This document shows positions 1-49,868 of a stretch of DNA of 49,868 nucleotides, in pieces. Source of the stretch: Treponema sp. (lineage in GTDB: Bacteria > Spirochaetota > Spirochaetia > Treponematales > Treponemataceae); contig JBQNBK010000001.1 of the NCBI GenBank assembly GCA_052169975.1, positions 1-49,868 of the forward strand. Reading direction: 5' to 3'. The number at the start of each line of letters is the position of its first letter. Positions within the stretch are counted from its first letter, which is position 1. The notes under the pieces were generated by a model that saw nothing but the letters and a program-made list of their open reading frames with translations, was not told the DNA's origin and did no database searches. A program made the position numbers and the translations under genes.

Positions 1-252
1 ATAGAAAGATACGAAACAAAAGAAATATCCAAAGAAGTGGCGAAAGAGATAAATATAATAGAAGGAAGCTCGGTTAAAGATGCTCCCAGTGAAATGGCAG
101 AAGCAAATCTAATAAAACAAAGCTCAACTAACGAAACCCCGAATGAGACAATTCAAAAGATGCTAAAAGAAAGGAAGCCTTTTAAAAGACACTCAAAAAA
201 GGCGAAGTGCCGTGCAAGAAGGCGGAAAATGCTGGCGTTTTCTCGGTGTTGA
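1..252 (+). CDS. 3' part of a hypothetical protein (frame open from the window edge), basic C-terminal tail
   Basis: Frame 1 has no stop from position 1 to TGA at 250-252; no recognisable motif. Confidence 0.5.
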   Translation: MERYETKEISKEVAKEINIIEGSSVKDAPSEMAEANLIKQSSTNETPNETIQKMLKERKPFKRHSKKAKCRARRRKMLAFSRC

Positions 253-333
253 GGCTTTAGTTTGCATGATATTTGCATGATAAAATAGAAGATAATGTTT
301 AATCTTGAAAAAAGCAAACTAAAACTATAATAT

Positions 334-1365
334 ATGCACCTTATGAATAAGATGATAAAGCGAGTTCTAACAGGGGATCGTCCAACAGGGCATCTACATT
401 TAGGGCATTATGTGGGCTCAATAAAAAATAGATTAGAGATGCAAAAAGAGTATGAATGCTTTTTTATTATTGCTGATTTACACACATTAACAACAAAACA
501 ATCAAAAAAAGATGTTAAAGAACTTAACGAAAATATAAAAGCAATGGTGCTGGACTATCTTGCTTGTGGAATAGACCCTAATAAATCTTATATATACGTG
601 CAGTCAAGCGTTATGGAAGTGGCAATATTAAATTTGATTTTTTCTAATATTGTTACAGTGCCACGTTTGCAACGTATTCCTTCGATAAAAGATATGGCAA
701 AAAATGCTAATTTGTCTGAATTGCCATTTGGGCTTTTAGGCTATCCTGTGCTTCAAGCAGCAGATATATTATTACCACGTGCAACATTTGTTCCTGTAGG
801 TAAAGATAATGAAAGCCATATAGAGCTAACTAGGGAAATTGCAAAAAGATTTAATCACTTATATGGAGAAGTTTTTCCATTGCCTAAAACAATCACAAGC
901 GAAGTAAGCACATTGGTTGGCACAGATGGGGCAAATAAGATGTCAAAAAGTATTGGGAACGCAATTTTTCTTTCTGATAGTGCCGAGCAAGTGAAAAAGA
1001 AAGTGAGAAAAATGTATACTGACCCTAATAGAACTTCAAGTGATGTGCCCGGCAAGGTAGAAGGCAACCCAGTTTTTATCTATCATGATGTTTTTAATCC
1101 TAATAAAGAAGAAGTTGAAGAGCTAAAAGAAAGATATCAAAAAGGAAAGGTTGGGGATGTTGAAGTAAAAGATAAGTTAGCCTTCGCAATAAATAATTTT
1201 TTAGAACCAATAAGAGAAAGAAGACAAAAGTATGAAAAAGATGAAGCTTTGCTAGAAAGCATTATAATAGAAGGAAATAAAAAGGTTCGAGAAGAAGCTA
1301 GGGCTACATTGTCTTGTGTTAGTGATGCTATGGGCATTTCTTTAGCATTGGAAAAGGACTTTTAG
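334..1365 (+). CDS. trpS: Tryptophanyl-tRNA synthetase
   Basis: [11 protein letters not shown] (HIGH), [21 protein letters not shown] motifs; true start may be ATG 343 or 352. Confidence 0.97.
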
Positions 1366-1949
1366 TGAAACGTATTAATATAATTTTTCTTTTTGGGCTT
1401 TGTCCTATAATAATAACAAGTTCATTTATAGCATATTCTATTATTATGGTTGCATCCTTATGGGTGTTTTTTCTTTTTTCTTTATTAGCTGATTTTGTTT
1501 CACGCTTTTTAGAGCTTAAAAATAGACGTGTTTTTGAATTCTTTTTTGGAATTACTTTATACTTAATCTATCTAAAAGTTATAGAAATAGTTTTTCCTGT
1601 TATTTTTATATCTTTAACCCCATATTTATATCTTTTATGTTTTTCTTATATTATGTATTTTTGCTTTGATGAATATGAAAAGAATAAATATCCTTCATTA
1701 TTAATTAAGTATTCTCTTCTGTTTTTTGCACTTTCTTTTGTTAGGGAGCTTTTAAGTTTTGGCTCTGTTTCTCTTCCTGCATTTTATGGAATTGCCTCAT
1801 TTAATATCTTTGAACTTTTAGGTCTTTCTGCTCCTTTTAGATTTTTAGGTTCTTCAGCTGGCACTTTAATTATGTTGGGGCTTTTTGCATCTTTTTACTT
1901 TTGGTATGCAAATGATGAGCCTATGTATGTTAAGGAAAAAATTAAATGA
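1365..1949 (+). CDS. Membrane protein, divergent RnfE/NqrD-like
   Basis: About 6 TM segments; FGLCP near N-terminus and VRELLSFGS resemble the RnfE LGLCP and IRELLG.G motifs. Confidence 0.55.
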   Translation: MKRINIIFLFGLCPIIITSSFIAYSIIMVASLWVFFLFSLLADFVSRFLELKNRRVFEFFFGITLYLIYLKVIEIVFPVIFISLTPYLYLLCFSYIMYFCFDEYEKNKYPSLLIKYSLLFFALSFVRELLSFGSVSLPAFYGIASFNIFELLGLSAPFRFLGSSAGTLIMLGLFASFYFWYANDEPMYVKEKIK

Positions 1950-2521
1950 ACTATCTTCATATACTATTGTTTTACACTTGCATGTCGCCCTTTATGTTTA
2001 TGTATGGGATAGGCTTAGAACGTCTTTCAATACTATCTGGGAATAACTTAAAACATTCACATTTTTATTTGAAAAGTCTTACCTTTGTTTTTTCCACTTC
2101 TACTGTTGCTTACGTTTTATTTAACTTTTTTTTAAAACCACTTTATCTATCTTTTCTTTTTCCATTAATTCTTATTGCACTTCTTTTCTTTTTTGAAAAA
2201 GGTGTCGCGTACTTGTATGCTGGTTTTGTTGATTCTACACCACAAATAGCAGAACATGAAAAGATTTTTACCTTTGGCACTGTAATTATTTCTTTGTATG
2301 AAAGTGCTATGTATGTTGAAATTTTGTTTATTATAGCAATTTCTTTTTTGCTTATGATTTTTTTTCATGCAATATTAAAAGCTATTAGAAAAAGAATTGA
2401 TGTTTTTAATATTGAAAATAGATGGAATAACTTATCTCTTTTGCTTATTAGTTTTGGTTTTATAGCTTCAGCTTTATATTTTATTGATGTTATGTACGCA
2501 TCTAATTCTTTAATAAATTAA
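1946..2521 (+). CDS. Membrane protein, divergent RnfA/NqrE-like
   Basis: 191 aa, about 6 TM; AIRKRID...LSLLLISFGFIASAL resembles the RnfA C-terminus; overlaps the upstream gene by 4 nt. Confidence 0.5.
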   Translation: MNYLHILLFYTCMSPFMFMYGIGLERLSILSGNNLKHSHFYLKSLTFVFSTSTVAYVLFNFFLKPLYLSFLFPLILIALLFFFEKGVAYLYAGFVDSTPQIAEHEKIFTFGTVIISLYESAMYVEILFIIAISFLLMIFFHAILKAIRKRIDVFNIENRWNNLSLLLISFGFIASALYFIDVMYASNSLIN

Positions 2522-2624
2522 TTTAAGTATATCTATTAGGCTTATATTTTTTTTTAATCATATTATAAAATGTTAGCTTTTACTGCTTATTTTTGCTTGG
2601 GAAATTAATACTTTTAAGGAGATT

Positions 2625-4529
2625 TTGACTTTTGTGAATAAAGAGAACATTGATGTTTGCTTTGTTTTGCACGTTGATTATACTTATATTGAAGAGCTTA
2701 ATAAGATAAACCCTTCAAATATCTATGGCGACATTTTTTCTTGTTTACACGATCACTTGCAAAACCTCCCTTTTACTATATCTCCTTCTGGGTCTTTTAT
2801 AAACTGGGTTGAAGAAAAAAATATGCCTTTTTTATATTTGCTTAAAAACATGGTTTTTCGTGAACAAGTGGAAATCTTAGGTGGTGCTTTTTATGAGCCT
2901 TTTTTTCCTATTGTGCAATCTAATGATGTTTTTGGGCAAGTGGAACTTTTAACCGAAATACTTTGCGAACACTTTGGGCAAAAGCCACATGGTTGTTTTA
3001 TTCCTTATTCAGCATGGGATGAAAGTGTTATTCTTCCATTAAGAAAAAGTGGTATTGAATATTGTCTTTTGGATTCACGCTTTTTCAAAGCTTCTGGTCT
3101 TAATATGTATAAGCCTGCTTGTTTGGAGCATAATGGCAAAACTATTTTTGCAATTCCTTTTGAAAGTGCCCTTACTAATGCAATAGAGTTTAGCCCTTCA
3201 GATTATTATGAAAACATTTTGAAGCTTGCAAAACAAGAAAATAGTTGTATTATTGTGCCACTTACAAAGGAAACATTGCATGCTTGCATTAAGAGGAAGA
3301 ATAAGGCAGAAAAGTCATGGTTTGAAGAGTTTTTAAGTGTTATTAAAGATTCTTATATAAGGCTAACTCATGTTGGTAAAGTAATAAAAAACGAAAAAAT
3401 ACATCAAAGAGGCATGATTGCCTCAAATGCTATTTTGAATGATAAAGTGTTGGATTCTTCAATTAAAAAGCATATTTTTATGGATGAAGACCTTCGTTTA
3501 TTATATTGTAAGATGCAATATGTATATGCTTTGTGCAATCAAATAAGAGGGGAAAAATCTCGAAAGAATACAGCATTGCAAGACTTATGGAAGGCTCAAA
3601 GTGCTGTTTTGTTTGATTTAGAAAATAAAAACAGAAAGCATAGGTCTTTATTGATGCAGTATTGCTATAGAAACTTGCTTTTATCAGAAAAACAAACCAG
3701 AATTCCGGGAAAATTTAGTACATCTATTTTAAGCTATGATTTTGATATGGATGGTGTTAAAGAATTCTTGTTTCAACGTGAAGATATCAATATGTATGTT
3801 CACTATATTGGTGGCAAAGTTTTTGAAATGGATGTGCTTAATGTGTATAAAAATTACACTTATATGGTAAATGAGCACGGTCTTTTTATTGATCACCTAG
3901 TTTCTGCAAAAGATTTGGAAAAAATTCAAGAAAATGATTATAGGTCGATTAGAGCAAATTCTGTTTTTGCAAATAATTTTTATCAATATGTTTCTCATAA
4001 TAACATAAAAAAGAATTTGCAATTTAAAACTGAAGGAATGTTGAAGCTTTCTAATGCCATTGCTGTGGCAGTGTCCTTAAAAAAGAAATATACATTGACA
4101 GATGATAGTATGGAAGTGCAATATATATTAAAAAATGATTCTTCTATTACAATATCATCTTTTTTTATGGTTGAAATGTCTTTATTATTTGAAGCAAATA
4201 ATAAAAAAGCAGCTAAAATTTCAGTGTATACTGAAGATGTTAAGCAAGAACTTTCTATAGAAGAACTTAATGTTTGCCATGCGTTTAAGTGTATTCCATG
4301 GCTACAAATAGTTGGAATAGATGGTAGAATTAAGTTTGTTATGGAACTTAATGAACAAGCTAATATTATTTTAATTCCAATATATGGAAAAGATGCCGAA
4401 ACTATAAATAATTGTATAGGTTTGCGTATTTTATTTTATTGGAATGTGGAGCTGGAACCAGAGCATGACACTGAAAAAATGATGTTTTTTAGGGTGTTAG
4501 ATTCTAAGAAAAAACAAGGAGAATATTAG
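2625..4529 (+). CDS. GH57 (alpha-amylase/4-alpha-glucanotransferase)-like protein, catalytic motifs degenerate
   Basis: EILGGAFYEP, GQVELL..HFGQKPHG, IEYCLLD and DFDMDGVKE match the GH57 4-alpha-glucanotransferase architecture; AAGGAG SD before TTG. Confidence 0.8.
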   Translation: MTFVNKENIDVCFVLHVDYTYIEELNKINPSNIYGDIFSCLHDHLQNLPFTISPSGSFINWVEEKNMPFLYLLKNMVFREQVEILGGAFYEPFFPIVQSNDVFGQVELLTEILCEHFGQKPHGCFIPYSAWDESVILPLRKSGIEYCLLDSRFFKASGLNMYKPACLEHNGKTIFAIPFESALTNAIEFSPSDYYENILKLAKQENSCIIVPLTKETLHACIKRKNKAEKSWFEEFLSVIKDSYIRLTHVGKVIKNEKIHQRGMIASNAILNDKVLDSSIKKHIFMDEDLRLLYCKMQYVYALCNQIRGEKSRKNTALQDLWKAQSAVLFDLENKNRKHRSLLMQYCYRNLLLSEKQTRIPGKFSTSILSYDFDMDGVKEFLFQREDINMYVHYIGGKVFEMDVLNVYKNYTYMVNEHGLFIDHLVSAKDLEKIQENDYRSIRANSVFANNFYQYVSHNNIKKNLQFKTEGMLKLSNAIAVAVSLKKKYTLTDDSMEVQYILKNDSSITISSFFMVEMSLLFEANNKKAAKISVYTEDVKQELSIEELNVCHAFKCIPWLQIVGIDGRIKFVMELNEQANIILIPIYGKDAETINNCIGLRILFYWNVELEPEHDTEKMMFFRVLDSKKKQGEY

Positions 4530-5455
4530 TGGTGAAAAATATATTGAAAAAAGCAAAATGGGCTGGTTTACTTATTTTGGTTTTGCTAATTGTGCTTTCT
4601 GGTGTTAAAATGATAAAAACTACTGATAATGGTGTGGTTTTACGTCTTGGAAAGTATCATACAATATTACAACCGGGCTTACACATAGTTATTCCTTTTA
4701 TAGATAGGGTTTATAGTGTTCCCGTTACTATTGTGCAAAAAGAAGAATTTGGTTTTAGGACATCTAACTTAGGTGAAAGAAGTTCGTGGGAAAATAATTT
4801 ATTGCTTGAATCTTCTATGCTTACAGGAGATTTGAATATTTTGAATGTGGAATGGGTGGTTCAGTATAGAATAGTTGACCCTAAAGCATGGCTTTTTAAT
4901 GTGCATAAAAGTGAAAGAGAAAACACAATTAGAGATGTTGCAAGAGCTACTATTAATAGCTTGGTTGGCGATAGGGCAATTTTGGACATTATGGGTGAAG
5001 AACGCAATAATATTCAGGCTTTTGCAAAAACTATTATGAACGAAAAATATGAAGGGCTAGGTTTAGGAATATCTGTTTCTTCTGTTCAATTGCAAAATGT
5101 TACGCCCCCTCTTGCAGTGCAAGAAGCATTTGAAGATGTGAATATTGCAATACAAGACATGAATAGGCTTATAAATGAAGGAAAAGAAGCATACAATCGT
5201 GAAATTCCAAAGACAAAAGGTGAGGCAGACCAATTACTTCAGCAAGCACAAGGCTATGCAACAGAAAGAATTAACGTTGCACAAGGTGATGTGGCTCGCT
5301 TTAATCTAGTTTATGATGAGTATATAAAGTCGCCTGTTATAACAAAAAGACGCTTATATTTAGAAACTTTAAGCGATATATTTGAAGATAGTGAAAAGCT
5401 TACTATAGTTGATAAAAACTTGAAAAACTTTTTACCATTTAAAGACATAAAATAA
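4529..5455 (+). CDS. hflK: FtsH protease modulator HflK
   Basis: N-terminal TM, SPFH domain (PGLH..IPFID, MLTGDLNI), AQGDVARF, RRLYLETL. Confidence 0.93.
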   Translation: MVKNILKKAKWAGLLILVLLIVLSGVKMIKTTDNGVVLRLGKYHTILQPGLHIVIPFIDRVYSVPVTIVQKEEFGFRTSNLGERSSWENNLLLESSMLTGDLNILNVEWVVQYRIVDPKAWLFNVHKSERENTIRDVARATINSLVGDRAILDIMGEERNNIQAFAKTIMNEKYEGLGLGISVSSVQLQNVTPPLAVQEAFEDVNIAIQDMNRLINEGKEAYNREIPKTKGEADQLLQQAQGYATERINVAQGDVARFNLVYDEYIKSPVITKRRLYLETLSDIFEDSEKLTIVDKNLKNFLPFKDIK

Positions 5456-5474
5456 AGGAATTAAAAAAAAGAAT

Positions 5475-6452
5475 ATGAAAAAAATTAAAAATCAAAACAC
5501 TGTTGTGGCATTGGTAATAGCTTTTTTAGTAATAGTTTTTTCTTTTTTTCAAGTTTTTTATGTATTGGAAGAAGGCGAAGTGGCTATTATCACTCAATTT
5601 GGAGAGGTTGTTGGCACAGAAACTAATGCGGGGCTTCATTTTAAGATGCCTTTATTGCATAATGTGAATAGGTATACTGCAAAGTTATTAAGGCTTGATG
5701 GGGATCCTCAAAAGATTCTAACAAAAGAAAAGCAATTTATAGAAGTGGACACAACAAGCCGTTGGAGAATATCAGACATAAAAAAGTTTTACCAATCTCT
5801 TGTTACTTATCAAGCAGCTTTTTCGCGTCTTTCTGACATAGTGGATTCTTCTGTTAGGGACATTGTGACAGTGAATTCTTTGGATGATATTGTTCGCTCT
5901 TCTAATATAATTAATGAAAGCACTCATAAAGAAAAATTTGATATTAATACTGAAGAAATTAAGATTGACGAGCTTGCTTCAGAAAATATTACTTATGCAA
6001 AGATTTCAAAAGGACGGGCTATGCTGGCAAATGAAATTTTGCAAAAAGCTAATAGCCAGCTAGATGAGTTTGGAATTGAAATTATTGACGTTATATTTAA
6101 GCAAATTAAGTATTCTGACGAATTACAGAATTCAGTCTTTAGCAGGATGATTAAAGATAGGAATCAAATTGCACAAACCTTTAGGTCTACAGGTGAAGGA
6201 AAAAAAGCAGAATGGCTTGGAAAGCTAGAAAATGAAAAAAGAAGTATTCTTTCAAAAGCCTATTCTGAAGCAGAGAAAATAAAGGGAGAAGCAGATGCTA
6301 AGGCAGCTTTAATTTATGCTTCTTCTTACAAAAAAGATATAGAATTTTATACTTTTTGGAAAAGTATGGATATTTATAAAAGATCGTTACCAGCTAGCGA
6401 TAAGATATTATCTACAGATATGGATTATTTTAAACATCTATATTCATATTAA
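5475..6452 (+). CDS. hflC: FtsH protease modulator HflC
   Basis: GLHFKMP, RWRISD, RSTGEG, GEADAKA, FYTFWKSM; follows hflK. Confidence 0.93.
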   Translation: MKKIKNQNTVVALVIAFLVIVFSFFQVFYVLEEGEVAIITQFGEVVGTETNAGLHFKMPLLHNVNRYTAKLLRLDGDPQKILTKEKQFIEVDTTSRWRISDIKKFYQSLVTYQAAFSRLSDIVDSSVRDIVTVNSLDDIVRSSNIINESTHKEKFDINTEEIKIDELASENITYAKISKGRAMLANEILQKANSQLDEFGIEIIDVIFKQIKYSDELQNSVFSRMIKDRNQIAQTFRSTGEGKKAEWLGKLENEKRSILSKAYSEAEKIKGEADAKAALIYASSYKKDIEFYTFWKSMDIYKRSLPASDKILSTDMDYFKHLYSY

Positions 6453-6510
6453 ATTGGTTTTTAAGTGTAGAAAGTTTCTAGTTGATTTTAGAGACTAGTT
6501 TGGAGGGAAT

Positions 6511-7131
6511 ATGTCTAAAGGCTCTGTTATGAGAGTAGTGATTCTTTTAATTTTGATTGTTGTTTTAGTGCTAGGAGGTCTTCTTTGGTTTGACTATCTA
6601 GGGCTTGTTCATACTAGGGGAATGTTTTCTCCTATATATTCTGCATTTGGACTTAAAACACCGCAAGGAGTGGCAACTAGTGCCGAAGAAATTGCGGACC
6701 TAGAAAATGATAGATATGCAAAAAGAATAAAGGCATTGGAAACAAGAAAAGAAGAGCTTGATAAGTTTCAAAGTGAATTGGAAGCAGAAAAAAAAGAAAA
6801 CTTAAAAATAGCTGAAGAATTGAATGACAGAAAGACCTCTATAGAAGAAAAAGAAAAATCGTTTCAACAGATTATGGAAGAAACAGATGATAGAAATAGA
6901 AATATCAACCAAATTGCGGGTTATATGAATGGTATGAGACCAGATAATGCTGTTGCAAATTTGCTAGAAATGGATGACCAAGATATTATTGATGTTTTAA
7001 GAGCAACAGAAGAAATAGCCACTAGAGAAGGAAAAACATCTTTGGTTTCTTATTGGTTTTCTCTTATGCCACCAGCAAGAGCAGCCCAGATACAAAGGAA
7101 AATGGCAAATAAACCTCTAACACTAAAATAG
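6511..7131 (+). CDS. flbB: Periplasmic flagellar collar protein FlbB
   Basis: N-terminal TM (GGLLWFDYLG), coiled coil, MgtE-N-like C-terminus (MRPDNAV...SYWFSLMPPARAA); GGAGG SD. Confidence 0.8.
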   Translation: MSKGSVMRVVILLILIVVLVLGGLLWFDYLGLVHTRGMFSPIYSAFGLKTPQGVATSAEEIADLENDRYAKRIKALETRKEELDKFQSELEAEKKENLKIAEELNDRKTSIEEKEKSFQQIMEETDDRNRNINQIAGYMNGMRPDNAVANLLEMDDQDIIDVLRATEEIATREGKTSLVSYWFSLMPPARAAQIQRKMANKPLTLK

Positions 7132-7138
7132 GCAGGCT

Positions 7139-8626
7139 ATGCTTTTTCCAACTTTTCAGTTTTTCTTTTTCTTTGCAATTGTTTTTCTCTTATACTGGTA
7201 TGTTTTTAGGCGGAAAGTGCAAAGAAAACTCCTTTTATTGTTTGCATCTTATGTTTTTTATGCAAGCTGGAATATTCGGTTTTGCCTTTTACTTTTCACT
7301 GTTACCATTATTAATTATCTTTTTGGTTTAATTTTGAGTCGAGAAAAAGAACACAATGTGAGAGTTGTAGTTATTTGGGTGATTACACTTTTAAATGTTT
7401 TATACCTATTTTGTTTTAAGTATCTTTATGATGTGATGCTTTTTTTGACTTATTTATTACCTAGCATCTTTGACAATAATGTTTTATTCCCTCATATAAC
7501 ATCTTCTTTCTTTTTGCCAATAGGGATATCTTATTATACTTTTAAGTGTATGAGCTATAACTTTGATATATATTTATGCAAAATGAGAGTTGGAAGAAAA
7601 AACTTTTTAGACACTCTTTTATATGTTTCATTTTTTCCACAATTGCTTTCTGGTCCTATAGTTAATGCTTCATACTTTTTTAAAGAACTACCAAAAGCCT
7701 TAACTTGCGATAAATTAAGCTATAAGGCAATAGAATTGGACAAAGCTATGTTGCTTTTAATGAGTGGGCTTTTTAAAAAACTTATTCTTTCTTCTTTTTT
7801 ATTGGTGCTAATTTGCAATAAAGTGTTTGCAGCTCCTAGTAGCTATAACACTATTGAGCTCCTTCTTGCTGTTTTAGCTTTTACTGTTTCAATATATGCA
7901 GACTTTTCAGGCTATAGCGACATAGCAATAGCTATTGGTTTACTTTTAGGATTTAAGACGCCTAATAACTTTAATAGGCCATATCTTTCTTCTAGTGTTA
8001 GCGAATTTTGGAGACGTTGGCATATAAGTTTTTCCACATGGCTTAGGGATTATATCTACTTTCCTCTTGGGGGTTCTCGCTTTTCTATTATGAGGACAAC
8101 TTTTGCTTTATGTTTTACTATGTTTATTGCAGGAATATGGCATGGCATGAAGTTTAATTTTTTGTTGTGGGGTATTTTGCAAGGTGTAGCTCTTTCTATT
8201 GAAAAGATTGTGCATGAAAAAAACAAACTAAATAAGCTTGACTTTGATGAAGATGAATTAATTCCACAAAAGAGAAAGTCTTTTTTGGGTTTTATCGGGT
8301 TTATTTTTAGAATATTATTGGTTTTTATTTTTACAAATATTAGTTGGCTTATTTTTAAGAGTGAAACACTAAAAGATGTTGTAATTTTTGTTTCTTCCCT
8401 ATCAAATATACATGTTCCAATTACTATTATCACTCCTTTTATTTTAGGGCTTATTATCTTTGGGCTTTTGATGCAAGTGCCTACAAATAGTTTTAGGGAA
8501 AAGTTATTTAAAGTGTATGTTTATGTTCCACTCATAATTAAAACATTGATATTTACAGCATTTATTATTGGTATATACTTAGTTTCAATGTCTAGTGTGC
8601 CACCTTTTATATATTTTGCTTTTTAG
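7139..8626 (+). CDS. MBOAT family O-acyltransferase (AlgI/PatA/DltB-like)
   Basis: LPIGISYYTF, FFPQLLSGPI, YADFSGYSDIA, EFWRRWHIS, GIWHG. Confidence 0.93.
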   Translation: MLFPTFQFFFFFAIVFLLYWYVFRRKVQRKLLLLFASYVFYASWNIRFCLLLFTVTIINYLFGLILSREKEHNVRVVVIWVITLLNVLYLFCFKYLYDVMLFLTYLLPSIFDNNVLFPHITSSFFLPIGISYYTFKCMSYNFDIYLCKMRVGRKNFLDTLLYVSFFPQLLSGPIVNASYFFKELPKALTCDKLSYKAIELDKAMLLLMSGLFKKLILSSFLLVLICNKVFAAPSSYNTIELLLAVLAFTVSIYADFSGYSDIAIAIGLLLGFKTPNNFNRPYLSSSVSEFWRRWHISFSTWLRDYIYFPLGGSRFSIMRTTFALCFTMFIAGIWHGMKFNFLLWGILQGVALSIEKIVHEKNKLNKLDFDEDELIPQKRKSFLGFIGFIFRILLVFIFTNISWLIFKSETLKDVVIFVSSLSNIHVPITIITPFILGLIIFGLLMQVPTNSFREKLFKVYVYVPLIIKTLIFTAFIIGIYLVSMSSVPPFIYFAF

Positions 8627-8635
8627 GACTATTAA

Positions 8636-9811
8636 ATGAAAAACAAAGAAAGCGTAAACAAAGAAAAGAAAAAAGGAGCTTATTCTGTAAACAAAACTAT
8701 TTTTAGTTTTCTCATTTTTACTTTGTTGTTTGTTTTTATAACTTCAAGCGATCTTTATTCTAAATCTTCTCATGTTGAAAATATTTATATAAGAACTATA
8801 TTAACTTCGATTCTAAAGCCTATTGATAATTTGGCAAGAAAGGTTGGGGTTACTAATCTTTTTAACCAAGCACGTCAAAAAGTTTTATCTTTTTCTAAAT
8901 TAAACAAAGAGCTTGAATGGGAAGAATTTTATTACACAGAAAACAATATTCAAGAAGAAATTGTTAAGAAAATTGAAAAAGAAGAAAATAGAAAAAAGCC
9001 TATGGGTAGAGAAAAACCTCTAAAGAAAAAGAAGCTTTATGAGGAACAACTTTTGGAAGAAGTTCCTGTTATTGAAGATTTAGAAGGAGAGGGGGAGGAA
9101 ATAAAAGAAATTGAAGAAATCTCCCCATATTTATATGATGAGAATAAGCCTTTTCGTCTTTTGATGGTTGGGGATTCTCAAATGTATAGTGTTGCAAATG
9201 GATTAAAGAAACTAACTATAGAAAACAAAGCTATTGAAATTACTGATATTGCAATACATTCTTCAGGTTTTATTCGTGGAGATTATTATAATTGGGAAAA
9301 AAAGCTAGAGAATGTCTTTAAGGAAAGAGAAGCAGGGTATTATCAAGCAAGTGTGATTCTTTTAGGAATGAATGATTATCAAGACATATACACTTATTCT
9401 TCTTTTTTGTTGCGAGAAACAAAGGAATGGGAAGAAAAATATAAAGAAAGAATTATGAAAGTGCTTAATGTTTTGCTATTAAACACAAAAAAAGTGTATT
9501 GGCTTGGAATGCCTTTAGTGAGAAGAGCTACATATAATGATGACCTAAGATATATTGATAAAATTCAAAAAGAAATAGCAGATGAATATAACCAACCTAA
9601 TTTGCAGCGAATATCTATTGCAAGTATAGCTCCCGGTGATGGTGTTCCATATACTGACACAATTCAAAAAGAAGATGGCACTATTATTCGCCTTATGAAA
9701 GCAGATGGCATACACTACACTGCTCAAGGTGGGGAGTATGTTATGGAAGGCTTTTTAAAAGAGCTATACATTACATGGTTTATAAAGCCAAACATGAAAG
9801 AAGAAAAGTAA
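8636..9811 (+). CDS. Membrane-anchored SGNH/GDSL protein (DUF459-like), probable O-acetyltransferase partner
   Basis: N-terminal TM; GDSQ (block I), SSG (II), GMND (III), DGIH (V). Confidence 0.8.
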   Translation: MKNKESVNKEKKKGAYSVNKTIFSFLIFTLLFVFITSSDLYSKSSHVENIYIRTILTSILKPIDNLARKVGVTNLFNQARQKVLSFSKLNKELEWEEFYYTENNIQEEIVKKIEKEENRKKPMGREKPLKKKKLYEEQLLEEVPVIEDLEGEGEEIKEIEEISPYLYDENKPFRLLMVGDSQMYSVANGLKKLTIENKAIEITDIAIHSSGFIRGDYYNWEKKLENVFKEREAGYYQASVILLGMNDYQDIYTYSSFLLRETKEWEEKYKERIMKVLNVLLLNTKKVYWLGMPLVRRATYNDDLRYIDKIQKEIADEYNQPNLQRISIASIAPGDGVPYTDTIQKEDGTIIRLMKADGIHYTAQGGEYVMEGFLKELYITWFIKPNMKEEK

Positions 9812-9814
9812 GAT

Positions 9815-10939
9815 ATGGGGTATGAATCAATAGATAAACTACAGAACATTCTTGCCAATGATGTTTTTAATTATGCAAGTGATAAGAAAAAAGCTGCAGG
9901 AAGGGCGATAGGAACATTTATTGAAATTATTACATTTTATTTAATTAAAACATGGGGATTAGAAGAATATATAGCAATCGAACATCCATTACCAGAATTT
10001 GCAAATAACATTATTAGACATAATGTGGAATTTACTTTGCATGGAAGTAAACTTCTTATAGAAGATTCATTTTCACCGAATGATTATCCTCTTAGTTTAA
10101 GTAAGCTTAAAAAGAAACATTTATCTTTGAATTTATTAAATAATAAAAGTATTATGTTAGTAGACAAAGATAATGTTATTCGTAATGCCTGTACTTTGTA
10201 TGTTAATGATAATTTTATTATTAACGCATATATCAATACAAAAATACAAACATATAGAATTAATAAATTGTTTAATAAACCATTTGCAATGTTTGAGTGT
10301 AAGAGAGTTGGAGTTGAAGAAGGAATAAAAAAAGGACCTACAACAATTGAAAAGGCAAAACAAGGGTCTTATGTGGCACGTACTGTTTCAGCATTGCAAA
10401 GAATAAGATTAAATGATGGCTCTTTAGGTGGACTATTACAAAAAAAAGATAATTCTTTCATAATAGACCAATATTATAGATTATTAAATCAAATAATTTT
10501 GTCAGATGATTCATCATTACTTGCTAATTTTATACTCACTTGTGGAGTGGTCAGTAATCATGGAAATTGGTTTACTTCAGATAATGCAAACAAAGAATTG
10601 TTAGTATTGGCACAGTCTTATGATTGGTTGTTGTTTTTAACAGATCAAGGAATTTCTAAATTTATTACTGATTTATTGATTGAAGATAATCCTAAGTTTG
10701 AACCTATTAAATCTGCTTTTAGATTGAGTTATCAAAAAGATAAGAAAAGAAATATTTTTACAAAAATCAAAATGGATTATAACTGTGATAAAGCATTATG
10801 TTTATACTTTAAAGAGAATATAAAAGAAATAGAATCGTGGTTTAATGTAATTACCCCAAATGATAAAATATTAGCTCATTTAAAAACTGAACTAAGAGCA
10901 TTATCTAAAAAAAATTGGCAAGTTATATATGGAAATTAA
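9815..10939 (+). CDS. Putative restriction endonuclease (PD-(D/E)XK-like)
   Basis: GTFIE helix, HNVEF and FECKR motif; overlaps a DNA methyltransferase gene; AT-rich. Confidence 0.55.
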   Translation: MGYESIDKLQNILANDVFNYASDKKKAAGRAIGTFIEIITFYLIKTWGLEEYIAIEHPLPEFANNIIRHNVEFTLHGSKLLIEDSFSPNDYPLSLSKLKKKHLSLNLLNNKSIMLVDKDNVIRNACTLYVNDNFIINAYINTKIQTYRINKLFNKPFAMFECKRVGVEEGIKKGPTTIEKAKQGSYVARTVSALQRIRLNDGSLGGLLQKKDNSFIIDQYYRLLNQIILSDDSSLLANFILTCGVVSNHGNWFTSDNANKELLVLAQSYDWLLFLTDQGISKFITDLLIEDNPKFEPIKSAFRLSYQKDKKRNIFTKIKMDYNCDKALCLYFKENIKEIESWFNVITPNDKILAHLKTELRALSKKNWQVIYGN

Positions 10940-11525
10940 AGTAGATGCAGCAGGCCGCAGTGTGCATTCTAAATCAAAAGATTGGTGTACTCCTTTTAAG
11001 TATGTTAAGGCTGTGAAAGAGGTGTTCGGTGGAAGCATAGAGTTAGATCCTTGTTCCAATAAATATTCTATAGTGCAAGCAAAAGTTGAATATACTTTGC
11101 CATTTAAAGATGGTCTTGTGGAAAGCTGGAACTATAAAACTATCTATGTTAATCCACCTTATGGAGCAGATCGTGAAAAGAACACAACGATAAAAGATTG
11201 GATTAAAAAATGTGCTGAAAGCTACTATCAATTTCATTCACAAATTATTGCATTAATTCCTGTTGCAACTAACACAACACATTGGAAGCATTATATTTTT
11301 GGAAAAGCAAAGGCAATATGCTTTTTAGCTGACACAAGATTAAAATTTTTAGTTAATGGGAATGAAAAAAATAAGGGTGCTCCTATGGCTTGTTGTATGG
11401 TATATTGGGGAGATAATTTTGACAAGTTTAGATATGTATTTAATAAACATGGGGCAGTGGTAGATATTTCAGAAACAATGAGTCAGTGTGTTTCCCAAGA
11501 ATTTGCACAACAGATTTTATTATAG
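10929..11525 (+). CDS. DNA N6-adenine methyltransferase, phage Dam-type family
   Basis: DWCTP, IELDPCS, DGL...W, VNPPY, IIALIP, RLKF, GAPM motifs; only 198 aa. Confidence 0.85.
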   Translation: MEIKVDAAGRSVHSKSKDWCTPFKYVKAVKEVFGGSIELDPCSNKYSIVQAKVEYTLPFKDGLVESWNYKTIYVNPPYGADREKNTTIKDWIKKCAESYYQFHSQIIALIPVATNTTHWKHYIFGKAKAICFLADTRLKFLVNGNEKNKGAPMACCMVYWGDNFDKFRYVFNKHGAVVDISETMSQCVSQEFAQQILL

Positions 11526-11739
11526 AAATATGAATTAATAAATCAAATTACGATAAGCTCATTCTGTGCTTGCAACAAAATATCAGCCTGTATATGTTTC
11601 TAAGAATTAGTTAAGCAAAACTAAAATAACTATCAAAACTATACATTCATTTTATTTAATTTATATCAATAGCATACTAGAAAAATATTGCAATAATGGT
11701 CATAATTTCTGGTGTTTTTTAAGTAATTGGAGGGAGTAT

Positions 11740-12906
11740 ATGGAAAAAGATATTAGTCTTTTCACATCTGAATCTGTTAGTGAAGGGCATCCTGATAAGT
11801 TATGTGACCAAATTTCTGATGCTGTGTTGGATGCTTGTATTGCACAAGACAAAAATAGTCATGTGGCTTGTGAAGTGTTTGCTTCTACAGCTTTGGTTTT
11901 AGTTGGTGGGGAAATCACTACAGAAGCATTTGCAGATGTTCAAAAAATTGCAAGAGAAGTGGCAAGAGATATTGGCTATACGGATTCAAACTACGGACTA
12001 GATTGTGATTCTATGGCAGTGATGAGTATTATTCATGCACAATCACCAAACATAAATCAAGGTGTGGTAGGGCAAGGGCTGGATGAATATAAGGGAATGC
12101 AAGGAGCTGGAGACCAAGGCATGATGTTTGGTTTTGCTTGCAATGAAACAAAAGAATTAATGCCTTTTCCTATTATGATGAGCCATAAAATATTGCAACA
12201 TGCAGCGAATTTGAGAAAAAACAAAACACTTCCATTTTTGCGTCCAGATGCAAAAACTCAATTAACTGTGAGGTATGAAGGTTTTAAGCCTGTTAAAATT
12301 GACGCTGTTGTGCTTTCGCATCAGCATAATCCTGATATTTCTTATGGAGAGCTAAAGGCTACATTAATAGATGAAATTATAAAACCAATACTAGAACCTA
12401 CAGGGCTATTATCCAAAGACACTGTATATTATATCAACCCTACTGGACGATTTGAAATTGGAGGCCCTATGGGGGACACAGGGCTTACAGGACGCAAAAT
12501 TATTGCAGACACTTATGGGGGTGTAGGGCGTCATGGTGGGGGGGCTTTTTCGGGAAAAGACCCTTCAAAAGTTGACCGTTCGGCAGCTTATATGGCTCGC
12601 TACATTGCAAAAAACATTGTTGCTGCAAAACTTGCAGAAAGGGTAGAGATTCAATTGGCTTATGCTATTGGTGTGCCACATCCTGTTTCCATTAGAATTG
12701 ATTCTTTTGGAACTTCAACTGTACCAGAAGAAAATCTAGTGAATGCTGTGAATAAAGTGTTTGACACAAGCCCAAAAGGCATTATAGAAACACTGGATTT
12801 ATTAAAACCTATATATAGAAAAACTTCTACCTATGGGCACTTTGGGCGTGAAGAATTTACATGGGAAAAAGTAGACAAAGTGGATGCTATTTTGAAAGCA
12901 CTGTAA
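11740..12906 (+). CDS. metK: S-adenosylmethionine synthetase
   Basis: [41 protein letters not shown]. Confidence 0.98.
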
Positions 12907-12950
12907 TAAGTTATTTAATAATAATTTATTTGATAAGATGATTTTACTTG

Positions 12951-12986
12951 AAAGCTACAATGAAAATGTTCATTGTAGCTTTTTTT
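12951..12986. terminator. Bidirectional intrinsic terminator between convergent genes
   Basis: AAAGCTACAATGAA-AATG-TTCATTGTAGCTTT, 14-bp stem followed by T run. Confidence 0.85.
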
Positions 12987-12989
12987 GTT

Positions 12990-14270
12990 TTATTTATTTT
13001 TCTTTAATGTGCTTGCTAGTCTTGATTGTATTATGAGTCGACTTGCTAATAGGCGAGATAGGAAGATGCCATAGTGAGGGTAGCGTTCTATAAGACGCAT
13101 AAAGTTCATTTTGGGTATTTTGATTAGCACACCTTTACCAATTGAAACAACTGTTGCAGTGCGTTTATCATCAAGTAAAAATGCCATTTCTCCAATGAAG
13201 ACATCACTTGGAGTTAGCACACTTATTAACCTATCATTAACATATACAGCGAAGCGACCAGAGCTAATATAAAAAAGATTGTTTGTTTCTTCGTTTTCTT
13301 TGCAAATTACTTGCATGTGGCGGCACCAAACAATTTCTTGAGACTTTAAGATGACAGGAGTGAAGTTTGTGGTGTTTTGCTGTGTTTCTATTTCAAAAAA
13401 TACTTTGTTGCCTTTTTCGTTATACTCTAGGTTTTTAACCATTCCTATAGACATTCTTATTCCCATGCCATGAGTTGATGGGGAGATTTCTTCGTTTATT
13501 CTTTTTTTCCAATCGAAACCTTCACCTTCATCTTCAATTGATATTTTTGTAGTGTTTTTATAGATGTGATAGCTTATTTTAATTTTCTTTTTAGCTATTT
13601 CTGGGTCTTTTCTTTTAATTGCTATTAGGTCTAGCATGTTTTTACCTTTTGCTAGCCATTCTGTTTTTTCTTCATAAGAGATGCCACAATTGCCGTGTTC
13701 TATTGCGTTGAGTAATAATTCCATCATTACACATTGCAAACTTGAACGGTCGCAATTATTGATTCTATCTGTGTTGTAAAGGTAGGTGTTTAATAAGTTT
13801 GCATAAAAGATAATTTCAAAAGGGTCAGTATCACTTACAAATTCGCCTTGTTCATCATGCTTTGTAATGTTGTTTATATAAGGCTTTTGCAAGAAAAAAG
13901 CATTTTTTTCTAAGATTTTTATAATTTGTTTTGCATGGCTTTCGAATTCTTCTCGTGTAATAACAAACAAAAAATTAGGTTCTTTTAATTGTTCCATTTT
14001 CATTTTTTGTTCTGTTGTATTTGTGATTGCAATTACACCACCAAATAAAAGCCATGGGTCTGCCTTAATTATTTTTAAGCATTTTTCCCCTTCAATGTTT
14101 GCATCCATAAAATCTATAATTTTAATTTCTGGCATTTGGTATTGAAAATATGTTAATGCTTCAGCATAAGATTCCAAAACAACAATCTTTGTGTCATTAA
14201 AAAACAAACTTGCATCTGTAATAGCCTTTATTGTGGACTTTGCTGTAGTAACCAATGGGATACGCCTCAT
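12990..14270 (-). CDS. Signalling protein: receiver-like N-terminus, HATPase_c (anti-sigma kinase-like) domain, C-terminal cyclic-nucleotide-binding domain
   Basis: ELLLNAIEHG, DEGEGFD, HGMGI boxes; FYISSG, IGEMAFL, RTATV cNMP motifs; GGAGG SD. Confidence 0.8.
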   Translation of the reverse strand: MRRIPLVTTAKSTIKAITDASLFFNDTKIVVLESYAEALTYFQYQMPEIKIIDFMDANIEGEKCLKIIKADPWLLFGGVIAITNTTEQKMKMEQLKEPNFLFVITREEFESHAKQIIKILEKNAFFLQKPYINNITKHDEQGEFVSDTDPFEIIFYANLLNTYLYNTDRINNCDRSSLQCVMMELLLNAIEHGNCGISYEEKTEWLAKGKNMLDLIAIKRKDPEIAKKKIKISYHIYKNTTKISIEDEGEGFDWKKRINEEISPSTHGMGIRMSIGMVKNLEYNEKGNKVFFEIETQQNTTNFTPVILKSQEIVWCRHMQVICKENEETNNLFYISSGRFAVYVNDRLISVLTPSDVFIGEMAFLLDDKRTATVVSIGKGVLIKIPKMNFMRLIERYPHYGIFLSRLLASRLIIQSRLASTLKKNK

Positions 14271-14290
14271 AAAACCTCCGTAATTTTTGG

Positions 14291-14319
14291 ATTATACAGT
14301 ATTTTTCTGAAATTGCCTA
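14291..14319 (-). promoter_or_regulatory. Sigma70-type promoter for the cNMP/HATPase gene
   Basis: Minus strand TAGGCA-17 nt-TATAAT, upstream of the GGAGG SD. Confidence 0.5.
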
Positions 14320-14503
14320 ATGTTTTAAGTATCGAATAAAAAGATTTATGAATAAAGTTTTAGTTGGGGTAAGATGAAAGTTCAAAATTTAGTGCTAGCT
14401 TGATTTTTATGCTTTATTATCCTAGACTAACTAGCTAAGACGTTAGGCTTTTATTGGCTTAGTGCTTTATTATATCAATTTTTTTTGATATGGAGGAATA
14501 AAT

Positions 14504-16714
14504 ATGAAAAAAAGATTTAGATTTGTTGCACTTGCATTATTAGCAAGTGCAATGCTAATTATGATGTTTTCATCATGTAACAATCAAGCAAAAAATAAAA
14601 ATTTTGAGCTTGATACAAGTAAAATTTGGGGGAAGAATATTGGTGCAAAAAGTACAACAGTTGAGTCTGACAGTAAAAATAAAAAACTTGAAATACATGC
14701 AGAAAACTGTGAAGAATATAAATATACTTATAAAATAGGAACAAATAGTGGTAACGGAACCACTACAAACGGAGCTTTGAGTGTGGATATTCCAGATATT
14801 CCAACAACTGATACAGATTTGGCAATTACACTTTCTGCTACAGGTTTTAATGACTATAAGATAACAGGAAAGATTAAAAGAGAAGTTAAACAAGCTTATG
14901 ATGTGAAAGTTTTATTTAATGGCGGAGAATCAGGAACTGATGAAGATGCTAGCGAAGGAAGAATTTTTAACACAACCAAAACAAGAGGAACTGTCAAAAT
15001 TATGACAACAGAGAATGAGATGGTAAGTGTTAGTGTGAATGGAAACGATGCAGCACCAGATTCTAACAAAAAAAGTGCTTCTACTGTGATTGATATAAAT
15101 GGGGATGTTGATGTAGAAGTTAAAGTGAAGTTTCAATATTTAGAAGAATATAGAAGAACATTTAAGATTAAAAAGTACACAAGTACAAGTGAATTTCCAG
15201 TACAAGTTGTGAGTGCTAAGATTTTAAGCGGGCCTAATTATGGCAGTGAAAAAAACTTAACATTTGATGGGCAAAACAAAGTAAGTATTTCATTAAGTGA
15301 TATTGAATATTCTAATGTTAAATTAGAGATGGAATTTGAAAGTGCAATTAATTCAAGAGAAGTGAAAGAATGCAAAGATGGTAGACCAAATCCATATACA
15401 CTAAAGTCAGAAAGTAGTGGAGGTAAGATTAAGTTTTCCTCAGATGCTATTGTCGGGCATGTTTCAGGATATGTAGTGGCTGAAATTGGTGATGATGGAA
15501 CTGAGAAAAAGCTTGAACAAATTAAGTCTGGTGAGAAAAAATATAGTGAAGTGCTTATTGTTGGAAAAAATTTTTCTTCTTATAAAATTGAAGTTACAGG
15601 CTCAAACACTAAAAAAGCTACTTATGAAATAGAAATTAAAAGAGATGGTGATATTAATACTACTTTGCTAGATAAAAATTTTGTCGGTATATATAATGGC
15701 CTTTCAGGACGTTCTACCTCTATTAGTTCAATCTTCCTAAATGGCATAATTTTACCATATTTTAATAAGGGACCTATTTTAAAGAGGGAAAATGGTAAGA
15801 ATGATATATGTTTTAACAACGGTGGTTTTACAGATTTAGCTTATATGGACCATATGGGATTACTCCTTGAACAGGAATATACTGATGATGCTTTCTATTT
15901 CTTCTATAATATATATGGAAATGGAACTAGTAATGTGGATAAACATGAATTTAAGAAAGTTAGAGCTAAAATGGTAAAAGAAAAGACTCCTAAAGGTAAG
16001 GAAGTTGATGTTGCTCAGTTAAAGTTTAATATTAAAAATGATGAACTTAAAGATAAGTATCTTGATGCTTTTATGGCAGCTAAAAAAGCATTGCCAAACC
16101 CTATTCTTGCTGACTATTATGGTCAAAAATGGCGACGCACAGCTACAAAGCATGGTTGGCTACTTGGGCTAGAAAATAAAAAAGAAATTGTTTCAGAAGT
16201 GGGAAAACTTTCTGCTGGTATTGTTTTTGGAACAATCTTTAATTATAGAATTCAAGCTATGGCTTATGATGAGCAACATAAAGAACCTTCTTCTAATGAT
16301 AAGTATTTAACCATATCTTCTAATCAATCATATAAATCTTGGGAAGCTAATGTTGGGGATCCAAAATTCTCTTCTTTCTTGTCAGGTGAAACTGGTGAAA
16401 ACAGAGATACTTTTTACTTAACACCTATTTTTGCAGACAAAAGTATTATCCAGAAAGTTACATATACAATTCAAAAGGCTGATAATGGTGGAACTAATTT
16501 TACTGATGTAGATGAACATAAAGAAAAAGATATAACAGCTAAAGATGTGAATGGAAAAACTAGATATATTATTGGAAGCAATGGAACACAGTATGAATTT
16601 ACTACTGGTAATATATATAGAGTTATTGTTACTGTAACATATACTGATAGTAATAGCGAAAAATTTAGCTATCAGATAGATTATAAGAATAAGCAAGAAT
16701 TGGATATAATGTAG
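14504..16714 (+). CDS. Surface lipoprotein, beta-rich, unknown function
   Basis: MKKRFRF + hydrophobic core + MFSSC lipobox; GGAGG SD; downstream terminators. Confidence 0.8.
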   Translation: MKKRFRFVALALLASAMLIMMFSSCNNQAKNKNFELDTSKIWGKNIGAKSTTVESDSKNKKLEIHAENCEEYKYTYKIGTNSGNGTTTNGALSVDIPDIPTTDTDLAITLSATGFNDYKITGKIKREVKQAYDVKVLFNGGESGTDEDASEGRIFNTTKTRGTVKIMTTENEMVSVSVNGNDAAPDSNKKSASTVIDINGDVDVEVKVKFQYLEEYRRTFKIKKYTSTSEFPVQVVSAKILSGPNYGSEKNLTFDGQNKVSISLSDIEYSNVKLEMEFESAINSREVKECKDGRPNPYTLKSESSGGKIKFSSDAIVGHVSGYVVAEIGDDGTEKKLEQIKSGEKKYSEVLIVGKNFSSYKIEVTGSNTKKATYEIEIKRDGDINTTLLDKNFVGIYNGLSGRSTSISSIFLNGIILPYFNKGPILKRENGKNDICFNNGGFTDLAYMDHMGLLLEQEYTDDAFYFFYNIYGNGTSNVDKHEFKKVRAKMVKEKTPKGKEVDVAQLKFNIKNDELKDKYLDAFMAAKKALPNPILADYYGQKWRRTATKHGWLLGLENKKEIVSEVGKLSAGIVFGTIFNYRIQAMAYDEQHKEPSSNDKYLTISSNQSYKSWEANVGDPKFSSFLSGETGENRDTFYLTPIFADKSIIQKVTYTIQKADNGGTNFTDVDEHKEKDITAKDVNGKTRYIIGSNGTQYEFTTGNIYRVIVTVTYTDSNSEKFSYQIDYKNKQELDIM

Positions 16715-16729
16715 CAGAATAATATGGTG

Positions 16730-16860
16730 AAAGCTCTAGTCTTTTTGGATTAGGGCTTTGGCAATTCCAGAAATGAATATTTTCTGGTGCACAGCATTTC
16801 TAAAAGTAATTTTTAACTAAATTGCTAAAAGCCTACAAAAGTTTTTTGTAGGCTTTTTTT
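16730..16860 (+). terminator. Tandem hairpins/terminators after the lipoprotein gene
   Basis: AAAGCTCTAGTC/GATTAGGGCTTT (16730-16759) and AAAAGCCTACAAAA/TTTTGTAGGCTTTT plus T run (16827-16860). Confidence 0.75.
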
Positions 16861-16883
16861 ATTGTCCAAAAGGTGGTATTTAA

Positions 16884-16894
16884 GGGGGGGGGGG
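16884..16894 (+). repeat. Intergenic G11 homopolymer
   Basis: taa-G11-ctttgg in a very AT-rich region. Confidence 0.9.
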
Positions 16895-17270
16895 CTTTGG
16901 GTAAGACAAGGGAATTTAGTAGTATAAATATTAAGGCATAAAATAATAATCATAAATCATTAAAGAAAGACATACTCTTTGCTTATCTGAAGTCTATCCA
17001 CTCGCTAGACTATATAAAGCATACTTACTCAAGTTTCTGGACCATAAAAGAACATATCTCTTTGTCATAAACTTTCATCTTTTATAATTAACTAAAAAGC
17101 TTGTTTTGAAATAGTTTTATAGTCTTTATAATGCTAAAATCCTTGTGGCAACTCTTGTATAAGTATCTTTTTTTTTGTTAGTATGCCAAAATGCTTAAAG
17201 CTTTTTATTTTCAAGATTTTATATACATGCTTGAAGTGCGTTTTGGCTCTATATTCGAGGAGATTTATTT

Positions 17271-18977
17271 ATGCAGACATTAGAGGCATTGGGTAAGTAT
17301 ACATTTCAACATTTGCTGGAAAATAGTGTTAAACTTTTTGAAAAACGACCAGCTGTTTCATTTGCTGATGATGTTCCTATAACATATAGTGAATTCTATA
17401 AGAGAGTCAAACAAACACAAAAACTTCTTACAAATCTTGGTCTACATTCGGGCGACCATATTGCTATTCTTTCCCCTTCTTCTCCTTTTTGGGGCATCAC
17501 ATATTTTGCTATTGTTCTTATGGGCTGTGTTGCAGTGCCTCTTTTGCACGACTTTACTGAAAATGAAATAGCTTCTTGCTTAAAACATTCTAATAGTAAG
17601 GCTTTGTTTGTTTCAAAAAAAATGCAATCAAAGATTCAAAATATGGAAGATTTGGGCATTATAATTAATATTGAAGATTCTAGTTTGCTTAAAGGAAGTG
17701 TTTTGAACAATGACGAGCCTCAAAACTATCTTTGCAACGAAGAAGATTTAGCTTCTATTATATACACATCAGGGACTACAGGGCGTTCTAAGGGTGTAAT
17801 GTTGACTCATAAAAACCTTGTTTTCACTGCAATAACTAGCCAACAAGCTCAACGTATTAATTGTTTTGACGTGGCAGTTTCTATATTGCCTATGTCTCAT
17901 GTTTATGAATTTACTATTGGCTTTTTAATGTTTATTTTGAATGGGGCTTGCATTTACTATTTAGAAGGCCCTCCTGTGCCTAGAACACTGTTGCCTGTTT
18001 TGGCAAAGGTGAGACCTCAATTTATGCTTGTGGTACCATTGGTTATAGAAAAAATATATAAGCAAAAAGTTTTGCCTTCTTTCACAAAAGGTGGGCTTAT
18101 TACCAAGCTTTATCATAATTCTTTGGCAAGAAAAATGCTTTGCAGAATTGCAGGAAAAAAGCTAATTAAGACATTTGGTGGCAGGTTAAAGTTTTTTGGA
18201 ATTGGGGGGGCAAAGATTGACCCAGTGGTTGAAGAATTTATGAAAGATGCTGGTTTTCCTTATGCTATAGGCTATGGGCTTACAGAGACTTCACCATTGG
18301 TTGCATATTCTTCAGTTGGCAAAACAAAACCAGGTTATTTAGGGCACCAACTTTCAGGTATTGAAGTGAAAATTGATCAGCCAGACCCAGAAACTGGGGT
18401 GGGGGAATTGGTTGTTAAAGGCGACAATGTAATGAAAGGTTATTACAATGAGCCTACATTAACAAAAGAAGCTTTCACTGAAGATGGCTTTTTTAAGACA
18501 GGCGATTTATGCATGATTGATAAAAAAGGTTGGATTCGCTTAATGGGGCGTTCTAAAAACATGATTTTAGGTGCAAGTGGCGAAAACATATACCCTGAAG
18601 ATATAGAATTTGTGATTAATCAGCATCCACTTGTTTCAGAATCATTAGTTATTGAAGGTGAAAACTCTTCTTTGCTGGCTTATGTTAAATTAGACGAAGA
18701 AAAATTAAACGCCACAGCTATGAATGAGGTTAATGGTGAGAAAACTTTTTCTGAAAATCTTCAGGGAATGGCATCGGAATTATCTGATGCCTTTATGTAT
18801 AAAAAAGAAGAATTGCTTAATGAAATTAAGTTTTTCATCAATACAAATGTTAATAGAATGTCTCGAATTGACACCATAAAAGCTGTTTCTGAATTTGAAA
18901 AAACTGCAAGCCAAAAAATAAAAAGATATCTTTATTCAATTCAAAGCAATAAAAAGGAAGAAAAGAAAGAAGACTAG
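17271..18977 (+). CDS. Long-chain fatty-acid-CoA ligase (AMP-binding)
   Basis: YTSGTTGRSKGV, GYGLTET, VMKGYY, FFKTGDL, GRSKN...GENIYPEDIE. Confidence 0.92.
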   Translation: MQTLEALGKYTFQHLLENSVKLFEKRPAVSFADDVPITYSEFYKRVKQTQKLLTNLGLHSGDHIAILSPSSPFWGITYFAIVLMGCVAVPLLHDFTENEIASCLKHSNSKALFVSKKMQSKIQNMEDLGIIINIEDSSLLKGSVLNNDEPQNYLCNEEDLASIIYTSGTTGRSKGVMLTHKNLVFTAITSQQAQRINCFDVAVSILPMSHVYEFTIGFLMFILNGACIYYLEGPPVPRTLLPVLAKVRPQFMLVVPLVIEKIYKQKVLPSFTKGGLITKLYHNSLARKMLCRIAGKKLIKTFGGRLKFFGIGGAKIDPVVEEFMKDAGFPYAIGYGLTETSPLVAYSSVGKTKPGYLGHQLSGIEVKIDQPDPETGVGELVVKGDNVMKGYYNEPTLTKEAFTEDGFFKTGDLCMIDKKGWIRLMGRSKNMILGASGENIYPEDIEFVINQHPLVSESLVIEGENSSLLAYVKLDEEKLNATAMNEVNGEKTFSENLQGMASELSDAFMYKKEELLNEIKFFINTNVNRMSRIDTIKAVSEFEKTASQKIKRYLYSIQSNKKEEKKED

Positions 18978-19080
18978 CTATTTTTAATGCCTTGATTGTG
19001 AAAAACCTAAGAAAATTAAAAATACGATAGTTGACTTTGAAGTGCTGTGTTCCTCTATTTTCCTGCAATTAATTTTGTTA

Positions 19081-19109
19081 TTGACAGAGAAGTTAATACG
19101 TATCATAAT
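19081..19109 (+). promoter_or_regulatory. Sigma70-type promoter
   Basis: TTGACA-17 nt-CATAAT. Confidence 0.7.
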
Positions 19110-19118
19110 ATGTTGATT

Positions 19119-20462
19119 ATGTCTACTATAATTATTTCAGTTTTTATTATAGCGTTGGTTCTTGCTTTTGTTATAGTTGTTTCTGGCAAGGTTAAAAATG
19201 CAAGAAATGGAGCGAACGAAGAGAGACGAAAAGATGTTTCTGCTTTGATGAGAGATGCTACTAAAAGATTAACACAAAATCCTCAAGACGTAACTGGTTT
19301 GACTATGATGGGAGAAGTTGCATTCCAACAGCAAAACTGGGAAAAGGCTTATTCTTGCTATGCTTCTTTAATGGATAAAATGGCTGAGCTACCTGTAAAA
19401 GAACAACGAGTAATTATGCTTAGGTGTGGTATTTCAGGTGTTAAGACTTCAAGAAATGCGGAAGCTCGAAAAGGATTAATGCGTGCCTATGCAGTGGATC
19501 CTCATGATGCTGATACTAATTATTATTTAGGGCTTGTTTATTACTTAGACAAAGAATATGACAAAGCTGTATCTCACTTCAAAAAAACATTGGTTGCACG
19601 TGCGGGAAACTATTTAGCATTAAAATATTTAGGGCAATCTTTGCAAAAAATGCACAAATATTCTGAAGCAATTCCTAATTTGAAAAAGGCAATGGACATT
19701 AAACCTGATGATAAGGAAATGTTGTTTGCAATGGGTGAGTGTTTTTATGAAACAGGTTCTGCAGAAAAGTGCTTAAAAATACTAGATCGTCTAAGAGCAG
19801 ACCCTACTTTTGGAGCTCAGTCTTCATTATATACAGGTATGATTAGGGCAAAGTGGGGGCAGTATAAAGAAGCAAAAGAAGACTTTATTATCGGCTTAAA
19901 GCACATGAGCATTCCTTTGGACATTGCTAATGATTTACGTTATAGACTTTCTCAAGCTTATATAAAACTTGGTGAAATTAATTCTGCTCTTACAGTTCTT
20001 AGGGAATTGCAACAAGTTAGTCCTGGATATAAAGATGTTTCAATGCTTATGAACTTGTATCAAGAAATGAACAAGAATAAAAACTTGCAGACTTATCTTA
20101 TGTCAGGGCAAAGTGAGTTTGTTGGTTTATGCAGAAGAATAGTTGGTAGATTCTACGGAAACATGGGGAAGGTTAAGATATTAGATATTCAGGTAGTAAC
20201 TGAATATAGTGATATTATTGTGGAAGTGAATACACCAAAGTTTTCAGATACTGTATTGTTTAGGTTTTTTAGGTCTCAAGGTTCTATTGGTGAACTTCTT
20301 TTAAGAGAATTCCATTCAAAGATTCGTGACACAAAGGGAGGGCGAGGCATTTGTATGACGCCTGGAACTTTCACTGATGATGCAATTAGATATTCAGAAG
20401 GAAGGCCTATTGAATTGTTTGATAAAGCAAAGCTTTCAGCAATGTTAAATAAGATTCAATAG
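19119..20462 (+). CDS. Membrane-anchored TPR protein with C-terminal Mrr-like domain
   Basis: N-terminal TM, multiple TPR helices, C-terminal GRGICMTPGTFTDDAIRY..IELFD typical of the Mrr_cat fold; start moved from 19047 because the promoter lies at 19081-19109. Confidence 0.75.
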   Translation: MSTIIISVFIIALVLAFVIVVSGKVKNARNGANEERRKDVSALMRDATKRLTQNPQDVTGLTMMGEVAFQQQNWEKAYSCYASLMDKMAELPVKEQRVIMLRCGISGVKTSRNAEARKGLMRAYAVDPHDADTNYYLGLVYYLDKEYDKAVSHFKKTLVARAGNYLALKYLGQSLQKMHKYSEAIPNLKKAMDIKPDDKEMLFAMGECFYETGSAEKCLKILDRLRADPTFGAQSSLYTGMIRAKWGQYKEAKEDFIIGLKHMSIPLDIANDLRYRLSQAYIKLGEINSALTVLRELQQVSPGYKDVSMLMNLYQEMNKNKNLQTYLMSGQSEFVGLCRRIVGRFYGNMGKVKILDIQVVTEYSDIIVEVNTPKFSDTVLFRFFRSQGSIGELLLREFHSKIRDTKGGRGICMTPGTFTDDAIRYSEGRPIELFDKAKLSAMLNKIQ

Positions 20463-20482
20463 TCAAATCAAATGTAATTATC

Positions 20483-20509
20483 ATAGGGAGGTTTTTTTAA
20501 TCTCCCTAT
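20483..20509 (+). terminator. Hairpin, probable terminator
   Basis: ATAGGGAG...CTCCCTAT followed by T-rich sequence. Confidence 0.55.
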
Positions 20510-20524
20510 TCTCTTTTTAAAATT

Positions 20525-23059
20525 ATGAAATATGAGTTGTTACCTGTATATAGTCAAAAACAGAAGATATTAGATGCTCTTGAAGAAAATCGTGTTATTG
20601 TAGTGGAAAGCCCTACAGGTTCAGGAAAAACTACACAGATGCCTATTATCTTGCATGAGGCAGGATATAGTCAAAATGGTATGATTGGTGTTACACAACC
20701 TAGGCGTATAGCTGTTCTTTCTGTGAGTGAGTTTATTGCAAAACAATTAAATTGTGAACGCCCAGATGTTATTGGCTATAAGATGCGTTTTTCTGATGTT
20801 ACCGATGAGCGAACAAAAATCAAAATTATGACTGATGGCATATTGCTACAGGAACTCAAACTTGACCCATGGCTTAGTAAATATTCTGTAATTATGGTGG
20901 ACGAAGCACATGAAAGAAGCCTAAACATAGACTTTATACTTGGGCTTTTAAAGCGTATTGTTGCCGAGCGGAGCGATTTTAAAGTGATTATTTCTTCTGC
21001 AACAATAAACACAGAACTTTTTTCAACTTATTTTTTTTCGTGCCCCATAATTAAGATTGATTCAATAACTTATCCTGTTACTCTTATTTTTGACCCCCCA
21101 GTTATTCCAGCTTCCACAGAAACACAAGATGCAGAAAACAAGCTATATGAAAAAATTACTTCTATAGTTGGGCGTGTTGTTGAAGAAAAAAGACGTGGTG
21201 GTATATTAGTGTTTTTACCGGGAGAGCGAAGCATAAAAAATTGTATTGAAAGCCTTTCTAAAGAAAAATGGTATAAAAAACTCATGATTATTCCTCTTTA
21301 TGGTAGGCTTAGCAAAGAAGAACAAGATCGTGTTTTTTTGAGCCCACCTATGTGGAAGCGAAAGGTTGTAATTTCAACTAACATAGCAGAAACTTCAATT
21401 ACTATTAATGACATTAATACTGTAATAGATTCTGGGCTTGCAAAACTAAACTTTTATAATCCTTATTCTTACACTTCTAGCCTTGATGAAACATTTGTTT
21501 CAAAATCTTCTTGCAAGCAAAGAAAGGGTAGGGCAGGAAGAACTGAAGAAGGCACTTGTTATCGTCTTTATTCACGCAAAGATTTTGAAAGTAGACCACT
21601 ATATACAGTAGAAGAAATATATAGAACAGACCTTTCAGAAGTAGTTATGCGAATGAGTGAGCTTGGCATATATGATTTTGATGCTTTTGATTTTATTTCT
21701 CCAACAAGCAAAAAAGGCATAATAGGGGCAATTGAAACTCTTAATATGCTTAATGCTTTGGAAAAAGATCATTCACTTAGTAATATTGGGCAAATCATGT
21801 GTAAGTTTCCATTGCCTCCTCGCCAGTCAAGAATGATTGCAGAAGCAATTATAAACTATCCAAATGTTACAGAAGAAGTGATTATAGCAGCAGCTTTTCT
21901 TTCAGTGCGAAGTCCTTTTTCTATGCCAGAAGGTTATGAAATGGAGGCAAGAAAAGCACATCTTACTTTTAATGATAAGAATGGGGATTTTGTTTCTTTT
22001 CTTAAAGTTTATCGAATGTTTTTTTCTGCTCAAGAGAAAGAAGATTTTTGCAAAAAACATTATCTCGATTTTAAGATAATGGAAGAAATCATCAATATAA
22101 AAGAACAATTAGAGCTTATTGTTTCAGGCATGGGGGTTCCAATTCTTTCTGGAGGCAATGTTGATGACTATCTCACCTCCATTGCAAAAGGCATGATTCA
22201 AGCTGTTTGTTCACGTTATAAGCGTGGAGTGTATAGGAGCTTGACGACTGAAAAAATAGTAATTCATCCTAGTTCTTGCATGTATAGAGAAGAGCCTAAA
22301 TATATTGTTGCAGGTGAAATTGTAAGGACAACTAGAATGTATGCAATGTCTGTTTCTAGCCTTTCAGAAAAAGTGATTAAAAGAGTTGCTCCTCGCTTGC
22401 TTTCCTCTTTTTCAGGTCATAAAGAAAATAAACAAATTATTAGTGAGATTAAGACAAAAGAAGAAAACAAAAAAGACTTGGAAAAAGGAAAAGCAATAAA
22501 ACTATTTGGCAATGTTTATCCTATTAGGAAGATGAAAAGCAGAAAGGTAATAGTCTTTGATTGGAATACTTTAAGTTTAAGTATTAAAGGAAAATCATTT
22601 AAAGAGCTTGATTCAACAATTCATAAGAGCCTAAAACATAAGCAAAAAATAAGTGGAGTGCTTTATTTTGATAAACTAAAGGCGATGGAAGGTGAAAAAC
22701 TTAAAACAATACTTTACGTTGTAAGCTCTTTTAACATAGCTCCTATTTTTGATGTTACTCTTTCTAAAGCCTTAAACACAAGTTTTTCTTTGCCTAATGA
22801 TTTGCAATTTCTTTTTCAATTTTTTCCGTTTATTATGAAGTTGACATCAAATAAAAAGAAATCTAAGGAATTAAGTTTTCTTACATTATTCCATGAAAAA
22901 AAATCTAACTTTTCATTTAGATTGTCGCTTGGTTTTAACACTGCTTTGCACAAAACAATAACATCTCTTCAAATAATTATGGAATCTTTTAGCATTTCAT
23001 TAAACGAAAACGAAAAACAGAAGATTCAAGAACTTTATTCCTCATTATTAAAGTTATAA
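20525..23059 (+). CDS. hrpA: DEAH-box ATP-dependent RNA helicase HrpA
   Basis: GSGKTTQ, TQPRR, DEAH, SAT, STNIAETSITI, QRKGRAGR. Confidence 0.92.
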   Translation: MKYELLPVYSQKQKILDALEENRVIVVESPTGSGKTTQMPIILHEAGYSQNGMIGVTQPRRIAVLSVSEFIAKQLNCERPDVIGYKMRFSDVTDERTKIKIMTDGILLQELKLDPWLSKYSVIMVDEAHERSLNIDFILGLLKRIVAERSDFKVIISSATINTELFSTYFFSCPIIKIDSITYPVTLIFDPPVIPASTETQDAENKLYEKITSIVGRVVEEKRRGGILVFLPGERSIKNCIESLSKEKWYKKLMIIPLYGRLSKEEQDRVFLSPPMWKRKVVISTNIAETSITINDINTVIDSGLAKLNFYNPYSYTSSLDETFVSKSSCKQRKGRAGRTEEGTCYRLYSRKDFESRPLYTVEEIYRTDLSEVVMRMSELGIYDFDAFDFISPTSKKGIIGAIETLNMLNALEKDHSLSNIGQIMCKFPLPPRQSRMIAEAIINYPNVTEEVIIAAAFLSVRSPFSMPEGYEMEARKAHLTFNDKNGDFVSFLKVYRMFFSAQEKEDFCKKHYLDFKIMEEIINIKEQLELIVSGMGVPILSGGNVDDYLTSIAKGMIQAVCSRYKRGVYRSLTTEKIVIHPSSCMYREEPKYIVAGEIVRTTRMYAMSVSSLSEKVIKRVAPRLLSSFSGHKENKQIISEIKTKEENKKDLEKGKAIKLFGNVYPIRKMKSRKVIVFDWNTLSLSIKGKSFKELDSTIHKSLKHKQKISGVLYFDKLKAMEGEKLKTILYVVSSFNIAPIFDVTLSKALNTSFSLPNDLQFLFQFFPFIMKLTSNKKKSKELSFLTLFHEKKSNFSFRLSLGFNTALHKTITSLQIIMESFSISLNENEKQKIQELYSSLLKL

Positions 23060-23113
23060 ACTATTAAAACAATCTTTTTAATTTTTATAATTTTAAGTAT
23101 ATTATGTAGACTT

Positions 23114-24754
23114 ATGAGAAAGATTATTATTTTTTGCCTTTTTGTTGTTTTGTTTCTTCCAATTTATGCCCAAGATACACCTTTTTCTAGGCTTTTCTAT
23201 GGAAGAAACGAAAATATTTATGATGCTTTATATTTTCTTAGCATAACTAATGGTGAAGCTATGCTTTCAAACAAAACTCCTCAGTCACAGGGAGAATTGC
23301 AAAAAGCCATTAGTGGGTTTGATGTGGAAAATTTAGACGAAGCATCTCTTTCAACTTATTCATACATAGAAAATCGTTTTTATAGAAAACACCTTCTTGC
23401 TACTGACTATCTAAAATTTGACATTGACGCATTTTTTGCTTTGCAATTTAAGCTTTTGTACCAACCTAAATATACTCCATACATTGACCAATTTCTATCA
23501 TATAATAGCACTCCACCACCAATATTAATCCCTATTAATATTTTAATGTCAAACTATTGTTTTTTTTATACAGACTTAGTGATAGAAAAAAACTTTGCTG
23601 CAACAAGACTTTCTCATACTTATACAAATGTGCCCTTCTTTCAGCGAGACCTTGATTTTCATTTTCCTACTAGGGCAGGAATGTCTATTGGAGGAGCTTT
23701 TTTTAATATTTCTTTTGCACGTGGACCTTTTAATGTGGGACGATCCCTTTCTGGGAGCATGTTGATTTCTGACGTTAACGATAGGCTTGATTATTTTAAT
23801 GCAACCATTTTTACTAAAAACTTTAAGATGGATTTAAATATATTCCAACTTCAACATGCACGTTATGTTTTTATGCACGAACTTTCGTTTAGAATACTTA
23901 AAAAAGCTTCTATCACCTTGCACGAAGGTTTACTTGTAAATTCATATTTTGACCCACGTTACTTAAATCCATTTATGATTATGCACAACTATGCTCCTTG
24001 GTATGACCCATGGCAGAGAACAAGTAAAAACTCTAGTGATGAAGTGTATACTAGTTGCCAGTTAGGCATTACGTGCGACATTGTTCCAATAAAGAATTTA
24101 AGGCTTTATGGGCAATTTGGTATGAATCAATTTCAAACACCTTCAGAACTTAAAAGCGGAGCTTCTTATATTCCTAATGGAATGGGCGGGCTTTTGGGTG
24201 TTGAGTATGTGCATCCTATTTTTAATGGATATTTGGTTGCAACATTGGAAAGTAGTTATGCAGACCCTTGGTTATATATTGGGAAAAATAAGTGGGTAAG
24301 CTTTAATCATTATAGAAATGAAGTTGTTTCTTCTTTGAAGAATTATAAAGATTCTACTGTTAATATATGGCTTGCAAATCCTTATGGACCAGATACTATT
24401 ACACTTTTTGCACGTGTAGGCTTTAATAACTTAAACAAATGGAAGCTTGATTTTATTTATAGGTTTGTTTGTAAAGGGGAAAATGAAGCTTTCTATTTTG
24501 ATAAAAGCAAAGAGATTGCTCCAAATATTTATTACCCCTATTCGGATGAAGCAAATATTAAACACCCAGATTGGGCTAGATGGACTACACCTTCAGGAGT
24601 GCCAACATATTTTAATACTTTAAGGTTGCAAGGTTTTTACAACATAATTCAAAACTTATTTTTGCGTGGCGAAATTAACTGGACTATAGCAACTGGGAAA
24701 ATTGCAGGTCATGCTTTAGATGCTTCATTGAGTATTGAATATAACATAAGATAG
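23114..24754 (+). CDS. Putative outer-membrane beta-barrel protein (Wzi-like)
   Basis: Sec signal peptide (..PIYA|QD), aromatic-rich alternating strands, C-terminal LDASLSIEYNIR. Confidence 0.55.
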   Translation: MRKIIIFCLFVVLFLPIYAQDTPFSRLFYGRNENIYDALYFLSITNGEAMLSNKTPQSQGELQKAISGFDVENLDEASLSTYSYIENRFYRKHLLATDYLKFDIDAFFALQFKLLYQPKYTPYIDQFLSYNSTPPPILIPINILMSNYCFFYTDLVIEKNFAATRLSHTYTNVPFFQRDLDFHFPTRAGMSIGGAFFNISFARGPFNVGRSLSGSMLISDVNDRLDYFNATIFTKNFKMDLNIFQLQHARYVFMHELSFRILKKASITLHEGLLVNSYFDPRYLNPFMIMHNYAPWYDPWQRTSKNSSDEVYTSCQLGITCDIVPIKNLRLYGQFGMNQFQTPSELKSGASYIPNGMGGLLGVEYVHPIFNGYLVATLESSYADPWLYIGKNKWVSFNHYRNEVVSSLKNYKDSTVNIWLANPYGPDTITLFARVGFNNLNKWKLDFIYRFVCKGENEAFYFDKSKEIAPNIYYPYSDEANIKHPDWARWTTPSGVPTYFNTLRLQGFYNIIQNLFLRGEINWTIATGKIAGHALDASLSIEYNIR

Positions 24755-24789
24755 GCTTTCCAAAATTTATTAATTTAAGGAATTATTTT

Positions 24790-25416
24790 ATGAAAAGTGA
24801 TTTTATATTAAGTCCATCATTATTAAGTGCAGATTTTTGCAATTTAGAGAAGTCTATACGCCAAGTTGAAGAAAAAACGAATTGGCTACATCTTGATGTT
24901 ATGGACGGGCATTTTGTACCAAATTTAACATTTGGCTATCCATTAATAAAGAGTATTAGAAAAATTACCGATATGGTATTTGATGCACACTTAATGGTGG
25001 AAAATCCTAGTGATTTTGTCGAAGTGTTTGCAGAAGCTGGGGTTGATTTTTTTACTTTTCATGCAGAAGCTTGCATTCATGTTGATAGGTTGGTTAATGC
25101 AATACATGAATCTAATATGAAGGCAGGTATTTCAATAGTGCCAACTACTCCCTTGAGTGTGATAAGTGAGATTTTACCTATAGTGGATATGGTGTTGGTG
25201 ATGACAGTGAATCCCGGCTTTAGTGGGCAAAAGTTTATTCCTTATTGTGTTGAAAAAATAAGAAAATTAGCTGAAGCAAAAAAAGAAAAGGGTTATAGTT
25301 ATTATGTTTCTGTTGATGGTGGAATAAATAATAAAACCTTTCCTATAGTGCTAGAAGCTGGAGCTGATGTAGTGGTTTCTGGTTCTTCCTTTTTTTCAGG
25401 CGAACTTAATATATGA
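24790..25416 (+). CDS. rpe: Ribulose-phosphate 3-epimerase
   Basis: SPSLLSADF, HLDVMDGHFVPNLTFG, MTVNPGFSGQ, VDGGIN. Confidence 0.97.
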   Translation: MKSDFILSPSLLSADFCNLEKSIRQVEEKTNWLHLDVMDGHFVPNLTFGYPLIKSIRKITDMVFDAHLMVENPSDFVEVFAEAGVDFFTFHAEACIHVDRLVNAIHESNMKAGISIVPTTPLSVISEILPIVDMVLVMTVNPGFSGQKFIPYCVEKIRKLAEAKKEKGYSYYVSVDGGINNKTFPIVLEAGADVVVSGSSFFSGELNI

Positions 25417-26396
25417 AAAAGATTTCTTTATATCTTGTTTTGTTGTTTTTCTCCTTAAATGCTTATTCGGCAGATCATTTTGTTGCAGGGCTTGATGCCT
25501 ATGCTAGAAGTGACTGGTTAAAGGCAATTAATAGCTTTCAAGGTGCAATTAATAATGCGAAAACTGAGGGTGAAATAGAAACTTCATTGTATTATCTTAT
25601 CATGTCTTTAGCCTCTAGTGGAAATTATAAAAATGCTGTTAACTCTGCAAATATTTTTTTGTTACGATATCCTAAAAGTGATAAATATCCAGATGTTTTA
25701 TACCAGCGTGGAAGGCTTTATTGTCTTTTAGGCTTATTTGAAAAATCATTAAAAGAACTTTATTCATTTATATATCAATATCCCACACATAGATCTCTTT
25801 TGCAAGCATATTATTGGATTGGCGAAAGCTTATACCTTTCTGGAAGGTTGCAAGAAGCTAGAGATATATTTTCGAGAATCTTATTAAACTATCCTTCTTC
25901 TCCTAAAACAGAGCTTGTTAAACAACGTATTTCTTTAATTGACCAAGCTTCAAATCAAGAAGAGTTATTAACTTTGTTACGCCAAAACCAAGAGCAAACA
26001 ATGAACCTTGCAAAAGAATACGAAGCAAAGCAACGTGATTATGAAAAAGCAATAGCCGAGTATAAAGATAGCTTTGCGAGCAAAGTTGACGAATCACGAT
26101 TGCTTGAACTAGAAAAAATATTGCAAGAAGAAAGAGAAAAGAATGCAGAGCTTTATGAAAAACTATTGATATTAGAAGCAAAAAATAAAGAGTTGTTAGA
26201 AGCTTTGGTATTGTTAGAAAAGCCTGTGGAAGAGCCTATTGCGGAAGCTCCTGTAGAAGAAGAGGTTGTAGAGGAAGAAAAAGAAGAAGTGGACGAAGCT
26301 GCAGAAAAAAGAAGGCTTGTTTTGGAAATATTAAAGAGAAAGGCAAGGCAACTTGAAGGAATGTATGACGAAGTGTTAGAGGAAGATAAAAAATGA
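25413..26396 (+). CDS. Exported TPR protein (BamD/CpoB-like) with coiled-coil tail
   Basis: Signal peptide, YPKSDKYPDVLY and YYWIGES TPR motifs, acidic coiled coil. Confidence 0.7.
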   Translation: MKKISLYLVLLFFSLNAYSADHFVAGLDAYARSDWLKAINSFQGAINNAKTEGEIETSLYYLIMSLASSGNYKNAVNSANIFLLRYPKSDKYPDVLYQRGRLYCLLGLFEKSLKELYSFIYQYPTHRSLLQAYYWIGESLYLSGRLQEARDIFSRILLNYPSSPKTELVKQRISLIDQASNQEELLTLLRQNQEQTMNLAKEYEAKQRDYEKAIAEYKDSFASKVDESRLLELEKILQEEREKNAELYEKLLILEAKNKELLEALVLLEKPVEEPIAEAPVEEEVVEEEKEEVDEAAEKRRLVLEILKRKARQLEGMYDEVLEEDKK

Positions 26397-27451
26397 AAAA
26401 AGCTTTGTTTTTTTGTTTATATTTTTTAATTTTTCTCATAAGTGTTAGTGCAAATAATGTAATTGAGCTAAATGAAGGTAACTTAAAACTAAAAGCATTT
26501 GAAAGAACAGGTTCTTTTTGCCTTTATCAACTTTCCACAAACGGAAAGAATAATTATGTTCCTTTATATGACGATGTAGCTTATGGGCATACAAATAAGT
26601 TTAGTGTCTTCTTGGATGGTAAGATATATAAGCTAGAAAGAAAACTTGGTAGGCCTTTAAGTATAGAAAAAGTAAATAATACATGTTTAATTACTTTTAA
26701 TATAAAAGATAAGTTACACATTGTTCAGCGTCTTTCTTTTGTTCCTGATGAATATGGAAACACTGCTGGTCCTCTTTTAAAGATACAAACAACAATAGAA
26801 AATACTCAAAGTAAGGATTCAAATGTAGGCTTACGAGTCATTTTTGACACCTTATTAGGTGAACATAACAAAAAAGCTCCTCTTGCTACGGACTTACGCG
26901 ATGGCATCAGAGCAGAAACTTCATTTAATCCTAAAATGGACCGTGATTCTGTTATTATTTCTAGCAATTCAGAATCTGCTTGTATGTTCTTTTTTAAGCA
27001 TGGAGTGGATTCTCCACAGGGTGTTTACATAGCTAATTGGGAACGCCTTAACACAAGAAAGTGGATACCTAATATTGTTGATGGTAGGTCTTTTAATTCA
27101 AAATATTTGCATGATGATTCTGCGTGCCTTTTTGTATGGCCTACTAAAAAGTTAAAACCAACAGAAATTATGATTATTACTACCACTATTGGCTATCATG
27201 ATTTTATTCGTTCTAGCAAAGGATATAATATTCAAAGTGATCTTTCAGAAGATGAAGTGCTTCCAAAAAAGGTTGTTGAACCTACTGAAAATATGACAGA
27301 AGAACAAAAGAAAAACTATGATTATATTCAAGAACTTCTTAATAGGATTCATGAAGTGGAAGAAAACCCAGATGTTATTCCTGATGATGTTATAGAAGAG
27401 TTAACCGACCAAGCAGATAATGCAATTAAAGACATTGAGGGGCATAAATAA
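26393..27451 (+). CDS. Exported hypothetical protein
   Basis: Signal peptide; beta-rich; overlaps the upstream gene by 4 nt. Confidence 0.7.
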   Translation: MKKALFFCLYFLIFLISVSANNVIELNEGNLKLKAFERTGSFCLYQLSTNGKNNYVPLYDDVAYGHTNKFSVFLDGKIYKLERKLGRPLSIEKVNNTCLITFNIKDKLHIVQRLSFVPDEYGNTAGPLLKIQTTIENTQSKDSNVGLRVIFDTLLGEHNKKAPLATDLRDGIRAETSFNPKMDRDSVIISSNSESACMFFFKHGVDSPQGVYIANWERLNTRKWIPNIVDGRSFNSKYLHDDSACLFVWPTKKLKPTEIMIITTTIGYHDFIRSSKGYNIQSDLSEDEVLPKKVVEPTENMTEEQKKNYDYIQELLNRIHEVEENPDVIPDDVIEELTDQADNAIKDIEGHK

Positions 27452-27452
27452 A

Positions 27453-28550
27453 ATGGCTCTTTCGATTATTCTACAAGGTAGAAAGCTATTAGCTTATAAA
27501 AAATATAATGAAGTGATTAAACTCTTAGAACCTCACGTTTTGGAATATAGAGATTCATTTGCCTTCCATTTTTATATTGGGCTTGCATTTTTGAATTTAG
27601 GGGCAATGGGAAGTGCAAAAGATTATTTTTCCACTGCTAAAAAGCTAAAACCAAATGATCCTGACCTAATGGCGGCTACAGCTGCTATGTATTTAAGGCG
27701 GAATGACACACGAAAAGCTGTTGAATATTATTTGCGTATCTTGAGCATTCGTCCTTCTTATGCTCTTGCAAAAAAAGGTTTGAGTTGCATAAGAAAATAT
27801 GACACAGCAGAGTCTATGGGGGACTTCATCCGTACAGATAAAATTAAGAGCCTATACCCAATGCCACATATCCTTGAATTTTACAAAAACTATATCAAAA
27901 TGGGTGTTGCAAGCTTTGCATTTTTGCTTTTAGTTGTAGGCATTACTTTTTTTGTTCGCTCTTTGTTTAAGCCTGCAATGCGCGAAGATATAACAGCATT
28001 AAATCTTGATTCTGCCGAAAACAAAAAGTCCATTGATATGGAAGGTGTATATAAGGAAGTCTTAACTCATGCCGAAGTCCTTAAATACTTTTCGCAAGCA
28101 CAAAACTACTTTCAAACTTTCCACGATAATTTAGCACAAGTTGAAATTAATAGAATATTAAATTCCAATGCAACCTTTTCAATAAAACAAAAAGCCACTG
28201 GGCTTGAAGCTTTACTAAAAGAGCCAAGAATTGACACAATAAAAGATGTTTTTTCTTTAACAGAAGTTGAACTAAAGCCATATCTATATAATAAGTGTTA
28301 TGTTTTATGGCGAGGTATGCCAACTAATGTTCAAAAGGCTGAAAAAAGTTTAAGTTTTAAGCTTTTAGTGGGGTATGATACAAAACAAACATTGGAAGGC
28401 ACCATAAGTGTTTTGTGTGATTTTGTTAATTATGTGGATGTGGATAAGGTGATTAGTGTGTTGGGTCAGTTGCAGGTTTCAGAAAGTGGTGAAATGTACT
28501 TGAAAGGAATCACTATTCACCAAACAGGCAAACCTCTTGAACTTGATTAA
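27453..28550 (+). CDS. TPR protein with one TM segment and a C-terminal OB-fold-like region
   Basis: N-terminal TPR helices, TM (GVASFAFLLLVVGITFFV); ATG 27453 follows the upstream stop. Confidence 0.7.
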   Translation: MALSIILQGRKLLAYKKYNEVIKLLEPHVLEYRDSFAFHFYIGLAFLNLGAMGSAKDYFSTAKKLKPNDPDLMAATAAMYLRRNDTRKAVEYYLRILSIRPSYALAKKGLSCIRKYDTAESMGDFIRTDKIKSLYPMPHILEFYKNYIKMGVASFAFLLLVVGITFFVRSLFKPAMREDITALNLDSAENKKSIDMEGVYKEVLTHAEVLKYFSQAQNYFQTFHDNLAQVEINRILNSNATFSIKQKATGLEALLKEPRIDTIKDVFSLTEVELKPYLYNKCYVLWRGMPTNVQKAEKSLSFKLLVGYDTKQTLEGTISVLCDFVNYVDVDKVISVLGQLQVSESGEMYLKGITIHQTGKPLELD

Positions 28551-28565
28551 TATTTTTCTAGCATT

Positions 28566-29186
28566 ATGTGTTTTTTAGACGTACAAAACATTACAAAAAA
28601 CTGGCAAACAAAAACAATTTCAGTTTCATTTTCTCTTGCAGAAGGCTCTTCTTTAGCCTTGTTAGGCGATTCTGGTTCTGGAAAAACTACTATATTAAAA
28701 ATGATTGCAGGGCTTGTCAAAATAGATAGTGGTGCCCTGCTTCTTAATGGTAAAGATATAACCAACACTCCTTGTGGCAAACGAGATGTTGGAATGGTTT
28801 TTCAAGACTACGCATTGTTTCCGCATTTTACTGTGGAAGATAACGTGGCTTATGGGCTTTTTTGTAATGGTATGAGCAAAAAATATGCAAGAGAAGAAGT
28901 TGCTAAATGGATTAAACTTTTTGAACTTGAGCGAATAAAAAAGCTATATCCAAATGAGATTTCAGGAGGCGAGAAACAACGAGTTTCTCTTGCAAGAAGT
29001 CTAGCAATTGGCAATCACCTTATTTTATTTGATGAACCCCTTTCTGCCCTCGATTCTAAACTTAGAAAAAAGCTACAATCAGAATTAAAAGAACACCAAA
29101 AATCTTTAGGCTACACTGCTATATACGTAACTCATGATGAAAGTGAAGCAGAGGTGTTAGCCGAAAAAATCATCTATATGAATTAA
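28566..29186 (+). CDS. ABC transporter ATP-binding protein (PotA/CysA/FbpC-like, short)
   Basis: GDSGSGKT, VFQDYALFPH, ISGGEKQR, FDEP, VTHD. Confidence 0.93.
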   Translation: MCFLDVQNITKNWQTKTISVSFSLAEGSSLALLGDSGSGKTTILKMIAGLVKIDSGALLLNGKDITNTPCGKRDVGMVFQDYALFPHFTVEDNVAYGLFCNGMSKKYAREEVAKWIKLFELERIKKLYPNEISGGEKQRVSLARSLAIGNHLILFDEPLSALDSKLRKKLQSELKEHQKSLGYTAIYVTHDESEAEVLAEKIIYMN

Positions 29187-29339
29187 AAGACATTTCTCTT
29201 TTCTTTTGTTTGCATGGCAGTGTTGCTACTTTTTTAGTTTTATAAACTAAGCTTGCTTTAACGAAAAGAAAAAACAACAAATACACACACCAACTCACTA
29301 ACAATTTTCAAATCAAAAATCATTAAAGCATTGCTATGC

Positions 29340-29544
29340 AAAACAGTGCAGTTTTCGATATCGATTATATGCAAGTTTGCATGCCGTTAACGACCGTTCT
29401 CGCATAGTAAAAACGGTCGTTAATGATAGGCGAGAACGTACGTTAACGAGACCATACTCTAGCTAGAGTTTAGATGACTTCTAGCTAGAGTTTGTGCAAA
29501 GTCTAGCTAGACTATTTTTCAACTCTAGCTAGAGTTGAAAAATA
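29340..29544 (+). repeat. Dispersed ~205-bp element, copy 1: phased palindrome array
   Basis: AACGNNCGTT at 29389/29412/29435 and TCTAGCTAGA at 29458/29480/29502/29524; homologous to the reverse complement of 45364-45568. Confidence 0.9.
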
Positions 29545-29860
29545 TAGGAGGCATCTATGTCGTCATTACACAAAAATAATGATTTTTAATTAAAAATCAC
29601 CTAGCCCTAAACGTACTCTAATAAAATTCCACTTTGAATATTTTTGTTTACAAAAACATTTGTTACGGAATATCCTATAGGCATATTCTGAATATGCCAC
29701 CTCTATTTTGCAAGAAGTTTAAATAGAGTACTCACAAGATCAATAGAATAATTTTCTTTTAACCTTGTTTTTTAAATATTCTTGTTGTATCTTGTATACT
29801 TTAAAATAGTTGTAATGTATATAGTGGATTTAATAACTTATTTTATAGGAGAAAGACTAC

Positions 29861-32800
29861 ATGAAAAAACTCGCAATATTTTCCGTTGCTACAATTCTTT
29901 TTCTTTTTGTTTCTTGTATACAAAATAATTTTGGAGAGAGCCAAGGAGATTATGGAACAGTTGTTTTTGATCTAACAGGAGGTAATGTAAGATCTATTAA
30001 TGAATCAACTGCACTTCCTGAGCTTTCAAATTCCAATATGAGAATTGTTGTGGAATCTAATGGCAAAAAAATAGATGAAAAAGATTTTAAAGATAAAGAA
30101 GAAAGAAAATATAAAAAGTCTTTCTTGGTGGGAAGTAAAATAAAGTTTATTGTTATTGTTATGACAAAGGGCGGAAAGTGGAAAGGCATTCAAGAACACA
30201 CTGTGGTAAGTGGTGTTAATTCTTTGAATGTTAAGTTAAAAAAAGCAGTTGCTTCAGTTGAACCTTTAAAGTTTAAGCTAACTCCTCAAGAGGGTAATTA
30301 TTCTGCCAAATTTAGTCTAGGCTTCTTTGATGAAACACCTTTTTTTGATGAAGAGGTTTCATCTGATGAATATAATTGGCTAATTCCTTCGTTTTGCCGA
30401 GACCAAAAAGGGAGAATCTATGTTTTTTATAAAGGAAAAGATGGAGGTGCTGAAGAAAAGGCTTTTATAAGACGGTATACGAGTGAAGGCGATGAAGATG
30501 ATAAATTTACTTATGAACTAGGAGCAGCCCAAAAAACTAATTTTATTATTACCTCTGACCAAAAAACAGGTGCTGTGTTTGCATCTTATATAGATTTAGG
30601 GGCACATAAAACTGAGTTATTCTTTGTGGAAGAAGGAAAACCTGCAACATTAGGGAATAGTATAGCACCAGCAGTGCCTATGGGTGATGTATATGCAATA
30701 AGTGTATATGATAATATTTTTTCTTTTGTAATGAAGGGGTCAGATTATATTGAGTTTTATAAGTATGATGCTAAGAATAAATCTGTTTCGCCAATGGGAA
30801 AAAAAGAAATAAGCGCTAATACTTTACGAATGAATGTGAAAGGAAGTGACCCAAGTGAGCCTGCAACAAGCGGTGAATATGTTGATTCCTTTATGAATGA
30901 TAAAAATATCTACCTTATGTTTAGATATACTAATGGTAAATATTTTGCTTCGACCGGTATGATTTTAAAGTGCGACTATGCTGTTGGAGAGGGCGGTGTT
31001 GTTGTTAGCGATTTTAAAAAACTTTTGACTAAAAATGAGTATATTGCGGATGAGCATAACATCATCAACATTGAAGATGAGGCAACTGAGCTTTATGGAC
31101 CACAGAAATTTGTAGGCTTTAACGAAGATGTTTTGTATATTGCAGATGATGGCGTTGTTCAAGAATATGAAGCTGGCACTCCTCAGCTTAGCAAAAACAA
31201 AAATAGGTTAGTAAACTTTAGCTTAAAAAATGAAAGTATTTCAATTGAAAAAGGTAAGGCTAATCTTCCTGAAACATGGATGCCAGAGGCAAAACCTATA
31301 GAAAAAACAAAGCCAACGGTGTTTTTTAGCTATGAGAAGACTCCGTCAGACACTTTTGCTAAAATAAAGCTACATGACGGAAGCAATTTTTTAACTTTTG
31401 AGGGTGATAAGCAAGTTTTAGATATTGGAAACCCAAATAAAGATGGTCTTAGGTATATTATTGACTCATCTGGTAATTTTTATGTGTTACATGTAGATTT
31501 TACTAGTCCTAATGCATTAAAAAAATATTCGCCACACAAAAGTGGAAATAATGTTGTGTATGAACGTGATCATGGTTTCCCAGATAATTTGGCAGATGCT
31601 GATGACACTAACCTTGTAACTAACTTATATTATGATAATGTAAAAAAAGACTTGTATTATTATATTGGCTCTCTTAATAACCTATACAAGCTTAAAAGAA
31701 GACACTGGAAAAAGATAGAAAGAGGCAATTATACGTTCAAACCAGAGGCTATGGTTATTTATGATGGAAGGGTTTGGGCATATAATGATGTCAATAAAAA
31801 GATAGAAAATATAGGCATAAAGGAAGATGATAAGTTAGAAGATAATTCTGTTGAATTAGCCTTACCAACAGAGCTTAAAACAGAGCTTGGGGGTAAGAAA
31901 ATTTGGAATCTTTCAATGTATGATGATGTTCTTTATTTCTTGTATTCAGGAGGTAATGATCGCAACATTTCTACTTTAGCAATGCAAAAAGATAATTTGA
32001 ATAATGTAAAAACTGAAAAATCAATTTTTGTGTTGCCACAAATCCTAGAATATGTAAGACCAATAGGCTTTGATAAAGAGAATGGAGTGAAGTTTTTTAT
32101 TGACGAGATAAAAAAAGATTATGATGGAAGGGTTTTTACAAATGAAGATAAATATGTTTCATTAAACTACACTCCTACTGCTCTTTCTGCCACACCACAT
32201 AATCTTCCTTCTAATGATATTACTTGGTATGAACAAAAGCCTGTTTGGCCAGGCACAAAGCAGATTATGCTATGGCGTAGTATTAATAGTAATTTTAGTA
32301 TTCCTAATACTGCTAAAGAAACAAAGTATTTTGCAGTTCTTGAAGATGCAATAAAATCAGGACGATTGCCTACAGAAATATCTCTTGAAGGTAATAGTTA
32401 TTACAATGTTTATAACAAATTTTGCTATGACCAATTTGGAAACTTATATGTATTAATTCAAAAAGCTCCTAGGTACTATGTTGTGCGTTTTCCATTAAAT
32501 GATAAAGGAGAATATGATTTTAAAATATTAGGTGAGAAAATAAAGGATAGTACTTTTGATAATTGGAATGCAAAGTTTGATGTAACCAGTGGTAGTCTTA
32601 ATAATAATGTTGATAAGTTTATTATGGCAGTTTATGCGGATACTCCTGATTCAGGTACACTGTATTATAGAGTGTTTGATCCTCCCAATACGATTGATAT
32701 CAAAAGTAATAATTTTACTGTTAAAAACTTTAATCAAAATACTAGTTACCAATGGATGAGTGTGCCAGAAAAATATAATGCTACAGCCTCTTCTGCATTT

Positions 32801-33610
32801 GAAAGGCAATTTATGGCTATGGCAGCAAATAAAGATGGTGTATTTATAGCAGAAAAAGATTTAGAATATGTGCAAGTATCAGGCAACCCAAATAAATATT
32901 ATAAGAACTATGGTATAGATGTTAGAAAGTATCCTCTTTATAATAAGGATAACCCAACTTCTTCAATCCCCTATGAATCACCACAAGGAACGATAAACTT
33001 AGTGAGTCATGGTACACTTACTAACATGTTTAAGAATTATAATCAGCCAAATGCCCCAACAAATCCTGGATTGCAAGATGGTCATGCACAATGGGATGAA
33101 TATATTCAAGAAAGTATTTCTGATATGTATGCTTATGATGGTGCTTTATATATGCTTTCTTATAAACAAGTTGGTGGATTCTCTTTTGATACTCCAAATA
33201 ATGGGGAGCCTAAATTTAACAAAGCAATAGTTTCTGGCAATTTGTTGAAGATTGGGGATACTAAGTTTACAGGAACTTCTGGTACCGCTAAATCTATTGC
33301 TTCATCTGAAAGTCTTCATTCAAACCCTGTTGCAAAATTTGCTCCTTCTCATATTATTGGAGTGTTGCCCAAAAAGATTGTTATAGCCTCTAATGGATAT
33401 CATGGATACAAGCTTAAAGGAGGCACTGATGATGGTAAGCAACAAGGTGATAACTATGACAAGGTTTATTTCATTAATCTAGGAGAAGTGGAAAAATTGG
33501 AAGAGGCAGAAATAAACAATGCAAAATTCTTTAACTTTCAAATTAAGCATTACACAGAAGCAGAACTTTTAGGTGCTTCACCATCAACTTCTGCTTTTAT
33601 ATTTGAATAA
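29861..33610 (+). CDS. Large surface lipoprotein with three internally repeated beta-rich modules
   Basis: MKKLAIF...LFVSC lipobox; recurring D-x-x-G-(R/N)-x-Y-V motif; AGGAG SD. Confidence 0.85.
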   Translation: MKKLAIFSVATILFLFVSCIQNNFGESQGDYGTVVFDLTGGNVRSINESTALPELSNSNMRIVVESNGKKIDEKDFKDKEERKYKKSFLVGSKIKFIVIVMTKGGKWKGIQEHTVVSGVNSLNVKLKKAVASVEPLKFKLTPQEGNYSAKFSLGFFDETPFFDEEVSSDEYNWLIPSFCRDQKGRIYVFYKGKDGGAEEKAFIRRYTSEGDEDDKFTYELGAAQKTNFIITSDQKTGAVFASYIDLGAHKTELFFVEEGKPATLGNSIAPAVPMGDVYAISVYDNIFSFVMKGSDYIEFYKYDAKNKSVSPMGKKEISANTLRMNVKGSDPSEPATSGEYVDSFMNDKNIYLMFRYTNGKYFASTGMILKCDYAVGEGGVVVSDFKKLLTKNEYIADEHNIINIEDEATELYGPQKFVGFNEDVLYIADDGVVQEYEAGTPQLSKNKNRLVNFSLKNESISIEKGKANLPETWMPEAKPIEKTKPTVFFSYEKTPSDTFAKIKLHDGSNFLTFEGDKQVLDIGNPNKDGLRYIIDSSGNFYVLHVDFTSPNALKKYSPHKSGNNVVYERDHGFPDNLADADDTNLVTNLYYDNVKKDLYYYIGSLNNLYKLKRRHWKKIERGNYTFKPEAMVIYDGRVWAYNDVNKKIENIGIKEDDKLEDNSVELALPTELKTELGGKKIWNLSMYDDVLYFLYSGGNDRNISTLAMQKDNLNNVKTEKSIFVLPQILEYVRPIGFDKENGVKFFIDEIKKDYDGRVFTNEDKYVSLNYTPTALSATPHNLPSNDITWYEQKPVWPGTKQIMLWRSINSNFSIPNTAKETKYFAVLEDAIKSGRLPTEISLEGNSYYNVYNKFCYDQFGNLYVLIQKAPRYYVVRFPLNDKGEYDFKILGEKIKDSTFDNWNAKFDVTSGSLNNNVDKFIMAVYADTPDSGTLYYRVFDPPNTIDIKSNNFTVKNFNQNTSYQWMSVPEKYNATASSAFERQFMAMAANKDGVFIAEKDLEYVQVSGNPNKYYKNYGIDVRKYPLYNKDNPTSSIPYESPQGTINLVSHGTLTNMFKNYNQPNAPTNPGLQDGHAQWDEYIQESISDMYAYDGALYMLSYKQVGGFSFDTPNNGEPKFNKAIVSGNLLKIGDTKFTGTSGTAKSIASSESLHSNPVAKFAPSHIIGVLPKKIVIASNGYHGYKLKGGTDDGKQQGDNYDKVYFINLGEVEKLEEAEINNAKFFNFQIKHYTEAELLGASPSTSAFIFE

Positions 33611-33619
33611 AACTTTGAA

Positions 33620-33732
33620 AACACTTTTAAGCATTTGCGTGCTAATGGCACGCTTAAGTGCTTTTACCGGCTTTACTGTATAGTATAAAGAGAGAGGCGA
33701 CTTCTTATGATAAGAAGTTGCCTCTTTTTTTT
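33620..33732 (+). repeat. Two-hairpin repeat, copy A (diverged); includes an intrinsic terminator
   Basis: First 23 nt identical to 35593-35615; terminator AGAGGCGACTTCTT/AAGAAGTTGCCTCT + T run at 33693-33732. Confidence 0.8.
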
Positions 33733-33793
33733 GTTTTAGTATATAATATAAACATTCCAAAAGACTGATATTTTTAGAGATTTCTATATCTAT

Positions 33794-34591
33794 ATGATAA
33801 ATAAAAAAATGAAAGAGTTTGATGAACTCACAATACAAGATGACTTTATATTTTATAAACTTATGCAAAATAAAGGTTTATGTACTAAAATTATTCAAAC
33901 ACTTTTGAGTAGCAAGATAGGAAAGATCATTGAACTTACACCACAAAACATAATAAAAAATACATATGGCTCTAAAGGTGTGCGACTTGATATTTTAGCA
34001 AAAGATGAAAAGCAGAGATTATATAATATAGAAATGCAAATGATGAATGAGTATTATATAGTTTTTAGGCTGAGATACTACCAGGCTTCTATAGATATAT
34101 CTTCACTTGAAAGTGGACAGGGTTATAATGAATTACCAAATGTCATCATTGTGTTTTTGTGTAACAAAGATTCTTTAGCGTATAATCTTCCTGTATACAC
34201 ATTGAAAAATTATTGCTTACAAACAAATAGCATAGTAGATGATGGAACGACACATATGATAATAAATTATTCATTATATGAGTTAATAAAGGATGAAGAA
34301 TTACGAGCTTTTTGTAGATATTGTAAAACAAAAGAAATTACTAGCAAACTTACTGAGGAGATAGACAATATGATAAGTAATATAAAACAGAATGAATTGG
34401 CAAGACAAGAGTATAGTTTTTTATTTAATCGATATCCTGATGATATACAACTTGCCATACAAGAAGGTAGGCAAAAAGGTGTGGCGGAAGGTATACTAAC
34501 AACAGCTAAGCGAATGAAAGAAAATGATTTTGATATTTCTACAATTGCTAAAATAACAGGGCTTTCAAAACAAGAAATAGAATATTTATAA
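33794..34591 (+). CDS. Rpn family recombination-promoting nuclease / PD-(D/E)XK putative transposase
   Basis: DDFIFYKLM, KGVRLDI, NIEMQ, RLRYYQASID, C-terminal EGRQKG...IAKITGLS. Confidence 0.92.
   Translation: MINKKMKEFDELTIQDDFIFYKLMQNKGLCTKIIQTLLSSKIGKIIELTPQNIIKNTYGSKGVRLDILAKDEKQRLYNIEMQMMNEYYIVFRLRYYQASIDISSLESGQGYNELPNVIIVFLCNKDSLAYNLPVYTLKNYCLQTNSIVDDGTTHMIINYSLYELIKDEELRAFCRYCKTKEITSKLTEEIDNMISNIKQNELARQEYSFLFNRYPDDIQLAIQEGRQKGVAEGILTTAKRMKENDFDISTIAKITGLSKQEIEYL
34370..34591 (+). CDS. Putative intragenic small protein (RpnS-like), 73 aa
   Basis: GAGGAG (34355-34360) 9 nt before in-frame ATG 34370. Confidence 0.5.
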   Translation: MISNIKQNELARQEYSFLFNRYPDDIQLAIQEGRQKGVAEGILTTAKRMKENDFDISTIAKITGLSKQEIEYL

Positions 34592-34596
34592 TTCTC

Positions 34597-34737
34597 ATGT
34601 TACACAAAATAGATAGTTTTCAACAAACACTTTTAAGTATTTGCGTGCCAATTTATGGTACGCAAATGTTTTTGCAAGCTTTACTAGAAAGCATAAAACA
34701 AGAGGGGACTTCTTTTAATGAGAAGTTACCTGTTTTT
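34597..34737 (+). pseudogene. Duplicated 5' fragment of the GT2 gene (two-hairpin repeat, copy B)
   Basis: 34626-34737 matches 35593-35704 at 108/112 nt; encodes TLLSICVPIYGTQMFLQALLESIK; the ORF runs on to 34806 in unrelated sequence. Confidence 0.88.
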
Positions 34738-34762
34738 TTATTTTTCTGTATAGGGTATTTAC

Positions 34763-35557
34763 ATGAAAAAACGGAAGCAGTTTGCAGAACTTACAATTCA
34801 AGATGACTTTATGTTTTGTAAGGTTATGCAAAACATGAATATTTGCAAACAAGTTTTGGAACTTGTATTGAAAGAGGAGAATATACATATTAAAAAAATC
34901 TCGGTACAACATACTATAGAGAATAATTCAGAGATCAAGTCAGTGCGTCTTGATGTTCTTGCTGAAGATGAAAATGAAAATAAATTCGATATTGAGATGC
35001 AAATGGTAAACAATGATAAAATCCCTAAAAGGATGCGTCTTTACCAAGCTAGTATTGATGTTTACACTATAGATAAGGGTATGTTGTATGCTGATATGCC
35101 TGATACAATAATTATATTTTTCTGCATGTTTGACCCAATATGCAAAGGATTGCCAATTTATACGTTTGAAAATACTTGTCAGGAAAACAAGGATATAAAA
35201 CTAAACGATGGAACATTTAAGATTATCATAAATGTTAAAGCATATGAAAAAGTGAAAAACCCTGAATTGAAAAAACTATTAAAATATATCTGTGATGGGA
35301 TTGTGACAAACTCACTAACGGAGGAAATCGAAATGAATGTGGCAACAATAAAACAAAATCAAGTCTTTTTGAAAGAGTATGAGTCTTTTTATGCAAGAAT
35401 GCAAGACGAAAGAGCAGAAGGAAGAAAAGAAGGAAGAAAAGAAGGAGAAAAGATGAAAGCTCTTGAAACAGCATCTCGTATGAAACAGGCTAATTGCGAC
35501 ATATCTTTTATCGCTAACATGACAGGGCTTACCCAAGAAGAGATTCAAATACTATAG
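34763..35557 (+). CDS. Rpn family recombination-promoting nuclease / PD-(D/E)XK putative transposase
   Basis: DDFMFCKVM, KSVRLDV, DIEMQ, RMRLYQASID, EGRKEGRKEG repeats (12-bp units 35417-35452), IANMTGLT. Confidence 0.93.
   Translation: MKKRKQFAELTIQDDFMFCKVMQNMNICKQVLELVLKEENIHIKKISVQHTIENNSEIKSVRLDVLAEDENENKFDIEMQMVNNDKIPKRMRLYQASIDVYTIDKGMLYADMPDTIIIFFCMFDPICKGLPIYTFENTCQENKDIKLNDGTFKIIINVKAYEKVKNPELKKLLKYICDGIVTNSLTEEIEMNVATIKQNQVFLKEYESFYARMQDERAEGRKEGRKEGEKMKALETASRMKQANCDISFIANMTGLTQEEIQIL
35333..35557 (+). CDS. Putative intragenic small protein (RpnS-like), 74 aa
   Basis: GGAGG (35320-35324) 8 nt before in-frame ATG 35333. Confidence 0.55.
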   Translation: MNVATIKQNQVFLKEYESFYARMQDERAEGRKEGRKEGEKMKALETASRMKQANCDISFIANMTGLTQEEIQIL

Positions 35558-35566
35558 ATTTTTGCT

Positions 35567-36673
35567 ATGTATTGTGTAAACTCAAATACTTCAACACTTT
35601 TAAGCATTTGCGTGCCAATTTATGGTACGCAAATGTTTTTGCAAGCTTTACTAGAAAGCATAAAAGAAGAGGTAACTTCTTTTAATGAGAAGTTACCTGT
35701 TTTTCTTGAAGAAAGATTTTCTTATATTGAACAAGATGTAATCAATAGCTTTTTAAGTTTTGTTTCAAGCTATAAAATGCTTTTTGAAGTGATTATTGTG
35801 GACGATGGCACTCAAGAAAAGAATGCAAAAAAACTTATCAATAAGGTCATAAAAGAGGCTCAAAAAGATATCAAAAAATATTGCAATGCAGATTTAATTT
35901 TAATAGAACATAGTAGGAATTTAGGGCTTGTGGAAGCAAGACGATCTGCCATTTTTGAAGCAAAAGGAAAATGGTGTATGTTTGTTGATTCTGATGATGA
36001 ATTACCAGAATTTTCTATTATGAGTCTTTTATGTAATGCCTATTTTTCAAAAGCGGATATTGTGCATGGAAAGGCAAGGTTAGATGTAAGTGAAGTACGA
36101 GAAGATTTGTATTCAACTGAAAAAATTTTAATGTTGGAAAAAACTATACAAAATGTTCATAATGGAATATTAAAAGCCGAAGAGATATTGAATAATTTCC
36201 TGATAGAAAAAGGTCATGTAGGCTTTTTGTGGAGCAAAATATATTTAACAGAAATAGTTAAAGAAGCTTTTGAAGATATTCCTCGAACTTATTGTGTGAT
36301 GACAGAAGATTTATTAATTTATTTTTTTATTTTGCAACATGCAAAAAGTTATTTGGGTATTGAAGATTTTGTCTACACTTATTATTTAGGAAGAGGTGTT
36401 ACTGGAAACACTGATATTTCTTCTATTGCACAGTGGGAAAGAGCTTCTACAGGAGGAGCTACTTTTACAATAATATTTGATTACTTAACTACCCAACCTC
36501 TTAATGAAGACTTGCGTGAGGCTTTGGAAAAGCTTTGTTTTTATCATGTAATTCAAAATGTAAAGCATTTGAAAAGAGTTGTTCCTGAATTAAAGGAAGA
36601 AGCTCGAAATATTCTCATTGAATATTGGGGAGATAACATGGTGAAAGAGGCAGAAGAATATATAGATAATTGA
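35567..36673 (+). CDS. Glycosyltransferase family 2
   Basis: LSICVPIYG, EVIIVDDG, NLGLVEAR, FVDSDD, LWSKIY, TED. Confidence 0.92.
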   Translation: MYCVNSNTSTLLSICVPIYGTQMFLQALLESIKEEVTSFNEKLPVFLEERFSYIEQDVINSFLSFVSSYKMLFEVIIVDDGTQEKNAKKLINKVIKEAQKDIKKYCNADLILIEHSRNLGLVEARRSAIFEAKGKWCMFVDSDDELPEFSIMSLLCNAYFSKADIVHGKARLDVSEVREDLYSTEKILMLEKTIQNVHNGILKAEEILNNFLIEKGHVGFLWSKIYLTEIVKEAFEDIPRTYCVMTEDLLIYFFILQHAKSYLGIEDFVYTYYLGRGVTGNTDISSIAQWERASTGGATFTIIFDYLTTQPLNEDLREALEKLCFYHVIQNVKHLKRVVPELKEEARNILIEYWGDNMVKEAEEYIDN

Positions 36674-36698
36674 CCTATCTTTTGTTATTTTGTAATAT
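36670..36698 (+). promoter_or_regulatory. Sigma70-type promoter giving a leaderless def transcript
   Basis: TTGACC-17 nt-TAATAT-6 nt-ATG; no SD. Confidence 0.55.
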
Positions 36699-36704
36699 CT
36701 TTGC

Positions 36705-37205
36705 ATGGAAATATTGAAAATGGGAGAAGAAACATTAAGAGAAGTTTCTAGCCCTCTATCTTGTATAAATGATGAGATAAAAAAACTAATTGATGAAATG
36801 TTTGTCACATTAGAAAAAAGTAATGGAATAGGTTTGGCAGCTCCTCAAGTTGGTAAGAATATTAGGCTTTTTATTGTACAACTTGAAGAAAATGAAGGTT
36901 TAGTCTTCATTAATCCAGAAATTATAAGGACTTCAGATGAAGTATGTTCTATGGAAGAAGGCTGTTTGAGTATTCCTAAAATATATGAAAAAGTTGTACG
37001 TCCAAAAAGCATAACATTGCAATTTATGGATATTAATGGTAAAAAACAACTTATTAAGGCAGAAGGGCTTTTGGCTCGTGTTATTCAACATGAGTATGAT
37101 CACTTAAATGGTGTTTTGTTTGTTGATAGGCTTGAAGAAGAAACCAAAGAAAAGGCTATAGGTAGATTTAAAAAGCTACATGGAAAAAACAAAAAACATG
37201 CTTAA
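36705..37205 (+). CDS. def: Peptide deformylase
   Basis: GIGLAAPQVG, EGCLSIP, QHEYDHLNG. Confidence 0.97.
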   Translation: MEILKMGEETLREVSSPLSCINDEIKKLIDEMFVTLEKSNGIGLAAPQVGKNIRLFIVQLEENEGLVFINPEIIRTSDEVCSMEEGCLSIPKIYEKVVRPKSITLQFMDINGKKQLIKAEGLLARVIQHEYDHLNGVLFVDRLEEETKEKAIGRFKKLHGKNKKHA

Positions 37206-38202
37206 TGTCTTATTTGCAGGAACGCCATCTTTTGTCATTCCATCTATTAATCTTATTGCTATTAAATTTAATCTTGTTGGTGTTTTAACTGCTCCTAGCA
37301 CAAGGCGTGGCAGGAAAATGGAAGTGCAGAACTCTGATGTCTTTAATGCTTATGAAGAGCTAAAAAATACAGATAAATTAGCACAAAATATTCCAATATT
37401 TACTCCTAAAAAACTAGATGATGAATTAATGAGTGCTATTAAAGAATTGCAACCAGATTTATTGGTTTGTTTTGCTTATGGCAAAATCTTTACAAAGCAA
37501 TTTATGTCTCTTTTTAAGAAGGGGGGAATCAATATTCATCCATCATTACTACCAAAATGGAGAGGTCCTGCTCCAATACCTTTTGCTATGTGGAATGGGG
37601 AATTTGAAACAGGTATCTCTATTCAAACAATAAAAGAAGCTCTTGATTCTGGAGATATCTTACTTCAAGAAAAGTTTAAAATAGAAAAGGATGAAATAGC
37701 AACTGAAGTTTTAGAAAATAAGGTTTCAAAACAAGCTGTTGTGATGTTGGAAAAAGTATTGGATAACTTTGATGAATACTTGGTAAATGCAAAACTGCAA
37801 AATGAAAAAGAAGCTACTTATTCAAGACTATTAAATAAAACTGATGGTTTAATTGATTGGTCTAATAGTGCTGAAAAAATAGAAAGACAAATTCATGCTT
37901 TTGCGACATGGCCGGGTACTTACACTTTTTGTAATGGAAAAAAATTAAATATAATTAATGCACATGTGCATAATGAAAAAGATAACTTAAAATATGAAGC
38001 TGGTAAGATATTGGGCAAAAATGAGGGTATTCTTGTTGCTACTGGTGATGGTGTTTTAGTTATTGATGAATTGCAATGGGAAACAAAGAAAAAGCTTAAA
38101 TGGAAAGATTTTTTAAATGGTTCTCCTAATTTTTTAAGTTCAACGCTTGGGAATATGTCCTATTTTATGGAGATGGATGATGGGTCTAAACAAAAAAATT
38201 GA
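37198..38202 (+). CDS. fmt: Methionyl-tRNA formyltransferase
   Basis: FAGTP, AYGKI, NIHPSLLPKWRGPAPI, LDSGD, IDWS; start at ATG 37198 preferred to 37180. Confidence 0.95.
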   Translation: MLNVLFAGTPSFVIPSINLIAIKFNLVGVLTAPSTRRGRKMEVQNSDVFNAYEELKNTDKLAQNIPIFTPKKLDDELMSAIKELQPDLLVCFAYGKIFTKQFMSLFKKGGINIHPSLLPKWRGPAPIPFAMWNGEFETGISIQTIKEALDSGDILLQEKFKIEKDEIATEVLENKVSKQAVVMLEKVLDNFDEYLVNAKLQNEKEATYSRLLNKTDGLIDWSNSAEKIERQIHAFATWPGTYTFCNGKKLNIINAHVHNEKDNLKYEAGKILGKNEGILVATGDGVLVIDELQWETKKKLKWKDFLNGSPNFLSSTLGNMSYFMEMDDGSKQKN

Positions 38203-39211
38203 AGATAATGCTTCTATAATCATTATTACTTCTTTGGTTATGCTAATAGTGGTGATATTAGTTTCTGTTGTGGTTTTTTTTGCTTATTTAAACACAGAAG
38301 ATCAAGTTTTGGTGCCAAGTGTTGAAGGCAGCACTCTTGAAGATGCGTTGGTTGAATTGCAGGCAAAAGAGCTTTATCCACGCTTACAATTAAGGTTTTC
38401 TGATGACCCTTTAGAGAGGGGAAGAGTATTGAGCCAAAGCCCAACTGCAGGCACTGTTGCAAAAGCGGGAAGACGCATCACTTTAGTTGTTAGTAGAGGT
38501 ACTGTAATAGAAAAAGTTGACAATTATGTTGGCAAAAATATTAAAGATGTAAAAAGCTTATTTGCTTCAATTTTTACATCAAACTCTAAAAAGCTTATCA
38601 TTATTAAAGAACCATACATGTATAAAAATGATGAATCACCTGAAGGCACAATTTTAGAGCAAAATCCTCCAGCAGGTACAGAGATTAGTTCCACAGTGGA
38701 AATTGAATTTGTTGTTAGTAAAGGAAACTATGTTGAAGAGGTGGAAGTGCCAAACTTTGTGGATATGGATTTAGAACATTTATATCGAGTTATGGCTTCA
38801 ACACCTTTGCTTTTTAATTTTGTTAGTGGAAAAGCATTGGATGTTTCATTCCCACGTGTTGCAGAACAAAGCATAGCTCAAGGAGAAAAGTTGCCACCTT
38901 ATTCCACAATTCAATTAACTTTAGCTTTTCCACAAAAACAAGATAATAATTTAGTTTTTGGTGTGTATTATGCTGACTTACCACGATATCCATATCCTGT
39001 AACAATTTCGTGTGATGTGGTGAATCCAGATGGTTCTAATAGTACTATTGTGGAATTACAACATTATGGCGGTTCTTTCCAGTTTCCTTATTATTTAGCA
39101 CATGGTTCAATTGTAACTATCACAGCATTAAATGAAGCTGTTAAAGTGTTTGAAGTTGTTGGCGAAAAGCAGCAAAAAGATGATGTAGGAGCTGAAGAAG
39201 TCTATGAATAA
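38177..39211 (+). CDS. PASTA domain membrane protein
   Basis: TM followed by three PASTA-like repeats (VPSVEG..SQSP.AG; ILEQNPPAG; VPNFV); ATG 38177 after GGAG. Confidence 0.85.
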   Translation: MMGLNKKIEDNASIIIITSLVMLIVVILVSVVVFFAYLNTEDQVLVPSVEGSTLEDALVELQAKELYPRLQLRFSDDPLERGRVLSQSPTAGTVAKAGRRITLVVSRGTVIEKVDNYVGKNIKDVKSLFASIFTSNSKKLIIIKEPYMYKNDESPEGTILEQNPPAGTEISSTVEIEFVVSKGNYVEEVEVPNFVDMDLEHLYRVMASTPLLFNFVSGKALDVSFPRVAEQSIAQGEKLPPYSTIQLTLAFPQKQDNNLVFGVYYADLPRYPYPVTISCDVVNPDGSNSTIVELQHYGGSFQFPYYLAHGSIVTITALNEAVKVFEVVGEKQQKDDVGAEEVYE

Positions 39212-39860
39212 TAAGGAAGTACTTAAAAGAAGATATTCGATAGGTGAAGAAATTGGGAATGCCATAACTCATGGTGTTGGGGCGGGTCTTTCAATAGCAG
39301 GCTTGGTTCTTCTTATTATAAGAGCTGTTTTATATGCTCCAGTTTCTTTCAAATCTATGTATGTTGTGGGCTTTACTTTGTTTGGGGCTTCACTTATAAT
39401 TTTATATTTATTTTCAACTTTATACCATGCCTTACCACTAGGTGCTAAAAAAGTGTTTGGTGTTTTTGATCATATATCTATATATATACTAATTGCAGGA
39501 ACTTATACAGGCTTTTGTATGGGACCATTACATGGAAAAATTGGTATTTTCTTATTAGGTGCAATTTGGGCTATTGCTTTGTTTGGCATTATTTTTTATG
39601 CAATTTTTGGTAGCAAAGTTCGGATTTTATCTGTGATTACATATATCATAATGGGTTGGCTTGTTATTGCAATGATTAGATCTGTTAAAGAAGTATTGCC
39701 AAAAGTGAGCTTTCTTTTTTTGCTAGCTGGAGGCTTGTGCTATACTTTTGGTTGTGTCTTTTATGCAATGAAAAAACATAAATGGATGCACTTTATTTGG
39801 CATCTTTTTGTTATGGCTGGTAGCATACTACACTTTTTTTCGCTATTTTTTAGCATTTAA
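39204..39860 (+). CDS. Hemolysin III / PAQR family membrane protein
   Basis: EEIGNAITHG, STLYH, DHISIYILIAGTYT, HFIWHLFV. Confidence 0.93.
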   Translation: MNNKEVLKRRYSIGEEIGNAITHGVGAGLSIAGLVLLIIRAVLYAPVSFKSMYVVGFTLFGASLIILYLFSTLYHALPLGAKKVFGVFDHISIYILIAGTYTGFCMGPLHGKIGIFLLGAIWAIALFGIIFYAIFGSKVRILSVITYIIMGWLVIAMIRSVKEVLPKVSFLFLLAGGLCYTFGCVFYAMKKHKWMHFIWHLFVMAGSILHFFSLFFSI

Positions 39861-40003
39861 TTCTTCTATCTATTACTTATTTTTTTCTCAAATTTCTTAA
39901 ATAATGGTGAAAGGTTGCTTGTATTTTTATGCTTCTTATGCTATTTTTAAATTAGGTTATGAATTTTATTTTTGAAGGAGTGTAGAAGTGGATAATATGT
40001 TTA

Positions 40004-40017
40004 CCCCCCCCCCCCCC
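40004..40017 (+). repeat. C14 homopolymer in the 5' end of the MCP gene
   Basis: Lies between the SD-associated GTG 39988 and the long MCP frame. Confidence 0.9.
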
Positions 40018-40031
40018 AAGCGAGAAAAACT

Positions 40032-42134
40032 ATGCATAAGAAAGAGGGTAATAAGCGTTTTTCAATACACATAAAATTAGTTTTAATTTTTGGTGCTTTA
40101 ATTGCTGTTGCATCTTTTATGCTGGGGTTATTATCTATGGTACTTGCAAAAAAAGCCGTAACAGAAAAAGTTTCAACACATTTAATAGATAAAGCTACAA
40201 GCACCGCAGAAATTATTGATGGTAGAGTTTCTTCATTCTTTAAATTTATTGAAGGCATAGCAAGAATGCCTATTTTGAGAAATCCTTCAATTTCACACAA
40301 AGAAAAACTACAACTTCTTGATAAAGAAGCTTCATTTAATCCAAGAATTAGCTCATTTAGGCTGTATGATATATTAGGAATACGAAAAACAGAAACAAAT
40401 GAGGTTATATCAGTAAGTGATAAAGAATGGTTTCAAGAAGTTAAAAAAGGTAATAACTTTTTAGCAGAACCAATTCTTTCAAGGGCTACTAATCAATGGA
40501 TTTTTGTGTTTGGCGTTCCTGTATATGATGATAATCGTCAAATTATTGCTGTTTTAGCTGCGACTGTGGAAGCAAAATATTTATCAGATGATATAAAAGG
40601 CATTGTTGTAGGGAAGACTGGTGGTTGTTATATTTTAGGGCGAACTGGAATAATGGTTGCTCATACTGACTTTAGCATGGTTACAAGCCAGTTTAATGCA
40701 ATGAATAGTAATGATGCTTCTATTACATCTCTTAGAAATTACTTAACTCAATCTTTTAAAGATACTAAGGGTGAAGTGGATTATTACGAATATAAAGGTG
40801 TTTCGTATATAGCTTCAAATGCAACAATGAGATCTGCAGGTTGGAAAGTTGTTATAAAGGCACCTGTTGATGAGTTTCTGGGAACAATTAAAACATTGCG
40901 TATTTCTATGTATATTTCTGGTTTTTTCATTTTGTTTTTTGCTCTTGCAATTATTTATGTTGTAGTTCATAGAATGGTAAAACCTATTCAAAAGGCTGTT
41001 TTAGCTTTGCAAGGTATTGCAGAAGGAGATGGGGATTTAACAGTACGTCTTCCTTTGCAAGGTAATGATGAAATAACAGATCTTTCTTTATATTTTAACC
41101 AGACAATAGAAAAAATAGGTTCTTCTGTTAAGAATATTGAACGTAATACTCATGTTATGGATGATATTGGAACAACTCTTGCAAGCGATATGACAGAAAC
41201 TGCCTCAAGTGTGCACGAAATTAGTTCTAATATTGATAGTGTTAAACAACAAGCACTTACGCAAGCAGCTAGTGTTACAGAAACTGCTAGCACTATGGAA
41301 GAGATTATTAGAACAATAAAACAACTTAATGGAAGCATAGAAAATCAAGCAGCTAGTGTTGCAATGTCTTCTTCTTCTATAGAAGAGATGGTTGCAAACA
41401 TTGCAAGCATAACAACTACTCTTGAAAAAGCTGACGATGTTATTAAAGAATTAAGCAACGCGACAAAAGATGGAAAGACAACACTAGAAGATTCAAATAA
41501 AGTAACACAAAAGATAGCAGAAGAATCTGGTTCTTTAATGGAAGCTTCTAGTGTGATTCAACACATAGCGTCACAAACTAATTTACTTGCAATGAATGCT
41601 GCAATTGAGGCAGCTCATGCAGGTGAAGCAGGTAAAGGCTTTGCAGTAGTAGCTGATGAAATTAGAAAACTTGCAGAAGAATCTGCAACACAAGGGAAGA
41701 CAATAACTGCGACACTTAAATTGCTTTCCACTGAAATTGAAGGCTTATATGCTTCTTCTAAGATTGTTGAAACAAAATTCAATGTGATATTTTCTTTAGC
41801 AGAAGAAGTGCGAAGCATGAGTGCAAGCTTAACTAGTGCAATGCAGGAACAAGAGAATGGTAGCCGTGAAGTATTGACTGCAATTAAAGACATCAATTCC
41901 ATCACAAATGAAGTGCAACAAAGTTCAGCTGAAATGTTGCGTGGTGGCGAGGGTGTTGCAATGGAAATGCAAAAACTTGATGGTTTAACACGTGTTATCA
42001 CTGATAGCATGAATGAAATGTCTGCTGGTGCAATAGAAATTAGTAATGCAATGCAAGAAGTTTCTGATGTAGTGCAACAAAATAAAGCTAGTATTGCAAG
42101 CTTAGTCCAAGAAGTTTCAAAATTCAAAGTCTAA
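40032..42134 (+). CDS. Methyl-accepting chemotaxis protein (TM-dCache-TM-HAMP-signalling); natural start probably 39988, frameshifted at C14
   Basis: [49 protein letters not shown]. Confidence 0.95.
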
Positions 42135-42138
42135 CATT

Positions 42139-42165
42139 AAGCAGGGTGCATCACCCTGCTTTTTT
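42139..42165. terminator. Intrinsic terminator between convergent MCP and tatD
   Basis: AAGCAGGGTG-CAT-CACCCTGCTT + T run. Confidence 0.85.
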
Positions 42166-42166
42166 A

Positions 42167-43024
42167 TTATTCAACCTGAAATAATTTACAACAATTCTTA
42201 AACATAATGTCACACAATTGTTCAACAGGAACACTTAAATATTCACTTGCCTTTTGGTATGTATGTTTTATGTATAATGAAGTGTTTGGCTTACCTCTTA
42301 GTGGTACAGGTGTCATATAAGGAGCATCTGTTTCTAAAAGCAATCGGTCTTTTGGAATGGATTGCATTAAAGACTTAATTTTTTGGATTGCAACATTTGT
42401 TTTTGCAAAAGTAATGTTTCCGGGAAAAGAAATAAACCAGCCTCTTTCCAAAAACTTTTTTGCTTCGTTTTCACCATAAGAATAACAATGAATCACTCCC
42501 TTATTCCAACCAACTTTATCTATACATTCTAATGTTTCTTGGTACGCTTCTCTAGAATGAATAATGACAGCAAGATTATATTTTTTAGCCATCTTTAGTT
42601 GTTCCATAAAAAGTTCTTTTTCACCTAAAACATCTTTGGTGCCACCTTCATTAAGCATAGGTGCTGCATCCCCATTCCAGTAACGGTCAAGCCCACATTC
42701 ACCAAGAGCAAACATTGGGGTTGTAGTGCTAGAGGCTTCTTTAATACCCATTTTGATATCATCTTCAAGCATTGCAAGAGACTTTTCTCTATCTTTTATA
42801 GTTTCAGCATGTGGCCAAAGCCCTGCCGAAAAATGAATGAAAGAAGGTATTTCGCCATTTGAAATTTCTTTAACACATTCCATTCGCTTCGTTAAATCAT
42901 TTGGTTCTGTACCAATATCCATTATAAACCTAAATTTTTCTTGCTTTAATGAAAACATCATTTCTTTTGCGTCTTCAATTTTTGTAGTTGTTGTTAAAAT
43001 ATGTGTGTGTGAATCTGTAAACAT
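42167..43024 (-). CDS. tatD: TatD family deoxyribonuclease
   Basis: DSHTH, GECGLD, IHSREA, IHCYS, LLETDAPY. Confidence 0.93.
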   Translation of the reverse strand: MFTDSHTHILTTTTKIEDAKEMMFSLKQEKFRFIMDIGTEPNDLTKRMECVKEISNGEIPSFIHFSAGLWPHAETIKDREKSLAMLEDDIKMGIKEASSTTTPMFALGECGLDRYWNGDAAPMLNEGGTKDVLGEKELFMEQLKMAKKYNLAVIIHSREAYQETLECIDKVGWNKGVIHCYSYGENEAKKFLERGWFISFPGNITFAKTNVAIQKIKSLMQSIPKDRLLLETDAPYMTPVPLRGKPNTSLYIKHTYQKASEYLSVPVEQLCDIMFKNCCKLFQVE

Positions 43025-43025
43025 A

Positions 43026-43054
43026 TTGACCTCGCCTTATATTTTTTGTATTAT
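43026..43054 (+). promoter_or_regulatory. tRNA promoter
   Basis: TTGACC-17 nt-TATTAT, 12 nt upstream of the tRNA. Confidence 0.65.
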
Positions 43055-43066
43055 AGATAGGTACGA

Positions 43067-43150
43067 GCTGAAGTGGTGGAACAGGTAGACACTAGGGACT
43101 TAAAATCCCTTGGCAATAATGCCGTACGGGTTCAATTCCCGTCTTCAGCA
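43067..43150 (+). tRNA. tRNA-Leu(TAA), CCA not encoded
   Basis: Acceptor GCTGAAG/CTTCAGC-A; D arm GGTGGAACAGGTAGACAC; anticodon arm AGGGA-CTTAAAA-TCCCT; long variable arm; GGTTCAATTCC. Confidence 0.97.
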
Positions 43151-43176
43151 TATCAAATAAAATCCAGTCTATTTAT

Positions 43177-43884
43177 TTAATCATCTATAGCGTTTTCTTT
43201 ATCCATTTCTCTAATAAAGTTTTCTGCTATTGCCCCTTCAAGAACAGCTGAAACATTTTTATATCCCATCTCAACTAACTCTTTAGCCCCCCATGTTGAA
43301 GTGATGCCAGTATTGCAATAAATAACTATTGGTCTATTTTTGTCTTTAGGAAGAAGATTGATATTATTAGGGATTTCTCCAATTGGAATATTGATAGCAT
43401 CTTTAAAGTGTTCTGCATTGTATGAAGTTTTAGTTCTATAGTCTATTAAAAAGAAATTATCACTATTAATATTGTGCCTAACTTCATATATGCGTATGGT
43501 GTCAAAAGAAACAAGTGTGTAATTATATTCGTCGATTCCTTCTGCATTGTATATATTTTGAAAACCATGTTGCACTAATATTTTAGTTGCAGGAAAACTA
43601 GAATCAGCATTTTTGCCATAAACGTATATGGGTAGGTGTTTTAAGTCCATAATTTCCACAATTCTTCTTTCTAGGTCTGATTTAGGAATATTAATTGCAT
43701 ATTCTAAATGACCTTCTTTATATATGTGGTATGGACGCACATCAAGAATAAGGTGTTTGTCTTTTTCTTTACTAGTGTTGATTTTCACCATTCTTGTTCC
43801 TGAAATATCTTCTACATACACAATCTTACTGCAAGAAACAAAGAACAACAAACCAAGAGATAAGAATATTTTTTTAATTCGCAT
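43177..43884 (-). CDS. Lipoprotein with two rhodanese domains
   Basis: LFFVSC lipobox; LDVR...GHLEYAINIP and IDYR...HFKDAINIP; YCNTG loop in domain 2. Confidence 0.85.
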   Translation of the reverse strand: MRIKKIFLSLGLLFFVSCSKIVYVEDISGTRMVKINTSKEKDKHLILDVRPYHIYKEGHLEYAINIPKSDLERRIVEIMDLKHLPIYVYGKNADSSFPATKILVQHGFQNIYNAEGIDEYNYTLVSFDTIRIYEVRHNINSDNFFLIDYRTKTSYNAEHFKDAINIPIGEIPNNINLLPKDKNRPIVIYCNTGITSTWGAKELVEMGYKNVSAVLEGAIAENFIREMDKENAIDD

Positions 43885-43931
43885 ATTGCAAGAATTATAA
43901 AAGTTTAATTTTTTATAGTAAAGGGGTGTAA

Positions 43932-44000
43932 TGAAACGCTGATTAAAGCTGGGCTACCGCCAGCGATAGCTACTAGGCGGAGCATTTAGTCAGTGCCTCC
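43932..44000. mobile_element. 69-bp MITE-like hairpin element
   Basis: Imperfect terminal IRs TGAAACGCTGATTAA / TTAGTCAGTGCCTCC, flanked by GTAA and TTAA; GC-rich hairpin core. Confidence 0.5.
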
Positions 44001-44024
44001 TTAAAAAACGCATATTCAAAATGG

Positions 44025-45149
44025 TTAAATTGCCATTACAAATTTTGCAATGTCTTCAACACCATTTTTGATCTTTAAGCGTTTAATATTTTCTTGAATT
44101 TCTTGCATAGAACTAGACAATATTTCTTCTGTTTTAACTACAGCATCATAAGAAGATGGAAGATAATAACCTGCTTTGTTTAGTTTGACAAAAAGCATGT
44201 TTCCAAGTTCTTGCCCTCGTATATAGCTGCATAAAATAAGAGGCTTCGCTAAAGATAGGGCTTCCATAATAGTAGTAGTGCCACTTTTGGATATAATGCA
44301 ATCAGCTATATTCATAAAGTCTGGCATGCAAGAGACAAAGCCAAACGCGTGTATATTTTTTGCATCAAAATGAGATGATAGTATATTTACCATTCGATAT
44401 TGGTTTTTGTTTTTTCCACAAACAATTATAATATGCCCATTAAAATTGCGTTTTAAGAACATTCGAGTTAGGCAAATCATATTGCGTAATCCTTCGCCAC
44501 CTCCTGCAATTAAAACAACCTTGCTTTTTTCAGGAATGCCTAACTTTTCTTTTATTTTTTGTTTTTCTTGTTCACTATAAGGTGTGTTAAATTTATCAGA
44601 AATTATTGCAGAAAAAGTATGAACTAATTCTTTAGGAAAATGATATTTTTCTATAGCTTCTTTTGTTATTTTTTCAGAGTATGTTATTAAGTGTGTTTGT
44701 TTTTCATAAAACCAAATAGGGTGGGCTGTGAAAGGATCTGTTACTATGCTTATTAATTTAATATTTGGGTCAACCTTGTTTATAGCTTCTCTAAGATGGC
44801 TTATAAGAATTTCGTGAAAACATACAACCTTAGTAATCTTTTCTCTTTTTAGGAATCTTATGAAGCGTTTAAGAAAAAATCTTCTATAAGCAAACCTAAA
44901 AAATCTTAACATAAACTTGTGTGAAGTTAGTCTATAAAAAAGTAAGTAACAAAGGCTTAAATAATTAGATGTTAGGGAATAGCCTTTTTCAAAAAAGAGT
45001 GATGAAAGAAAGGCTCTTTTTTCAAAAGGATTATACATAATGCATCTTGTTTCGGGGTATAAAGATGAGATTTTATCATTTAATGATTTTGCACCAGAAG
45101 CATGACCACCACCCGTTTTTAGATAGAAAAAAGCAATATTTTCACGCAT
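44025..45149 (-). CDS. MGDG synthase / UgtP-like glycosyltransferase (GT28)
   Basis: TGGGH, VTDP..HPIW, AGGGEG, VCGKN, ADCIISKSG, GQELGN; start at MRENIAFF preferred to 45188. Confidence 0.88.
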   Translation of the reverse strand: MRENIAFFYLKTGGGHASGAKSLNDKISSLYPETRCIMYNPFEKRAFLSSLFFEKGYSLTSNYLSLCYLLFYRLTSHKFMLRFFRFAYRRFFLKRFIRFLKREKITKVVCFHEILISHLREAINKVDPNIKLISIVTDPFTAHPIWFYEKQTHLITYSEKITKEAIEKYHFPKELVHTFSAIISDKFNTPYSEQEKQKIKEKLGIPEKSKVVLIAGGGEGLRNMICLTRMFLKRNFNGHIIIVCGKNKNQYRMVNILSSHFDAKNIHAFGFVSCMPDFMNIADCIISKSGTTTIMEALSLAKPLILCSYIRGQELGNMLFVKLNKAGYYLPSSYDAVVKTEEILSSSMQEIQENIKRLKIKNGVEDIAKFVMAI

Positions 45150-45363
45150 ATAAAATCGAACTCTATAGTAAAAGATAAGATATTGCAATACGCTAACAAA
45201 ATAGCACGCCTTTGCAAGATATCTTTGTTAAATAAAAGTATCAATTTCTTTTCAAAATAATGAATTTCCTTAACTTGAGAATTTGTGAAACAAATTCTCA
45301 TAAGATGCTTTTGTAACACAAAAGCATCAATCCTAGTATCTGCCACCTCTATTTTGAAAAGGT

Positions 45364-45568
45364 TATTTTGCAACTTCTAGCTAGAGTTTAGATCGCTTCC
45401 AGCTAGACTTTACAAAAACTCTAGCTAGAAGCGATCTAAACTCTAGCTAGACTATGGTCTCGTTTCTTGTCGTTTTCGCCTATCATTAACGACCGTTTTT
45501 GCTATGCGAGAACGAGCGTTAATGGGATGCAAAGTCGCATATAATTGATGCAGAAACTGTATTGTTTT
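45364..45568 (-). repeat. Dispersed ~205-bp element, copy 2 (inverted)
   Basis: TCTAGCTAGA-type units at 45376/45398/45420/45442, AACGNNCGTT-type at 45465 (degenerate)/45488/45511. Confidence 0.9.
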
Positions 45569-45954
45569 CGATCTATAAAATGTGCCATTTTGCATGGCCT
45601 TTGTGTAAGGGAATGGAGTTGGCTCATTTCGCATATTGCGAAGCTTTTTTTCTCTATTTCCTAGAGGTGAATTTATTTTTTTCTAAGCGTGACGACGCCT
45701 AGAAATTGACGAATTAATCAAAGCAGTTCATAATTAAGAAAAATGTAATTCAATATTTACTTTTGCTTTAAGTTTGAGTATACTTACATTCGTGTGATTG
45801 ATACTTGAAGCAAAAGACTTGTTATCTGATGAAATATAACATTACTATCGTTTTCTCTCTAAATGGCAGATATTCCGTCTCTTAATTTCAGTTTTTATAT
45901 TGATATTTTTCTCAAAATAAAAAGTATTCTCACATATATTAATTGGAGGTTCGC

Positions 45955-47700
45955 ATGGGAATTTACAAAAAGTTATTTAAGTATGTACCAGAAAAAAAAT
46001 ACTTGGCAGTAATCTCTATGTTTTTAGCAGGGATTGCAGCTATTTTGGCTGTTGGTGCTTACTATGTTTTGTGGAATTTTTTGTATGCTCTTTTGGTGGA
46101 GCAAAATATAAGCGATAGCAAAATGTATGCTGTTATCATTGTTTCTTTTCTAGTTTGCAATATTTTATTTATATTCTTTGCTACATGGGCATCTCACCTA
46201 TTAGCATTTAGATTGGAAACTAATTTAAGAAAAACTGCAATTAATCATTTAATGGAAGCTTCTTTTTCATTTTTCGACACAAATGCTTCAGGAAAAGTTA
46301 GAAAGTTGATTGATGATAATGCTGCTGAAACTCATACTATTGTAGCTCATTTAATACCTGATAACACTAATGCTATGCTAACGCCTATTTTAATGTTTGT
46401 TGTAATGTTTTTGGCAGATTGGCAATTGGGACTTTTGTTATTGGCTGTCACTATAATAGGTATGTTTCAAGTGAAGTTTATGATGGGTGAGAAAACTTTT
46501 ATGGATACCTATATGAAAGCACTTGAAAGAATGAATGCAGAAGCTGTGGAATATGTGAGAGGCATTCAAGTAGTTAAAATATTTAGAGGAACAATTCAAT
46601 CATTCAAAGCTTTTTATGATAGCATTGTTAGTTATTCAGAAGATGTTTTGGCTTACACTATAAGTTGTCGCATTCCTTGGGTGAGCTTTCAAGTTCTTAT
46701 GAATATATTTATTGTTTTTACAATTCCTTTTGCAATTATCTATCTAAATTATGGAGCTAATGTAAATTTAATTATAGCAAAAGTCATCTTTTTTGCTTGC
46801 TTTGCAGGTATTCTTCTTTCTTCATTTATGCGTGTTATGTATGTTGGAATGTATAACCAACAAGCAAATCAAGTTGTAACCAAGCTTGAAGACTTATTTA
46901 ATGAAATGGAAAAGAATAAGCTTGAGCATGGAAAAGAAGAAAAAATAGAAAACTTTAACATTGAATTTAAGGGTGTTTCTTTTGGTTATGGGGATGAAAA
47001 CATACTAAAGAATGTGAGCTTTTCTCTTGCAGAAAAAAAGACTTATGCTCTTGTTGGCTCATCAGGCGGAGGTAAATCTACAATAGCAAAGTTAATATCT
47101 GGCTTTTACAAAGTGAAAGAAGGAGAGATATTGATAGGTGGAAAAAACATTACAACATATTCAAAAGAAGCATTAATGAAAAACATAGCCTTTGTTTTTC
47201 AAAATGCAAAGCTGTTCAAAACTTCTATTTTTGAAAATGTCAAAATAGGCAACCCAGAGGCAAGCGATGATGATGTGATGAAAGCATTAAAAGCTGCTCA
47301 ATGTGAACCTATTTTAGCTCGCTTTAAGGAAAGAGAAAAAACATTGATTGGTTCAAAAGGTGTTCACCTTTCTGGAGGGGAAGTGCAACGTATTGCCATA
47401 GCTAGGGCAATTTTGAAAAATGCTCCAATCATTATATTAGACGAAGCTTCTGCTGCAACAGACCCAGAAAATGAATATGAAATTCAACAAGCTTTCTCTG
47501 CTTTAATGAAAGACAAAACAGTTATTATGATAGCTCACCGCTTATCTTCAATTAAAAATGTTAATGAAATATTGGTTGTGGAAAACGGAAAGATAATTGA
47601 ACGAGGCAATGATGAGGCTCTTCAAAAGCTAGGTGGAAAATATAAAACACTTCAAGATTTATTTTCAAAAGCAAACACATGGAGGATATATGATAAATAA
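45955..47700 (+). CDS. ABC transporter fused permease/ATPase (YbtP/IrtA-like half)
   Basis: 6 TM + GSSGGGKST, LSGGEVQR, LDEAS, IAHRLS; EYVRGI; GGAGG SD before ATG 45955. Confidence 0.92.
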   Translation: MGIYKKLFKYVPEKKYLAVISMFLAGIAAILAVGAYYVLWNFLYALLVEQNISDSKMYAVIIVSFLVCNILFIFFATWASHLLAFRLETNLRKTAINHLMEASFSFFDTNASGKVRKLIDDNAAETHTIVAHLIPDNTNAMLTPILMFVVMFLADWQLGLLLLAVTIIGMFQVKFMMGEKTFMDTYMKALERMNAEAVEYVRGIQVVKIFRGTIQSFKAFYDSIVSYSEDVLAYTISCRIPWVSFQVLMNIFIVFTIPFAIIYLNYGANVNLIIAKVIFFACFAGILLSSFMRVMYVGMYNQQANQVVTKLEDLFNEMEKNKLEHGKEEKIENFNIEFKGVSFGYGDENILKNVSFSLAEKKTYALVGSSGGGKSTIAKLISGFYKVKEGEILIGGKNITTYSKEALMKNIAFVFQNAKLFKTSIFENVKIGNPEASDDDVMKALKAAQCEPILARFKEREKTLIGSKGVHLSGGEVQRIAIARAILKNAPIIILDEASAATDPENEYEIQQAFSALMKDKTVIMIAHRLSSIKNVNEILVVENGKIIERGNDEALQKLGGKYKTLQDLFSKANTWRIYDK

Positions 47701-49429
47701 GCTACAAGATATGTTCGGTCTTACAAAGACTGGTGCAAAGGGGATGTTTAAGGCTTCAATCCTTTCATTCTTTGCAAATGTTACATTCATTCTTCCTATT
47801 TCAATATTGTTTTTCTTTGTGGATGTTTGCTTAAAAAATGGTAGTGCAGGTGGCATGAAAGAAATAGGATTATACCTAGTTGCTATGGTTATTGTGGCTA
47901 TTATTATGTTTATTGTAAATTATTTTAGTTATGATAGCTTATACACTGCTACCTATAAAGAAAGTGCTGACCTAAGAATTGAAATTGCGAATATCTTAAA
48001 AGAATTGCCACTTTCTTATTTTTCTAAGCACGATACGTCAGATATTGCTCAAACATTTTTAACTGATGTGGCAGCTATGGAACACGCATTAAGCCATGCA
48101 ATTCCTGAGATGATTGGTGTTGTAGCTTTTTTGATTATTATTGGAACAATGATGATTGCTTCATCTCCATTTTTAGGGCTTGCGATATTTGTGCCTATTA
48201 TTTTGAGTATTTTGCTATTGGCTCTTTCTTATAAAATACAAGTTTCAAACACAACAAAGTATTACAACAAGCTACGCATGCAGTCTGAATCTTTTCAACA
48301 AGCAATAGAAATGCAACAAGAAATTAAAAGCTATTCACTTGTTGAAAAAACAGTTAAGCAATTGACTGAAGATTTAGATGAGACAGAAAAACTTCATATA
48401 AGGACAGAATGGGCTCAGGCAGCTCCTTTACAAGTTGCTCTTATTTTGCTTAAAGCACCAATTGGTCTTGTAGTATTTTTTGGTTTACCCTTAGTTTTAT
48501 CTGGTGGGGTTTCTCTTTTGTACTTTTTAGGCTATATCATAGCAGCAGCTCGTGTTGTTGACGCTGTTGCAGGGCTTGAAGCAAATTTTGCTGAAGTTAT
48601 GTATATACATTCTAGAGTACAGCGAATAAAGAGTCTTAGAGTATCAGAAAGGCAAAAGACAGTTGCAGATGAGAAGAAAATTGAAAACTATGATGTTGAG
48701 TTTAAAGATGTTGAGTTTTCTTATAATGAAGATAGTAAGGTGGTATCTGGTGCTTCGTTTATCGCAAGGCAAAATGAAGTTACTGCTCTTGTAGGTCCAT
48801 CTGGTTGTGGAAAGACTACTATTTTGCGTCTTGCTTCTCGTCTTTATGATCACGACAAAGGTACTATTACAATAGGTGGGAAAAATATAGACGCAATTCC
48901 TATAGATTCACTTTTTGAAAAAATCTCTATTGTTTTTCAAGATGTTATGCTTTTTAATACGTCTGTTTTGGAAAACATAAGGATTGGTCGAAAAGATGCA
49001 ACTGATGAAGAAGTGAAAGAAGCTGCAAAGTTAGCACATGCTAATGAATTTATTGAAAAGCTTGAAAAAGGCTATGATACACTTATTGGTGAAAATGGTG
49101 CTAAACTTTCTGGAGGGGAGCGGCAACGGCTTTCTATTGCAAGGGCATTTTTAAAGAATTCTCCTATTATAATTCTTGACGAAATAAGTTCTGCATTGGA
49201 TGTTGAAAACGAAATGAATATTCAAGAAAGTTTGAATCATCTAATAAAGAATAAGACTGTTATCATTATTTCTCATAGGCTAAAGTCTATAGAAAATGTA
49301 AACAAAATTGTAGTGATGAAAGACGGAAAGGTGGAATGCGAAGGAAGCCATAGCTACTTACTAGAAAATTCCCCAACATATAAAGTGATGATCCAAAAAT
49401 CTGGGCTTACTGATAAGTGGGTATATTAA
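47690..49429 (+). CDS. ABC transporter fused permease/ATPase (YbtQ/IrtB-like half)
   Basis: 6 TM + GPSGCGKTT, LSGGERQR, LDEIS, ISHRLK; GGAGG SD before ATG 47690. Confidence 0.92.
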   Translation: MINKLQDMFGLTKTGAKGMFKASILSFFANVTFILPISILFFFVDVCLKNGSAGGMKEIGLYLVAMVIVAIIMFIVNYFSYDSLYTATYKESADLRIEIANILKELPLSYFSKHDTSDIAQTFLTDVAAMEHALSHAIPEMIGVVAFLIIIGTMMIASSPFLGLAIFVPIILSILLLALSYKIQVSNTTKYYNKLRMQSESFQQAIEMQQEIKSYSLVEKTVKQLTEDLDETEKLHIRTEWAQAAPLQVALILLKAPIGLVVFFGLPLVLSGGVSLLYFLGYIIAAARVVDAVAGLEANFAEVMYIHSRVQRIKSLRVSERQKTVADEKKIENYDVEFKDVEFSYNEDSKVVSGASFIARQNEVTALVGPSGCGKTTILRLASRLYDHDKGTITIGGKNIDAIPIDSLFEKISIVFQDVMLFNTSVLENIRIGRKDATDEEVKEAAKLAHANEFIEKLEKGYDTLIGENGAKLSGGERQRLSIARAFLKNSPIIILDEISSALDVENEMNIQESLNHLIKNKTVIIISHRLKSIENVNKIVVMKDGKVECEGSHSYLLENSPTYKVMIQKSGLTDKWVY

Positions 49430-49447
49430 AAAGAGATAGCTATTTAT

Positions 49448-49502
49448 ATAGAAGGAAACATTGATTATTAGAATAGCACTTAATTTATATGTTTCCTTCT
49501 AT
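49448..49502. terminator. 14-bp inverted repeat with 27-nt loop (terminator or operator)
   Basis: ATAGAAGGAAACAT ... ATGTTTCCTTCTAT. Confidence 0.5.
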
Positions 49503-49530
49503 TGACATATTAAAATGTTTTCTATAGTAT
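49502..49530 (+). promoter_or_regulatory. Sigma70-type promoter
   Basis: TTGACA-17 nt-TAGTAT. Confidence 0.7.
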
Positions 49531-49576
49531 ACATTTTTCCCAGTAGATTATTGGGTGATTTTTGGAGGTATTAAAA

Positions 49577-49868
49577 ATGAAAATGAAGTATTTTTTACTT
49601 TCTGTTTTTAGCATTTTTGTTGCTGTTTTTGCATTTAGTTGTGCAAATGGTTCGGGGGGGGGTACACCATCTGATATAGACATTAAAGGCGTTTGGTCAA
49701 CAGATGAGTATAAAAACCAAAAAGGTACTGGTACTGGTAAAGCTCTTTTAGCATTTGATGAAACTCTTGCTTATCATGCACATATTGAAAATGGAAAGCT
49801 AGAGGCAAAAGGGCAAAAGTATCCATATGAGTTTAAAAATGGTATGCTTTCAATTCCTGCTGTAGCAA
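49577..49868 (+). CDS. Lipoprotein (5' part, runs off the window) with in-frame G9 tract
   Basis: GGAGG SD; MKMKYFLLSVFSIFVAVFAFSC-ANGSGGGTP...; open to the window end; absent from the supplied ORF track. Confidence 0.85.
   Translation, partial: MKMKYFLLSVFSIFVAVFAFSCANGSGGGTPSDIDIKGVWSTDEYKNQKGTGTGKALLAFDETLAYHAHIENGKLEAKGQKYPYEFKNGMLSIPAVA

Follow-up and report, generated by a model that had tools for sequence, protein, structure and literature searches.

Why should two nuclease genes of the Rpn family be bracketed by three copies of a neighboring glycosyltransferase gene's 5′ end? In the window analyzed here, a 49,868-nt stretch of a Treponema genome (186 contigs, 83% complete), the order is repeat A, rpn1, repeat B, rpn2, and repeat C, followed by the rest of the family 2 glycosyltransferase (GT2) gene. 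The original prediction read this layout as a programmed, integrase-free expansion site for Rpn defense genes, anchored by the repeat. Re-derivation of the layout gave the same result, including the 108 of 112 nucleotides shared by repeats B and C (differences at repeat positions 13, 74, 81, and 82). The features concerned are as follows.

29861..33610, forward strand: "big", an open reading frame (ORF) of 1249 aa for a large, variable, putative surface lipoprotein, the likely ancestral upstream partner of GT2
33620-33733, forward strand: repeat A, a non-coding remnant of the GT2 5′ end, beginning 10 nt past the lipoprotein stop
about 33629-33662, forward strand: hairpin 1 of repeat A, from folding
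33687-33731, forward strand: hairpin 2 of repeat A, from folding, terminator-like, with T8
33718-33747, forward strand: predicted hybrid promoter TTGCCT-18-TATAAT, with its -35 in the 3′ arm of hairpin 2 and its -10 in the rpn flank
33794..34591, forward strand: rpn1, Rpn-family PD-(D/E)XK nuclease, 265 aa (TIGR01784, 136.5 bits; PF12784)
34370, forward strand: predicted internal start M193 of rpn1, for a 73-aa RpnS, with GAGGAG ahead of the internal ATG
34597..34806, forward strand: orphan ORF of 69 codons, comprising spacer y and repeat B and running into the rpn2 flank
34626-34737, forward strand: repeat B, a hybrid whose body is of the GT2 type (96% to C) and whose 3′ flank is of the upstream-remnant type
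34763..35557, forward strand: rpn2, Rpn-family nuclease, 264 aa, with EGRK repeats (TIGR01784, 135.4 bits)
35333, forward strand: predicted internal start M191 of rpn2, for a 74-aa RpnS
35567..36673, forward strand: GT2, 368 aa (PF00535), followed by def-fmt
35593-35704, forward strand: repeat C, codons ∼10-46 of the intact GT2, with both hairpins

Each repeat is a copy of the 5′ end of GT2 (its first ∼37 codons), A being 76% identical to B and likewise to C. The genome-wide search that had been suggested as a check recovered only these three copies, all at the locus, which excludes an insertion sequence or a dispersed MITE/REP element. An ATG does follow each rpn stop closely, as claimed, 5 nt past that of rpn1 (34597) and 9 nt past that of rpn2 (35567); however, the roughly ten codons before each repeat, described earlier as unrelated, are natural GT2 leaders. 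Ahead of B, 8 of the first 13 residues are identical to the leader of the intact GT2 P0095, and the full form of this leader occurs in 8 of the 11 members of GT2 cluster P0095. The 3′ flank of B matched the upstream flank of the relative G024 (p = 0.003) and not the flank of C (p = 0.96). Because its leader is of the P0095 type and its 3′ flank of the upstream-remnant type, B is likely an old GT2 start, and the orphan ORF at 34597..34806 is, by its codons, just that. A DNA match between spacer x and the spacer of relatives (p = 0.0015) was given little weight because an unrelated control reached p = 0.009. Repeat C agrees with the P0095 type at 32–34 of 41 residues and with its own ortholog P0096 at 26–27 of 41; the GT2 as a whole is sister to cluster P0096 (83% identity, support 100/99).

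Both nucleases score well above the TIGR01784 cut-off of 52.1 bits, and they are 41% identical to each other. The nuclease body of rpn2 is 87–88% identical to cluster P0019 and 42% to rpn1; rpn1 is 83–85% identical to the slot ortholog in G024, L058, L059, and L061. Simple tandem duplication of one rpn unit, already rejected in the original prediction, is thus excluded by the divergence of the pair and by the closer kinship of rpn2 with genes elsewhere. All six rpn genes checked carry QDDF, RLD[IV]L, and [IV]EMQ, which correspond by motif, not by alignment, to the RpnA catalytic residues D11, D63, E82, and Q84 given in the available portion of Kingston et al. 2017 (PMC5350276). The same six have a predicted internal GGAG-type ribosome-binding site with an in-frame ATG at M191–194, and each gene likely encodes an RpnL toxin with a predicted intragenic RpnS antitoxin. 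PADLOC returned no match at the locus.

Comparison of relatives, proposed earlier as a check on rpn number and identity, indicated that identity varies between rpn1-type and rpn2-type, but relatives hold one rpn each. A single rpn1-type gene stands directly before GT2 in all three complete relative loci (G024, L058, and L061). A sister lineage appears to hold an rpn2-type gene in the slot, judging from peptides and contig sizes. N-terminal read-through derived from the repeat was found in 5 of the 15 listed members (of 22) of the rpn2-type cluster P0019, in 4 of the 16 listed members (of 123) of the rpn1 cluster, and in 0 of 58 other rpn2-like proteins. A further cluster, P0094, has 100 members. 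In addition, the longest contigs of cluster P0019 and of GT2 cluster P0096 have five identical sizes in common. These two observations overturned the notion of rpn2 as a one-off in this genome, and the occurrence in another lineage of rpn2-type alleles preceded by the repeat would bear out the claim that rpn genes are exchanged at the slot. The N-terminal extensions of P0057 and P0051 fit the frame of a second remnant in G001. Only two rpn types and one two-gene array, none longer than two, were seen at the slot, and no allele with rpn1 followed by a P0095-type GT2 was seen among the relatives.

The repeats themselves each fold into two strong hairpins (z = −6.2, −6.1, and −8.3 for A, B, and C; 0 of 200 shuffles as stable). 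Of the compensatory pairing claimed for them, A does keep both hairpins, with C-G in A versus T-A in C at columns 82/104 of hairpin 2, but covariation among the eight clade copies was no stronger than in shuffled controls, 74 of 500 of which scored as high, and many pair changes were one-sided G-U. Rfam gave 13 weak matches on the sequence, none at gathering score, and the hairpin-2 pattern had 0 matches in viral contigs.

For the upstream gene, we infer that "big" is a lipoprotein from an N-terminal lipobox-like Cys; it has no Pfam, NCBIfam, or PADLOC match and compares at 48–53% with clade homologs at the same locus type. In eight other genomes of the genus a homolog immediately precedes GT2 and no rpn intervenes; G010 carries the lipoprotein-GT2 pair three times in tandem. 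Cultured treponemes with this junction include L063 and L068. Related GT2 loci were retrieved with an alignment query, a single GT2 query giving no match in metagenome or genome contigs. From 60 rows we set apart 3 clade rows, 7 with mis-picked motifs (L064, L067, L071, L108, L012, and two of L107), and 1 second paralog (L105); the L064 second match, L072, and L011 had no motif and lie beyond the 60. Hairpin 1 reached z ≤ −3 against synonymous recoding in 22 of 24 lipoprotein-adjacent GT2 copies versus 1 of 25 others, an association confounded with phylogeny. Its third-position pairs were kept in 22, 23, and 24 of the 24, as compared to 4, 14, and 11 of the 25. Among the others, L086, L088, and L105 have a lipoprotein-like match upstream and no hairpin (z −0.4, 1.0, and 0.0). 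A counterpart of repeat A, of the same position and type, is present in G001 (L047 and L048) and L061; in G001 the remnant follows each of two distinct lipoprotein genes. In G041 a GT2-start-like remnant with two hairpins lies behind a lipoprotein gene, followed by neither rpn nor GT2. By these comparisons hairpin 1 predates the rpn genes and persists without them. A conserved stem-loop just 3′ of an operon's first gene, the mark of internal terminators and stabilizing stem-loops, is thus found here, with the same confounding by phylogeny, and the hairpins of the GT2 start likely end or stabilize the lipoprotein mRNA made upstream. It is doubtful that hairpin 1 acts as a terminator, since it lacks a U-tract.

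The promoter-like sequence claimed to begin in hairpin 2 of A is present. The motif scan by itself did not exceed chance (14 sites found, 12.8 expected), but of the 8 upstream-type copies compared, 7 keep the motif with a spacing of 18–19 nt; in B it is degenerate. In the six of these copies that come from relatives, an ATG lies 6 nt past TATAAT. Remnant A may plausibly supply both a terminator and the predicted -35 for the rpn gene.

The explanation that we consider probable is that unequal homologous recombination joined two single-rpn alleles into A-rpn1-B-rpn2-C, the GT2-start hairpins being a signal of the lipoprotein mRNA. At the outset, as the sequences show for many treponemes, the lipoprotein gene would have run directly into GT2, with a hairpin conserved in the GT2 5′ coding region that probably keeps GT2 expression down compared with that of the surface protein. 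An rpn gene would then have entered behind the GT2 start; the old start would have stayed as the 3′ signal of the lipoprotein gene (A), GT2 would have kept a second start (C), and hairpin 2 would have given the rpn gene its -35 box. Related lineages would have come to carry either an rpn1-type gene, as seen in DNA, or an rpn2-type gene, as suggested by peptides and contig sizes. Finally, an rpn1 allele, at its GT2 start, would have crossed over with an rpn2 allele, at its upstream remnant, to produce B and the present order, and the reverse crossover would collapse the array. No dedicated recombinase would be needed; RecA is present in the genome, so ordinary homologous recombination suffices. 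B is thus probably the start of a former GT2, left behind when unequal recombination brought two alternative alleles together; the claim that an old 5′ end is left while an intact GT2 is kept is supported for B, though a programmed event is not. Because B is 96% identical to C despite their different modeled origins, the model calls for subsequent gene conversion or else close kinship. With two RpnL/RpnS pairs, the cell would gain two nuclease specificities.

The two-rpn array could instead be ancestral in the clade, the single-rpn loci having arisen by collapse between repeats, in the opposite direction. Different lineages carry one or the other rpn type behind the repeat, and collapse would likewise yield an intact GT2 with a leader of the B type, such as P0095. 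We nevertheless regard this as unlikely: only 4 of 112 sites separate B from C, whereas the lineages differ by about 20%, and a B × C collapse losing rpn2 predicts the y leader behind rpn1, whereas the leader in G024, L058, and L061 differs.

A programmed cassette, in which an Rpn protein or a hairpin-recognizing host factor cuts near the repeat to yield excision, circles, and reinsertion, seems quite unlikely to us. The borders of the repeat are sharp, two rpn types stand behind it, and 3 of the 16 listed members of the rpn1 cluster carry an in-frame fusion of rpn1 to a hybrid of GT2 start and remnant. One of the three, P0064, lies on a 997-nt contig, the unit length of 942 plus 55, as expected of a looped unit, a post hoc and weak match. 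Rpn overexpression also raises RecA-independent recombination in E. coli, according to the available portion of PMC5350276. However, the repeat is unique to the locus in its genome, with no A/B/C-type copy in the flanks of ten other rpn matches there or at the rpn2-like genes of G024. The further GT2 5′ fragment of L059/L060 ends at another point than the repeat, at a 10-nt microhomology. The greater age of hairpin 1 and its persistence without rpn likewise tell against a programmed site, as do the two types and the absence of longer arrays against an expansion site. Integron attC sites carry core-site patterns RYYYAAC and GTTRRRY. Neither strand of A, B, or C contains either motif, the repeats have two separate stems, and no integron integrase (IntI) scored above the TIGR02249 cut-off in the 83% complete genome, so that an attC array is excluded; the three tyrosine recombinases in the genome all lie on other contigs. 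The available portion of Zhong et al. (10.1101/2023.05.02.539157) reports no evidence of autonomous Rpn transposition.

It is also improbable that the GT2 start acts as an active exchange platform, at which Rpn nicking or hairpin breaks release repeat-rpn circles that reinsert at the GT2 starts of other strains. If it did, treponemes would stack and swap Rpn defense specificities beside a variable surface protein, integrase-free and with GT2 always rebuilt. Finally, we regard as very unlikely an assembly chimera, in which a metagenome-type assembly would have linked two co-occurring single-rpn alleles via the repeat. The genome is fragmented, the contigs of relatives often break at the repeat, and a stretch of 60 identical bases separates the first two differences between B and C. 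Such a chimera, however, needs an upstream remnant near-identical to the GT2 start; those observed resemble it at only 76–77%. The flanks of B are unique on either side, and it departs from C at four positions.

Rpn genes spread horizontally, yet they have no defined ends. The locus offers a testable case, one array of two genes, in which the duplicated start of a neighbor brackets an Rpn slot; alleles would therefore be swappable and stackable by host recombination with the neighbor gene unbroken. The conserved hairpin in GT2 codons behind a variable treponeme lipoprotein gene is likely an expression-ratio element, and our literature search found no description of one.

The layout superficially resembles an integron cassette array, with a structured repeat, a gene, and a structured repeat. 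Treponema has chromosomal integrons, and attC sites have AAC/GTT triplets and R/L boxes (PMC3607928, as available in part); the present repeat has no R″/R′ core sites, two hairpins rather than one R/L-box stem, and coding function, and no IntI accompanies it. Comparable to hairpin 1 are the internal terminator and RNA processing-stabilization stem-loops of Clostridia (available portions of PMC9045158 and PMC4423207), which likewise lie just after an operon's first gene and are predicted to set the upstream-to-downstream ratio; those are intergenic, whereas the hairpin here lies within the codons of the downstream gene. With the Rpn intragenic toxin-antitoxin genes (YhgA-like), the locus shares the TIGR01784/PF12784 match, the D...D...E-x-Q residues, and the predicted internal start. 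It also shares with the Rpn genes of Zhong et al. 2023 the four-residue repeats in the C-terminal part, whose number varies among strains. For those genes, the available portion of that report (10.1101/2023.05.02.539157) gives no flanking repeats or target duplications and arrays formed by regional tandem duplication, whereas the present pair, 41% identical, is set between 112-bp direct repeats that are a neighbor gene's start. At panC-panD of enterobacteria, rpnC (yadD) occurs as two distinct rpn versions in one syntenic slot; the accessible part of Kingston et al. 2017 (PMC5350276) describes no duplicated gene start around that slot and does not report the versions side by side. The Treponema locus is a variant of this known Rpn slot exchange, in which two types stand together between copies of a neighbor's start, and its mechanism is probably ordinary.

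The gene order at the locus is the one first proposed, with repeat C lying within the family 2 glycosyltransferase (GT2) gene:

29861-33610: large lipoprotein gene, first in order, followed by repeat A
33794-34591: rpn1, between repeats A and B
34763-35557: rpn2, behind repeat B, followed by GT2
35567-36673: GT2, with repeat C as part of its codons; def-fmt is next

Repeats B and C are identical at 108 of 112 sites, in agreement with the original observation, and A, at 76% identity to each, is indeed more diverged yet keeps both hairpins; each of the three folds into a pair of hairpins, more stably than any of 200 shuffles. A genome-wide search by BLAST and covariance model (assembly 83% complete) found only A, B, and C, and none of the three reached the gathering score of an Rfam family. 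Named homologues point to Treponema as the genus of the organism. The Rpn1 and Rpn2 proteins share 41% identity, both exceed the TIGR01784 cut-off, and both carry D, D, and E-x-Q motifs; these motifs, like the predicted ribosome-binding site and internal ATG in rpn1 and rpn2, were kept in all six rpn genes checked. Family membership would give them a role in defence. An rpn paralogue with a frame break lies elsewhere in the same genome (G000:C106:2026-2858). The 1249-aa lipoprotein-like product of 29861-33610 matched no Pfam or NCBIfam family, and clade genomes hold up to three paralogues only 42-53% identical to one another, one of them with a frame break (G024:C4:3112-6829). A palindrome-rich element of ∼185 bp with TCTAGCTAGA units (29353-29540 and, on the opposite strand, 45368-45549) has 39 BLAST matches of at least 80 nt in the genome and looks like a dispersed MITE/REP-like family.

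The repeat is genuine GT2 coding sequence. In eight other genomes of the genus the lipoprotein homologue directly abuts a GT2 homologue with no rpn between them (three times in tandem in one relative, G010), and the GT2 5′ codons of such rpn-free loci already form hairpin 1. When scored against random synonymous recoding of the identical peptide, hairpin 1 reached z ≤ −3 in 22 of 24 lipoprotein-adjacent copies versus 1 of 25 other homologues, and its third-position pairs were retained in 22/24, 23/24, and 24/24 versus 4/25, 14/25, and 11/25, in a grouping that coincides with phylogeny. Because of this coincidence, and because three rows of the other group have a lipoprotein-like match upstream yet no hairpin, the tie between hairpin and lipoprotein adjacency is suggestive but not proven. 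In seven of eight scanned genes the segment with this hairpin came first to third among ∼55 segments; the eighth gene belongs to the other group. Just behind the lipoprotein stop, the hairpin is conserved in LSVPVYGTES / LCVPVYGTEG codons (L049, L062, L063, L068, L070, and other relatives' loci). G-U is frequent among the 93.8% of cells that pair in eight clade copies, but covariation did not exceed the shuffle control. A run of 7-8 T follows hairpin 2 in non-coding copies. Coding copies lack it in G024, L058, and L061, and repeat C has T5. In one lineage, a tandem array of GAGCG-containing units of ∼21-24 nt, variable in length, stands in for hairpin 1 (L193 3510-3910; L059 and L060, between lipoprotein end and hairpin 2). 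The hairpins are probably a 3′ signal of the lipoprotein mRNA. Remnants, that is, non-coding old GT2 starts, lie behind two different lipoprotein genes in G001, and in G041 a two-hairpin remnant, with a frame similar to GT2 N-termini (p 0 to 0.006 by shuffling), is followed by neither rpn nor GT2; on these sequences, the lipoprotein gene retains the remnant.

At the slot between remnant and GT2, only two rpn types were seen, and the window's two-gene array was the only one found. Three complete loci (G024, L058, L061) carry a remnant, one rpn1 orthologue (83-84%), and GT2, and a remnant precedes an rpn1-type start in G001 (L047), G019, and L059. In 6/6 relatives the rpn1 ATG is preceded at 6 nt by TATAAT (L046 4399-4413; equivalents in L047, L058, L059, L061, and L193), a spacing that suggests leaderless rpn1 mRNA; in the window ATT stands in place of this ATG, and rpn1 starts at a later one. 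The cluster closest to rpn2, P0019, is 87-88% identical in the nuclease body. N-terminal read-through in the repeat frame occurs in 5 of the 15 P0019 members listed versus 0 of 58 other rpn2-like proteins, the extensions agreeing with the frame of G001's second remnant, and P0019 has five longest-contig sizes in common with GT2 cluster P0096, the sister of the window's GT2 (83%; support 100/99). By this indirect linkage, a sister lineage very likely carries remnant, rpn2-type gene, and GT2. In G024, rpn2-like genes (68-70%) form a tandem array outside this slot, without the repeat (L136 1480-2517, L154 1-1720); they are near-identical and separated by a short direct repeat including the −10 box, with an rpn from a different subfamily after them.

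The first 13 residues of the ORF running from 34597 through B are identical at 8/13 to the intact GT2 of cluster P0095, whose leader is present in 8 of 11 members, and the 3′ flank of B matches the upstream-remnant flank of G024 (p = 0.003), not GT2 continuation. Because it joins this leader to a remnant-type flank, B is, on its sequence, a hybrid whose left part is a GT2 start and whose right part is an upstream-remnant junction. Exactly this structure would result if the GT2 start of one allele, carrying rpn1, had crossed over with the remnant of another, carrying rpn2. If so, either later gene conversion or a close relationship between the two alleles must account for the 96% B/C identity; C matches the P0095 type at 32-34 of 41 residues and its own orthologue at 26-27, which fits conversion but also relaxed selection in P0096. 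We thus consider it probable that the two-rpn array arose by unequal homologous recombination joining alternative single-rpn alleles, its repeats being GT2 starts whose hairpins would act on the lipoprotein mRNA. That the array is ancestral, with the relatives' single-rpn loci produced by collapse, appears unlikely.

Other features point to ordinary recombination. In L059 (200-420) and L060 (185-425) the 3′ end of a second lipoprotein gene is fused, across a microhomology of 10 nt, to an extra GT2 start cut within hairpin 1, which suggests that a surface-protein gene was replaced; GT2 fragments at the locus have no single common crossover point. Mosaic structure is seen in GT2 alleles and in Rpn tails. 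An in-frame fusion of GT2 start, remnant, and rpn1 occurs in 3 of the 16 rpn1-cluster members listed, one on a 997-nt contig (unit length 942 + 55) that might, on a weak, post hoc reading, reflect a unit looped or in tandem and assembled at k = 55. RecA is present in the genome; an Rpn-driven cassette system is improbable, as no IntI exceeded its cut-off (genome 83% complete) and attC core motifs are absent from the repeat. An assembly chimera is the least probable origin of the array.

Exchange of rpn genes at the slot, in which the former GT2 start persists, was upheld by the two rpn types and the hybrid B. The programmed system also proposed is not called for, because the hairpins predate rpn, the repeat occurs at one locus, and no more than two types of rpn and a single two-gene array were seen. 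In the openly accessible literature, this locus and its in-codon hairpin are apparently undescribed. Stem-loops in operons (PMC9045158, PMC4423207) are comparable to the lipoprotein-GT2 hairpins as putative mRNA 3′ signals, and Kingston et al. (PMC5350276) describe two versions of rpnC for a single slot. Zhong et al. (10.1101/2023.05.02.539157) found no repeats flanking rpn and attribute rpn arrays to tandem duplication; their RpnL/RpnS pairs have an internal ribosome-binding site and ATG like those predicted in rpn1 and rpn2.
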